Source: Heptranchias perlo (taxonomy: Eukaryota). From it: 64,000 nt of DNA. The stretch is from contig NC_090351.1 in NCBI RefSeq assembly GCF_035084215.1, positions 14,818,001-14,882,000 of the forward strand, given 5' to 3'. The position numbers and the translations under genes were made by a program. Shown here piece after piece: positions 1 through 64,000 of this stretch (the first letter of the stretch is position 1; each line of letters begins with the position of its first letter). The notes below the pieces were generated by a model. The model had not been told where the DNA came from, made no database searches, and saw nothing but the letters and a program-made list of their open reading frames with translations.

Positions 1-335
1 ATAAAAATGGAGATTTCACAGTTGAAGTGATGTTCATAAACCACTAAAAGAACATATTGCTCCATATTTGCTGAAGCTTTGCCCTTTTAACATCACACTT
101 TAAAAAAAAATTATTTGCGATTTAAAGAGAAGTGTACAAAAAGCTCAGAAAAGGTTGTGATGCATCATTTTTATTGCTACCGTCAGAGACTTTAAAAGAA
201 AAATAAAACCAATTTCTGAGGAATGAAGCAGCTAATTGGGCTCTCTGTGTACCTCCTATAAATGACTATGGAGTGCCACACAGTGGAGAGCCAGAGTACT
301 GCAGCCAAATATTTCATTTAGGAGAGAGACTATTA

Positions 336-522
336 ATGCTGGAAATCTGAAATAAAAACAGGCAGTTCTGGATGTGCACGGCAGCTCTATCAGCACCTTT
401 CACAAGAAAGGCAGATTAACATTCTGATGAAGGATCCCCACTTAAAACAATAACCAATCTTTTCTCTTTCAGATGCTGACAGGCCTGTCATATATTTACA
501 GCATTTTGCTGTTTTTATTTCA
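336..522. mobile_element. Old non-autonomous Penelope-like inverted-repeat element with decayed hammerhead core
   Basis: Left arm TGAAATAAAAACAG...TCAGCA is the reverse complement of right arm TGCTGA...CTGTTTTTATTTCA; CTGATGAAGG at about 424; same family as 1856-1950 and 28282-28747. Confidence 0.55.
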
Positions 523-949
523 CTGTTTTGTTTGCAGTGAAACTTTCCAATTTCAAGGTCAGCAGAAAAAGTGAGGAAACTCCATTTCCTCGTTGTGTGG
601 CAGTGATTCTGAACACAGCTTTTAGTTTACTGATAAATGATGGTTGCAGCTTATGTACTATTCATGGTGATCCTGAAATTTCTCTGAGGTATTAGGGAGC
701 TGAAAAAAGGCCTGTGTAAAATGGAAGTGCTTCATACCACAGATCAGCCACATCCTACAAGTGAATTTCAATGAGATTATTGGATTAAAATCAACCACCC
801 TCCCCATGATCCATACAATGCAATGTTCACATACTATGGATTACAATAACACTGCACATGTTTATTGTGAGTTCTACAGTAAAACTATTTAAGTTTATAC
901 TCTTAAAAAAAGAGGGGTTAGAGTTCTTTTCATTTCAACAAGGGTCAGC

Positions 950-1368
950 GATATCACTGCTGGAGAATAGAACGCTTTCATTTTCGGTGCCCAGTGTCAG
1001 CATTACACGCAGCCATGTCAGATATAACACAGGCACGACACACAACAAGCTCTATCTGTCCTGATCCAACTTTATGTATTTAGCTCAACTCACAGATCAA
1101 CATGCCTGTACAGTACCAAAGTGACATTTCCACTTTCCAAAGTGGCCATCGAGGCCTCACTAAGTGAGATTGCCAATTTAGTACCAATTAATAGTGAATT
1201 ATGGGCACGTTTGTCCTGTGGACCTGTGCCCATTGGAAACTGGAAGCTGGCTTTCCCTATTCACTTTGGACCTTTATAGAGAAAGGTGACTTTCATCCAA
1301 TTAGCTGGATTTGAACTTTACCCTCAGAGGTGAATTGGCACTGCTGTAACTCGCTGTACCACCCAGCC
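950..1368 (-). mobile_element. Ancient tRNA-derived SINE with LF-SINE-like head and core
   Basis: Minus strand has TTCACCTCTGAGGGTAAAGTTCAAATCCAGC (B-box-like) and CCAGTTTCCAATGGGCACAGGTCCACA...AATTGGTACTAAATTGGCAATCTCA, resembling the LF-SINE consensus as recalled. Confidence 0.45.
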
Positions 1369-1855
1369 CCTTGTGTATTGTTTCCATGCCTTCAGTTGTT
1401 TGCACAAGTATTCTTCATTTTCTTTTTGCAGGAATGCACCAGATTGATGCAATTGAGTTGCCATATTGAGGGTCAACATAAATTGCAGTACCTATTTGGT
1501 AAAAATATTTGGGCAACATATCTCACTTAAAAAAAGAGAACTTGGTTTGAAACCCCTTATTAAAAAATCCTACTTTGTGCAGCAACTTTCTACGTGCAAT
1601 GGTATTTCCCCAATATGAGGAGATGCATTTGCTCCAAAATGTCTGTTTTTATAACCTGTGCACTGCTCACATGACATTAAGACATTGAAAATGAACCTTT
1701 AAGAATTGAGTGCAAATTAATAAATGTATGTTGAGATAAATAATCCATGAAATGGTCATTGTTGGACACAAATGCTTCACATGTCAAACCTTTAATGTCT
1801 GGCCATCAACATCCTATTCACATAGCACTAGACATATGGCACTAGACATAAAAAA

Positions 1856-1952
1856 TGTTCTGATGAAGGATTAGATCTATAATGTTAACTCATCTTTTCT
1901 CTTTACAGATACTGGTTGATCTGCAGTGTATTTCCAGTATTTTTGCTTTTCT
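1856..1952 (+). mobile_element. Penelope-derived pLTR fragment (decayed hammerhead)
   Basis: TTCTGATGAAGG...GTTAACTC...CAGATACTG...TTTCCAGTATTTT matches the arms at 423-522 and 28619-28747. Confidence 0.5.
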
Positions 1953-2078
1953 CGTCCACCTGGCCAGTCCCAGAAACTATTGGCTCTTATCCCTCAATTA
2001 TCTAGCCAATTCTCCCTTCAATTTTTCTACACTGTTTGCCTCCCTGAGCATTCTGCTGCACACATTCTGTGCTCTCCA

Positions 2079-2279
2079 CATGAAGTAGTTAAATTTAAAC
2101 TGTCTGCGCATCTTCCATCTTCTAAACTTTAGCTCATGTCCAACAGTCCTAGAATTTTTGACAATCTCAACAATGAACAACAACTTGTTGAGATTGTCAG
2201 AAATTCTAGGACTGTTGGATATGAGCTAAAGTTTAGAAGATGGAAGGTGCGCGGGCAGTTTAAATTTAACTACTTCATG
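2079..2279. repeat. 95-bp inverted repeat with 11-nt spacer
   Basis: 2079-2173 is the reverse complement of 2185-2279 with 5 mismatches; spacer TGAACAACAAC. Confidence 0.95.
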
Positions 2280-2385
2280 ATGTAGGTTTTAAGGAGCAAC
2301 TTAAAGGAGGAGAGAGAGGAAGAGAGGCAGAGAGGTTTAGGGAGGGAATTCCAGAGCCCGGGGCTTAGGCAGCTGAAGGCAAGAT
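2280..2385 (-). mobile_element. L2-type LINE/SINE 3' fragment
   Basis: GGTTTTAAGGAG...AAAGGAGGAGAGAGAGG...GGTTTAGGGAGGGAATTCCAGAGC, also seen at 55020-55120 and (complemented) at 37680-37770. Confidence 0.65.
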
Positions 2386-3589
2386 AAGGTAAACCTCTAA
2401 CTGCCAATACTGCAGCCTAGCATTATACAGCTTAAATGTTCTCTCCAAACATAACGGAAGTTTAGTAGGACAGGATCTGTAATTGCATTGTTGGCTATTT
2501 TCTATAGTTCAAGTGAACGTAGTATGTTAACGTCTTTCCTTCCTTCTTTCTTTCCTCCCTTCTTCCTTCCCATTTTCCTTCCTTCCCCATGGGTTTCCCT
2601 GGTTGGATAGATGACCTACCCAAAACAACTGGAGTGTAACAACTGAAGAAGGATTGTAGATCTGGGTCTGTTAAATTTTCAGTGTGGAGACCAACAGCAA
2701 TACTTGTGGTGGAGCTGTACTTTGGCTGCCTGGTATAGCCTTCAAATATGGAACATCTGGGCATCTGGCAGCAAGGTTAGTTGGTGTAAATTCTATTCCA
2801 ATTTGTTTCCTTATGTGGAGAACTGTGAAAATCACTAACATCACAGAGTGAGTACAAAGAACACACAATAGGTGAGATTAGCAGACACCTCAAGTGAGTC
2901 ATGTAGAATCTTCCTCCCTTTTCACTTCTTCACATGTAGCATTGTTTGCCACATATGCATTCCTTGTGAAGGATGAGAAAGGCAAGGTTTTGTATTTCTG
3001 ATTTAAGCCCTTGCAAAGCAGAAACTGCACATTTAGGGAAATGCAGAATTTTAGCAGACATGGCGACCCCAGTGATTCTCTGCAATTGTCTGTACTATTT
3101 CAAACAGAGATGTAAATTGCATATTTGAAACTGTTTAAAATGCATTTTTAAATTACGGGAGACCCCTAACAATTACTAGAGAAGATGACATTGAATTGAT
3201 CCAATATGGTTTCCGTCTTGCAAGATTTTATTACAAACTGATACCACTCCTTAAATAAACAGTGATTAGCACACAAAGAGCCAAACTGCTGGGCAGTGAC
3301 TCTATCTGTTACTGCAGCATCTGTCTGCACATGAATAGAGCCCCAACTGACATTTATACATAAGTGACAACATCAATAATGTTTAATCTAATTCATTCTT
3401 GGAGGCAACTGACTCAGTGATTCACAGTAAAGCAATTAAAAGCTACACATTGGGCAATTGAAAAATATTGGAGTCTCATATAAGAAGAAATTCATTTTGG
3501 GCTTATGAAAAAACAAGATCGTGTCCAACAAACTTAGTGAAACTTTTTGGAGGTATAGCGAGTTGATATATGATGATAATTAGAGCAGC

Positions 3590-4137
3590 GTAGACTTAGA
3601 GAAAACCTGATAGAGGCTTATAAAATAATGAAAGGGCTGGATTGCATGCCTTGTGATAGATTATTTCAGTTTGACAGATTGGAGAGGACCAGGGGGCATG
3701 TGTTTAAACTATGCAGAAGCAGGAATAGGCTAGATGTTAGCCGGTTCTTCTTTTCCCAGAAAGTAGTGAGTCTCTGGAATGCATTGCCGGCTTGTGTGAC
3801 CTGTGTTGACTCACACAAGTCTTCAAGAGGTAGATGGAACAGTTCTTGGCTGGGGCAGAGATCGCATCATATAGAAGGTAAGTGGATTAACAGATTACGC
3901 ACAGTCAATGTGACTTCCTGGACTGGTTTAGATCGCCTGAGGGGGTTAAAGAGGAATTTTCCAGAATTATTTCCCCTTATTGGCCCTGGTTATCCTGGTT
4001 TTTAGTCTCTCCCAGGAGATTACATACCTGTGGCGGGTTAGTAAGGGTCTAGTCACGATGCTCCAGCTGTCCGGAGTGTGGGGCAGGCTTGATGGACCAG
4101 CTGGTCTTTTCCTGCCCGCCATTTCTGTATGTTCGTA
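3590..4137 (+). mobile_element. CR1 LINE 3' fragment
   Basis: ORF 3628 has CR1 C-terminal motifs TRGHVFKL and FFSQKVVSLWNALP; 3' tail GGCTTGATGGACCAGCTGGTCTTTTCCTGCCC also at about 31410. Confidence 0.85.
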
Positions 4138-5204
4138 AGGTGATTGATAGTCTTTATCTTGACTTTCAGAAAGAATTTGATAAGGTCCCTCACAAGAAAT
4201 CAATGGTTAAAGTTGAAGTTATAAATTGAATAATGAATTAGTTATACTTGGGGTACTCAAACTGTGAAGACACCTTCCTTGGGGATATGGACCTGTCGCA
4301 GGCCTGTGTGTTCAAGCTTAAACTCATGACTTTCTGACTCAACAGCAAGAATGCTACCACTGAGCCAAGCTGATGAATCGGGTGGAGTTAGGGAGGTTGG
4401 CAGAGAAGGCATTGAAAAAACTCAAGTCTTGAGATGATGGAGCGTAGATGAAGATTTCAATAGCCCTCGGGGTGAAGTAGGTGGGAGTAAGTTGTTATAG
4501 TAATGGATTGGATTTGACTGCTCAATTACATTTATTTTTAGCTTTGCAGCTCTCTTCCTTCAGGAACTAGAATACAAGGCCCAGACTGCTTGTCATGGGC
4601 TACCAACAGAGTAATGCACTCGCAGTAGCCTGATCCCTTCACTTGAGCTGTAGGTTAAAATGGAGGGCTTAGCAAACATTCAGATGAGTTCCTCAGATTG
4701 TCTCATTCATTCTATATTATTGTTTGAAAAATTGAGTTAGAACAATGTTGTGCATTATTACCGAAATATGTATTTTTAAGAACCAAAAACTAATAACATT
4801 GAAAACAATGTGACCTTATGCACATTTGTGCTAATAATAACAAACGTAATTGTAAGATGAAAGGTATATTGTAAGTAAGGTGGATTAGGAGAAATATTTG
4901 TATGTAATGGAATGTTGAAAATCTCATCACATTGCATGGCGGTGGGTGTAAGTGTTAATTAGGTTTGGGATCTGCTTCTGGATTCAGAGTACACAAGTCC
5001 AGATAAATGACAAATCTCCATTAGGCATTGGTATGACTGTGAGATCTGTGTCCAATTACAAAAATATATCTGGGCAGTGAAAAAGGTTGTTTAAAAAAAG
5101 GGGGGCGACAACAATGATGTTTGGCTTTTGAGTCAGTGAGTTGTGGAGAAGCTGAAGGAGCTAAATCTGTTCTCTTGACCTCAAACCTAAGCTAGGCAGT
5201 TGAA

Positions 5205-5445
5205 GAATAAACCTGGGTTTTGACTCCTGATCATATCCAGTGACTTCTGCTGGGAAGGATGCAAGTGTGGACTTTGGGTGAAGGCAGGATTTGGCCTACG
5301 TTTGGACTACAGTCTGTTGACACTCACTATCTAGGCGCACACATGAAGAGTGGCCAGTTAGGGCAAGGTACTGAAGGGTGGTTGGTGCCCATGGAACCAT
5401 TCCCCAGCACGAGTTCGTGAATTCAGGAGAGAAAGGAAACAGAAA
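5205..5445 (+). mobile_element. Ancient SINE (AmnSINE2-like) 3' half
   Basis: TCCTGATCATATCCAGTGAC...ACACTCACTATCTAGGCGCACACATGAAGAGTGGCCA shared with 15730-16085 and 24200-24370. Confidence 0.5.
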
Positions 5446-5971
5446 AAGGGGGGGAAAAGATGGGTTGGGGAGTGGAATGATAACATGATCCATTTTCAAT
5501 GTTTTTATTAAGTGGAGGAAATCAGCAGGGAATACAGAATTTAATCTATGTAATGACCACTTGTAATCATTTAGTTACAGAGGTAAAAAAGCTGTATACC
5601 ATGGGAGACCAATGCTATTGTGTCTATATCATTTATTCACTGTTTAAAACTTGTTAAATATGCATTTAATGTAACAGTTTTTAAAGTATGCATTTGATAT
5701 GTTACGTTTGTGTGGAACTGTGGGGATAATGCTTCCATGGAGGCAAACAATAGTGAATGTTTTAACTGTTGAGTAATTGGTGTTTGTCACTGAGATGGTA
5801 TTTGGTAAGTGTAATACAATGGCTTCCCAGAATGCACTCTGTATCAATGCAGATGCAACTGGAACTGAATATCTTATTGAATATTATGACACATCCATGA
5901 CTATCAATGGGAATATAGGAAAATATATCTGATACTGTTGGTGTACCAAACTCCAAGTACCAGGTCCTGAT

Positions 5972-7107
5972 TGTAGCACCAGCGTTCTGGCCATTTTTAT
6001 GAATCAGATTTTAAACCCAATACTCCCAAGAAAGAACTGTACTGTTTGGCAAGCTTGTGGGAGTGGCTTAGAGAACAGGATTGACTGGCAGGAGTTTCGA
6101 GCCAGGCTAAACTGACTAAGGTGCATTCATATGCAAACGGACATCTCACACTGACAGCCTGGGTGGAAGGGAACCCTGGCCGATTGACGTCATCACCATT
6201 TAACATGATTACTGGAAACAATAGCCCGAGAGGTAGCTCAGAGACACTCATTCTCCTGGTGGAAGGCAGGAGATGGCCGGGCCATTGTCTTCCAGGAGAG
6301 AAGCCAGTTAAGCAAGATCAGTTTGAGATCAAAACCCATTACCTGCTAATGGGGTCCATCAACTCAGGAAACGACTGACACCCCGTAATCAGCACCCATT
6401 GTCTCTCCAAGTACAAGGCCTGGGAGTGGGATAATGAAATAGCATTTTTCACAAAGATTTCAAAGGTTATGAGTCACTCCGGGCCATGGGGTGGGGGGGG
6501 GGGTCCAGACAGGTCACCTGAGTCAATACATTGATCAATGTTGGATCTGCTGGGCTCTGCTCTCTGCTTTTTTTCTCTGCTCCTCGGCATCAATATACAG
6601 CGAGTCTCCTGAGTGGGGCTCGGCTCGATTCAACGGAACACCGCCAGAAGCTGAGCGCTGCTCTTCATCCCTCATCAACGGACCTCGACTCAAACTGGAA
6701 CTGCGTCGGCAGTACGGAACCAGGAGCGAGAGGTGCAGGAAGAAGCTGCAAGCAAGACAACGGGCAATCGGGGTGAGCATATTTCCTACGCCTACACATC
6801 CACAAGACCACTTAGCTGTTTGAGGGGGTGATTGTAAGTCCCAACCAAACCTTGGAGGGTTTTAGTGCTGGGGGGGTCCTGTGTTAGTTTATTTCATGGG
6901 GGGGCTTTCTCTTATTAGGCACGGTAATTTAGCACGGTAGGGTTGTACGGTTTGTACTGTTTACAAGTGTCATTGTTAATCTTGTTAAACATAATACAGT
7001 TGAGCCTGAAAACGTGTGTCCGAGTCTGATCTGTCCTTATAATCCCTATCGTTCCAGAACTTCTGGTAAGAGGTGTGTTTTCGGTACGCCCGAGAAAACC
7101 ACTTACA
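5972..7107. mobile_element. Probable solo LTR
   Basis: TGTAG...CTTACA termini, about 1.1 kb, CpG-richer than flanks, no coding homology; only 3 nt (GAT) of flank duplicated. Confidence 0.4.
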
Positions 7108-7173
7108 GATTGAACAATATTTTCTTGGTCATGCCAGTCACACAATTGACATTGCTGCTTCCTCTGAAATTTG

Positions 7174-7250
7174 TTGGAACACTACTGGTAAATTGACTGT
7201 ACATGCTGAATCTTGGAACACTACTCGTGAATTGACTGTACATGCTGAAT
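7174..7250. repeat. 39-bp tandem duplication (2 copies)
   Basis: TTGGAACACTACTSGTRAATTGACTGTACATGCTGAAT twice. Confidence 0.9.
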
Positions 7251-8377
7251 TGTACATTCTATACATGCCTGTCCGGGTTTCAGGGGAACTTGGAGTGCTT
7301 AGAGTGTGCAGCCAGAATAACCCAACAACCCACACATTATACCTATGCACTGGTACCTCAGACTTACATCAGTAGGTATGTATAAATGGTGACTTTGTGT
7401 GTTTGATTTTGGGGCATTGTGTCTTTGTGTTGCACTAGACCTGACACAAAATCAATCCACCCACCAGATCACCACCCTGGAAGGGTCATGCCTTTGGGGT
7501 GCTCTGGATTTTGCCGCACACTTTGGGATTTTATGTTGTACTTGCACCACTGGAAGCGTAAGTCCACCAGTTTATATTCTAGTATAACAAAGCCATAACC
7601 TTTTCAATGTGAGAACAAAGTACTGAAATGGGCTACCTTGATGATGGGGTCACTTTAAAATAAAGTGCGATTTTTTTTTTTATAAAGCTAAACCAAAGTA
7701 ATAAAGTAAGAGGACGTGTTCTAAAACTAGCATTGATGGGAACACCTTTGTGCACTCAGTCCTTAAATTTGTGATTGACCCATCTCATGGAATAATTGCT
7801 TTCAAGACTAATTTGCGAAACATGGTAGAAACAGAACAGATGTTTTTCAGATGCCCATAAAATTATATAAACAATAGATCAAGGCTCAAGTTGTGTTATC
7901 CTTATAGAAAAAGGGCCTGTAAGAGAAGGAAATGTAGTGACTTCCTTATGTCTCCCTCAAGTTATGTTACATCGAACCTCATAGAGAAAAACTGCTGCAC
8001 AATTCAGAGAAAATTGCTTTTCATGAGAGCAAATGCACCCAGTGTGTGTTCCTAATGCATCTCATCAACAATATAGTGTATCAGGTGGAGTCAAGGTTGA
8101 GGTAGATCTAGTTGCTGGTTGCCGCTCAGGAGTTATGATAAATTTCCTAATCTTATACTTGATGTGCTTTTCTACTTAGTTAAGCTTGAACAAAACTAAT
8201 TCAGATGGCACTGGTTTTGAAATGAATCCTGGCTCCTGATCAATGTCCAGCCAGGAATGAAAACAGTGTATCTCTCTCTCTCCTGTATTATGGATCACTG
8301 CTATCAACAGTCACAAAATGTTGGTCTTCTCAGGACTGCACTGATTGAATGTAACTAGCAAGAACTAATTAAAGGGA

Positions 8378-10519
8378 ATCATAGAAAGGTTACAGCACAA
8401 AAGGAGGCCATTCGGCCCATTGAGTCCATGCCGGCTCTATGCAACAGCAATCCAGCTAGTCCCACTCTCCCGCCCTATCCCTGTAGCCCTGCAAATGTTT
8501 TCCTTTTAAGTATTTATCCAGTTCCCTTTTGAAAGCCACGATTGAATCTGCCTCCACCACCCCCCTGCCAGTGATTTCTAGACCCTAGCCAATTGCTGCG
8601 TAAAAAAGTATTTCCTCATGTCACCTTTGGTTGTTTTGCCAACCACCTTAAATCTATGTCCTCTGATTCTTGACCCTTCCTCCAATGGGAACAGTTTCTC
8701 TCTATCTACTCTGTCTAGACCCTTCATGATTTTAAATACCTCCATCAAATCTCCTCTCAACCATCTCGGTTCCAAGGAGAACAACCCCAGCTTCTCCAGT
8801 CTGTCCATGTAATTAAAGTACCTCATCCCTGGAAACATTCTTGTAAATATTTGCTGCACCCTCTCTAAGGCTTTCACATCTTTCCTAAAGTGCAGGGCCC
8901 AGAACTGGACACAATACTCCAGTTGTGGTCGAACCAGTGTTTTAAAAATGTTCATCATGACTTCCTTGCTTTTGTACTCTATGCCTCTATTTATAAAGCC
9001 CAGAATCCCGTATGCTTTTTTAACCACTTTCTCAACCTGCCCTGCCACCTTCAACAATTCATGCACATATTCCCCCAGGTCTCTCTGTTCCTGTACCTCT
9101 TTTAGAATTGTGCCCTCTAGTTTATATTGCCTCAACTCATTCTTCCTACCGAAATGTATCACTTCGCATTTTTCTGTATTAAATTTCATCTGCCACGTGT
9201 CCACCCATGCCACCAGCCTGTCTATATCTTCTTGAAGTCTATCTTTATCCTCCTCACTGTTCACTACACTTCCAAGTTTTGTGTCATCTGTAATTTGGAA
9301 ATTGTGCCCTGTACACCCAAGTCCAAGTCATTAATATATATCAAGAAAAGCAGTGGTCCTAGTACCGATCCCTGGGGAACACCACTGTACACCTCCCTCC
9401 AGTCCGAAAAACAACCATTCACCACTACTCTCTGCTTCCTGTTACTTAGCCAATTCTATATCCATGCTGCTGCTGCTCCCTTTATTCCATGGGCTTCAAT
9501 CTTGATGACAAGTCTATTATGCAGCACTTTATCAAACACCTTTTGAAAGTCCATACACACCACACCAACCGCATTGCCCTCATCTACTCTCTCTGTTACC
9601 TCATCAAAAAATTCTATCAAGTTAGTTAAACAAACATGATTTGCCTTTAACAAATCCATGCTGGCTTTCCCTAATCAATCCACACTTGTCCAAGTGACTG
9701 CTAATTCTGTCCCGCATTATCATTTCTAAAAGTTTCCCCACCACCAAGGTTAACCTGGCTGGACTATAGTTGCTGGGTTTATCCTTACACCATTTATTGA
9801 ACAATGGTGTAACATTTGCAATTTTCCAGTTCTCTGGCACCATCACCATATCTAAGGATATTTGGAAGGTTATGGCCAGTACCTCTGCAATTTCCACCCT
9901 TACTTCCCTCAGCAACCTGGGATGCACCCCATCCGGACTGGGTAACTTATCTACTTTAAGTACAGCTAGCCTTTCTAGTACCTCCTCTTTATCAATTTTT
10001 AGCCCATCCAGTATCTCAACCACATCTTCCTTTACTGAGACTGTGGCAGCATCTTCTTCCTTGGTAAAGACAGATGCAAAGTATTTATTTAGTACCTCGG
10101 CCATGCCCTCTGCCTCCATGAGTAGATCTCCTTTATGGTCCCTAATCGGCCCCACCCCTCCTCTTACTACCTGTTTACTGTTTTCATGCCAATAGAAGAC
10201 TTTTGGACTCCCTTTTATTTTAGCCACCAGTATATTCTCACACTCTCTCTTTGCCCCTCTTATTTCCTTTTTCACTTCCTCTCTGAACTTTCTATAGTCA
10301 GTCTAGTTCTCACTTGTGTTATCAACCTGACATCTGTTATACACCCCTTTTTTCTGCTTCATCTTACCCTCTATCTCTTTTGTCATCCAGGGAGCACTGT
10401 CTTTAGTTGCCCTACCTTTCCCCCTCATGGGAATGTACCTAGACTGTACCTGAACCATCTCCTCCTTAAAGGCCGCCCATTGTCCAATTACAGTTTTGCT
10501 TGCCAATCTTTAATTCCAA
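8378..10519 (-). mobile_element. CR1 (HER1-like) LINE, 5'-truncated, frameshifted ORF2
   Basis: ORFs 8578, 9456, 9622, 10303 carry RT motifs QHGFVKGKSC, DFQKVFDKV, RPQLEYCVQFW; 3' end ATCATAGAAAGG. Confidence 0.95.
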
Positions 10520-11195
10520 TGACATCCAAGGACATCCTAATGAATTATCACATAATCCCAACTCTTATAAAGGGTATCTGAGAGTCCCTTTTGTCTTCCA
10601 TGTTTCTCGTGTTTTATGCTTTCTGGGCAGACACAGCCTGGGAGTAAGAATTTTGTGTAGAATTGCCACAACCTGCCCTTCAACCATTCTGATGCTCGCA
10701 CTCGTGTAGAAGAATGGGTGTTTACCACTAATCACACCCTTGCCTTTGCATCCCGTGACTGGGTCAGGCACCCAAGTAACTGATCTAACAGAGGATGGCC
10801 ACAGAGCGTCCCCTTTTAGATAGTGGATTAAAACCCTCCTTTCCAGGTAATATTGGGGAGTGGTCCCCCTAATGATTTGTAGATCTCTGATATTTTAGTA
10901 CTGCATGCAGCGACATTCTCCCAAAATGAGTGTTATTGAAGTCACCGGCTCTCCTCAGTAGCTCTTCAAACGTCTGTGCTTTTTATTTTTTGAGCTCTTA
11001 AATTGGGTAATTTTTTGAACCCAATTCCCAGAGGTCACTTTTCTGGGGTGACCAGTGATCCCCTGACCTTCACTCAGGGGTTTGCCTGGTTTCTGTCCAT
11101 TGCTTCCTCCTGATGACATTGGTGAGATTGAGAGTTTGCCTCCCAACTGCAAGTCAGAACCTAGTTTCAAGATTAACTTTGATGTCCTTCCCACT
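10520..11195. mobile_element. Possible LTR-like fragment abutting the CR1 5' end
   Basis: Starts abruptly with TG at the CR1 break; short inverted match AAGGACATC (10529) / GATGTCCTT (11181); no recognisable protein. Confidence 0.25.
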
Positions 11196-11439
11196 AAGCT
11201 AAGACGAAGAAAACAAAGCATTTGTGGCACATGAGAATCTGCACAATCTTCATGGAAGTGAGTGTAGCAATAACGCAAATAGCTCTGGTAGTTTGGAAGC
11301 AAGATGTAAGTTACTCCTGAATTATCAGCGACCTTTGCTTGTGAAATAAGCATCACCATCAATATCAGTGAACAAACTGCAGAACATGACAATCATACAA
11401 CAGATAAAGGAACATTAAATCAAATACCAAAAGGCACAT

Positions 11440-12323
11440 ATGGTTAATTGTGAAGAGGTCAGAGGACATCAAGAGACGATAGATGGGTTCTAGACTGGGC
11501 AGAAAGATGTCAGATTAAATTTAATGTTAAGAATTGTGAGGTGATACATTTTGGGAGGCAGCATAAGGAGAAGATATATACACTGAATGGTAAATTTGAA
11601 AAGTAGAGCAGCAGAACAATTTAGGGGTTCCGATATACAAATCTTTAAAAGCGGGAAGGCAAGTTGATTAAGGCTGCCTTTTTAAACAGCATACGGGATT
11701 TCAAGTTTAATAAACAGAAGGATAGAGTACAAAAGCAAGGAGATATTGCTAAACCTATACAAATAATTGGTTAGCCTGCAGTTAGTAGATTGTGTCCAGT
11801 TTTGGATGCTGTACTTCTGGAAGGATGTCAAGGTCATGGTGAGGGTGCAGAAGAGATTCACTAAGATGATACCTGAGATGGGAGGCTTTAGTTATGAGGA
11901 GAGACTAGAGAAACTGGAGCTCTTTTCATTAGAACAAATAAGAGGAAATCTGATAAAGGCATTCAAAATTATGAGAGGTTTTGATAAAGCAAATTGGGAA
12001 AAAACTCTTTCTGCTGTTTAATGAATTGGTAGCCAGAGGACATATATTTAAAAACGGCAGCAAGAGAATAAAGCAAGGACTTAGAAGATTTTTTTATGCA
12101 GAGGGTTATTAGGACATGGAATGTCCTACCAGAAATAATGGTGGAAGCAGAATCCTAAATAACTTTTAACATTGAAGTAGACAAATATTTGAAAAAGAAA
12201 AACTTACAAGGGTATGGGAAAAGGCAGGGGAATGGGACTAAGTGGAAGGCTCTTTCAGGGAGCCAGCACAAGCACAATGGGCTGAATGGCCTCCTTCTGT
12301 GCTGTAAAATGCTAAGATTTTAT
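11440..12323 (+). mobile_element. CR1 LINE 3' fragment (degenerate)
   Basis: ORF 11767 CVQFW...SYEERLEKLELFSLEQ; 3' hairpin GGGCTGAATGGCCTCCTTCTGTGCTG. Confidence 0.9.
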
Positions 12324-12904
12324 AAACCATTTCATTTTTTAAATCATTAAAGTAGTATAAGAATAATACAGCAATCTACTAATATCTGAACGGTATTATT
12401 AGTGTAAAAATAGGGTTCAGAATCACGGTGTGGGAACTGAAATTATTTTAGAAGAAATCTCCAATCAGACAGTAGAAAATTCTGCAAGGCTGCTGGTGGC
12501 CAATGGGTTAATAAAATACTGTTTTACTGCGATCGATAGCCCCAGTAGAAAAATAGAAACTGCTTGCACTTGACCTTTTTTGAATCGGTTTATCAGGTTA
12601 ATTTAGATGAATGAGGGCCTGGCTGCAATATCAGTGCTGATCACTAAGATCTGTGCAGGGGTGTGGCTTAACACTGGATGAACTGCCTATCAGATGGTTT
12701 GCTGGTAACTCCAGTACCAGTCATATTTAATTTTTACTTTAAAAAATATAATTTTCCATCTAAGGTTGTGTAATATCCATCAGATAATTGGAGCAATTAA
12801 AAAAAGGAGCAATCTGTATTTCGGAAGGAATCTCCTTTTTAAAAATGAAATGGTTGGGGAATCGGGTGGTGTAATTCTTTAAACACTCTTCGTTCACCTT
12901 TGGG

Positions 12905-13080
12905 CGACGCAATGGTTTAGTCACTGCACTTTCACCTCAGGGTGGTGCTGTGAATTAGACCACTGGCCTTTCACCTTTGGGATCTAGGTTCAAACCCAGC
13001 ACAGATTGATGGGATGAAAGTCTCTTCTGTCTGCTGCCTGTAAGGCTCCTATGTGAAATGAGTTTGGACAGTCTCTGTTA
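12905..13080 (+). mobile_element. LF-SINE-like tRNA-derived SINE head, with partial tandem duplication of the head
   Basis: GCCTTTCACCTTTGGGATCTAGGTTCAAACCCAGC...GAAAGTC...CCTATGTGAAATGAGTT resembles the LF-SINE 5' region; CACTG..CTTTCACCT occurs twice. Confidence 0.55.
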
Positions 13081-14556
13081 CAAGTGAGCCTGTAGCTAAT
13101 TTGACACTATGTGACAATCTCAGCCATTGAGGTTGGGAAAAGGTTCAGGAGGTGTTCTGAAGTTGCGGCTGAGGCATGATGTTAGGGCAGTGTGGGGATG
13201 GGGTGGAAGAATGATTTGTTTCACAGATTTATTAATTCTTTTCAGGTCCACACAGAATGGACTGTGCCATTTTTTTTTACATTGGCCATAATTGCCGCAC
13301 ACCTTTCTGTAGGTTCAGTAAATTCCTCGGTGGTGACAGCTTGTTTCATTTTAGTTCCTCTTCTACTTTAGGTAATAGAGAATGTAACTCTTAAGGTGTA
13401 TCACCCTCGAAAGGGTAGCATCATCCTTAAGTACAATCTTTACAGGCTCACACTTTTGTAGTCCACCCCCCCACCAATCACCAAACACATCCTTGTTAAT
13501 TTCTTCCACTTTCCGTACTAAACCCAATGCTGGTTGTTGGCCAGCAGATCATTAACGTGTGACCACCTATCATGAACGTTCATAACTTGTACTATCCTTC
13601 CTTTGTGTAGTGTGCACCATTAATTGTCCCTTGCCATCCCAGTTCTCCTCTTGGGCTTTGCAGAATGACATTTGGTGGACACTGCAGTGGGCTGAGGTAT
13701 GCGCACTGCGACATTACAGGAATGTGTAGCCTCTTCTACTGTGGTTATGCGATACAAATGACCTTGCTTAATTGTGTATTGAATGAACCTGCTGAAACAG
13801 GTTTGGTTATGAGTTGTCAAGATTACTTCATAAGATGGGAAGCGCCAGGGAAGAAAAATGGCTATTTGGCCCAATGAAGCTCATGTCGCACTCGCATGGT
13901 GTTTCAAAGCATGCTGTGTGCCCTGGGCTATATCAGTGTTGTCGTTGCTCATGCTTGGTTCACTTGCAAGCCCTGAATTTGTGGACGTTTATAATACTTG
14001 CAGTTTCATGTGGGAAATCTAAACGTATATCAAGGTACATTTAAATTCACTGTATGAATCATACATTAAAACTTTCTTCATGAGTTGTCAGCATTAGAAA
14101 AATAATTTATGTGACTCATGAGAGAATGGCAAATGTTGGCAGTGCTTCTGTACAGAGCTTCACCTGCTTTTAATGTGTAGCAATAAATTTCTTTTGTGTT
14201 GTTCAACTTCGTTCCATTTATAATAAATAAGTTCAGGGCCCATCCTGCACTGGAGATAAGGGCCAGAATCCCAGTATACAATTAACCAGAAGTAGTCGAT
14301 TTAATGACTATCAATAAAAGGAATATTTTATAATTTAATGTATGGACATTGCAGTAAAGATAAAGTTGTTTTAAGACAGCAGACGGGATACTGCGACCAT
14401 GAGAATAGTAGAGCCAATAGTTTATACCAAATCCTATATGAATTTATGAAATTACTAATGAAGGATTTCATTAAAATGAAAGCACATTGTAATAAAATTA
14501 GTGATCTACTGAAACCTTGGACATTTTGTCTGTTATGCACATTATTATTAAAATTA

Positions 14557-14855
14557 CATACAATTTACAGCACAGAAACAGGCCATTCTGCCCAACAGGT
14601 CTATGCTGGTGTTTATGCTCCACATGAGCCTCCTCCCACCTTTCTTCATCTCATCCTATCAACATATCCTTCTATTCATTTCTCCCTCATATACTTATCT
14701 AGCTTCCCCTTAAATGTATCTATGCTATTCGCCTCAACTACTTGTGGTAGCAGGTTCCACATTCTAATCACTCTCTGAGTTTCTCCTGAATTCCTTATTG
14801 GATTTATTGGTGACTATCTTATATTTATGGCCCCTAGTTTTGGACCCCCTCACAA
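14557..14855 (-). mobile_element. CR1 3' end fragment
   Basis: ACAGCACAGAAACAGGCCATTC...GGTAGCAGGTTCCACATTCTAATCACTCTCTGAG, typical CR1 3' terminus. Confidence 0.75.
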
Positions 14856-15729
14856 CCAAGGAGACATTTGACTATTTGTGCAGCCTTTAGGATGGTAGAA
14901 CGCAAGACTTAATCTTATTAAATATGCCGCAAGGGACTGACAGACTACGTGGAAACCTCCTAAGGGTAAGGTAGCAGGACACTGCTGGCCCACAATTCAG
15001 AACACTTCAACGGTTTCAATACTAAGGGAAAAAATATTCCAGGGAGAAGAGTTTAATCTTTGTTGAATCCGTACTTCAAATTTATGAATGTAATCTGCAG
15101 GTTTCCTTCACAACAAAATTTGTTTTCTACATTTCTGTTGATGCATGCTCTAGAAATGCTAGTGTATTTTTTTCTTTTTAAAGAAAAGCTGTGATGCCGA
15201 TGGATTCTTTGGAAGGTCTTACAAGTTGTGCTTCCTGATGGTCCAATGGGTTGGATATCAATTTAATGCTTTTAAAAGGCTGTGGTGTTGGAAACATGCA
15301 GAGAGTTTTGTCAGCTTCTCCAAGAACAGAAGGTGGGTTAACACGTCAGGTAGAGGCCCTCTGTCAGGACACTTTCATCCTTATTAACCATGTCATTTGT
15401 GAGGGGAGTTATTGATTCATGTTCACTCTAACCTAGTTTCTATGGATCATTCATGAAGAGTGAGCAGTCAACTTGTCTCTAGGGCTCTTTTGAGTGCTCC
15501 TCTAATGTGGCGACTAGAGTGTAGGCCACAGTGTGAGGATGACAGTCTCTGTTTTTTTATATTCCTAACAAGATTTCTGCACAGGTCTTCCTCAACATTG
15601 GGAACTTAGTGCTGTTGTATTGAAGACTGGGTACCTCTCTCTCTTATGTTGACGTGTTGTGGTGCAAATATTTTTAAGGCTCCCTAGATTGATTGGTGAC
15701 TTTATTTATTGAATAGCTGAACTATACAC

Positions 15730-16085
15730 ACCAGAATGCCTCAGGTTTGACCCCTCGTCTATGTTTAGTTTGCTGCTTTCAGCGAGATGGCAATAGGGAG
15801 TCCTTTAATTTGGGCTAGGGAGGGAGACAGCAGCCAGAGGTAAAATGTAGCACCCCTAGATCGCTATCCAATGACCCCTGCTGAAAACGCACGCATGTGG
15901 ACAGCAGGTGAGGTCAGGATCAGGCTCAGGTATGATAGTCCTGCAGTTGAATACCTTGCCAACACTCACTGTCAATATATACATATAAATAATGATGTTT
16001 TGGGTGAGGCAATTGCTAGGACCTGGTGCCTAGGAAACAATACCCAGCGCAAAGTCAACAGGAGAAGCAGACAGGAGAGAAAATT
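15730..16085 (+). mobile_element. Ancient SINE (AmnSINE2-like), near full length
   Basis: GGTTTGACCCCT B-box-like; GGGCTAGGGAGGG; GATCGCTATCCAATGACCCCTGCTG; same family as 5205 and 24200 copies. Confidence 0.55.
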
Positions 16086-16662
16086 AGTAAAGAAATAGAA
16101 AAGAAAAATTTCATAATAATGAGGTGTGATATTGGTTTACAGCAAGAAAACAAGAGAAAACTAGGGAACTTTGCAAACTGAAGGACTTTTACGGTCCGCT
16201 GAATCACTTAAAGCGGAAATTGGCAATTTCAAATGCTTTGAAAGTGATGATCTGAATTCATGACAGTAATACTGAAGTGTGGCATGTAATTAAAGTCTTC
16301 TAGTTTATATCCCAGCCAAGAGGTGCAGATCATTCTGAACATAATTTGTTTTGTAGTGCGGTCTGAAAGGAGTCACTGCTGAGCTGCAGTTGTTGGTCTG
16401 TTTGTGTCAGGGGATCTGGGACTCAGAACTTGTGTATTAAATAATTCATTGAGAAATTATCTCAGTGCAGACAAGATGAAACAAACTTCTGGCATTTACT
16501 CTAGGAATTCTTGATAATTTAAAATAAGGATTGAAGACATGTTCTGAGAAAGACATCACTGGAATGGGCAATGCACTCAACAAGGGCCCGATCGTGCCTA
16601 TCCAGCAAATTGTTGATGAGCACTTTAATCGTAGAGCAAATTGAATTTCTCGATCCAACATT

Positions 16663-17428
16663 ATAAGAACATAAGAAATAGGAGCAGGAGTAGGACATAT
16701 GGCCCCTCGAGCCTATTCAATAAGATCATGGCTGATCTTCTACTTTCCAGACGTATCCCCAAATCCCTTGATTCCCTTAGTGTTCAAAAATCTCTCAATG
16801 TCAATCTTGAATATACTCAACGACTGAGCATCCACAGCCCTATGGGGTAGAGAATTCCAAAGATTCACAATTCTCTGAGTGAAGAAATTTTTCCTCATCT
16901 CAGTCCTAAATGGCCAACCCCTTATCTTGAGATTATGACCCCTAGTTCTAGATTCTCCAGCCAGGGGCAACAGCCTCTCAGCATCAACACTGTCAAGCCC
17001 TCTAAGAATTTTATATGTTTCAGTGAGATCACCTCTCATTCTTCTAATCTCCAGAGAATATAGGCCCATTCTACTCAATCTCTCCTCATAAGACAACCCT
17101 CTCATCCCAGGAATCAATCCAGGAAGCGGCACCCCACTAGTTACAACCTGCCAACCCGAAAATGACCCGTTTATTCCTACTGTCTGTTTTCTGTCGGTTA
17201 ACCAATCCTCAATCCATGCTAATATATTATCCCCAACCCCATGAACCTTAATCTTTACTAACAACCTTTTGTGTGGCAACTTATCAAATGCCTTTTGAAA
17301 ATCCAAATATACTACATCCACTGGTTCCCTCTTATTTACCCTGTTAGTTACATCCTCAAAAAACTCTAATAGATTTGACAAACACAATTTCTCTTTCATA
17401 AAACCATGTTGACTCTGCCTAACCGTAT
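16663..17428 (-). mobile_element. CR1 LINE 3' part with internal deletion; continues at 21242
   Basis: ORF 16740 RT motifs with fused junction VTSGVPL/PGLIPGMRG; tail ATAAGAACATAAGAAATAGGAGCAGG. Confidence 0.93.
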
Positions 17429-18388
17429 CGGGCCAGAACTTTTTTTTTATTCGTTCACGGGATGTGGGCGTCGCTGGCGAGGCCAGCATTTATTGCCCAT
17501 CCCTAATTGCCCTCGAGAAGGTGGTGGTGAGCCGCCTTCTTGAACCGCTGCAGTCCGTGTGGTGACGGTTCTCCCACAGTGCTATTAGGAAGGGAGTTCC
17601 AGGATTTTGACCCAGCGACAATGAAGGAACGGCGATATATTTCCAAGTCAGGATGGTGTGTGACTTGGAGGGGAACGTGCAGGTGTTGTTGTTCCCATGT
17701 GCCTGCTGCTCTTGTCCTTCTAGGTGGTAGAGGTCGCGGGTTTGGGAGGTGCTGTCGAAGAAGCCTTGGCGAGTTGCTGCAGTGCATCCTGTGGATTGTA
17801 CACACTGCAGCCACAGTGCGCCGGTGGTGAAGGGAGTGAATGTTTAGGGTGGTGGATGGGGTGCCAATCAAGCGGGCTGCTTTATCTCGGATGGTGTCGA
17901 GCTTCTTGAGTGTTGTTGTAGCTGCATTCATCCAGGCAAGTGGAGAGTATTCCATCACACTCCTGACTTGTGCCTTGTAGATGGTGGAAAGGCTTTGGGG
18001 AGTCAGGAGGTGAGTCACTCGCCACAGAATACCCAGCCCCTGACCTGCTCTCGTAGCCACAGTATTTATATGGCTGGTCCAGTTAAGTTTCTGGTCGATG
18101 GTGACCCCCAGGATGTTGATGGTGGGGGATTCGGCGATGGTAATGCCGTTGAATGTCAAGGGGAGGTGGTTAGACTCTCTCTTGTTGGAGATGGTCATTG
18201 CCTGGCATTTATCTGGCGTGAATGTTACTTGCCACTTATGAGCCCAAGCCTGGATGTTGTCCAGGTCTTGCTGCATGCGGGCTCGGACTGCTTCATTATT
18301 TGAGATGTGGAGATGCCGGTGATGGACTGGGGTTGACAATTGTAAACAATTTTACAACACCAAGTTATAGTCCAGCAATTTTATTTTA

Positions 18389-18432
18389 AATTCACAAGCT
18401 TTCGGAGATTTTCTCCTTCCTCAGGCAAATGT
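18389..18432 (-). ncRNA. Minimal type I hammerhead ribozyme (left arm copy)
   Basis: Mirror copy of 19737-19780. Confidence 0.8.
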
Positions 18433-18680
18433 TTCAAGATCTCCTTGAAGCCTACGCATTTATACATATTGAACAATAATACACGGTGTTTACAGACTGC
18501 CCCTGCAACTGCCCGTTGCCAAGGCAATCACCGTGTTCAGACAGAGAGGTGTTACCTGCAGAACCTCCGAATACACATTCAACAAAAAAACAAACAGGGA
18601 AAAAAAACAGAGAAAAAAAAAACACAGAGAGAGGCAGAAACATCCGGAAGGCAGAGAGAGCCAGCAAATGACCCATTATA

Positions 18681-19083
18681 TTAAAAACAGATAACATTTG
18701 TTCGCTGGTGGGGTAACGTGTAGCGTGACATGAACCCAAGATCCCGGTTGAGGCCGTCCTCATGGGTGCGGAACTTGGCTATCAATTTCTGCTCGACGAT
18801 TTTGCGTTGTCGTGTGTCTCGAAGGCCGCCTTGGAGTACGCTTACCCGAAGGTCGGTGGATGAATGTCCATGACTGCTGAAGTGTTCCCCGACTGGGAGG
18901 GAACCCTCCTGTTTGGCGATTGTTGCGCGGTGTCCGTTCATCCGTTGTCGCAGCGTCTGCATGGTCTCGCCAATGTACCATGCTCTGGGGCATCCTTTCC
19001 TGCAACGTATGAGGTAGACAACGTTGGCTGAGTCACAGGAGTATGAACCATGCACCTGGTGGGTGGTGTCATCTCGTGTGATG
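18681..19083 (-). pseudogene. Penelope-like GIY-YIG endonuclease domain fragment (left arm)
   Basis: SYSCDSANVVYLIRC...YIGETMQTLRQRMNGH...EQKLI...GLN; RT domain absent. Confidence 0.9.
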
Positions 19084-19085
19084 GT

Positions 19086-19488
19086 CATCACACGAGATGA
19101 CACCACCCACCAGGTGCATGGTTCATACTCCTGTGACTCAGCCAACGTTGTCTACCTCATACGTTGCAGGAAAGGATGCCCCAGAGCATGGTACATTGGC
19201 GAGACCATGCAGACGCTGCGACAACGGATGAACGGACACCGCGCAACAATCGCCAAACAGGAGGGTTCCCTCCCAGTCGGGGAACACTTCAGCAGTCATG
19301 GACATTCATCCACCGACCTTCGGGTAAGCGTACTCCAAGGCGGCCTTCGAGACACACGACAACGCAAAATCGTCGAGCAGAAATTGATAGCCAAGTTCCG
19401 CACCCATGAGGACGGCCTCAACCGGGATCTTGGGTTCATGTCACGCTACACGTTACCCCACCAGCGAACAAATGTTATCTGTTTTTAA
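19086..19488 (+). pseudogene. Penelope-like GIY-YIG endonuclease domain fragment (right arm)
   Basis: Identical translation to the left arm; open to the stop at 19488. Confidence 0.9.
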
Positions 19489-19736
19489 TATAATGGGTCA
19501 TTTGCTGGCTCTCTCTGCCTTCCGGATGTTTCTGCCTCTCTCTGTGTTTTTTTTTTCTCTGTTTTTTTTCCCTGTTTGTTTTTTTGTTGAATGTGTATTC
19601 GGAGGTTCTGCAGGTAACACCTCTCTGTCTGAACACGGTGATTGCCTTGGCAACGGGCAGTTGCAGGGGCAGTCTGTAAACACCGTGTATTATTGTTCAA
19701 TATGTATAAATGCGTAGGCTTCAAGGAGATCTTGAA

Positions 19737-19780
19737 ACATTTGCCTGAGGAAGGAGAAAATCTCCGAAAGCTTGTGAATT
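19737..19780 (+). ncRNA. Minimal type I hammerhead ribozyme (right arm copy)
   Basis: Core CTGAGGA (19745-51), stem II GGAGA-aaa-TCTCC, GAAA (19766-69), palindromic AAGCTT stem III, stem I ATTTGC/GTGAAT with two G-U pairs; AATAAA follows at 19784. Confidence 0.8.
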
Positions 19781-19797
19781 TAAAATAAAATCATTAT

Positions 19798-20474
19798 TTG
19801 AGGGGTTGCGAATGGAACTGAACACTGAGCAGTCATCAGCGAACATCCCCATTTCTGACCTTATGATGGAGGGAAGGTCATTGATGAAGCAGCTGAAGAT
19901 GGTTGGGCCTAGGACACTGCCCTGAGGAACTCCTGCAGCAATGTCCTGGGCCTGAGATGATTGGCCTCCTGATTCCCATTTACTTCAATTTTTCTAGGGC
20001 TCCTTGGTGCCACACTCGGTCAAATGCTGCCTCGATGTCAAGGGCAGTCACTCTCACCTCACCTCTGGAATTGAGCTCTTTTGTCCATGTTTGGACCAAG
20101 GCTGTAATGAGGTCTGGAGCCGAGTGGTCCTGGCGGAAGCCAAACTGAGCATCGGTGAGCAGGTTATTGGTGAGTAAGTGCCGCTTGATAGCACTTGTGG
20201 CACCAAGGAGCCCTAGTAAAATTGAAGTCAATGGGAATCAGGGGGAAAACTCTCCAGTGGCTGGAGTCATACCTAGCACAAAGGAAGATTGTAGTGGTTG
20301 TTGGAGGCCAATCATCTCAGGCCCAGGACATTGCTGCAGGAGTTCCCCAGGGCAGTGTCCTAGGCCCAACCATCTTCAGCTGCTTCATCAATGACCTTCC
20401 CTCCATCATAAGGTCAGAAATGGGGATGTTCGCTGATGACTGCTCAGTGTTCAGTTCCATTCGCAACCCCTCAA
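19798..20474. repeat. Inverted duplication at the LINE 5' end (arms 19798-20014 and 20196-20474, 181-nt loop)
   Basis: Arms are reverse complements with about 3 mismatches; left arm lacks 62 nt present at 20241-20302. Confidence 0.93.
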
Positions 20475-21241
20475 CTTGTGCAGAGCGGTGTGACAACGCT
20501 CGCCGCAGCTCCTGCAAATTAGATTAATGAATGTACTTACTGCGGGCTTTGTGGCGTCGAATTGCCTGATTTTGAACTTTTAAAAATTTGTACGCTATCA
20601 ACCCAGCCTCTGAGCAGCGTAAGTTGACGCGCATGGAACGGTCTGTGAGAAAAGAAGACACGCCCACAAAATCTGTCAGGAAGAGAAGTAATGCCCACAA
20701 GCAGACAAGCAGACTTCATTCATTTAAAGTTAGTATTCTGGAAGTCATTGGAAATAAAAATGTTAAATTCTTTTAATAAAAAGCCAAATAAATATTTGAA
20801 TTAAATTAAAGAGACAGAAAGAAAAGTAAAAAAATATTAATTTCTAAATTTAAAAAAAAAAATTTATTGACCAAAAACCATTAAAATAAGGAGTATTATG
20901 AGATTCCACATTTTTTAAATTTAATTTTTAGTTGTTTGGCAGTCATTAACACTAACTTAAAACTTAGTTTAGAGTTGGTATTTTTAAATGTAGCTCTTTG
21001 GTGGCGTAATTAGTTACTTTTCAGCTGGGTGGATGAGCAAGTTTGTGAGATTTCAATGATTACAGTGTGTGATGGCCCTTTAATTCGAAGCTGTCAAATT
21101 GCCGGTGAATCAATAAAAGCAAGTTCATGATTTCCTCATTTTAGTGCACATTTGCAAACTCAGGAACTTGCTGCTTCGATTCTCCATTAAAAACGGAGAG
21201 CACTGTTGAGCTCTCCGTTATTTTGGGAGCAAGTTCTGCCT

Positions 21242-22310
21242 TATTATGATTTTCTAAGTGCCCTGTTACTACGTCTTTAATAATGGATTCTAGCATTTTT
21301 CCTACTACTGATGTCAGGCTAACTGGCCTTTAGTTCCCTGTTTCTCCCTTCTTTCTTGAATAGTGGGGTTACATTTGCTACCGTCCAATCCATGAGAACC
21401 GTTCTAGAATCTCGGGAATTCTGGAAAATCAAAACCAATGCATCCACTATCTCTGCAGCCACCTCTTTTAAAACCCTAGGATGTCGGCCATCAGTCCAGA
21501 GAATTTGTCGGCTTTTAGTCCCATTAATTTCTCCAGTACTTGTTCTTTACTAATCTTAATTACTTTAAGTTCCTCACTCTCATTAGACCTTTGGTTTCCC
21601 ATTATTTCCGATATGATTTTTGTGTCTTCTACTGTGAAGACAGATACAAAATATTTGTTTAACAGCTCTGCCATTTCCTTATTCCCCATTATAATTTCTC
21701 CTGCCTCTGCCTCTAGGGGACCCACGTTTACTTTCGCTACTCTCTTCCTTTTTACGTACTTGTAGAAGCTCTTACAATCTGTTCTTATATTTCTTGCTAG
21801 TTTATTCTCATATTCAATTTTTTCCCTCTCAATCGATTTCTTGGTCATCCTTTGCTGATTTCTAGAACCCTCCCAATCCGCAGGCCTACTACTCTTTTTG
21901 GCAACAATGGAAGCCTCTTCTTTTAATCTAGTACTATCCTTAACTTCTCTAGTTAACCATGATTGGATCACTTTTCCTGTAGAGTTTTTATTCCTCAAGG
22001 GAATGTATATTTGTTGAGAATCATGAATTATTTCTTTAAATCTTTGCCATTGCTTATCTACCGTCATATCTTTTAATCTAATTTCCCAATCTACCTTAGC
22101 CAACTCATTCCTCATAATTACGTGATTGGCTTTGTTTAAATTTAAGACCCTCGTTTTGGACTTAACTATATCACTCTCAAACTCAATATGAAATTCTATC
22201 ATATTATGATCACTCTTCCCTCAGAGGATCCTTAACTATACGATTATTAATTAACCCTGTCTCATTACACAATACTGAATCTAAAATAGCCTGTTCCTTA
22301 GTTGGTTCTC
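21242..22310 (-). mobile_element. CR1 LINE, 5' continuation of 16663-17428
   Basis: ORF 21468 (KSFYKYV, LNKYFVSVFT); highly similar to the CR1 at 50030-50840. Confidence 0.93.
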
Positions 22311-22744
22311 TGCTAACCCTGTCAAATTCACCAAAATAAGTTGGCCCAGTTGGGGCGATAGCCTAGAAATAGTTGGTAAAAGATTTGTCTGTGCACTTAA
22401 TTCACGCATGAGTTTTGTTCTACCAATTGTTTCTGGCATAATTTCTGTCTTCACCCATCGCAGTGCGATGTGCTCCTGCTGCCTGTATAAAATGGTTGCA
22501 GCTGAACCAATTCTTCACCGGTCAGGATTCTGCAGGAAACTGCTGTCTCACTTAAGTTTCTACTGATAAAAAGTTCACTAGAATGGGGATTATTTACAGT
22601 GCTCCCTGGTGCTTGACTTAGTGCAGGAGGATACGGAGGATCAGAGAAGGACTGCCAGAAATGTTAGATTGCATTAAAGATTTACTGCCTAGACCAGCTA
22701 CTATACTATTCATTACTTCTGCAGGCTCAGCCGTACCCAAAAGA

Positions 22745-23205
22745 AAAGAAAGCATTTACATTTATATAGCGTCTTTCATACCTCAGGACGACCCAAAGTG
22801 CTTTACAGCCAATGAAGTACTTTTGAAGTGTAGTCATTGTTGTAATGTAGGAAACACGGCAGCCAATTTGCACACAGCAAGGTCCCACAAACAACAGTGT
22901 GATAATGACCAGATAATCTGTTTTACTGATGTTGATTGAGGGATAAATATTTGACCAAGACACCAGGGAGAACTCCCCTGCTCTTCTTCGAAATAGTGCC
23001 ACGGGATCTTTTATGTCCACCTGACAGGGCAGATCGGGCCTTGGTTTACCATCTCATTTGAAAGACGCCACCGTAACAGTGCATCACACCCTCAGTACAG
23101 CACTGGAGTGTCAGCCTAGATCTTGTGCTCAAGTCTCTGGAGTGGGACTTGAACCCACAACCTTCTGACTCAGAGGTGAAAGTGCTACTGACCGAGCTGC
23201 GATTT
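22745..23205 (-). mobile_element. Deu-domain SINE (SacSINE1-like), full length
   Basis: Minus strand: tRNA head with B box GGTTCAAGTCCC, Deu core GGCACTATTTCGAAGAAGAGCAGGGGAGTTCTCCCTGGTGTC, L2-like tail GCTATATAAATGTAAATGC. Confidence 0.85.
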
Positions 23206-24199
23206 GACACACTCCTGCTCTTAACTGAAGAGCATTGCCTCTGCAGATTAAAGCTTTGTAGTGGGATAGTTACAGAACTGTGCCATCTGCTTCAGGAAGG
23301 TCTACTCTCACTACTCAGACAATAATCTTTTACAAACAGGCCCTGTGAAATCCAAATTTCTGGGTATTGCAACAGGACTGGTCCTCTGGGCAGCAGATGC
23401 CAATTTCAACTGCTGCCACCACGACCTGCTCCTCCTCACCTGTGTTATTTCCAGAAGCGCACTATCTATACCCTCTATGGTGTCTGTAAATGTGACACAT
23501 TGGCTTGCTTGGGGACTCTGGCTATGGTGTCAGGTTGTTCTTCCAGACCGACAAAACCAGAAGGGACTAGATGTTGAAGTGCTGTTGCAAAGAAACACCT
23601 TCAAGAAGTCCTCACAATGCAATATACTTTGCGATGCTGTTAAATTTGGGTGTATGCCCATGTGTTGTGACAATTAATGGTACCAGCCCTGAGTTTAGGA
23701 AAGTCTTCAGCTTCATGCTCCTCTGTTCTTTCAATGGTCTTGCACCCAGTAATGTCCAGGTTGCCACCTTCTAGTAGTTGGGACCACCTCATTTTTATCA
23801 TGTACCATCTTGTACTGCAAGCAGGCAAGTAGTCTTTGAGAGGTTGGAAGCTGAGGTTGCAACAACAATGACGTATAGCTGCCATTGTCCTTCTCTCGAC
23901 CCCCCCCCCCCACCCCACATCCCCCCACCCCAGCCAACCTCCAGCAACTCAGCCTGTTTGACAATAAATGAACATGCATCATGCAGGTAGATTGGTTTAC
24001 AAGATTTAGCAGCAGTTTGAGCTGTGCACCGATGAACCGATAATCAAATAATTATAATGGCAGCTAGTGCGACGACTTCAGGGGACGTGACTTGTGTTGG
24101 ATTCTGTGCTGGCCAACTATACTTTGCAATGCTGAGTGAATTCTAGCCTGAATAAATTCCAGTGTAAAGTGCACAGTTCACATGCACAAAGGAATAGTT

Positions 24200-24375
24200 C
24201 TGCATAAATGTGGATGTCAGGTGAGGAGATGAAGTGGACGTGATACTGCCATGGTTGAATAACCTGCTTAAGGTCTAGGCTCACTCATGAAGAGAGCGGC
24301 CAACTGGAAGAAATATGAGAGGGCTATGGGTGGAACTGTACCTTTTCAGGAGAGGTGGGCAAGGGGACAAAATTG
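24200..24375 (+). mobile_element. AmnSINE2-like fragment
   Basis: TGTGGATGTCAGGTGAGG...GAATAACCTGC...TCTAGGCTCACTCATGAAGA shared with the 5205 and 15730 copies. Confidence 0.45.
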
Positions 24376-24841
24376 GAGATGAATTGCAAAAGATTCACCT
24401 CGCTTGATGTCAAACTCTTGTGGTTTATGCTACAGTTCAAACAGTAAAGGATAAAATGACTATCTTTGTCAACCCTCACCAGTTTGTAATGTTGAAGTAT
24501 CATTATAGCTACATTCCTCATTAGATGCACTGAATTCTGTAGTCATCTTAAAATGAAGTACACTGTAAAGTGCGATAGGGTAAAAAGTCAGCACCAAAAG
24601 GGTTTCATTTTTGTTTTATAATTGTTATTAAACTTTACCACTTGATGGCAGCAAACAGTTGAGCAATTCAACAAAAGGCTGCTCCTTCCTTATCTACATG
24701 AAGTTGATGGTCTGCTTTTAGTTTGTGCTGTGCAGTTCTAAGACAAAAATAAGACAATGACTACCCTCCTGCTGTACCGAAACTGCAAATAAGCTACATA
24801 TTGCATTGACCGAGCTTGAAGATGAAATTTAATGCAGGCAA

Positions 24842-26316
24842 GTCATAGAGTCATAGAGTTATACAGCACGGATAGAGGCCCTTCGGCCCATCGTGTCCAC
24901 GCCGGCCATCAAGCCCTGTCTACTCTAATCCCATATTCCAGCATTTGGTCCGTAGCCTTGTATGCTATGGCATTTCAAGTGCTCATCCAAATGCTTCTTG
25001 AATGTTGTGAGGGTTCCTGCCTCCACAACCCTTTCAGGCAGTGAGTTCCAGACTCCAACCACCCTCTGGGTGAAAAAGTTCTTTCTCAAATCCCCTCTAA
25101 ACCTCCCACCTTTTACCTTGAATCTATGTCCCCTTGTTATAGAACCCTCAACGAAGGGAAAAAGCTCCTTAGTATCCATCCTATCTGTGCCCCTCATAAT
25201 TTTGTACACCTCAATCATGTCCCCCCTCAGCCTCCTCTGCTCCAAGGAAAACAAACCCAATCTTCCCAGTCTCTCTTCATAGCTGAAGCGCTCCAGCCCT
25301 GGTAACATCCTGGTGAATCTCCTCTGCACCCTCTCCAAAGCGATCACATCCTTCCTGTAGTGTGGCGACCAGAACTGCACACAGTACTCCAGCTGTGGCC
25401 TAACCAGTGTTTTATACAGCTCCATCATAACCTCCTTGCTCTTATATTCTATGCCTCGGCTAATAAAGGCAAGTATCCCATATGCCTTCTTTACCACCTT
25501 ATCTACCTGTTCCGCCGCCTTCAGGGATCTGTGAACTTGCACACCAAGATCCCTCTGACCCTCTGTCTTGCCTAGGGTCCTCCCATTCATTGTGTATTCC
25601 CTTGCCTTGTTAGTCCCTCCAAAGTGCATCACCTCGCACTTTTCCGGGTTAAATTCCATTTGCCACTGTTCCGCCCATCTGACCAACCCATCTATATCGT
25701 CCTGCAGACTGAGGCTATCCTCCTCGCTATTTACCACCCTACCAATTTTTGTATCATCAGCGAACTTACTGATCATACCTTTTACATTCATATCCAAGTC
25801 ATTAATGTAGACCACAAACAGCAAGGGACCCAGCACCGATCCCTGTGGTACCCCACTGGCCACAGGTTTCCAGTCACAAAAACAACCTTCGACCATCACC
25901 CTCTGCCTTCTGCCACTAAGCCAGTTTTGTATCCAAAGTGCCAAGGCACCCTGGATTCCATGGGCTCGTACCTTCTTGACCAGTCTCCTGTGGGGGACTT
26001 TATCGAAGGCCTTACTGAAATCCATGTATACCACATCCACTGCGTTACCCTCATCCACACGCCTAGTCATCCCCTCAAAAAATTCAATCAAATTAGTCAG
26101 ACATGATCTTCCCTTGACAAAGCCATGTTGACTATCCCTGATTAATCCTTGCTTCTCCAAGTGGAGACTAATTTTGTCCTTCAGAATTTTTTCCAATAAT
26201 TTTTCTACCACTGATGTTAGGCTCACTGGCCTGTAGTTCCCCGGTTTTTCCCTACTCCCCTTCTTGAATAATGGTACTACATTAGCGGTTCTCCAGTCCT
26301 CTGGCACATCCCCTGT
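24842..26316 (-). mobile_element. Young CR1 LINE, 5'-truncated
   Basis: Uninterrupted ORF, CpGs retained, 3' octamer repeats (TCATAGAG)2. Confidence 0.97.
24925..26307 (-). CDS. CR1 ORF2 reverse transcriptase and C-terminal domain (460 aa, open but 5'-truncated)
   Basis: [52 protein letters not shown]. Confidence 0.9.
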   Translation of the reverse strand: MPEDWRTANVVPLFKKGSREKPGNYRPVSLTSVVEKLLEKILKDKISLHLEKQGLIRDSQHGFVKGRSCLTNLIEFFEGMTRRVDEGNAVDVVYMDFSKAFDKVPHRRLVKKVRAHGIQGALALWIQNWLSGRRQRVMVEGCFCDWKPVASGVPQGSVLGPLLFVVYINDLDMNVKGMISKFADDTKIGRVVNSEEDSLSLQDDIDGLVRWAEQWQMEFNPEKCEVMHFGGTNKAREYTMNGRTLGKTEGQRDLGVQVHRSLKAAEQVDKVVKKAYGILAFISRGIEYKSKEVMMELYKTLVRPQLEYCVQFWSPHYRKDVIALERVQRRFTRMLPGLERFSYEERLGRLGLFSLEQRRLRGDMIEVYKIMRGTDRMDTKELFPFVEGSITRGHRFKVKGGRFRGDLRKNFFTQRVVGVWNSLPERVVEAGTLTTFKKHLDEHLKCHSIQGYGPNAGIWD

Positions 26317-26360
26317 GGGATGTGCCAGAGGACTGGAGAACCGCTAATGTAGTACCATTA
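26269..26360. repeat. Perfect 44-bp inverted repeat, 4-nt loop, at the CR1 5' junction
   Basis: 26269-26312 is the reverse complement of 26317-26360; loop CTGT. Confidence 0.97.
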
Positions 26361-28129
26361 GGGTCAGAGGGATCTTGGTGTGCAAATTCAAGTGGGAAAG
26401 AAAAATATTGGACACATGTACTCCATGAATGATGTTGAAATAGCTAAGGATAAAGCTGAGAGACACCTGAGTCTTAGTGGACTTGACCCTCAACATCTCC
26501 ATTTTCTAAATGGATTTTTAATCATAAATGCCCCTCTCAACATCATCTCTTCGCCCCTCTTAGCATTGATAGCTCTGATGTAATTAGAAGTTATATTTAA
26601 TTCTTGACTCTGTTACAGGATCCTGCTTGAGAAGAACTTGGATACGATAAGTCCATTTATAGTGATAAGATGCTAAAATCACAGTTCTCTAACTACATTA
26701 TTAAATTATATTGCATTCATGCTATAATAGATGGACTGGGAAGGACGATTTACTCAGCTATACTCCACCTAAGGAGAGCTTATTGAGATGCATCAGAACA
26801 GTAACAGAGAGGACAGATTGTACTAGTGCTGGGAGAACTACTATTCACTGTTCATTGATGTAACATCTCAGTATAGCAGCTATTTCAGAGGTGTGTGCTG
26901 CCTGTGCTAATGGAAACTTAAGTATTGTCCACTGTGCTCCTGGTGTTACCACAAGTGTGATTGTAACTATTTTTGCAGCATTTTACAGCACAAATGCAAT
27001 TTTCCAAAATGCATTTGACTGAAAATTGAGATGATAAAGCTTGAGGCACATAAAAAAGGAGTGAGTAAAGATGAACAGCATGTGATGCCGATATTTCCAA
27101 GCTGAGCTTCCTTCAGATTTTATTACGCTTCATGTCCAAAGGAGGTTTCCCGAATTACTTTCATCCTGGCCAAAGTTCACCTTTACAGATCACATTTTTT
27201 ATGAAGTTGAAATTTTTTTTTTGTTTTTGCAGGAGCTGGTACTGAATTATTGTTTTCTCAACTGAGTGTAAAATTGCATTGGTCAGTTAAACTCAAATGT
27301 GTCGTTACTGGTAAGATGTAATCGAATGTGTCTGAGCCAATAAAGTGATCTAGTAGGCAATAAAGAAATTTTAATTGCGGTTATCTTGTCCAAACCATCA
27401 CCATTAAATTTTAATTCAGATCACAGAAGTCTCACCTACTATGCCTTACCTTGGATTTCATCATCAATCTTTCTGCAATTATTGACATTCTCCTCTGACC
27501 TTAAACAGAACTCCACTGGCAAAGCTGCCTCTAACAAGCTTGGTTTCGTTGCTGCCAAACATTTTGATAAGTCTTAACTCAGTGTCGAAGACTTAAATCT
27601 TGCTCGTCTGTAGGGAATGCTCATCCAACAGCTTTCTTATATTCATGGACAGGACTCAAGGAAAAGTACATCATCTGACAGGCAATTCTTCTCTCACCTC
27701 TGGCCTCCAAATCCCCTCTTTCTCCATCGCAAGCTTTCTTGTCTCTCTTTTTCTATTGATATTACCATGTTAATTGGTCCTCTGAACATTTCTTCCTTTC
27801 CCTCCCAAGCTGCAGATAACCCATCCTACACTCCTTGCAATCTTGACTATGTTGAAAGTCCTGAAGTCTCCTGTTCTAAATAAGTTTTTTTTCCTAACAA
27901 CTCAAAACTGGTCCTTATCTCTCTGTGCCCCTCCCTCCTACAATTTATAAGATTTTAAATCCAAGCTTGACATCACTTAACCATTACTTTTTGGTTTACC
28001 TTATCTTCTACCTTACTCTTGTTGGTGTCCTACATGTTGGGCTTTATGCCCTCGACCGAGGTTTAGCAAAAGCAAAAAACATTTTAGCTCCTTTTACGGA
28101 AAATCCTGCAATCTAATTCGGTGCCCAAA

Positions 28130-29280
28130 ATAGTTATCCATCTATACCATTTGATTTCCAAAAGGCGTTTGACAAAGTTCCAAGTAAAAAGCTATTAGTC
28201 AAACTCTTTTAGTTAAATAGATAGCTAATAAGCTATTAGTTAAATAGATAAGAAACTGGCTGAAGGGCAGAAAATAACTAATTCAGAAAATACTGGAAAC
28301 ACACTGAAAGTGAGATGGGCTCTGTGGAAAGAATAAGGTAAGGTTAATGTTTGAAGTTGATGATCTTTTGTTAGAAGTGATTGTGATGTGACACAAGGAG
28401 GCAATGAGGAGAGAAATTAAAGAAATAAAAGATGTATCCAAGACTTGGACGATGTGTAAATGGTTCCAGCAGAATAGCAGAGGAAGAGGGAAGCATGCTT
28501 CTGTCTTTTAATCATTTTGTGTCCTCCACCTATACACGGAGCGTTCTTTTTTCCTCCTTGCCCCCTTTTCCCTCGCTCTGTTCCTCTTTATAAACTGTTC
28601 ATCTGTAACATCTCCCGGTTCTGATTAAAGGACACCGACCTGAAAAGTTAACCTTGTTTCCCTCTCTGCAGATGCTGCCTGACCTGCTGAATGTTTCCAG
28701 CATTTCCTGTTTTTATTTCAGATTTCCAGTATCTGCAGTATTTTCCTTTAAATTGGTTATTAAAGAACTAGTACACATTGGAGGAGTTATAACCGGTGGA
28801 GTGGGGAGGGGGAATACTGAATGGGATCACTACTGTTTCCAATTTACATAAATGACCTGGAATCAGAAAGTCAATGCAAATTGGTCAAATTTGCAGATGA
28901 TACCAAACTAAGAGGGATAGTGGAATTGGAAGTCACAGCTCAGAAATTACAATAAGTTGACAAAATATGTATGTGGGCAGAACAATGGCAGTTGAAATTT
29001 AATGAAGACAAGTGCAAATTATTGCACAGAGGAAGGAAAAATAGGTAACATCTATATACTCTGTGAATGGTGTTGAATTAGCTGGGGGTCTAAGTCGGCT
29101 CGACGCTCAGCATATCCAACCAGTACAGAGCAGCAGCAAAGAAAACAGAAAGTTGAACTACATAGCCAGAACCATTGAATACAAGCCAGAGGAAGTCATG
29201 ATCCAACAGACTGAGCACTGTATGCAGTTCTGGTCACTGAGAAACAAAGGAGACAAGCAACCAATGGTGGCAGAAGCACT
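28130..29280 (+). mobile_element. Old CR1 fragment interrupted by a Penelope-derived element
   Basis: GATTTCCAAAAGGCGTTTGACAAAGTTCC ([10 protein letters not shown]) at 28153; TTTGCAGATGATACCAAA (FADDTK) at 28890. Confidence 0.75.
28282..28747. mobile_element. Penelope-derived non-autonomous element with inverted pLTR arms
   Basis: Left CAGAAAATACTGGAAACAC...GGTTAATG mirrors right GTTAACC...CAGATGCTGCCTGACCTGCTG...TTTCCAGCATTT; decayed hammerhead CTGATTAAAGG...CCTGAAAAGTT. Confidence 0.65.
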
Positions 29281-29689
29281 CTTGCTCCTCCTGGCCCACA
29301 AGCAGTGCTGGAAAAGCACCTACCTGTGGGATCCGGGGAATCCTGGCCCACAGTCATTAAATCCAAATGGCTGCTAAAATCTGAGGCACGCAGCCTCATT
29401 AACATATTAAAATTTCATTTACAAAATGGCGCACAGCTATGATATGTTCAGACAAATAAGAGTTGCCTGATATTCCTTTCTGAAGTAGAGTGTATTCAAA
29501 CATAAATATAGGTTTTCATCTGTGAATTCTTTTCATCAACAAATAACAGCTATAACTCTACATGAGTAATTTATGCACAGTGCAATGATTCTCCTGTGTC
29601 TTTGAAGATGTAAAGCACTCTGACCCAGAGAATGTTAATCAAAATGGAGCTTTATCTGCACGCTGTTTATATCAGAGTCCCATAAAAAA

Positions 29690-31280
29690 GAACAGAACAT
29701 AAGAAATAGGAGCAGGAGTAGGCCAATCGGCCCCTCGAGCCTGCTCCGCCATTTAATAAGATCATGGCTGATCTGATCCGAACCTCAAATCTATATTCAT
29801 GTCCAATTTCCTGCCCGCTCCCTGTAACCCCTAATTCCCTTTACTTCTAGGAAACTGTCTATTTCTGTTTTAAATTTATTCAATGATGTAGCTTCCACAG
29901 CTTCCTGGGGCAGCAAATTCCACAGACCTACCACCCTCTGAGTGAAGAAGTTTCTCCTCATCTCAGTTTTGAAGGAGCAGCCCCTTATTCTAAGATTATG
30001 CCCCCTAGTTCTAGTTTCACCCATCCTTGGGAACATCCTTACCGCATCCACCCGATCAAGCCCCTTCACAATCTTATATGTTTCAATAAGATCGCCTCTC
30101 ATTCTTCTGAACTCCAATGAGTAGAGTCCCAATCTACTCAACCTCTCCTCATATGTCCGCCCCCTCATCCCTGGGATTAACCGAGTGAACCTTCTTTGTA
30201 CTGCCTCGAGAGCAAGTATATCTTTTCTTAAGTATGGAGACCAAAACTGTATGCAGTATTCCAGGTGCAGTCTCACCAATACCTTATATAACTGCAGCAA
30301 TACCTCCCTGTTTTTATATTCTATCCCCCTAGCAATAAACACCAACATTCCGTTGGCCTTCTTGATCACCTGCTGCACCTGCATACTAATTTTTTGATTT
30401 TCTTGCACTAGGACCCCCAGATCCCTTTGTACTGCAGTACTTTCCAGTCTCTTGCCATCAAGATAATAACTTGCTCTCTGATTTTTCCTGCCAAAGTGCA
30501 TAGCCTCACATTTTCCAATATTGTATTGCATCTGCCAAATCTCCGCCCACTCACCCAGCCTGTCTATATCCCCTTGTAGGTTTTTTTGTGTCCTCCTCAC
30601 TCTCTACTTTCCCTCCCATCTTTGTATCATCTGCAAACTTTGATACGTTACACTCGGTCCCCTCCTCCAAATCGTTAATATAGATTGTAAAGAGTTGGGG
30701 ACCCAGCACCGACCCCTGCGGAACACCACTGGCTACTGGTTGCCAGTCCGAGAATGAACCATTTATCCCAACTCTCTGATTCCTGTTAGATAACCAATCC
30801 TCCACCCATGCCAGAATATTACTCCCAATCCAGTGATTCTTTATCTTGAGCAATAATCTTTTATGTGGCACCTTGTCGAATGCCTTCTGGAAGTCTAAAT
30901 ACACTACGTCCACTGGTTCCCCTTTATCCACCCTGTACGTTATGTCCTCAAAGAACTCAAGCAAATTTGTCAGACATGACTTCCCCTTTGTAAAGCCATG
31001 CTGACTTTGTCCTATTAAATTATGTTTATCCAAATGTTCTGCTACTGTCTCCTTAATAATAGACTCCAAAATTTTACCCACCACGGATGTTAGGCTAACT
31101 GGTCTATAATTTCCAGCCTTCTGCCTACTACCCTTTTTAAATAAGGGTGTTACATTAGCAGTTTTCCAATCTGCCGGGACCTTTGCCGAGTCCAGAGAAT
31201 TTTGGAAAATTATTACCAAAGCATCCACAATCCCCACTGCCACTTCCCTTAAGACCCTAGGATGTAAGCCATCAGGTCCA
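29690..31280 (-). mobile_element. CR1 LINE, 5'-truncated, one frameshift
   Basis: ORFs 30551 and 29797 join at the T7 run near 30581; full RT motifs; tail AGAACAGAACATAAGAAATAGG. Confidence 0.95.
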
Positions 31281-31696
31281 AATGATGGTGTGCATTGATT
31301 TACAAAAATCAGGAGATTACATGGCTGCGGGGAAGAGGGACGAGGGGTTGGGGGTTGGAGGGAAGAAGTGTTTCATCATGGTGCTCTGGCCATCATGGTG
31401 TGGTGCAGGCTTGATGGACCAGCTGGTCTTTTCCTGCCCCCTCAATTTCTTATGTTTGTATGTTCATCTTCTCCTTGAGCAAAAACTCAATGAATTTCAC
31501 ACATCAGTGCTGAATGAATTTTAGCTATAGTCACTATGGGCCATTCAGATTGCTGACAAGGTCATTATAGATTAGAAAATGATTTAAAAACAAATCCTTA
31601 AGACAAGAGTGGTATATAAGCATGGTGGTTTAAGGATAAGGCAAGCATCATTGAAAATACCATCCAGTTCCATCTTTGTTTATTGTGTTTGGAAAT

Positions 31697-32880
31697 CATG
31701 GCCAAGATTTTGACCCAGAGCCGAGAAGAGGGCGGGAGGGGAAGGGTCGAATCATGGACAGGAAACCCGGAAGTACGAGTTTTCCGGACTTACTTACGAT
31801 TTTCACATAAGGACGTCTTTTTTTTTGTCGGTTTGCCGTCTGACTGGCCGGCCTGATTGACAGGCTGGCCTCAGTCGGACGGGAGCAGAGCAAGGAAGAG
31901 GATGAGAAAAGGTAAGTCTTCAGGTAAGACTTTGATTGTATAGATGGGGGGGTGGGGGGTCATGGGTGGGCATGGGATCATGGGGGGAGTCAGTCATTGG
32001 GGTGGGTGGGGAGGTTAGTCACCGGGGGAGTCAGTTATTGGGGGGGGAGGTCAGTCAATGGGGGAGTCAGCCATTGGGGGGGGAGAATCGGGTGTCAATC
32101 ATTGGAGGGTCAGTCACCAATGGAGTGAGAGTGGGGGTAGGGGGTCATCGCGGGGGTCAGCAATCATCGTGGGGGGGGTCTGTCGTCATTGGGGGAGGGT
32201 CCGCAATCGATTGTGGGGGGTGGTGGTTATGATCGTTGTGGGGGGGATCCCGATCGTTGGGGGGGGTTGTTGCGATCGTTGGGGAGGAGGGTCACGATCG
32301 TTGGGGGGGTTGTTGCGATCGTTGGGGAGGAGGGTCACGATCATTGGGGGGGTTGTTGCAATCGTTGGGGAGGAAGGTCACGATCATTGGGGGGGTTGTT
32401 GCAATCGTTGGGGAGGAGGGTCACGATCGTTGGGGGGGTTGTTGCAATTGTTGGGGAGGAAGGTCACGATCGTTGGGGGGGTTGTTGCAATCGTTGGGGA
32501 GGAAGGTCACGATCATTGGGGGGGTTGTTGCAATCGTTGGGGAGGAGGGTCACGATCGTTGGGGGGGTTGTTGCAGGTAGGCTTGTTGGGCCTGGGGGAA
32601 GCACTCCTGCTCCTCCAAGCTTACAAGCTGTGCCAGAAAGGCACTTACCTGCAATTTCGAGCCTTCTTGCCTCCTCTCGTGTGGCGTGAAGGGGAAGTCC
32701 CGGGAATCCTGGCCTCCAGAGGCTAAAATCACAAAACCTTTCAAAGTGGAGGCCCACAGCCTCCTTGAAAGGTTTTAATGACCAACCTGCCTCTTGAGAA
32801 CGGGTTGGTCGCCCACCCCTCGTCCCATCCCGGTGAAAACTGGAAATGGGCGTGTTGGGGGCGGGTCTGAAATTGTTGCA
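31697..32880. mobile_element. Harbinger-type non-autonomous element containing a G-rich minisatellite, right end truncated
   Basis: Begins GGCCAAGATTTTGACC; GGAAACCCGGA motif shared with the Harbinger left end near 41858; CpG-rich. Confidence 0.55.
32252..32576. repeat. 43-bp G-rich minisatellite, about 7.5 copies
   Basis: Unit GATCRTTGGGGGGGTTGTTGCRATCGTTGGGGAGGARGGTCAC. Confidence 0.95.
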
Positions 32881-33468
32881 ATGTGGTAATTTATCAAATG
32901 CCTTTTGAAAGTCTGTATACACATCATCTGCACTACCCTCATCAACCCTCTCTGTTACTTCACCAAAGAACTCAATCAAGTTAGTCAAACACGATTTTCC
33001 TTTAACAAGTTTGTGCTGACTTTCATTTATTAGCTCATACTTTTCCAAGAGTCAATTAATTTTGACCCGGATTATTGTCTCTAAAAGTTTCCCCGCCACC
33101 GACGTTAGGCTGACTGGCCTGTAATTGCCGGGTTTATCCCTCTCTCCTTTTTTGAACAGGGGTGTGTAATTTTCAATCCTTCAGTCCTCCGGCACCGTTC
33201 CCATATCTAAGGAAGATTGGAAGATTGTGGCCAGACCCTCCGCAATTTCCACCCTTACTTCCTTCAGTAACCTAGGATATATCCTAACTGGACGAGGTGA
33301 CTTTTCTACATTGAGCACTGCCAATCTTTTAAGTACCTCCTCTTTATCTATTTTTATCCTTTCCAATATCGCTACTACCTCCTCCTTTACTGCTACAATG
33401 GCAGCATCCTCTTTAGTGAAGACGGATGCGATGTACTCATGTAATACTTCAGCCATGCCCTCTGCCTT
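32880..33468 (-). mobile_element. CR1 ORF2 internal fragment
   Basis: [29 protein letters not shown]. Confidence 0.9.
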
Positions 33469-35569
33469 GTCAAGGAATGTGCCCCTGAAGGTCTGGTTTA
33501 AAATATTGTTGCTGTAACCAACTGTCGGTGCTTGACAACTGTGAACTTGAGGTTGACTTTGATGCCTGCAGGGGAAAGCTTCAGTGACTTAACTGGCATC
33601 TGCAGAACAGCAACTCATTATTAATACTGTGAATTATTTTAATTTAAAAATTACCTATAGACACAGATTGCACACATTTTCCCAAATCTATTATGAATTC
33701 TAGCTTTAAATGGAGAGATGTCATTCTGAATAAGGGGATATATAATTGGAATACGGTCTTGTTTTCCAATTCTTTCGATGTTTAATAGAAAATTTCTTAA
33801 GAGCTCTTTGAAGCTATCTACAATACATAGAATTTCAGTCACCCTGCATCACAAAGCAGCTCTTTGCATGCAAGCGGCGAGAATTAATATTTCTGTAGCA
33901 CCTTGCAGGCTCATTTGTATATCTACCTATCTAATTTGCATACTTTCAAGATGTCAAAGCAAAGATAGATTGTTGTACGTTCAGTGACGTGGGCCAGCAA
34001 AAAGAAACACAAAGCTTTATTTTGGGTCTGTTTAGGAGCAATTGTTTCCACATCAAACTATTACTTAAAAATTTTTTGAGGTGGATTTTGAGGCAAAGCT
34101 TCATTGTGCTTCACACCTCTAGGTCCACTGAGATTAGCCATTCTATATATGGGAATCAAAGCTGAAAGTAAAACCTTTTCATGTCCTGAGCATCCTTAGC
34201 AATCAACGGTCGAATCATTACACCATTTGTTTCTATTTTGGGAAAAACAAAATTCCTAACTAAGCCTAAAGCAAAGGAGTAACATCTTGGCATTTTTCTT
34301 GGACAGGAGATAGCCTTGTATCTTGCTCGAGATTGTATTTTGGTTCGTTTTAATTTTCTCTCTAATATACAGCGTCAAGTTGGTAACCACTCAGTATTCT
34401 CTGCAGTCACTTCCTTTCACTTGTAGTGTTAAATTCTCCACAGTTATTTCTCAGGGCCTAGGCTTCATGTCTTCATCTAATATTCCATTTCCCCCAAGAT
34501 TATTCATATATTACTTTAAACCAATTGAATTAAACTATAATTAGCTCAGAAAAATTACAACGGTACATAGGATATTTTCAACAAGTTGGGCAACCTTATT
34601 GCTGCAGGTCCTAGTGATGTTGTGGAATTCCCAATTTTTCTGACATGAATCAATCAATTTATCAGTCAAAAAAATTGTAAACTGTCCTTATCTGCTTGAT
34701 TTGAGAGACTTTGGTTCTGCTTGGAGGTAATATTCCCTGATGGATCAATCCTTAATGAAGTCATTGGGTCTGGAGTATTAGTTTCATTTTTATCTGAATC
34801 TGAGCTATACTTCCAAATATTCAGGTTCTAATTTGATAACATCAGTTGTGACAATATTGAATACTTCAGAGACCCAATTGTATTAAACTGAAGTTAGTGA
34901 CATGCCTGTCACACATTGTTAATTACTCAACGTGCATTGCACGATTTCCTTCTTGCTACTTTACTTGACAGTTTAATTTTATTCTTGGTACCATTGCAAT
35001 TTTAGTAAACTGATTTGTTGGTTAATATCCTTTGCTTTATTGTGGGTAAGGGGGGAATGATGTGAATGCTGAAAGGTCAGCTTGCATGCCGCTACAAATA
35101 TTAAGTGGAATGCTGCAATGAGATGTCTAAAGACATTCATCTTGTATAAAATCAAGCGAGTGATGGATGATGGTAATATGAACGACTCAATCCTACTCTA
35201 CCAAAATGAAAATGGTTGCGAGAAATAGAAGTCCAATGTGAGGATGATTTGTACAGCCCTTGGTGTATTAACGAGCTTTCTTACACAGCTGTAAAACATT
35301 GGGTTTGCCCTTGATTCCTCACATATGAGTTCCCTATCATTTTTGTGCAGTTTGAAGCAGGGAGCATCACAGAATGATTGTTAAATTGAAGGTTATCTCA
35401 GCCCAAGCTACTCATCATCTAGTGGCTACTTACAGAGAAGTACAAAGAGACTTGAGAACAAATTACTTGCCCTCTTTGGGGAATGGCCTCAGTGCAATGG
35501 GATACAATACAAAGGGTAAGTGTGCCAGCTGAAACATCTTGGTAAATGAAAGCCTTGTTTAATCTAGTC

Positions 35570-35750
35570 ATCATACATAGTACCACAGAGCCATAAAAGC
35601 CATTTGGTCCATTGTGTTTGTGCTTGTTGTTTGCAAGAGCATTCCAAAGCTAACCCCACTGGCCCACTCTCTCACATAGCCCTGTGTCTTTCTCTGCTTC
35701 AAAAATGTATCCAATTTTCCCTTAAAAGATGTAATGTAGTGCTTTATCTG
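35570..35750 (-). mobile_element. Old CR1 3' end
   Basis: TCATACATAG...GCCATTTGGTCCATTGTG...TATCCAATTTTCCCTTAAAAG. Confidence 0.6.
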
Positions 35751-36419
35751 AACGTTCATCATCCTTTGCTGCTTAAGGATTAGCTCTCTTGCATTTTCTG
35801 TCATCCAGAGTAAATGGTCCACAAATAAAATTGCTTCGCTTATATTTAATCATGCTTGCATTGTTTTCATTAAATGAAGCAAAGGGGCATAATAAATATA
35901 GAAACATGGTGAATTTATGACTATGCTGCAATGATACATTTATCTTGGTTCTTGAGCTAATCTTTTGAAATTGACTGATAATTTTCCCAGTAAGGATTGT
36001 CCTGACATGATTTAATTGTTGAATTAATTCTAGATCTTGTGTATCTCTAAGGTTGGGTGTTGGTTACTAATGGCTGATGTTGTTAAATGGGGAATAAAGT
36101 GATAATCCATCATATGATTATCATTTTTCAGTGTAGGTTTCCAATTGTACCAACTAAATAATTCTTGTACAGGACCAAGGATTTTAGAGCTGTTACCATC
36201 CATCATACTGGCTTTAAAACCAGATCAAATTTTGTTTCTTAAAGGATACAATTTTTATCATCAGGGAGGGCAAAGAATTGGAATAGAATTAATTATTTTT
36301 GCTGCAGTGTGTAACAAGGAAGTTTTACAATGGTTTCCTGAAGTTGAAACTATTGAATTATATGATGACGTCTACTCTGATAGTCTCAATCACAGACAAG
36401 GCCATCTCAGACCATTCAC

Positions 36420-37905
36420 TTATATTCCTCGTCATATACATCCCCCTACTCCTTTCCAATCCCATTTCCTTCTGAGTCCACCACTCTTCGCCCAAGTCAC
36501 TCACAATTACACCACGCTGCCAACTGTCTAGCCTTTGACCCTCCATTCGCCACCATATTTCTGATGCTGTCAATCTGCTCAACCGCTCCCTCTCCTCCAC
36601 TTTTGATGCCCTTGTCCCCAGTAAAATCTTTACTCTGTCCCATCCTGGTCATTCCCCTAGTTTGGCCCCCATGTTCACTCCCTCATGTCCAAGGAATGCA
36701 GATTTAAGCGTATCTCGTGCCCAGTTGATTTAGCCAAACATCACCAAATCTGCTATTGAGCCTCACTGTCCTCTACTCTCCATGATCATCCTGGTGAGCA
36801 AAGATAGTCTCTTGCTTCTTTTCTTCACTACCAACCATCTCCTTAAACTCCTCTCCTCCACCCCCTCCACCCTCACCTCCAACAACGTGGGAGGAGCTCA
36901 TGCATCTACTCTACTGCTTCTCCCTCCTTCCCCTTTCCTACCAAGCCCCCCCCACCCCCTGCCCTAGCCCTGAAGCCACATTTCTCTAATTTCACTCCTT
37001 TCTCCTGTCATGCCCTCTCCAAGCTTACCTTGTCCATGAGACTTGCCTCCTACTTCCTTGACCCCATTCCCACTAAACTGCTGACCACCCAACTTTCCTT
37101 CTTGACTCCCTTCCTGGCTGGCATTGTAAATGTTCTCCTCTCCTCACCTATTGGTCCCCTCTCTTTCAATACTGCTGTTAGCACCCACTCCTCAAAAAAC
37201 CTGCCCTTGACCCTTCTGTCTTTGCAAACTATTGCCCCACCTCGAACCTCCTTTTTGTCTCAAGTCCTTGAATGTGTTGTTGCCTCCCAAATCCATGGCC
37301 ACCTTTCCTGCAATTCCATGTTTGAATCTCTCCAACCAGGTTTCCTCCCTTGCCACAGCACCAAAATCGACCTACTCAAAGTCACAAATGAATAATAATC
37401 TCTGTGACGTTGACTGTGACCGTGGTGCACAATCTCTCCTCATACGTCTCGACCTCTGTGTAGCCTTTCACACATGGGCCACACCATGCTCCTCCAGCAA
37501 CTCTCTTCCATTATCCAGTGAGACTGCCCTGGCTTGGTTCTACTTTTAGCTATCTGATTTTAGTCAGAGCATCTCCAGCAATGACGTCTCTTCTTGTCCC
37601 ATACCTCCAAAGTCCCCCAAGGATTTATCCTCGATCCCCTCGTCTTTTCCATTTACATGCTGCTGTACCTTCAGCCATCTGGGCCCCACACTCTGTAATT
37701 CCCTTCATAAATCTCGCCGCCTCTCCATCTCTCTCTTCCTTTAAGACCCTCCTTAAAATCCACTCATTGATCGAGCTTTTGGTCGATCCTAATATCTCCC
37801 CCTTTGGCTCGTCATCCAGTTTTTGTCTGATTATGCCTATGTGAAGCATCTTGGGACATTTTTCCACGTTAAAGGCGCTACATAAATGCAAGCTTATATT
37901 GTTAT
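36420..37905 (+). mobile_element. L2 LINE remnant (ORF2 fragments and 3' tail)
   Basis: LDPIPTKLL, VLECVVASQI, LQPGF..HST..LLKVTN, LDLCVAF; tail AAAGGCGCTACATAAATGCAAG. Confidence 0.85.
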
Positions 37906-39031
37906 TTATTGTGATGCAAGCATTAGTCACTTACTTGCCAAATAATTGTTAAATGTGCTTAGTCTTTACTTAGATATCAAGCAAAATATATACAGTTTGA
38001 TATCTGGGGGAACTCCGTGCTCTTCTTTGCATTATGCTATAATCGTTTATAGATAGGGGCTCTGCTAAACAAGTCATTTGAAAGATGGCACCTCTGAGAA
38101 TGCAGCAGTCCCTCACTGAAGAGGTAGGGGGAAGAACTGGGCTCAGAGGCAGACCATGCTGCAGAGTTGGAAGAAAATTGTCTTGATAATGGAATAGATT
38201 TGGGGGAGAAAGCTGAACTCGGGAAGTACGCTAAGATTTGTAACCTCCAGGCTTAGTCTGAAGTGGCAGCCAGGGATGTTGAAGGGGTCAAGGTCAGAAA
38301 CATGTAGGTGTTGGCAGGAGCCAGAGGATGGCTTCAGTTTTGCCAACATTAAATTTGAAATTTTGGCTCATCCATGTCTTAATGTCCCTCACTTTAAGGG
38401 ATCCATATTAAATATTAATTCTCTTTATGATTTGCTTTTTGGACCTCTTCCTGAGATGTCTTGATAAAGTTTCCTGTATTTTTCTCTAACGTCATTCATT
38501 TAGAGGTGCAAAAGCCATATTAATTGTCAATTCAGTGCATTTGCATCAGCATATCATACAAGGTCACACTTAGAGGTCACATGTGAAAGCTACAGGTATT
38601 GCATAAACAAATGGAAAGTGGGTGGAAGGCACACAGTGACTTTATTTTTTTAAATCATCCATATAAGGTGCTGAAATGCTCATAAGCAAAGCAGCATTAG
38701 TTGCAAGAAAGGAAGCATTCTGCATTTGAGTACGTCATTTTATGAAAACTCCCATTCTTCTAATCTGCTGAACCGTAAAATCGAATGGAATGAATGACTC
38801 GACCTTTTGCCAAATGTATTTTGTGACCTGGAATGAAGACAGAAGGTCATAGTTGTTACTGGTTTCACCGTAGCAATGGAAATAACTTATGTTTGAAGCT
38901 GACTGGGAAATCATATTGAAATCCAGGTGAGTGCCTATCCACATGAGCTGTCGCTATAGTTTAGCCCATCTGAGGAAGCAAGGGCACTTGCACTTTTTAA
39001 GGACTGCAGTATCAGTTCTACACCAGAATCC

Positions 39032-40925
39032 AAGGCCTAGAAATGTGACCGTGCCCAAAAAGGGGCTCGCAGAGGGCAGGGCGCCACTGCACACGCCTGT
39101 TAGTGTTGTTCCAGGCAGCACGTAATATTCGTGCTGACTGCTCATTATCATCATTCAGGAGGGGGCCCGAGCTATTTATTGGCTACACACTGATTTGGGG
39201 GAGGAGGGGGGGGATATCAGGAGTTTCTGATGCCACTTAAAGGCAGCCAGCACCTCTTAAAGGGCAGATGCACTCTGGCTGCAGTCACCTGGGAAGAACT
39301 CTTCAATACAGAAATGGCTACAGCAAGTGCTGAGAGGGCACCAAGGTTCTCTGATGCTACCTTGGAGGTCCTAGTACAGGCAGTGGACAAGAGGAGGGAG
39401 AGCCTCCTCCCCCTAGGGGGCAACACATCCGCCGGCAGTGGGAAGATATCACAGAGTAAGTGAATGCCAGGAACTTAGCTCAAAGGATATAGCTGCAAAG
39501 TGGAAAGAAGTTCAGTGACATGATCAGAGTTGTTAAGGTAACAATACTGCTCTATTACTCTTTGCTCACACCTCCACCACCCCCAGCCTCATAATACTTC
39601 ACAATACTTCCCTCCTTTGCTTCCCTTCACTCACTTTCAATCACTGCACCACACTTCCTTACACCTCCTTCTCATCCTACTCACACACTCACCACGATTG
39701 TAACCTTTACTTCCCCACACCTCATGTCTTACCCACTGCATTCCAGCGATTCCACCATGATGGGCAGATTCTCTAAACACCTCACAAGACTGTCACCAAC
39801 ACATGGCCTTCTTTCTTCCACAACTCCAGACAGGAAACAGTCACTGGAGGAGGCCGGGCTCTCCTGCACACCCTCAACGCCCCCCCCCTCGAAGAAAACA
39901 TGCTGGCCATCACAGGCAGAGTCAGATTCATGACCGTGTGACTGGGTTTCTTCACCCCTTTTTCCTTTATCTCCCCTACACACTCCATATAACAAGCTGC
40001 AGATGCTTTCATCAGACACCTCTCGCTCTCTGCTCTCCCTTCACACTAAAAGCTAGCCCTTGCCCCTCTCTTTCATTTCAGGTGCTGAAAATGTGGACAG
40101 CCCTCTGCTAGCGGAGGGAGAGGTGGTCAGCCTTCCTGAAGAGTCGCTTGATCTCACCCTCGCAAGCTCCAGCTCACACATTGGCACCACACGCACATTA
40201 GAGGCCAGGCTAGACGAAGGGCCTTCACGTGATGCATCACCGGACACAAGTGTGCGAGAACTAGGGCACGGAGTGAGGACGCAATAGGTGCCAGCTCGCC
40301 AGAGGGTGAGATCACATACTAGTTCTGCTGCAGAGGATTTGGATGCTGACTTTGAGGGTCCAGCCTTCCGAAGAAAGCTGATGGGCATATACCAGAAAAT
40401 GCTCAGTGCACTGGGCAGCCTGCCTGCGAGCTTGCGCACAATGTCACAGAGCGTGGAGAAGTCCAGCTCCAACTTGTGTCAAGGCTTAGCGCAGAGCATG
40501 GAGATCATTTTCTCCGACATGGATCGAGCAGTCAGCTCCATCAACACGATAGTGATGCCCACCGGCATGCAGCCTCTGCTGACAGCTCTCATGCCACGAA
40601 AGCTCAAACGGCTGCCATCTTGGCTTTGGGAGCCACTGTTGACGGGGGCTTCCAGAGCGTCACGTCATTCCTGTACTCTGTTCTCGTGCAGAGCTGGTGC
40701 AGCCCCAGGAGACTGCCTGTTCCCCCACCACCCTCTCCACCTTGTGGCCTTGTTAGTGTCAGCTGGGCCAGACTGACCTGGCCCATGCCGAGATGCTCCT
40801 GTCTGCAGCCGGGCCCTCAAGGCCCAGAGCTGCTCGAGATCACCCACCACAGCAATCTAAATGTCCTCAATAGGAGCTCAGCAGCCTTCCACCTCCCAAG
40901 CTGTAGCCACTGGGAATATACTTTA
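39032..40925 (+). mobile_element. Partial Harbinger element carrying a Myb/SANT-like gene; right part lost
   Basis: Possible terminus GGCCTAGAAAT at about 39033; gene described below; cut by a CR1 at 40927. Confidence 0.6.
39314..40920 (+). pseudogene. Harbinger Myb/SANT-like DNA-binding gene, spliced, disrupted
   Basis: Exon 1 MATASAERAPRFSDATLEVLVQAVDKRRESL...KKFSDMIRVVK then GT donor at 39538; TGGG motif near 39845; acceptor TTTCATTTCAG before 40082. Confidence 0.75.
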
Positions 40926-40926
40926 A

Positions 40927-41570
40927 TAGAATCACAGAATCATACAGCACAGAAGGAGGCCATTTTGCCCATCATGCCCATAGCTATCCAATCAGACCCA
41001 CTGCTCTTTCCCCACAACCCTGTAAATTTTTCCCCTTCAAGTATTTATCCAATTCCCTTTTGAAAGTTATTATTGAATCTGCTTCCACCGCCCTTTCAGG
41101 CAGTGAATTCCAGATCATTACAACTCGCAGCGCAATTTATTTTTTCCTCACGTCGCTTCTGGTTCTTTTGCCAATTTCCTTAAATCTGCGTTCTCTGCTT
41201 ACCGACCTTTGTGCCACTGGAAACAGTTTCTCCTTATTTGCTCTTTCAAAACCATTCATGATTTTGAACACCTCTATAAAATCTCCCCTGAGGAGAACAA
41301 TACCAGTTTCTTGCATCTTTCATTTCTGGTACCATTCTAGTAAATCTCCTCTGCACCCTTTCTAAGGCCTTGACATCCTTCCTACATTGTGGTGTCCAGA
41401 ATTGGACACAATACTCCAGCTGAGGCCTAACCGGTGATTTATAAAGGTTTGGCATAATTTCCTTGCTTTTTACTCTATGCTTCTATTTGTAAAGCCAAAG
41501 ATCCCGTATGCCTTTTTAACAGCCTTCTCAGCTTGTCCTGCCATCTTCAAAAGACTTGTGTATGTACAAT
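40927..41570 (-). mobile_element. CR1 3' fragment
   Basis: RPQLEYCVQFW; tail TAGAATCACAGAATCATACAGC. Confidence 0.9.
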
Positions 41571-42046
41571 ATATATAACAAATCAAATTCTGAGAGCTTA
41601 TTTATAACATTGTGGAAGGTAATAAAACTAGACCACAAACCACATCTCTACCAGCTCATTCACTGCACAGTAGAATTCGCTTACTGCACACTTTGATTTG
41701 GGATAGCCCATATCCACCCTGCACGGTTATAACAAGAACATCACCTGGGGTTCTTCTCACAATAATGACCACAACATTTTGGTAGAACCAAAGATATAAC
41801 TTGTACTAGGGGCTGGGGGGTTTTAATATGGCGGTGGGATCTCAGCAGTGGGGGGTGGGAAACCCGGAGAAAAAATCATGCAGTTTCCCAAGTGATCGCG
41901 ACTCAATTGAAGCCACTTAACTCAACTTCCGGGTTTCGCGTCCTCAAACTGCGCAGCAGGTGAACTGCACTCTCGCAACGTGCGTTTAAAGCCCACCACT
42001 TAAAGGCCACTGCAACAATGCATTTTGTAGAAGAATTGAGGCTACA

Positions 42047-43754
42047 ATGACTATGCAACGTTCCAGAACCAAGCCAGCACCTAGGTTCCCCACCACCCTG
42101 GAGACATTGCTGGGCGCAGTGAGAAGCAGGAGGGAGGTGCTTTATCCACCAGACAGGAGGAAGAAACCTGGGTCTGTCACAAAGAAGGCATGGCTGGAGG
42201 TGGCAGAACAGGTCAGCAGCAGGAGCACGGTGTCCCGGTCATGGTAGCACTATAGAAAGAAATTTAATGACCTAACCAGGTCAGGAAAAATGAGTACAGT
42301 TACTGAATGACCTGTATTCTGTGGTGAACATTACCCCCCCCTCCAACACTGCCCATGAAGACTCCATCACATCACTCCTCACACCCACTTAAGGCTCAGT
42401 GTCAAGTCACCTTCACTTTCTGTGCACTTCTTCACCCCCCCCAATTTGTGCACTCACGTCTCACTCCCAATCCTGATCCAATGTGATCAGTCTGTCTGAT
42501 AGTCACCCTCTGATGCATCTGCTTCATTGTCATCCTGACTCAAAGCAATGCATCCATTGGGTGACCACTTCACCCTCACTCATTCACTCGCATGTCTATA
42601 CTTTCTCCCCTTGTAGGAGAAGAGAACGCAAAATGCAAGGGAGAGGGCGAGGACTGGAGGGGGGCCTCCACAAATAGTGGCCCTCACAGACGTGGAGGAG
42701 GAGGCGTTGGAGATAAGCCGGGCAGTGCAGTGCCTGGCCGTAGGGGATGCCGAGACTGGCACCACGCAAACGTCTGGTGACAGAACTTTAACATCCCTCA
42801 CACACAACATGGACTGATGTTATCAATGATTGACCTGTTGCACATCTCAGTATGCTCATTGCAACATTACTTCTGTGATGATTATTAATATTGCTGTATG
42901 TTCTCTTCCGGGGCGTCACGGACTGATGACGTGGTCGAGGGCGATTCCTCAGAGGAGCTCCCTGCCTCTGAGGGTGCACTGTCACATCTTAGCAGTGATG
43001 GAGAGTCTGCATCGGAGGACGCACTCCCCTCCAAGCTCTGCTCAGCTTGGCACAGATGCTGAACCCCGGAGGCCATCCTTGAGAAGGAGAATGATAGAGG
43101 TACAGGAGCAATTTTGCGAGGGAGTGGAAAATGTGCCATGCACACTCTCCACACTAGCCGAGAGGATGGAGGAGCCCAACGCCATCGCTAGTGGACTGGT
43201 GGCGCAGGTAAGTGCAGGAATGTCTGCGATGGAGAGAAGGCTAGCCTCCATGAGCTTCAAGCACGGCTCACAAATGAGTCCATTCAGGCCCTGGCAATGG
43301 CTGTGCGGACTCAGGGCGAACTACATTCTACTGCCCTAGACAAGCAGACAGATACATTAGCACTGGCCTTACAAGTCATCACACATGTCCTCCAAGCTGT
43401 TGTCCACCAGAGTGGTAGGAGTGATGTGGCCCTGACCCAGGAGAGGGATGATGGTGAAAGGGGACATTGAAGTGGGCGCACCACTCAAAGCGCTTCCACC
43501 TTTCACCCGTTGCCCCTCTTTAAGCGGTAGCCGCAATGCTGTCTCCTCCCCAGATGGCCGAGTCTGCCCCTGCACAGGTGCAGGTGGAACAGTCTTTGGA
43601 GGGGCCTTCACAGGCTCCAAAACCTAGAGATCGTGGGCTGAAAGCATCTAAGCAGTCCGGGCATGAATCTGAGCAACCTGCCACTACCTCTGTTGCAGCC
43701 ACAGGGGATGCACCACGTAGAAGCTGTAGGAAGAGGCAGTCGAAGGTTTTGTAA
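42047..43754 (+). pseudogene. Harbinger Myb/SANT-like gene (exons 42047-42289, 42617-42776, about 42912-43754)
   Basis: APRF..LETLLGAVRSRREVL...KKAWLEVAEQVSS...RSW*HYRKKFNDL; exon 2 EKRTQNARERARTGGGPP with AG/GT ends; in-frame stop at 42245, first donor mutated GT>AT. Confidence 0.85.
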
Positions 43755-44088
43755 TCACCAAGGGCAGGCACAAAGGTGTCTGACAGACTGTCATGTTTTT
43801 CATTTATATTTGGTTTATGTTAAATTCACATTAAATGTTATGATTCTCACCACCACTGCCACGTCTTGCCCATTCTTCAGTCCCTTTTGTGAAAGCGCCC
43901 TTACATGTGGTTGCTCATGAATGGTGAGACTTATTGCCACCCATTGGGTATATTTGCAATGGGTGTATGTGTCGTTGTATGAATGTTTCATGCAACCTGG
44001 GGGCGGGGGAGGGGGGGTGGGGGTTTGTGGTTGTGGTGGTCCTTACAGGTGGTCTGAGTTCTTGGCTGTAGTCACTTTGCAGATCTCC

Positions 44089-45283
44089 CTATGAGAATCT
44101 ATCAAATATGAGTGACTCCCTGGCATGACGAACAGCCAGGTGAGATGCTGCTCTACCAATGGTTCGCCCATCTTCATCCTCCTCGTCATCTTCTTCAATG
44201 TTGATGGTAGATGCGGCTGCTTCTGGAGCACATGGGACCTCATCCACTGGTAACCCTCTCTATTGAGCGATGTTAAGCAGGAGGCAACACACGACTATTA
44301 ATCTACACACCTTCACCGGTTCATACTGAAGGGCTCCTCCAGATTGATCCAGGCACCAGAAGTTCATCTTCAGCATTCCTATGGCTTGCTCTATGACGGA
44401 GCTGGTGTTGCTGTGACCATTGTTGTACTGTTGCAGTGCTTTGCTGGAGGGGTTCCTCACAGATGTCATGAGCCATGTCTGCATGGGGTATCACTTGTCT
44501 TCAAGGAGCCAGCCCTTAAGTGTGTCTTGTACGTGGGAGAGGGTCAGGATGTTGGATTCGCACAGAATGAAGGAATCATGACAGCTGCCTGGGAATTTGG
44601 CACACGCCTGCAGAAACCTCTTCCAGTGGTTGCAAACCAGCTGCGCGTTGATGGAGTGATATCCTTTTCTGTTGATGAACATTCCTGGCTCATGTGGAGG
44701 TGCTCGGCTTGCTATGTGTATGCAATCAATTATGCCCTGTACCTGTGGGAAGCCAGTCAGAGAGTGGAAACCCACTGTCCTCTCAGTCTGACTGATGTCG
44801 TCGATGGGGAAGTTGACGTAGTCGGATGCCCTGGCAAACCAGTCACCGTGACCTGTCGTATACACTTATGTGCGGACAACTGAGAGATCCTGGTGATGTC
44901 ACTGGTGGCGCCCTGGAAGGATCCGGAGGCGAAGAAGTTGAGGGCATTGGTGACTTTAATTGCGACGGGCAATGCATGACCACCAGGCCCAGTCGGGAGC
45001 AGCTCTGCATGAAGGAGCCTGCAGATGTTTGCGACCATCTGGCCACTCAATCTTAGCCTTTGTAGGCACTGCTCCTCAGAGAGATCCAGAAAGCTCAGCC
45101 TCTGCCTGCCGACCCTCTCATGAGGGTAGTGCCTCCTGCGACGTCGGGCCCTCCGTTGTTCCCCTCCCTGCTCTTCTGCAGGTCCCTGTAGCGCACCTGC
45201 CTTGTGGAGCTGCAACTCCCATAACTGCACACCCTGCATCCTCCTCAGATGTAGTGTTGAATACATCCATTGCTTCCCCCCAT
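44089..45283 (-). pseudogene. Harbinger DDE transposase (HARBI1-family), stops and frameshifts
   Basis: ALNFFASGSFQ, GFPQVQGIIDCIHI, NRKGYHSINAQLVC, PGSCHDSFI, GWLLEDK, VIEQAIGMLK. Confidence 0.92.
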
Positions 45284-45829
45284 CCTGATGGTGTCAGTTT
45301 GAGGGGATCCAAAATGCAAGCAAATATTTCTGAACAGAAGAGTTCTGAGTGTAAACAAAGAAATCTGAGTCTAAACACTAAGAACTCCCAATCAAACGTT
45401 TGTCTGAGAGAACTGCTTGCCCTGCTGCAAAAACTCACCTTTTATCCCCATTTGTCTATCACTGGTTTAAATGTCCAAATGGCTGCCGGCTACAACTCGC
45501 CTCGCTTTCCATGGTGTGTTTCAGAGGCCACGGGAGACATGTTCAGGCAGAGTTAAAATCATTTGTCTGCCTCAGTCCCCACAAATTTAATTGATTTAAC
45601 TAGTTCAACTATGTTAATTCCCCCTTTAAATGTCACCCGCCAGTTTTAATTGCCGATGGGACTTCTGGCTTTCCGAAGTGTGTGCATGCGTACCCAGAGA
45701 CATCTGGGTGAAACTCATTTTTCATCATGTTGAAGCTAGGACTCATTCCCACTCCAAACTTTAACAATTTTTATTGTCTCCCCGCCCCCAACTCACCCAT
45801 TCTTCGGGATTATAATCATGCCCGAGATT

Positions 45830-47790
45830 TCAGAAAGGCAAACATTGCTAAAATGGCAGACGATTTGGAACAGTTTAATTGGCTAACCCTAGTGGGTGGT
45901 GATGAGACCGATATAGAATACAAATGGAAGGTTTTTAAGAACAAGATAAAACATCTGGAAGACAAATATGTACCCAAAGTCAAACAAAGGGAGTGTGGTA
46001 AGAAAAAGCCAAGGTCAAGCCAAGCTGACTGGTCATGTACAAAGAAAAATAAGATGTAAACAAAAATGTTTCTACAAACTTAAGGCATCTAATACTCAAC
46101 TAAATGGAATTAAGTACAACGAATAGCTAAAGAAAATGAAGGCTGCTATGAGATTAGCTAAAAGAATAATGGAAAAGAGGATTGTAAACAATTGTGGAAG
46201 TAATGGGAAAAGCTTTTTCAGTTATGTGAAGAGTCAGAGAACTGTCAAAGACTGTACTGGGCCATTGAAGGATGCTCAAGGGCAGATTACAAAGAACTCA
46301 CTGGGCATGGTGGAAATACTAAATGAGGTCTTTGAATCGGTCTTTGCTCTTGAAGACGATGCTCGACTGTTACAATTTAATGATCTTAATAATAAAACTA
46401 GTAGTATTAACATAGATGAACGTATTATTTTAGATAGAATTAAGAACCTGAAAATAGATAGAGCAGCTGGGCTGGATGATATCCAACCGAGGGTCCTCAA
46501 GGAGACATGTGTTGTGTGAGCCCCTTGCCCATATTTTTAATAGCTCATTGCACTCTGGGACAGTTCCCCTAGACTGGAAGGGGGCTAATGTAGTCCCCAT
46601 CTTTAAAAAAGGAGACAATATAGACCCGGGTAATTATTAGACATCAATAATACGGTGCTTGAGGGTATCATTAGGAATGTAATACATGATTTATTGAATA
46701 GGGAGGGACATATTAGGGAGACCCAACATGGCTTCAAAAAACGGAGGTCATGTCTAACAAATTTGATTATCTTTTTTGAAGAAGTCACCAAGATGGTGGA
46801 TGAGGGAAGCCCAGTAGACATTGTCTACTTAGACGTCCAAAAAGCTTTTGATAACGTACTGCACAAGAGGCTTCTCTACAAGATCGAAGCCTCTGGTATA
46901 AATGTAACCTTTCTATGATTCTATGAAGTGGTAATATATTGATCTGGATTGTGAACTAGCTGAAAGGCCGTAGGCAGAAAGTAGTTATAGATGGATCTGG
47001 ATCTGTTTGGAGACCGGTCACCAGTGGTGTCCTGCAGGGATCGGTGTTGGGACCGTTGCTCTTTACTATTTATATTAATGATCTAGATGTAGGTGTTGGA
47101 GGCATGATCTGCAAATTTCCAGATGATACCAAGATCCGTGCGAGTGTCAGGATTGTAAACGATGTTCAACTGCTTCAGGCGGATCTTGATGTGTTGGGGG
47201 ATTGGGCTCGTGACTGGCAAATGATATTTAATTTGGGGAAGTGCAGTGTCATGCATGTGGGCAGGGCAAATGCTCAACATACATACATCCTTCAGCGAAA
47301 AGCATTAAAGCAGGTGGAGAAAGAAAGATCTGGGCGTTCTAGTGCATAGATCTCTAAAGGTTCATGAGCAATGCCACGAAGCAATAGCAAGAGCAAATGG
47401 GGTATTGGGGTGCATTTATAGGGCAATTAACTATAAGATAAAGCATACTATTTTGTCCTTGTACAAGACCTTGATCGGGCCTCAGTTGGAATACCCTGTC
47501 CAGTTTTGATCCCCTCACATGGTGGGTGAGATTGAGGCTTTGGAAAGGGTGCATAGGAGGCCACTAGACTAATTCCCAGCTTAAAACATCTTAGTTATCA
47601 AGATATGCTAAAACAGCTGGAACTCTACACTTTAGAGAACCGTAGACATAGGGGTGATCTGATTGAGGTTTATAAGATAATGAAAGGAATAGATTGTGCT
47701 CAAGTTGACAGTTTGTTCCAAATAGATTCAGGAGGACCAGGGGTCACAATTTTAAGTTGTACAGGCCAGATGTAGGTTCGATGTTAGGAG
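45830..47790 (+). mobile_element. Older CR1 LINE, degenerate ORF2
   Basis: [41 protein letters not shown]. Confidence 0.9.
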
Positions 47791-47995
47791 AACTCCCTGC
47801 TCATTTCTAAATAGCGCCTAAACCATACAAACAAGCAGACCGCCTCAGTTTAATGTTTTATCTGAAATTCAGCCGCTCTGTCAATGCAGCACTCCCTCTG
47901 TACTGAACTGAAGTGCCAGTCTGGACTATGTGCTCAAACCTTGAAGTGGATTTGAACTCTCAGGCAAGAGTGCTACCGACTGCCCCAAGCTGAAA
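47788..47995 (-). mobile_element. Deu-domain SINE 5' half
   Basis: GAGAACTCCCTGCTC...AAATAGCGCC...GCACTCCCTCTGTACTG...TGTGCTCAA matches 22965-23200. Confidence 0.7.
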
Positions 47996-48751
47996 CTATA
48001 GTAAAACGAGAAAGTCAAATAAAAGGCCTCTTTTCTCCACCATCCCTACTTCAGTTCTAACACCTTCACCAGATACACTAATCCCAGCTCTGCATCAATC
48101 GAGGTACATCAAACTTAAAGAATTGCAGAAGTTTTGGATTTGTAGATCCTTTTTCTTTCCAAATGCAGAGGATAAAATGCAGCAGGACAAAGATTCTCCT
48201 GCTGTCTTCCCCATTCTGCGCCCAATAAAGCGAACAGCCATTTGTGAGAACAGGCACAGTTAAGTAACAAAAAACTTGAATTCACAAATTAATAGTTACT
48301 TCCTTTCAAATGCTTGCAGATGGATTCCTTATAGGAAAATTAAATAGTTCATGCTCTAATAATCCCACTATGGTAGAAGTCTGCAACTCATGATTTTGTG
48401 CAGTTCCTTAGCCACACATGAAGCACTGACTTGAGTTACAAAACTATTCGACTGGCAAATGTGATTGAGATGTTAAGATAACATTGCAATATGAACCTAA
48501 TATTCCATCCAAGAATCTTTACAGTTGTGAGAAGGAGTCAGTGACTTTTGCTGTAAGCAGTGCTGTGAAATTATTTTGAGTTGTGGGAGGCTGATTGAGT
48601 GAGGCGTTGACTGAATGAGTTGTTACTGAGAGGTCAGAAAGCGAAGTTGGCTTGAACAAGAATTGGTGACGGTGTTGTTAAATGTGCTGCTTCAACTGAG
48701 GCTATGCGAGGATTGTGCGAATGGGCAGTTTCTAAAATTAAGTAGATGAAT

Positions 48752-50843
48752 ATAAGAACATAAGAAATAGGAACAGGAGTAGGCCATACAGCTCCTCGAG
48801 CCTGGTCTGCCATTCAATAAGATCATGGCTGATCATCTACCTCAGCTCCACTTTCTCGCCTGATCCCCATATCCCTTGATTCCCTTAGTGTCCAAAAACC
48901 CATTGATCTCAGCCTTGAATATACTCAACAACTCAGCATCCACAGCTCTCTGGGGTAGAGAATTCCAAAGGTTCACAACCCTCTGAGTAAAGAAATTTCT
49001 CCTCATCTCAGTCCTAAATAGCTGACCCCCTTATCCTGAGACTATGCACCCTAATTCTAGACTCTCCAGCCACGGGCAACTGCCTCTCAGCATCTCCCCT
49101 TTCAAGCCCTCTCAGAATCTTATATGTTGCAATGAGATCACATCTTATTCTTCTAGGCCCATTCTCCTCAACCTTTCCTCATAGGTCAACCCTCCCAGGA
49201 ATCAATCTAGTGAACCTTCGTTGCACTGCCTCTAAGGCAAGTATATCCTTCCTTAGGTAAGGAGACCAAAACTGTACACAGTACTCCAGGTGTGGTATCA
49301 CCAAAGCCCTGTACAATTGCAGCAAGACGTCCTTGCTCTTGTACTCCAACCCCCTTGCAGTAAAGGCCAACATACCATTTGCTTCCCTAATTGCTTGCTA
49401 TACCTGCACGTTAACTTTCTGTGCTTCATGTACAAGGACACCCAAATCCCTCTGAACACCAATATTTAATAATTTCTCACCATTTAAAAAATATTCTGTT
49501 TTTCTATTCTTCCTACTAAAGTGAATAACCTCACATTATACTCCACCTGCCACCTTCTTGCCCACTCACTTAACCTGTCTATATCCCTTTGCAGACTCTT
49601 CTGTGTCCTCCTCACAGCTTACTTTCCCACATAGCTTTGTATTGTCAGCAAACTTGGATACATTGCACTCGGTCCCTTCATTTAAGTCATTAATATTGAT
49701 TGTAAATAGCTGAGGCCCAAGCACTGATCCTTGCGGCACCCCACTAGTTACAGCCTGCCAACCTAAAAATGACTCGCTTATTCCTAGTCTCTGTTTTCTC
49801 TCCATTAACCAATCCTCTATCCATGTTAATATATTACCCCCAACCCCATGAGCCCTTATCTTCTGAAACAACCTTTTGTGTGGCACCTTATTGAATGCCT
49901 TTTGAAAATCCTAATATACTACATCCACAGGCTCCTGTTTACCTACCCTGCTAGTGACATCCTCAAAAAACTCTAATAGATTTGTCAAACACGATTTCCC
50001 TTTCATAAAGCTATGTTGACTCTGCCTAATCATATTATGATTTTCTAAGTGCCCCGTTAGCACATCCTTATTAATGGATTCCAGCATTTTCCCGGCTATT
50101 GATGTTAGGCTAACTGGCCCGTAGTTCCCTGTTTTCTCTCTCCCTCCTTTCTTGAATAGTGGTGTTACATTTGCTACCTTCCAATCCACTGGGACCGTTC
50201 TACAATCTAGTGAATTTTGGAAGATCACAACCAATGCATTAACTATCTCTGTAGCTACCTCTTTTAGAACCCTAGGATGTAGACAATCAGGTCCAGGGGA
50301 TTTGTTGGCTTTTAGTCCCATTAATTTCTCCAGTACTTTTTCTTTACTAATATTAATTATTTTAAGTTCCTTACTTTCATTAGACCTTTGGTTCCCCACT
50401 ATTTCTGGTATGTTTTTTGTGTCTTCTACTGTGAAGACAGACACAAAATATTTGTTTAACGTCTCTGCCATTTCCATATTCCCCATTATAATTTCTCCTG
50501 TCTCAGCCTCTAAGGGACCCACATTTACTTTCGCTGCTCTCTTCTTTTTTACGTACTTGTAGAAACTCTTACAAAATGTTTTTATATTTCTTGCTAGTTT
50601 ACTCTCATTCTATTTTCTTTCTCTTTATCAATTTTTTGGTCGTCCTTTGCTGGTTTCTAAAACTCTCCCAATCCTCAGGCTTACTACTCTTCTTGGCAAC
50701 ATTATACGCCTCTTCTTTTAATCTAATACTACCCTTAACTTCTATAGCTAACCGTGGAGTTTTTATTTCTCAATGGAATGTATATTTGTTGAGAATTATG
50801 AAATATTTCTTTAAATGTTCACTATTGCTTATTTACTGTCATA
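48752..50843 (-). mobile_element. CR1 LINE, 5'-truncated, degenerate
   Basis: ORFs 49179, 49566, 49911 with RT motifs; same subfamily as 16663/21242. Confidence 0.95.
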
Positions 50844-51866
50844 TTGGAGGAGATGAGTCTTAATTTTAACACCATTATACCTTTCAAATAGTATTTTCAG
50901 ACGTACATGTTTTAAGAAGCTATGTTCGAGGTGTACATTGACACATTCATTGCATGTGCTGGGAGCTATGTGGATTTATGGGTTGAAGCATTTTTTTTGT
51001 TTTTCGTCTCTAGGGTTCAGTTGTCTTGACGAGCCCATTAGTGGTCCAACTGATGGTCACTGACCTTGTTTGTCTGAAATGTTCACTTAATTCACTTTCT
51101 TTCTTCTCCTGGGAGGTGGTTTCCTTGTGGGGGGTGGTGGGGGGAGGGGATTTGCTTCAAGAAGCAATTCTTGAATTATTAATGGACTGCCGTTTCCTTC
51201 CTGAGTGAATTCATTCAATATGGAGAGATTGTAATTGTAAAAAATCTGTCTGGCCTTTTTATTTCGTCTGCAGAGAAAGTGAAATGGTTTTGTACATGAC
51301 AATGTCTGCATGAAACAGGTAAAATCAATCAAGTGACATCTCTTCACATTTGAAGCTGATGTTATAAGTTTTGAATTTTGCTTAGCTTCATTTTTAATTA
51401 AAGAAGTAGATGATATATTTTGATCCCAAATCAGCTTAGTTTGCTAATTTTACATTGCTCATGGCCACATTGAAATAAATAACAGGATGTTTGCGTATGA
51501 GCAGCTGTCCATAATGGATGTGTGGACATATCTTAGTTAAAAGGGCTGTTTGCCTGGAAACTTGTGAATTGAGTGAAACCTTGCAGGCTCAAATTAATTG
51601 TTATTTCTGATCAGATCTATCTCTATACTCAAATAAGGTTATATTCAATGTTAAATTGTAGATTTTTGTATAATATTGTTGCTTTGATCTGAAAAATATC
51701 AACTTCAAAAGAAGTTAAAAGAAAGAGTTTGTTTAGAAGTTCTTGCAATTTCAAGAACAATTTACATTTATATAGCACCTTTCATGCAACTAAAGCTCCC
51801 TGGCACTGTACAGTGGGAGTGATGATCATTGAGCTGGGTCCAGTAGAAAGTTAGTGAAGATATAGT

Positions 51867-52568
51867 TGTGTTAGGGAAAGGATGTTCTCACTTATAAGTA
51901 ATTCCTCACGATATTAGGGTTCAATGGCATTTATTTGCTTTCATAGGAATTAACAATACAATGATAACTGCTACTAATAATTACACATATACTTAACGCA
52001 CTTACGGTACAAATTACTGGAGAATTCACACGTAACAGTTCTCGAGCTCGAAGGGTTAATAGCTGAACAGGCCTTGTCGAATTCTGAAGAATCTGTTCTA
52101 ACACCCACCTTTTAAACCTTTCTTTCCACCCTGCTGTGCATCACATGTTCCAAAGCATTAGCTTTAATAACTTTAGTTTTAACAAGAATCACTCCCCAGG
52201 CATTCACCTTGACTGAACTGTTAATTAAGTCATTCAACTAGAGACAGTTACAGAGAACAAGGTTCTCTAAAGGGAAGTTACACCACTGTCCTCGGAGGAA
52301 TCACTACCTAAATCTCTTGCTTCTTGACTTGATGGTGAAAACACGTCCATAGATATCTCACTGCTGAGAGATCTATGGTCCCCCTCAAGGCTGAGCAAAC
52401 AAAGCCAGTTTGTGGCCTCTGCTGAATCTCCTTATCACCTCAAACACTGTCTTTGCTTTTCATTTCACTGGAAATGAAACTGAAACTAACATCTCTAGCC
52501 TTCTAACAGAAACTTACTTAACAGGCAAACGCTAAAAGTTAATATAAAGAATTAACCCTCTCCTCACA
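51867..52568. mobile_element. Probable solo LTR inserted in an L2 3' remnant
   Basis: TGTG...CACA termini with imperfect inverted ends; AGTT at both junctions (51864-67, 52568-71); L2-like sequence on both sides. Confidence 0.5.
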
Positions 52569-53395
52569 GTTATACGTTATGAGGAGCCCTTTGAAGAAGG
52601 GGAAAGAGATGGCAAAGGCGAAGACGTTTCGCAAGAACATTTCTGACAGCAGAGATAGTGGTGGCTGAAGGCCATGTTACTGACAGTGAGGGGGAGAGTT
52701 ACAATGTCAGATGAATGGCCTTCATCCGTCTTGCCGCAAAACTCTGGAATTCTCTCCCTAAATCCTGACATCTTGCTGCATCTCTCCCCACTTTCAAAAA
52801 CCTCCTTGAAACTTGCTCAACTGCACCTTTGATCACATCCCATAATTTCTTCTAGTCCTGCTTGGGTTTGACATTCTGCTATATTAGAAGTGCTGTATAG
52901 TTGTTGGCTGCATTTGGGCAGGTAGGAACGGAACCAGGAGAAGGCAGTGGGGTAGAGGTGGACAATGGAGGAAAGAATGGAACAGCCAATTCTATTGAAG
53001 TCCACAGAGATTTCAGGGAAGGCAAGGAGAGGTATACGCCACAGTCATAGGATATTGGGGCTATGGGTTGAATGAAACCAAACTAGAGGACCTTAAATAG
53101 GGTCATAGATCAGATTTCTACTTAGATATAAATAAATATTAATTGTTTCAGTCTTCAAAATTTGGTCTGATGTCTTCCACTCTGAAATTAGTTTGATAGT
53201 ATAGCATAAGATTGTATTGAATCCAGTAATTATATTACTGCAAGTAGAGTAAATAGTTACTCCTTGGATCACACAACTTTCCAAGGGTTGATTGCAGAAC
53301 AAGAACAGCTTTCATTTTGTAGGCAACAAAGTCTGTTTACGGGAACCAATGTGGAACCATCGAGAGAGAAAACGGTTATGTGAAAACCCGGAATT

Positions 53396-54823
53396 ATAGA
53401 ACCATAGAATGATACAGCACCGAAGGAGGTGATTCAGCCCATCGTGCCTGTTCTGGCTCTTTGAAAAATCTATCCAATTAGTCCCACTCTCCTGCCCTTT
53501 CCCCATAGCCATGCAAATACTTCCTCTTCAAGTATTTATCCAATTCCTGTTTGAAAGTTACTATTGAATCTGCTTCCACCACCCTTTCAGGCAGTACATT
53601 CCAGATCATAACAACTCGCTACATAAAAAAAATTCTCCTCATCTCGTCTCTAATTCTTTTGCCATTTACCTTAAATCTGTGTCCTCTGGTTACTGACCCT
53701 TCTGCCAGTGGAAACAATTTTTTCTTATTTACTCTATCAAAACCCTTCATGATTTTGAACACCTCTATTAAATCTCCTCTTAACCTTCTCTGCTCCAAGG
53801 AGAAAAATCCCAGCTTCTCTAGTCTCTCTACATAACTGAAGTCCCTCATCCCTGGTACCATTCTAGTAAATCTCCTCTGCACCCTCTGTAAGGCCTTGGC
53901 ATCCTTTCTAAAGTGTGGTGTTCAGAATACTCCAGATGGGGCCTAACCAGTGATTTATAAAGGTTTAGCATAACGTTCTTGCTTTTCTACTCTATGCCTC
54001 TGTTTACTAAGCCAAGGATCCCATATACTTTTTTAACAGCCATCTCAACTTGTCCTGCCACCTTCAAAGATTTGTGTACATACACCCCAAGGTCTCTGTT
54101 CCTGCACCCCATTTACATTTGTAGCATTTAAATTGCCTCTCCTCATTCTTCTTACCAAAATGCATCACTTCACACTTCTCTGTGTTAAATTTCATTGGCC
54201 ATGTGTCTGCCCACTTCACCAGTCTGTCTATGTCATCCTGAAGTCTGTTACTATCCTCGTCACTGTTTACTACATTTCTGGGTTTTGTATCATCTGTAAA
54301 CTTTGAAATTATGCCCTGTACACCCAAGTCCAGGTCATTAATACATATCAAAAAGAGCAGTGGTCCTAATACCGACCCTTGGGGGACAGCACTGCGCACT
54401 TCCCTCCAGTCTTAAAAACTACCGTTCACCACTACTCTCTGCTTTCTGTCCCTTAACCAATTTTGTACCCATGCTGCCACAGTCCCTTTAATCCCATGGG
54501 CTTCAATTTTGCTTACAAGTCTATTATCTGGTACTTTATCAAATGCATTTTGAAAGTCCGTATACACAACATCAACCGCGCTACCCTCATCAACCCTCTC
54601 CGTTTCTTCATCAAAGAACTCAATCAAGTTAGTCAAACAGGATATGCCTTTAACAAATCCATGCTGGCTGTCATTTATTAACATAGAAACATCGAAAAGA
54701 GGAGCAAGGGTAGGCCATTCGGCCCTTCGGGCCAAAAGCCATTCAAAATGATCATGGCTGATCGTCTAACTCATTACTCTGTTCCCGCTTTTTCCCCATA
54801 TCCCTTGATCCCTTTAGCATTAA
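53396..54823 (-). mobile_element. CR1 LINE fragment plus a second CR1 3' end (54681-54823)
   Basis: ORFs 53619, 54064, 54412 with RT motifs; second tail ACATAGAAACATCGAAA. Confidence 0.92.
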
Positions 54824-54867
54824 CCCATTGTAATGGCTTAAATTAAAACAGTGACATTCCTTACAGC

Positions 54868-55512
54868 AATAACCACCACCACCACAATCACCAATTTATA
54901 TGGCACCTTTAATGTAGAAACATTTCCCAAGGTGCTTCACAGAGGTGTAAGGGATAAAATGAGTGCAGTGCCAAAGAAGGAGATATTAGGAGGGATGCCT
55001 AAAAAGTTGGTCTAAGTGGTGGGTTTTACGGAGAGTCTTAAAGGAGGATGAGAAAGAGATGGAGAGGCGGAGAGATTTAGGGAGGGAATTTCAGAGTGTG
55101 GGGCCCAGGCAGCTGGAGATCTGGCTGCCAAAGGAGGGCCGAAGGGAGAGGGGAATGGATAAGATGCAGAAGTTATAGGAACGGAGAAGTCAGGAGGAGT
55201 TGTAGGACTGAAGGACATTACAGAGATGGGGAGGGCAAGGCTATGAATGGATTTCAACACAAGGATGAAAAATTTAAATTTGAGAGAGCAAGAGCCAGTG
55301 TAGGTCAGCAAGGAAAGGGGTGATGGGTGAATGGGACTTGGTGCCGGATAGAATACAGATAGCAGAGTTTTAGATGAGCTGAAGGTTATGAAAGGTGGAG
55401 AATGGGAGGTGGCAAGGAAAGCATTGAAGGTAGCAAAGGCATGGATGAGGGTTTCAGTGGAAGATGGGCTGAGGCAGGGGTGGAGGTGGAGGCGGGTGAT
55501 GTTACAGAGGTG
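54868..55512 (-). mobile_element. L2 LINE 3' region
   Basis: FKFFILVLKSIHSLA motif; tail TTTATATGGCACCTTTAATGTAG with (CAC)n. Confidence 0.85.
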
Positions 55513-56652
55513 TATTTCAATGATATCTAAAACAATGTGTTAAGATGCAGGTTTAAATGCTGACAAATTATTCCCTAGTTTTTTTACAAAAGAAATTTTA
55601 CTCCATTTAACACTGAAAGGGGAAATAATTACAGTATTCCAAATTACCTTAATTTTTTTCCTAATGTCTTTTCCAGCCTCCTCGTCACCCCCTGTTATCT
55701 GTGCACCTTCACCCAGCCCTTTGCCTTCCCGAGCTCCCTGTCCTGTTTTTGTTGCCTCCTTGCCTCCGTGTGCAATCGTACCCCTTACCTTCCCCAGCAA
55801 CCTCAGCATCTTCTGCCAACTCGTGGTCCTCCCCACTACTCATGCGCTTTTCCCACTTTGCCTTCCCCTCTAACCATGTACCATTTCCTGCTTCTCTATT
55901 AGGAGAAAAGGATTAAAACAATTGAAAAAAATAATCAAGAGAATGCCTGTTAAAGGACATTATCACATGCAAAAAAAAAAGAATAAAACAGAAAAGACTA
56001 ATGAATACAGTTGTCAAAAGCAGAATCATGCAACATGGGTGCAGGTGATACTTTAATTGTGGTATTGTGTTTTATGGCAGTTCTGGATTTTTGTGTTACG
56101 AATGACAGTTGTACATGGGAGATAGAGTGGTAATGGCAGGGCTGTACTGCAGGCATGCTGCCAGGGAATAACAATTTCCCAGTTTGTGCTATAAACTGAA
56201 GCTCCCTCTGTGACAGCAGTCAAAACATTATTTGACCCCATGGGACATAATTATGATACCTAGTAAAGCTATTTCACTGGCGGCATTATACCAAACAGCA
56301 TTATCTTCTGTTAACAAGTCAGTCATGCCTTCTGTTATAATCCCATTGCTATATTATATATAATTATATTTTTTCTGATTTGAAGTTAAGACATTTTAAA
56401 GATTAAATGAGATGTATTTGAATAGAGGACCATTCTAAATTTGAATGATTTTGTCATATCAGGAATTGAACAGTCCCCAGATAATTTATCTCAATGATTT
56501 CATTTTGATCCTGTCCTACTTTTCTTGGTAATTATGATGCACAGAGCTTTTGCTCAAGATCAATACGCTAGTATTGTTTAATAATCAATATAGATGAAGA
56601 AAACAGTGACATTTCATGATAGGTATTAAATGCTTACTCATTTAGAATGTTA

Positions 56653-58992
56653 ATCATAGAATCATAGAATGGTTATAACACAGAAAGAGGCCATTCAGCC
56701 CATCGAGCCCATACCGGCTCTTTGTAAGAGCAAACCAGTTAGTCCCATTCCCCCGCTCTTTCCCCGTAGCCCTGCAAATTTTTTACCTTTAAGTATTTAT
56801 CCAATTCCTTTTTGAAAGCCATGATTGAATCTGCATCCACCACTCTTTCAGGCAGCGCATTACAGATCATAGCTACTCGCTGCGTAAAAAGATTTTCCTC
56901 ATGTTCTTTTGCTAATCACCTTAAATCTGTGTCCTCTGGTTCTGGATCCTTCCACCAATGGGAACAGTTTCTCTTTATTTACTTTATCTAAACCTTTCAC
57001 AATTTTGAACACTTCTATCAAATGTCCTCTTAACCTTCTCTGCTCTAAGGAGAACAACCCCAGCTTCTCAAGTCTATCCATGTAACTGAAGTCCCTCATC
57101 CCTGGAACCATTCCAGTAAATCTTTTCTGCACCCTCTCTAAGGCCTTCACATCCTTCTTAAAGTGCAGGGCCCAGAATTGGACACAATACTCCAGCTGTG
57201 GCTGAACCAGTGTTTTATAAAGGTTCAACATAACTTCCTTGCTTTTGTACTCTATGCCTCTATTTATAAAGCCCAGGATCCCGTATGCTTTTTTAACCAC
57301 TTTCTCAACCTTCAAAGATTTGTGCACATATACCCCTAGGTCTCTCTGTTCCTGCACCCCCTTTAGAATTGTCCCCTTTAGTTTATATTGCCTCTCTTCC
57401 TTCTTCCTGCTAAAATGTATCACTTTGCACTTCTCTGCGTTAAATTTCATCTGCCATGAGTCCGCCCATTCCACCAGCCTGTCTATGTCCTCTTGAAGTC
57501 TATTACTATCCTCCTCACTGTTTACAACACTTCCAAGTTTTGTGTCATCTGCAAATTTTGAAATTGTGCCCTGTACACCAAAGTCCAAGTCATTAATATA
57601 TATCAAAAAAGCAGTGGTCCTAGTACCGACCCCTGGGGAATACCACTGTATACCTTCCTCCAGTCCGAAAAATAACCGTTCACCACTACTCTCTGTTTCC
57701 TGTCACTTATCCAATTTCATGTTCATGCCGCCACTGCCCCTTTTATTCCATGGGTTTCAATTTTGCTGACAAGCCTATTATGTGGCACTTCATCAAACCC
57801 CCTTTGAAAGTCCAAATACACAACATCAACCGCGTTGCCCTCATCAACCCTTTCTGTTACCTCATCAAAAAATTCAATCTAGTTAGTTAAACACGATTTG
57901 CCTTTAACAAATCCGTGCTGGCTTTCCTTTATTAATCCACACTTGTCCAAGTGACTACTAATTTTGTCCCAGATTATTGTTTCTAAAAGTTTCCCCACCA
58001 CCGAGGTTAAACTGATTGTCCTGTAGTTACAGGGTTTACCATTAGACCCTTTTTTGAACAAGGGTGTAACATTTGCATTTCTCCAGTCCTTTGGCACCAC
58101 CTCTACATCTAAGAATGATTGGAAGGTTATGGCCAGCACCTCTGCAATTTCCACCCTTACTTCCGTCAGCAACCTGGGATGCGTCCCATCTAGACCAGGT
58201 GACTTATCTACTTTAAGTACAGCCAGCCTTTCTAGTACCTCCTCTTTAACAAATTTTAACCCATCCAGTATCTCAACTACATCCTGTTTTACTGTGACTT
58301 TGGCAGCATCTTCTTCTTTGATAAAGACTGATGCAAAGTACTCATTTAGTACCTCAGCCATGCCTTCTGCCTCCATGCATAGATCTCCTTCTTGGTCCCT
58401 AATCAGCCCCACCGCTCCTTTAACTACCCATTTAATCTTTGTATGCCTATAGAAAACTTTTGGATTCCCTTTTATGTTGGCCGCCAATCTATTCTCATAC
58501 TCTCTCTTTGCCCCTCTTATTTCCATTTTTACTTCCCCTCTGTACTTTCTATATTCAGCCTGGTTCTCACTTGTATTATCAACCTGACATCAGTCATATG
58601 CCCCTTTTTTCTGCTTCATCTTACTCTCTATCTCTTTCATCATCCAGGGAACTTTGCTTGCCCTACCTTTCCCCCTCGTGAGTATGTACCTAGACTGTGC
58701 CTGAACCACCTTCTCTTTAAAGGCCGCCCGTTGTTTGATTACAGTTTTGCGTGCCAATCTTTGATTCCAATTTACCCAGGCCAGATCCGTTCTCAGTGGG
58801 CCCTCCTCCAATTAAGTATTTTTACTCTAGATTGCTTCTTGTCCTTTTCCATAACTAATCTAAACCTTATGAAACTATGATCACTGTTCCCTAAATGTTC
58901 CCCCACTGACACTTGCTCCACTTGACCCACTTCATTCCTCACAACCAGATCCAGCAATGCCTCATTCCTCTTTGGGCTGGAAACATACTGAT
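56653..58992 (-). mobile_element. CR1 (HER1-like) LINE, 5'-truncated
   Basis: ORFs 56899, 57879, 58590; tail (ATCATAGA)2; close paralogue of 8378-10519. Confidence 0.95.
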
Positions 58993-59819
58993 ATTAGATT
59001 ATGCAGGTGGGTGCTAAAAGTGTAACAAATATCAAAGAATTGTTTTTACGCAATGTATGCATCATGAAATACATTTAGCATGTGACCACACATATTGTAC
59101 AAATTATAAGCCTGTATTAGGGACATTTACTGGGGATAGCCACAGACACTCAGTACATTAAGGTGATTAGCTGGGAAGATGTGCATTGTAGACTCACCAC
59201 TCACGCTTTGTTTGAGACGACTGGGAATGGCCGGGCCGCCTTCTCCCAGAGAGATAAGAGCCCATCTATATTGATGAGATTATGTATCTTGCCATTGTCC
59301 CATGTCGTTAGCATCACTAGCCATCTCCTCTTGATGAGGTTAAATGTCTTGCCATTGTTTCAGCAAGCCGATGATGTCAGGTCAGGTGCCGGCCAGTCAG
59401 GGTCTCTTTTGTCAAGCTGATGGACTCCCAGCCTCAACAGCTTTTTGGGGAGAGAGTTCCAGATTTCCACTACCCTTTGTGTGAAGAAGTACTTCCTGAC
59501 ATCAATCCTGAACAGCCTAGCTCTAATTTTAAGGTTATGCCCTCTCGTTCTGGACTGCCCCACAATCAGTAAATGATCGCAGGGCTAGAAACGAACCCTA
59601 CTGCCTGCATCAAATATGGCGCTGTGCTATACACCACACCTCCATGTGAATATGTCAGGGATGGAGAGTGCGGACTACAGAGATGCGAACCACATGTACA
59701 AAGTACTTTTCTCCCAGTTTGCCAGCAGCAATGTCCGGGAGATCAATTGCCGATTCCAGGAGACTTGGCAACCCTACCTGTGAGTTTATCATGTGTATCC
59801 CTTAGTGGCCTATCCCTAC

Positions 59820-60990
59820 CCTGATTTTCCTTTTGTTATTTATGTGTCTGTAGAATATTTTAGTATTTCCTTTTATATTCTTTGATCATTGAATGGTGTA
59901 GTTTCTCTTTGCCTTTCTAATTGTTTTTCTTGAGTTCTTTCCTAACCTCTTTGTATTCCCTTTTGTCATCCTTTCCATTATTGCCCATGTACTTAGTGCA
60001 TGCCTTTCTCTTTAGTTTCAATTTTTCCCTTATCTCTTTACTCATTCATGGTGTTTCATTATTGGCTACTTTGTTCTTGTTTTTTAGCGGAATATATTTC
60101 TCCTGAACTCTATTGATAACCTTTTAAAATATTTCCCACTGCTGTTCTATCTCTTTGTTTGCCAATATTATTTTCCAGTTTGCCTTCCTTCATTCCATTT
60201 TCATCCCCTCAAAATTAACTTTTTTCTAATCTATTAATTTGGCCTTTGTCTCCCTTGTCTTTCTCAATCATTATCTTAAACCTCATTATGTTGTGATCGT
60301 TATTGCCTAGATGTTCCCCTAGTGCTTACTGTTTCTACCTGCTCTGGTTCATTTTCCAGATTTGCCTACATATTTCTTCTTCCACTTCCCTTCCACTACT
60401 AGGTGGTCTGTAGAATACCCCTATTAGCATGATTGATCCCGTCTTATCCTTTATCTCAAGCCATATGGATTCTGTTTCTATCGTAATGTTAGATATGTCC
60501 CTTTTTTCTACTGCCATTATGTTTTCTCTAATTAGTACAGCTACCTCACCCCTCTCTTCATTCCCTATCCTTTCTAAATATGTCATAAGTCTTATCCACA
60601 CCTCTATTTATCTTTTCTGCCAGGATTCTGTTCCCATTCTGGTTCAGGTGGAGCCCGTCCCATCGGTATAGCTCCCTTCAGTCCCAGTAAGTGCCAGTGT
60701 CCCATGCAATAGAACCCCTCATTCTCACACCACTCTTTCAGCCACGCATTCACCTTCCTGATCTGACCATCTCTGTGTGAATTAGTGCATGGCTTGAGTC
60801 GTAATCCTGAGATTACTACTGATGGGGTCCTGCTTTTTAATTTAGTTCGTAGCTTCTGATACTCCGTGAGCAGGACTGCCTCCCTATTCTTCTCTATGTC
60901 ACTGGTCCTGACATGGACCATGGCAAATGGATCTTCCCTCTCCCTTTCCATGTTCCTTTCTAGTTGTTCTGCGATACCCTTTACCCTGGC
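59820..60990 (-). mobile_element. CR1 5' region: ORF1 SGNH-esterase-like fragment and ORF2 APE endonuclease fragment
   Basis: ORF 60604 VHVRTSDI...VVISGL...VNAWLKEWC..EGF...HW; ORF 60335 ESIWLEI...IGVFYRPP. Confidence 0.85.
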
Positions 60991-61323
60991 ACCATTATTC
61001 CATGGCAGGGTCTGATTCCACCATTATTCCATGGCAGGTTCTGATTCCACCATTATTCCATGGCAGGGTCTGTTTCCACCATTATTCCATGGCAGGGTCT
61101 GTTTCCACCATTATTCTATGGCAGGTTCTGATTCCACCATTATTCCATGGCAGGGTCTGATTCCACCATTATTCCATGGCAGGGTCTGTTTCCACCATTA
61201 TTCCATGGCAGGGTCTGTTTCCACCATTATTCTATGGCAGGTTCTGATTCCACCATTATTCCATGGCAGGGTCTGATTCCACCATTATTCCACGGCAGGG
61301 TCTGATTCCACCATTATTCCACC
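60990..61323. repeat. 29-bp minisatellite, about 11.5 copies, with 116-bp higher-order duplication
   Basis: Unit CACCATTATTCYATGGCAGGKTCTGWTTC; variant pattern of units 3-6 repeats as units 7-10. Confidence 0.95.
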
Positions 61324-61752
61324 CATTTTTCATTCGCTTGAAGTTTCTGTTCTGGGTGCAAGGTGCCATTTGCTACACTCGTCCTTTCACCAATGCACAT
61401 CCAAATGAGTTGGATGACTTAAGGAGTCCATGTTTCCAGCATTATACACAGATAAATGAGGCACATCCTTCTCAGGATCTGACTCAGCCAGGGGAAGTGA
61501 AACATTTACAGCATTGAATACTTTTGCCCATATCTCGTGTTTTCTTGCATCTTTTGAGATTTTATTTTCTGTTGTGGGAAGCTTTTGAGCCACATTTTAA
61601 ACTGCCAGTGTGAGGGTCTTTCTGATTGTCAGCATGCTTTTGACCACATCGATAATACGCAGCATGGGAAAAACAAAAGCAATCCCTTGGTGAGAAATCA
61701 CTGTAGTTGAACACTTATGTCAGAAGCTGGAGTTTAAAACATACTACTTATA

Positions 61753-62018
61753 GCAGGTGCATGGGAAAACCATTGCCTCCAAGTTCCCCTCCAAGTCACA
61801 CACTATCCTGACTTGGAAATATATCGCTGTTTCTTCATCACCGCTGGGTCAATAGCCTGGAACTCCCTCCATAACAGCACTGTGGGAGAACCTTCACAAC
61901 TCGGACTGCAGCGGTTCAAGAAGGTGCCTCATCACCACCTTCTCAAGGGCAACTAGGGATGGGCAACAAATGCTGGCCTTGCTAGTGATGCCTATATCCC
62001 AAGAATGAATTAAAAAAA
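61753..62018 (+). mobile_element. 3' end of the same LINE family as 17442-18304
   Basis: GGACTGCAGCGGTTCAAGAAGG...AGGGATGGGCAACAAATGCTGGCC...GAATTAAAAAAA matches the reverse complement of 17440-17700. Confidence 0.9.
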
Positions 62019-62899
62019 GCTTACTTGCTGTGCCTCCAGAAAGTGACTGCCACTTTTACGTTGCTTCAGGCTTTTAAATCCGAGTCCTGATGGATAAAGA
62101 TTATCTCTGCTGGCTGATGGACTCTCAGATGAAATGAGTTTGGGTGGTCTCAACCAGGTTTTAGTGAGTTTAGGCCAACAACACAAAAGTGGTATTAAAT
62201 GACAACAGGATGACCATTCTTGGAAATCGTCGATGAGCACAAGAAGCAATCATGTTAATCAGTACCTGCAGTTCCTGTATTTTTCTGACCATTTGTGCAG
62301 TTGTTACCTCACACCGACACAGATGAGTTTGACAATATTATTGAGAGTGACATGAGTTGTTTGTGTGTCTTGCTGTTTACCCAGAGTAAAAAAATTCTAA
62401 TGAGGTCCTGCTGTTAAATTCAGCAGGACCGCCCCCTTCCTGGCATTTCCAGGTTTCCCGGCCAATGACAGATGCCTCCGCTCCCTCCCCGCCTCCCCGT
62501 AAATATCGTGGCCTATCTGTGCAATCTACCGCAGTAGTTTTTGGTTGAACACCAATTACAGAGACAGAAATTCATTATAACACTAAGGAAGCGATTGGCA
62601 TCAGGAATGCCGATTGTACAAGTATCCCTATCTTTATCTGGGTCAAATAATCAAAAACGGATTTGTGAAGAGATGGCTGAGAAACATGATTAAACTTGAC
62701 ATTTATTCCTGGCAATCATTCTGTGTGTGTGCTTCACATTTTTTGTTAAAGTCATCAATAATCATACAAGGGGCAGGGTTATTACAACAGACTGACATTG
62801 TAGATCAAATGCAACCTATGATTTAATAGGACAGCGATTCAATATTTGCAGTAGCTGGTGACAGCCCAGTTGAATTTCAAAATCTTGTCAATTGTTAGT

Positions 62900-63415
62900 T
62901 GAACGTTCTCAGAATTGTTTGCGAATTTGATTTGGGAAACGGCAGCTGGTGTCCTCAGGTAGCTCGCCGGCGAAGAGGATTTCAGTTTCGGGCCACTGCA
63001 TCTCTGGCATCAGCCCTCGAGTAAGTCCTGGAATAGGGGGAGGGAACCGGTCGAAGGCTGGCAATAGTCTTCCGCATTGCAGCGGAACCGGGAGGAGCAC
63101 TTCTGCACTTCCCGGCTCCACATTCAGGTAAACATCTTTTAAGAAAACTTAACTTTATAGTTGTCCTTTTAAGGACCGCTGGTTAGGCCACATGTGGACA
63201 ATGTTTTCCTGAACACAGCCGATATGATGCTGGCTACGTTCAGGTCAGCCCAATTTTGCATAGGGGGCCTCCAACAGGCGTTAGACTCCCTATTTACATA
63301 AGTAAAGGGTCTAATGTTTGGTTCAGGTGCGGGCCCTGGAAGTCTCTTTTTCTGTCTTCACCAATATGGTGGGTAGCCCATTCCCACTGGGTGGGTTAGG
63401 TTAAAATCGGGGCTA
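62900..63415. mobile_element. Harbinger-type MITE remnant
   Basis: CpG-rich block ending GGTTAAAATCGGGGC; a similar end GTAAATATCGTGGCC lies at about 62500. Confidence 0.4.
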
Positions 63416-64000
63416 GAAGGTCAAAAAAATCTGAGAAAATTAACTATGGAACACACACATATATTGCGAAGCACCCTAAAACTTGGAATCAACTAAATGA
63501 AGGCTTTAATGAATTAATATTATGTTCACTCTGTTTTGCATGTCCTATAATGTACTTCCATTTATTTCTTTATAAACCTACTGATGTATCTTAGGTCTCG
63601 AATTCATTTTAGAGAACTTTTCATTGCCTTGGAGCACTTCCTAAAATAAGCAATCCAAATGAGAGATCTGTGAATCTGCTAAGAACAATCAACCTCTGAT
63701 CCAGGAAGACACAGCGATTAGACTTTATGGCTTTAAACGGACACACAAAGTTACGCACTTTAGCAGCAGATATATGTTGTGCATTAGATGATACAATGCT
63801 TCTGTCCTTATCAAGTAGCACATTATGTGATTTCCTGAAATCAATACCATGCTAGTACTAAAGTAAGTGCCTTGAGGATGTTCAAGGGTTAACAGTTTCA
63901 AAGTTTGGATTGCTATAGCAACCCAAAACTCATAACTATGAAAACTCAAACTTCATTACTGTACAAAGTCCTTCAGGTTACTGTAGAAATCCAGAACTCA

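Follow-up and report, generated by a model that had tools for sequence, protein, structure and literature searches.

A 5'-truncated Penelope-like element forming a perfect 706-bp palindrome in a shark LINE, probably through cDNA snap-back during insertion

In this study, we asked how a retroelement copy could come to consist of two perfectly mirrored arms with two nucleotides between them, and whether such a structure does anything for its host. The locus lies in a 64-kb stretch of shark DNA, the whole of which (64,000 nt) is called the window here. Our answer, which we consider probable, is that a 5'-truncated copy of an abundant shark Penelope-like element (PLE) became a perfect 706-bp palindrome within a LINE because its cDNA snapped back on itself during insertion.

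Anatomy of the palindrome and its insertion site

Self-comparison of the window showed two arms, 18378-19083 and 19086-19791, that are 706 nt each and are separated by the 2-nt loop GT. An earlier note on this DNA had described mirrored arms and a loop of these sizes, 73 extra nucleotides on the left arm only and a 12-bp target-site duplication; all were borne out, the extra nucleotides being 18305-18377 and the duplication a direct repeat at 18293-18304 and 19791-19802, and the identity of the arms, now measured, was 0 differences in 706 positions. Base 19791 serves both as the last base of the right arm and as the first base of the right target duplication, and since it belongs to the duplication, the element itself is 18305-19790 and the element-derived part of its right arm 705 nt. 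In the loop, both bases still follow the family sequence of the left copy, so that this tail-bearing copy measures 781 nt and the inverted copy 705 nt. The features are as follows.

17440..20195, minus strand: host LINE (RT fragment with RVT_1 matches, A-rich 3' end), split by the element
18293..18304, no strand: left copy of the 12-bp target-site duplication, 9/12 bases A/T (direct-repeat comparison, contigs)
18305..18377, minus strand: 73-nt tail, present at one end only, its outer end a recurring family end (self-comparison, contig ends)
18378..19083, minus strand: left arm, with the 3' untranslated end (pLTR region) and GIY-YIG core; putative primary cDNA
18380..18385, minus strand: mirror AATAAA
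18390..18430, minus strand: mirror hammerhead motif
18681..19088, minus strand: mirror frame of the 135-codon GIY-YIG core, its ATG likewise from the junction
19081..19488, plus strand: 135-codon frame with GIY-YIG core, without RT and without CX2-5CxxC linker; ATG created by the fold-back junction
19084..19085, no strand: 2-nt loop, the final two family-matching bases of the left copy (contig loose ends)
19086..19790, plus strand: right arm, an exact inverted copy that ends 73 nt before the tail end and shares 1 base with the target
19739..19779, plus strand: minimal type I hammerhead motif with CUU triplet (pattern and fold)
19784..19789, plus strand: AATAAA
19791..19802, no strand: right copy of the target-site duplication (direct-repeat comparison)
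20196..20474, plus strand: inverted copy of host LINE 19798-20014, with a 181-nt loop (self-comparison)

The next longest perfect inverted repeat in the window with a loop of up to 60 nt has 44-nt arms, which excludes chance as the origin of arms of 706 nt, and the palindrome is confirmed at the level of the assembled sequence. Self-comparison found no other copy of the element in the 64-kb window, and no direct repeat of it there; a pLTR is defined by a partial tandem copy. A MITE or foldback DNA transposon was rejected since the two ends are not symmetric, one running 73 nt beyond the other, and the arms consist of coding and 3' sequence from a retroelement. A microRNA precursor was also dismissed, the Rfam matches at the hairpin centre being shape matches that all fall under their gathering scores (best 41.6 versus 62 bits).

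The insertion site was examined through the LINE frame and through an overlay of contigs from four runs of one sample (X1, X3, X5 and X7) on window positions 18220-19115, which comprise one arm plus 30 nt of the other. With the empty site rejoined, the LINE frame contains a single stop over 324 codons, versus 12 and 14 in the other frames, and contigs running from 18304 directly into the sequence at 19803 numbered 84 in X1 and 68 in X3, the two DNA runs, although other LINE copies yield identical empty-site contigs. As the LINE frame is open and contigs pass across the empty site, the target duplication is real. The duplication is AT-rich (9/12) within a LINE of 53% GC. This is consistent with the preference for ATT-rich cleavage of the anole PLE enzyme, for which reverse transcription starts define the tail (PMC11167929, in part; sources so marked are cited from the portion of their text that was available).

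The host LINE belongs to a nest of four levels at 16662-22069, in which a CR1-like repeat contains a MITE-like insert, the insert the LINE, and the LINE the PLE. The LINE appears to sit in the left end of the MITE-like insert (about 17429-17439 and 20475-21241, with similar ends), and the flanks of the CR1-like repeat around that insert rejoin at 86% over 670 nt to another copy in the window. Dating of the LINE by protein search gave 1 match, at 78%, among 359 candidates. The LINE carries an inverted repeat of its own, whose copies differ by 3 substitutions in 217 aligned nt and by a 62-nt deletion in the one at 19798-20014. Two of the substitutions lie within 25 nt of the deletion, and the undeleted copy keeps an open frame. 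Among the joints listed, contigs link LINE positions 18238, 18259 and 18261 to the element's tail end; the overlay suggests that other family members have inserted into other copies of the same LINE. Elsewhere in the window were a hairpin at 2079-2279 (95-nt arms, 95% complementary, 11-nt loop) beside a repeat common to 55019-55118, short tandem arrays at 32166-32575 and 60990-61321 by self-comparison, and, at 44263-44865, two minus-strand frames separated by a frameshift that match DDE_Tnp_4, which we take to be a Harbinger-type transposase family.

A perfect palindrome of this length could, in principle, be a product of assembly or polishing, the true locus being one-armed, longer-centred or imperfect and fold-back reads or consensus having made it perfect. 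Long palindromes do trouble sequencing (PMC4057610, in part), and the centre junction was absent from the contigs listed in the four runs of the one sample (15 of 46 joints and 32 of 91,741 pieces; short backward joints of unstated kind were not counted as fold-backs). In addition, the neighboring LINE inverted repeat has 3 differences in 217 positions versus 0 in 706 here (Fisher P = 0.013). However, a fold-back read would be mirrored along its full length; here the mirroring ends after 706 nt, one side alone has a tail, and the flanks are unlike each other, carry the 12-bp duplication and rejoin into one reading frame. We therefore regard an artefact as most unlikely. The unmirrored flanks and their rejoining into one LINE frame also count in favor of insertion by snap-back.

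Family identity and age of the copy

The arms carry the final 133 codons of a GIY-YIG endonuclease. The GIY-YIG motif, with cysteines between GIY and YIG, is present in the fragment and lies C-terminal to the RT in its relatives. At 21 bits, the Pfam GIY-YIG match falls under the cut-off of 22.6; the fragment is nevertheless real, as the earlier note had claimed, by its 93% match over 121 aa to the RT+EN protein P0001. A second match, at 70%, is to P0011, and both proteins have RVT_1 upstream, so that the Penelope-like origin proposed in that note also stands. A search among longer proteins gave 49 matches among 85 candidates, shark gene models first, several of which have RT ahead of the nuclease, and protein entries of Heptranchias perlo match the nuclease fragment at 93–99%. 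An inverted 5'-truncated copy, a one-sided tail and a target duplication, which mark EN+ PLE insertions, are present here, as is a hammerhead motif near the 3' end.

The relatives also indicate the type of element. A CX2-5CxxC linker is given for Neptune and Nematis and not for Penelope/Poseidon (PMC8557442, in part). It was found in 24 of the 31 relatives that have enough sequence upstream of the nuclease core, and in contigs the family continues beyond 19085 into the linker region, the truncated copy itself being without it. By these sequence matches, the element is the 3' terminal part of a shark PLE family of high abundance, and relatives of that family have the Neptune-type linker. A Poseidon-type label was ruled out by the linker in the relatives, as the Penelope/Poseidon clade lacks it.

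Lacking RT, the copy cannot move on its own. The ATG created by the junction sits at the tip of the hairpin, in frame on both strands, and we assign it no role; a translated stand-alone nuclease was rejected given that the ATG lies inside the stem, the linker is missing and no promoter is known. Shark gene models named XRCC5, FAM204A, septin 5a and a cytochrome P450 (P0003, P0043, P0010 and P0020) hold an endonuclease exon of the family, and the C-terminus of P0003 and P0043 is that of the window copy. Such exons may be real captures or annotation errors.

The family is very abundant, with 56,242 X1 contigs on the 896 nt of the overlay. Position 18304 is a recurring family end at which 62 contigs in X1, 52 in X3 and 11 in X5 stop, with diverse flanks (consensus agreement 0.4–0.47). 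Among 31 variable positions listed, seven show another letter in most of the X1 summed depth (52–90%), and both arms carry the copy's own letter at those seven minority positions. Since the arms share these letters, both derive from one template and the copy belongs to a sub-lineage, an argument that is approximate because the depth of contigs does not equal copy number; the comparison omitted the A-rich stretch 18596-18638. None of the 31 positions listed was a private substitution, that is, none showed nearly 100% of another letter in the two DNA runs. This lack supports youth independently of conversion between the arms. The divergence of the arms, 0/706, has a 95% upper bound of 0.42%, and together these two results agree with the very recent insertion claimed earlier.

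Formation of the palindrome

The reading that we prefer runs as follows. The element's endonuclease would nick each strand of an AT-rich site, with the two nicks offset by 12 nt, and reverse transcription from the tail end would proceed for 781 nt and halt inside the endonuclease gene. The free 3' end of the cDNA would then turn back, without templated microhomology, and copy 705 nt of its own strand. Copying would halt 73 nt before the start, the far target end would be joined through 1 shared base, and second-strand synthesis would open the hairpin into a palindrome. The earlier note's own suggestion, a fold-back inside the endonuclease gene followed by copying back through the 3' end, gains support. 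That the turn was made without templated microhomology follows from the family sequence continuing past 19085 as loose ends (31 contigs in X1, 13 in X3 and 5 in X7) and from the first base of the right arm not being that of the family. The lack of natural microhomology at the exact junction counts against snap-back; a 3-bp match lies 3 nt beyond, where the family sequence folds weakly and in another register (−1.2 kcal/mol). So does the tail, which at 73 nt exceeds the published 30–40 nt.

A different route to the same architecture is that two separately primed cDNAs, one per nick and started at different sites on the RNA (with and without the tail), grew together and were end-joined. Cleavage and extension of both strands have been described for the anole enzyme, with two internal start sites that define the tail (PMC11167929, in part); this route would account directly for the one-sided tail, and requires no microhomology at the centre. 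However, it requires two independent truncations 2 nt apart in an RNA of roughly 3 kb, and 18378 is absent among the best-supported loose ends listed, which include 18304. In addition, LINEs in the window have the same small-loop fold-backs without such a tail system. We therefore think two cDNAs quite unlikely and favor snap-back, because truncation points offset by 2 nt would be expected from it and should be rare for two independent cDNAs. Palindromes at the junctions of rotifer PLE units have likewise been read as self-priming, for which the template is argued to be an antisense strand and not the cDNA (PMC3846280). The present sequence does not discriminate between these two versions of self-priming.

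Fold-backs at 5' ends were found in three different retroelements of the window, the PLE, the host LINE and a CR1-like LINE. The last (about 24843-26390) has perfect 44-nt arms at 26269-26312 and 26317-26360 with a 4-nt loop between them; next comes an inverted 31-nt segment derived from 25532-25562, and a 5-nt target duplication is likely. The CR1-like copies of the window are just 68–79% alike, and their alignments stop before the fold-back loop. As two LINEs in the same 64 kb end in fold-backs, the snap-back may be the work of host repair rather than of the element's RT. Host control of LINE 5' joining has been described in fish (PMC4245944, in part), and self-annealed inverted duplications at L1 insertion or cut sites (10.1101/2024.12.14.628481, in part). 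A metagenome scan returned 3 loci from 127 candidates, none of the window family. At both of the close loci (51–52% identity) there is an inverted repeat at the 5' end, its spacer 224 nt long in one and 873 nt in the other. In one of them, L001, the repeat stands head-to-head inside the ORF; the third, distant locus had no 5' inverted repeat.

The position of the host LINE's inverted repeat raises the possibility that the two structures are linked through site choice, a reading compatible with snap-back. The inverted LINE copy reaches 5 nt into the 12-nt target duplication and ends just 7 nt away from the palindrome's foot, for which the naive chance is 12 in 1527 positions (0.8%), and inverted duplications have been described at the cut sites of L1 insertions (10.1101/2024.12.14.628481, in part). 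In one version, the nuclease would have cut at the foot of an older LINE inverted repeat; in another, the inverted LINE copy would have been made later or together with the palindrome and have stopped where the palindrome's hairpin blocked the polymerase. However, this is a single case, spotted post hoc, and a shared preference of the two events for AT-rich spots, of which there are seven clusters, would raise the chance to about 1 in 7. The inverted copy lies between 7-nt direct repeats (20193-20199 and 20474-20480) and begins at the LINE's own 5' junction, which points to an older event at the time of LINE insertion, as does the greater divergence of the LINE arms than of the palindrome arms. 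Both nicks lie to one side of the stem, whereas a junction resolvase would cut across it. Finally, passage of the hairpin through RNA would be expected to leave editing differences between the arms, and none are present. A link is thus doubtful; chance, or cutting at the foot of an existing repeat, is favored over a stalled polymerase because the LINE repeat looks older (P = 0.013).

A broader proposal, which we hold to be improbable, is that PLE GIY-YIG nucleases select sites by DNA structure and cut at the feet of inverted repeats already present, while host snap-back turns the 5' ends of PLEs and LINEs into hairpins, so that palindromes seed palindromes. If true, shark genomes would keep making clustered, fresh, long perfect palindromes, a standing source of fragile sites and of dsRNA against the source families.

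Hairpin RNA and comparison with known systems

The earlier note had placed a ribozyme on both strands and proposed that read-through transcription makes the locus a self-terminating siRNA source. The former is present as a minimal hammerhead motif, with a stem I of 6 bp, a stem II of 5 bp, an extra base before stem II and a short self-complementary stem III region; cleavage is predicted after 19773. Across the window, no hammerhead core match other than the motif and its mirror has a stem II, and Rfam reported no hammerhead family at E ≤ 5. A non-LTR retrozyme, which has at least two hammerheads per strand in tandem direct units (10.64898/2026.07.22.740005, in part), was excluded, there being one motif per strand.

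As to a hairpin-RNA locus, read-through from either flank would give a 705-bp dsRNA from which small RNAs targeting the family are diced, and the ribozyme or AATAAA would terminate the transcript. The RNA of the entire element is predicted to fold as one stem of about −1490 kcal/mol on either strand, so dsRNA is possible if the locus is transcribed, the long complementary arms forming that predicted stem on both strands. The gene models P0003 and P0043, from a shark relative, end in family sequence, which indicates that host transcripts can enter the family, and Penelope copies of a rotifer yield antisense small RNAs (PMC3846280). However, all 11 hammerhead pairs had a probability of 0.0 in the plus-strand read-through RNA, and in the minimum-energy structure of the full transcript every base of the motif and of AATAAA is paired, which predicts a ribozyme trapped within the hairpin. 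Taken out of the hairpin, the motif forms stem II with a probability of 0.56–0.74 and stem I with one of just 0.05–0.06. A single minimal PLE hammerhead showed no detectable cleavage in vitro, the minimal kind being built for dimers (PMC4209133, in part), and the anole PLE hammerhead requires protein and is dispensable for insertion in vitro (PMC11167929, in part). With the motif paired in the stem, stem I weak by itself and single minimal hammerheads uncut, termination by the ribozyme is unlikely. The notion of a self-terminating siRNA source is accordingly unsupported, there being one minimal motif per strand, its pairs at 0.0 and AATAAA paired. No host-gene Pfam match was obtained for 262 of the 270 non-repeat window frames of at least 55 codons, a search that short exons would escape, and the insertion is brand-new, without sign of selection. 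Family contigs in X5 and X7, which are RNA runs by guess only, are not assignable to the window copy. We consider a hairpin-RNA locus very unlikely; most likely, the palindromic copy has no function.

What the copy does provide is a clean, unmutated footprint of the end of a PLE insertion, in which target, start, stop and turn-around are readable to the base. Published accounts of how inverted ends originate include self-priming (PMC3846280) and two start sites (PMC11167929, in part). One copy cannot settle the mechanism, but the abundance of the family makes a census of loop lengths and arm ends a direct test of the models, and the occurrence of 5' fold-backs in three retroelements of different kinds within 64 kb suggests that the cDNA may be turned by the host instead of the element. 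Long palindromes with short spacers stall replication forks (PMC7999016, in part), and by analogy the palindromic copy is expected to be unstable in replication and short-lived. A young natural palindrome of 706 bp would also offer a way to measure the germ-line decay rate of such structures. A literature search covering mainly papers outside subscription yielded no census of palindromic PLE copies in sharks, nor any primary study of PLE hairpins as a source of siRNAs; figures or supplements might show longer palindromes.

The L1 systems with inverted duplications (10.1101/2024.12.14.628481, in part) and twin priming (PMC12016303, in part) resemble the locus in their inversion of the 5' end at a target-primed insertion, their small hairpin and their little microhomology. 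They differ from it in that the inverted pieces of twin priming overlap by about 12 nt, whereas here the mirror is full, and in that L1 duplications copy host DNA, whereas here the cDNA itself would have been copied.

The hammerheads are like those of metazoan PLEs (PMC4209133, in part) in being minimal type I motifs with an extra base before stem II, a G-C pair at the base of stem II and a self-complementary stem III region. Opposite-strand hammerhead pairs 100–700 bp apart are reported from Schistosoma in the same source; in the window, about 1.3 kb separates the two motifs, and a perfectly complementary arm covers each.

The closest counterparts are the insertion units of EN+ PLEs, for which an adjacent inverted 5'-truncated copy and a one-sided tail are typical (PMC8557442, in part). 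The locus shares with them the 5' truncation, the head-to-head arrangement with an inverted 5'-truncated copy, the palindrome at the junction, the tail on one end, a short target duplication and insertion into another retrotransposon (PMC3846280; PMC8557442, in part). Compared with the published units, its tail is longer (73 versus 30–40 nt), as is its target duplication (12 bp versus 8–10 bp in the rotifer; PMC3846280). With regard to Neptune-type PLEs (PMC8557442, in part), the window copy is truncated downstream of the linker, and its target is an AT-rich 12-mer in a LINE rather than a (TA)n repeat. The earlier note had implied an unusual architecture, which holds for its degree and not for its kind, since palindromes at junctions (PMC3846280) and hammerheads on opposite strands (PMC4209133, in part) were already published. 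In the rotifer units, the palindromes stated with a length measure 18 and 38 bp (PMC3846280), whereas here both copies are truncated no more than 2 nt apart, giving one palindrome of 706 bp. The element is likely to be a dead and very young copy that takes a known architecture to its extreme, its novelty one of degree, in that the whole insertion is one perfect palindrome.
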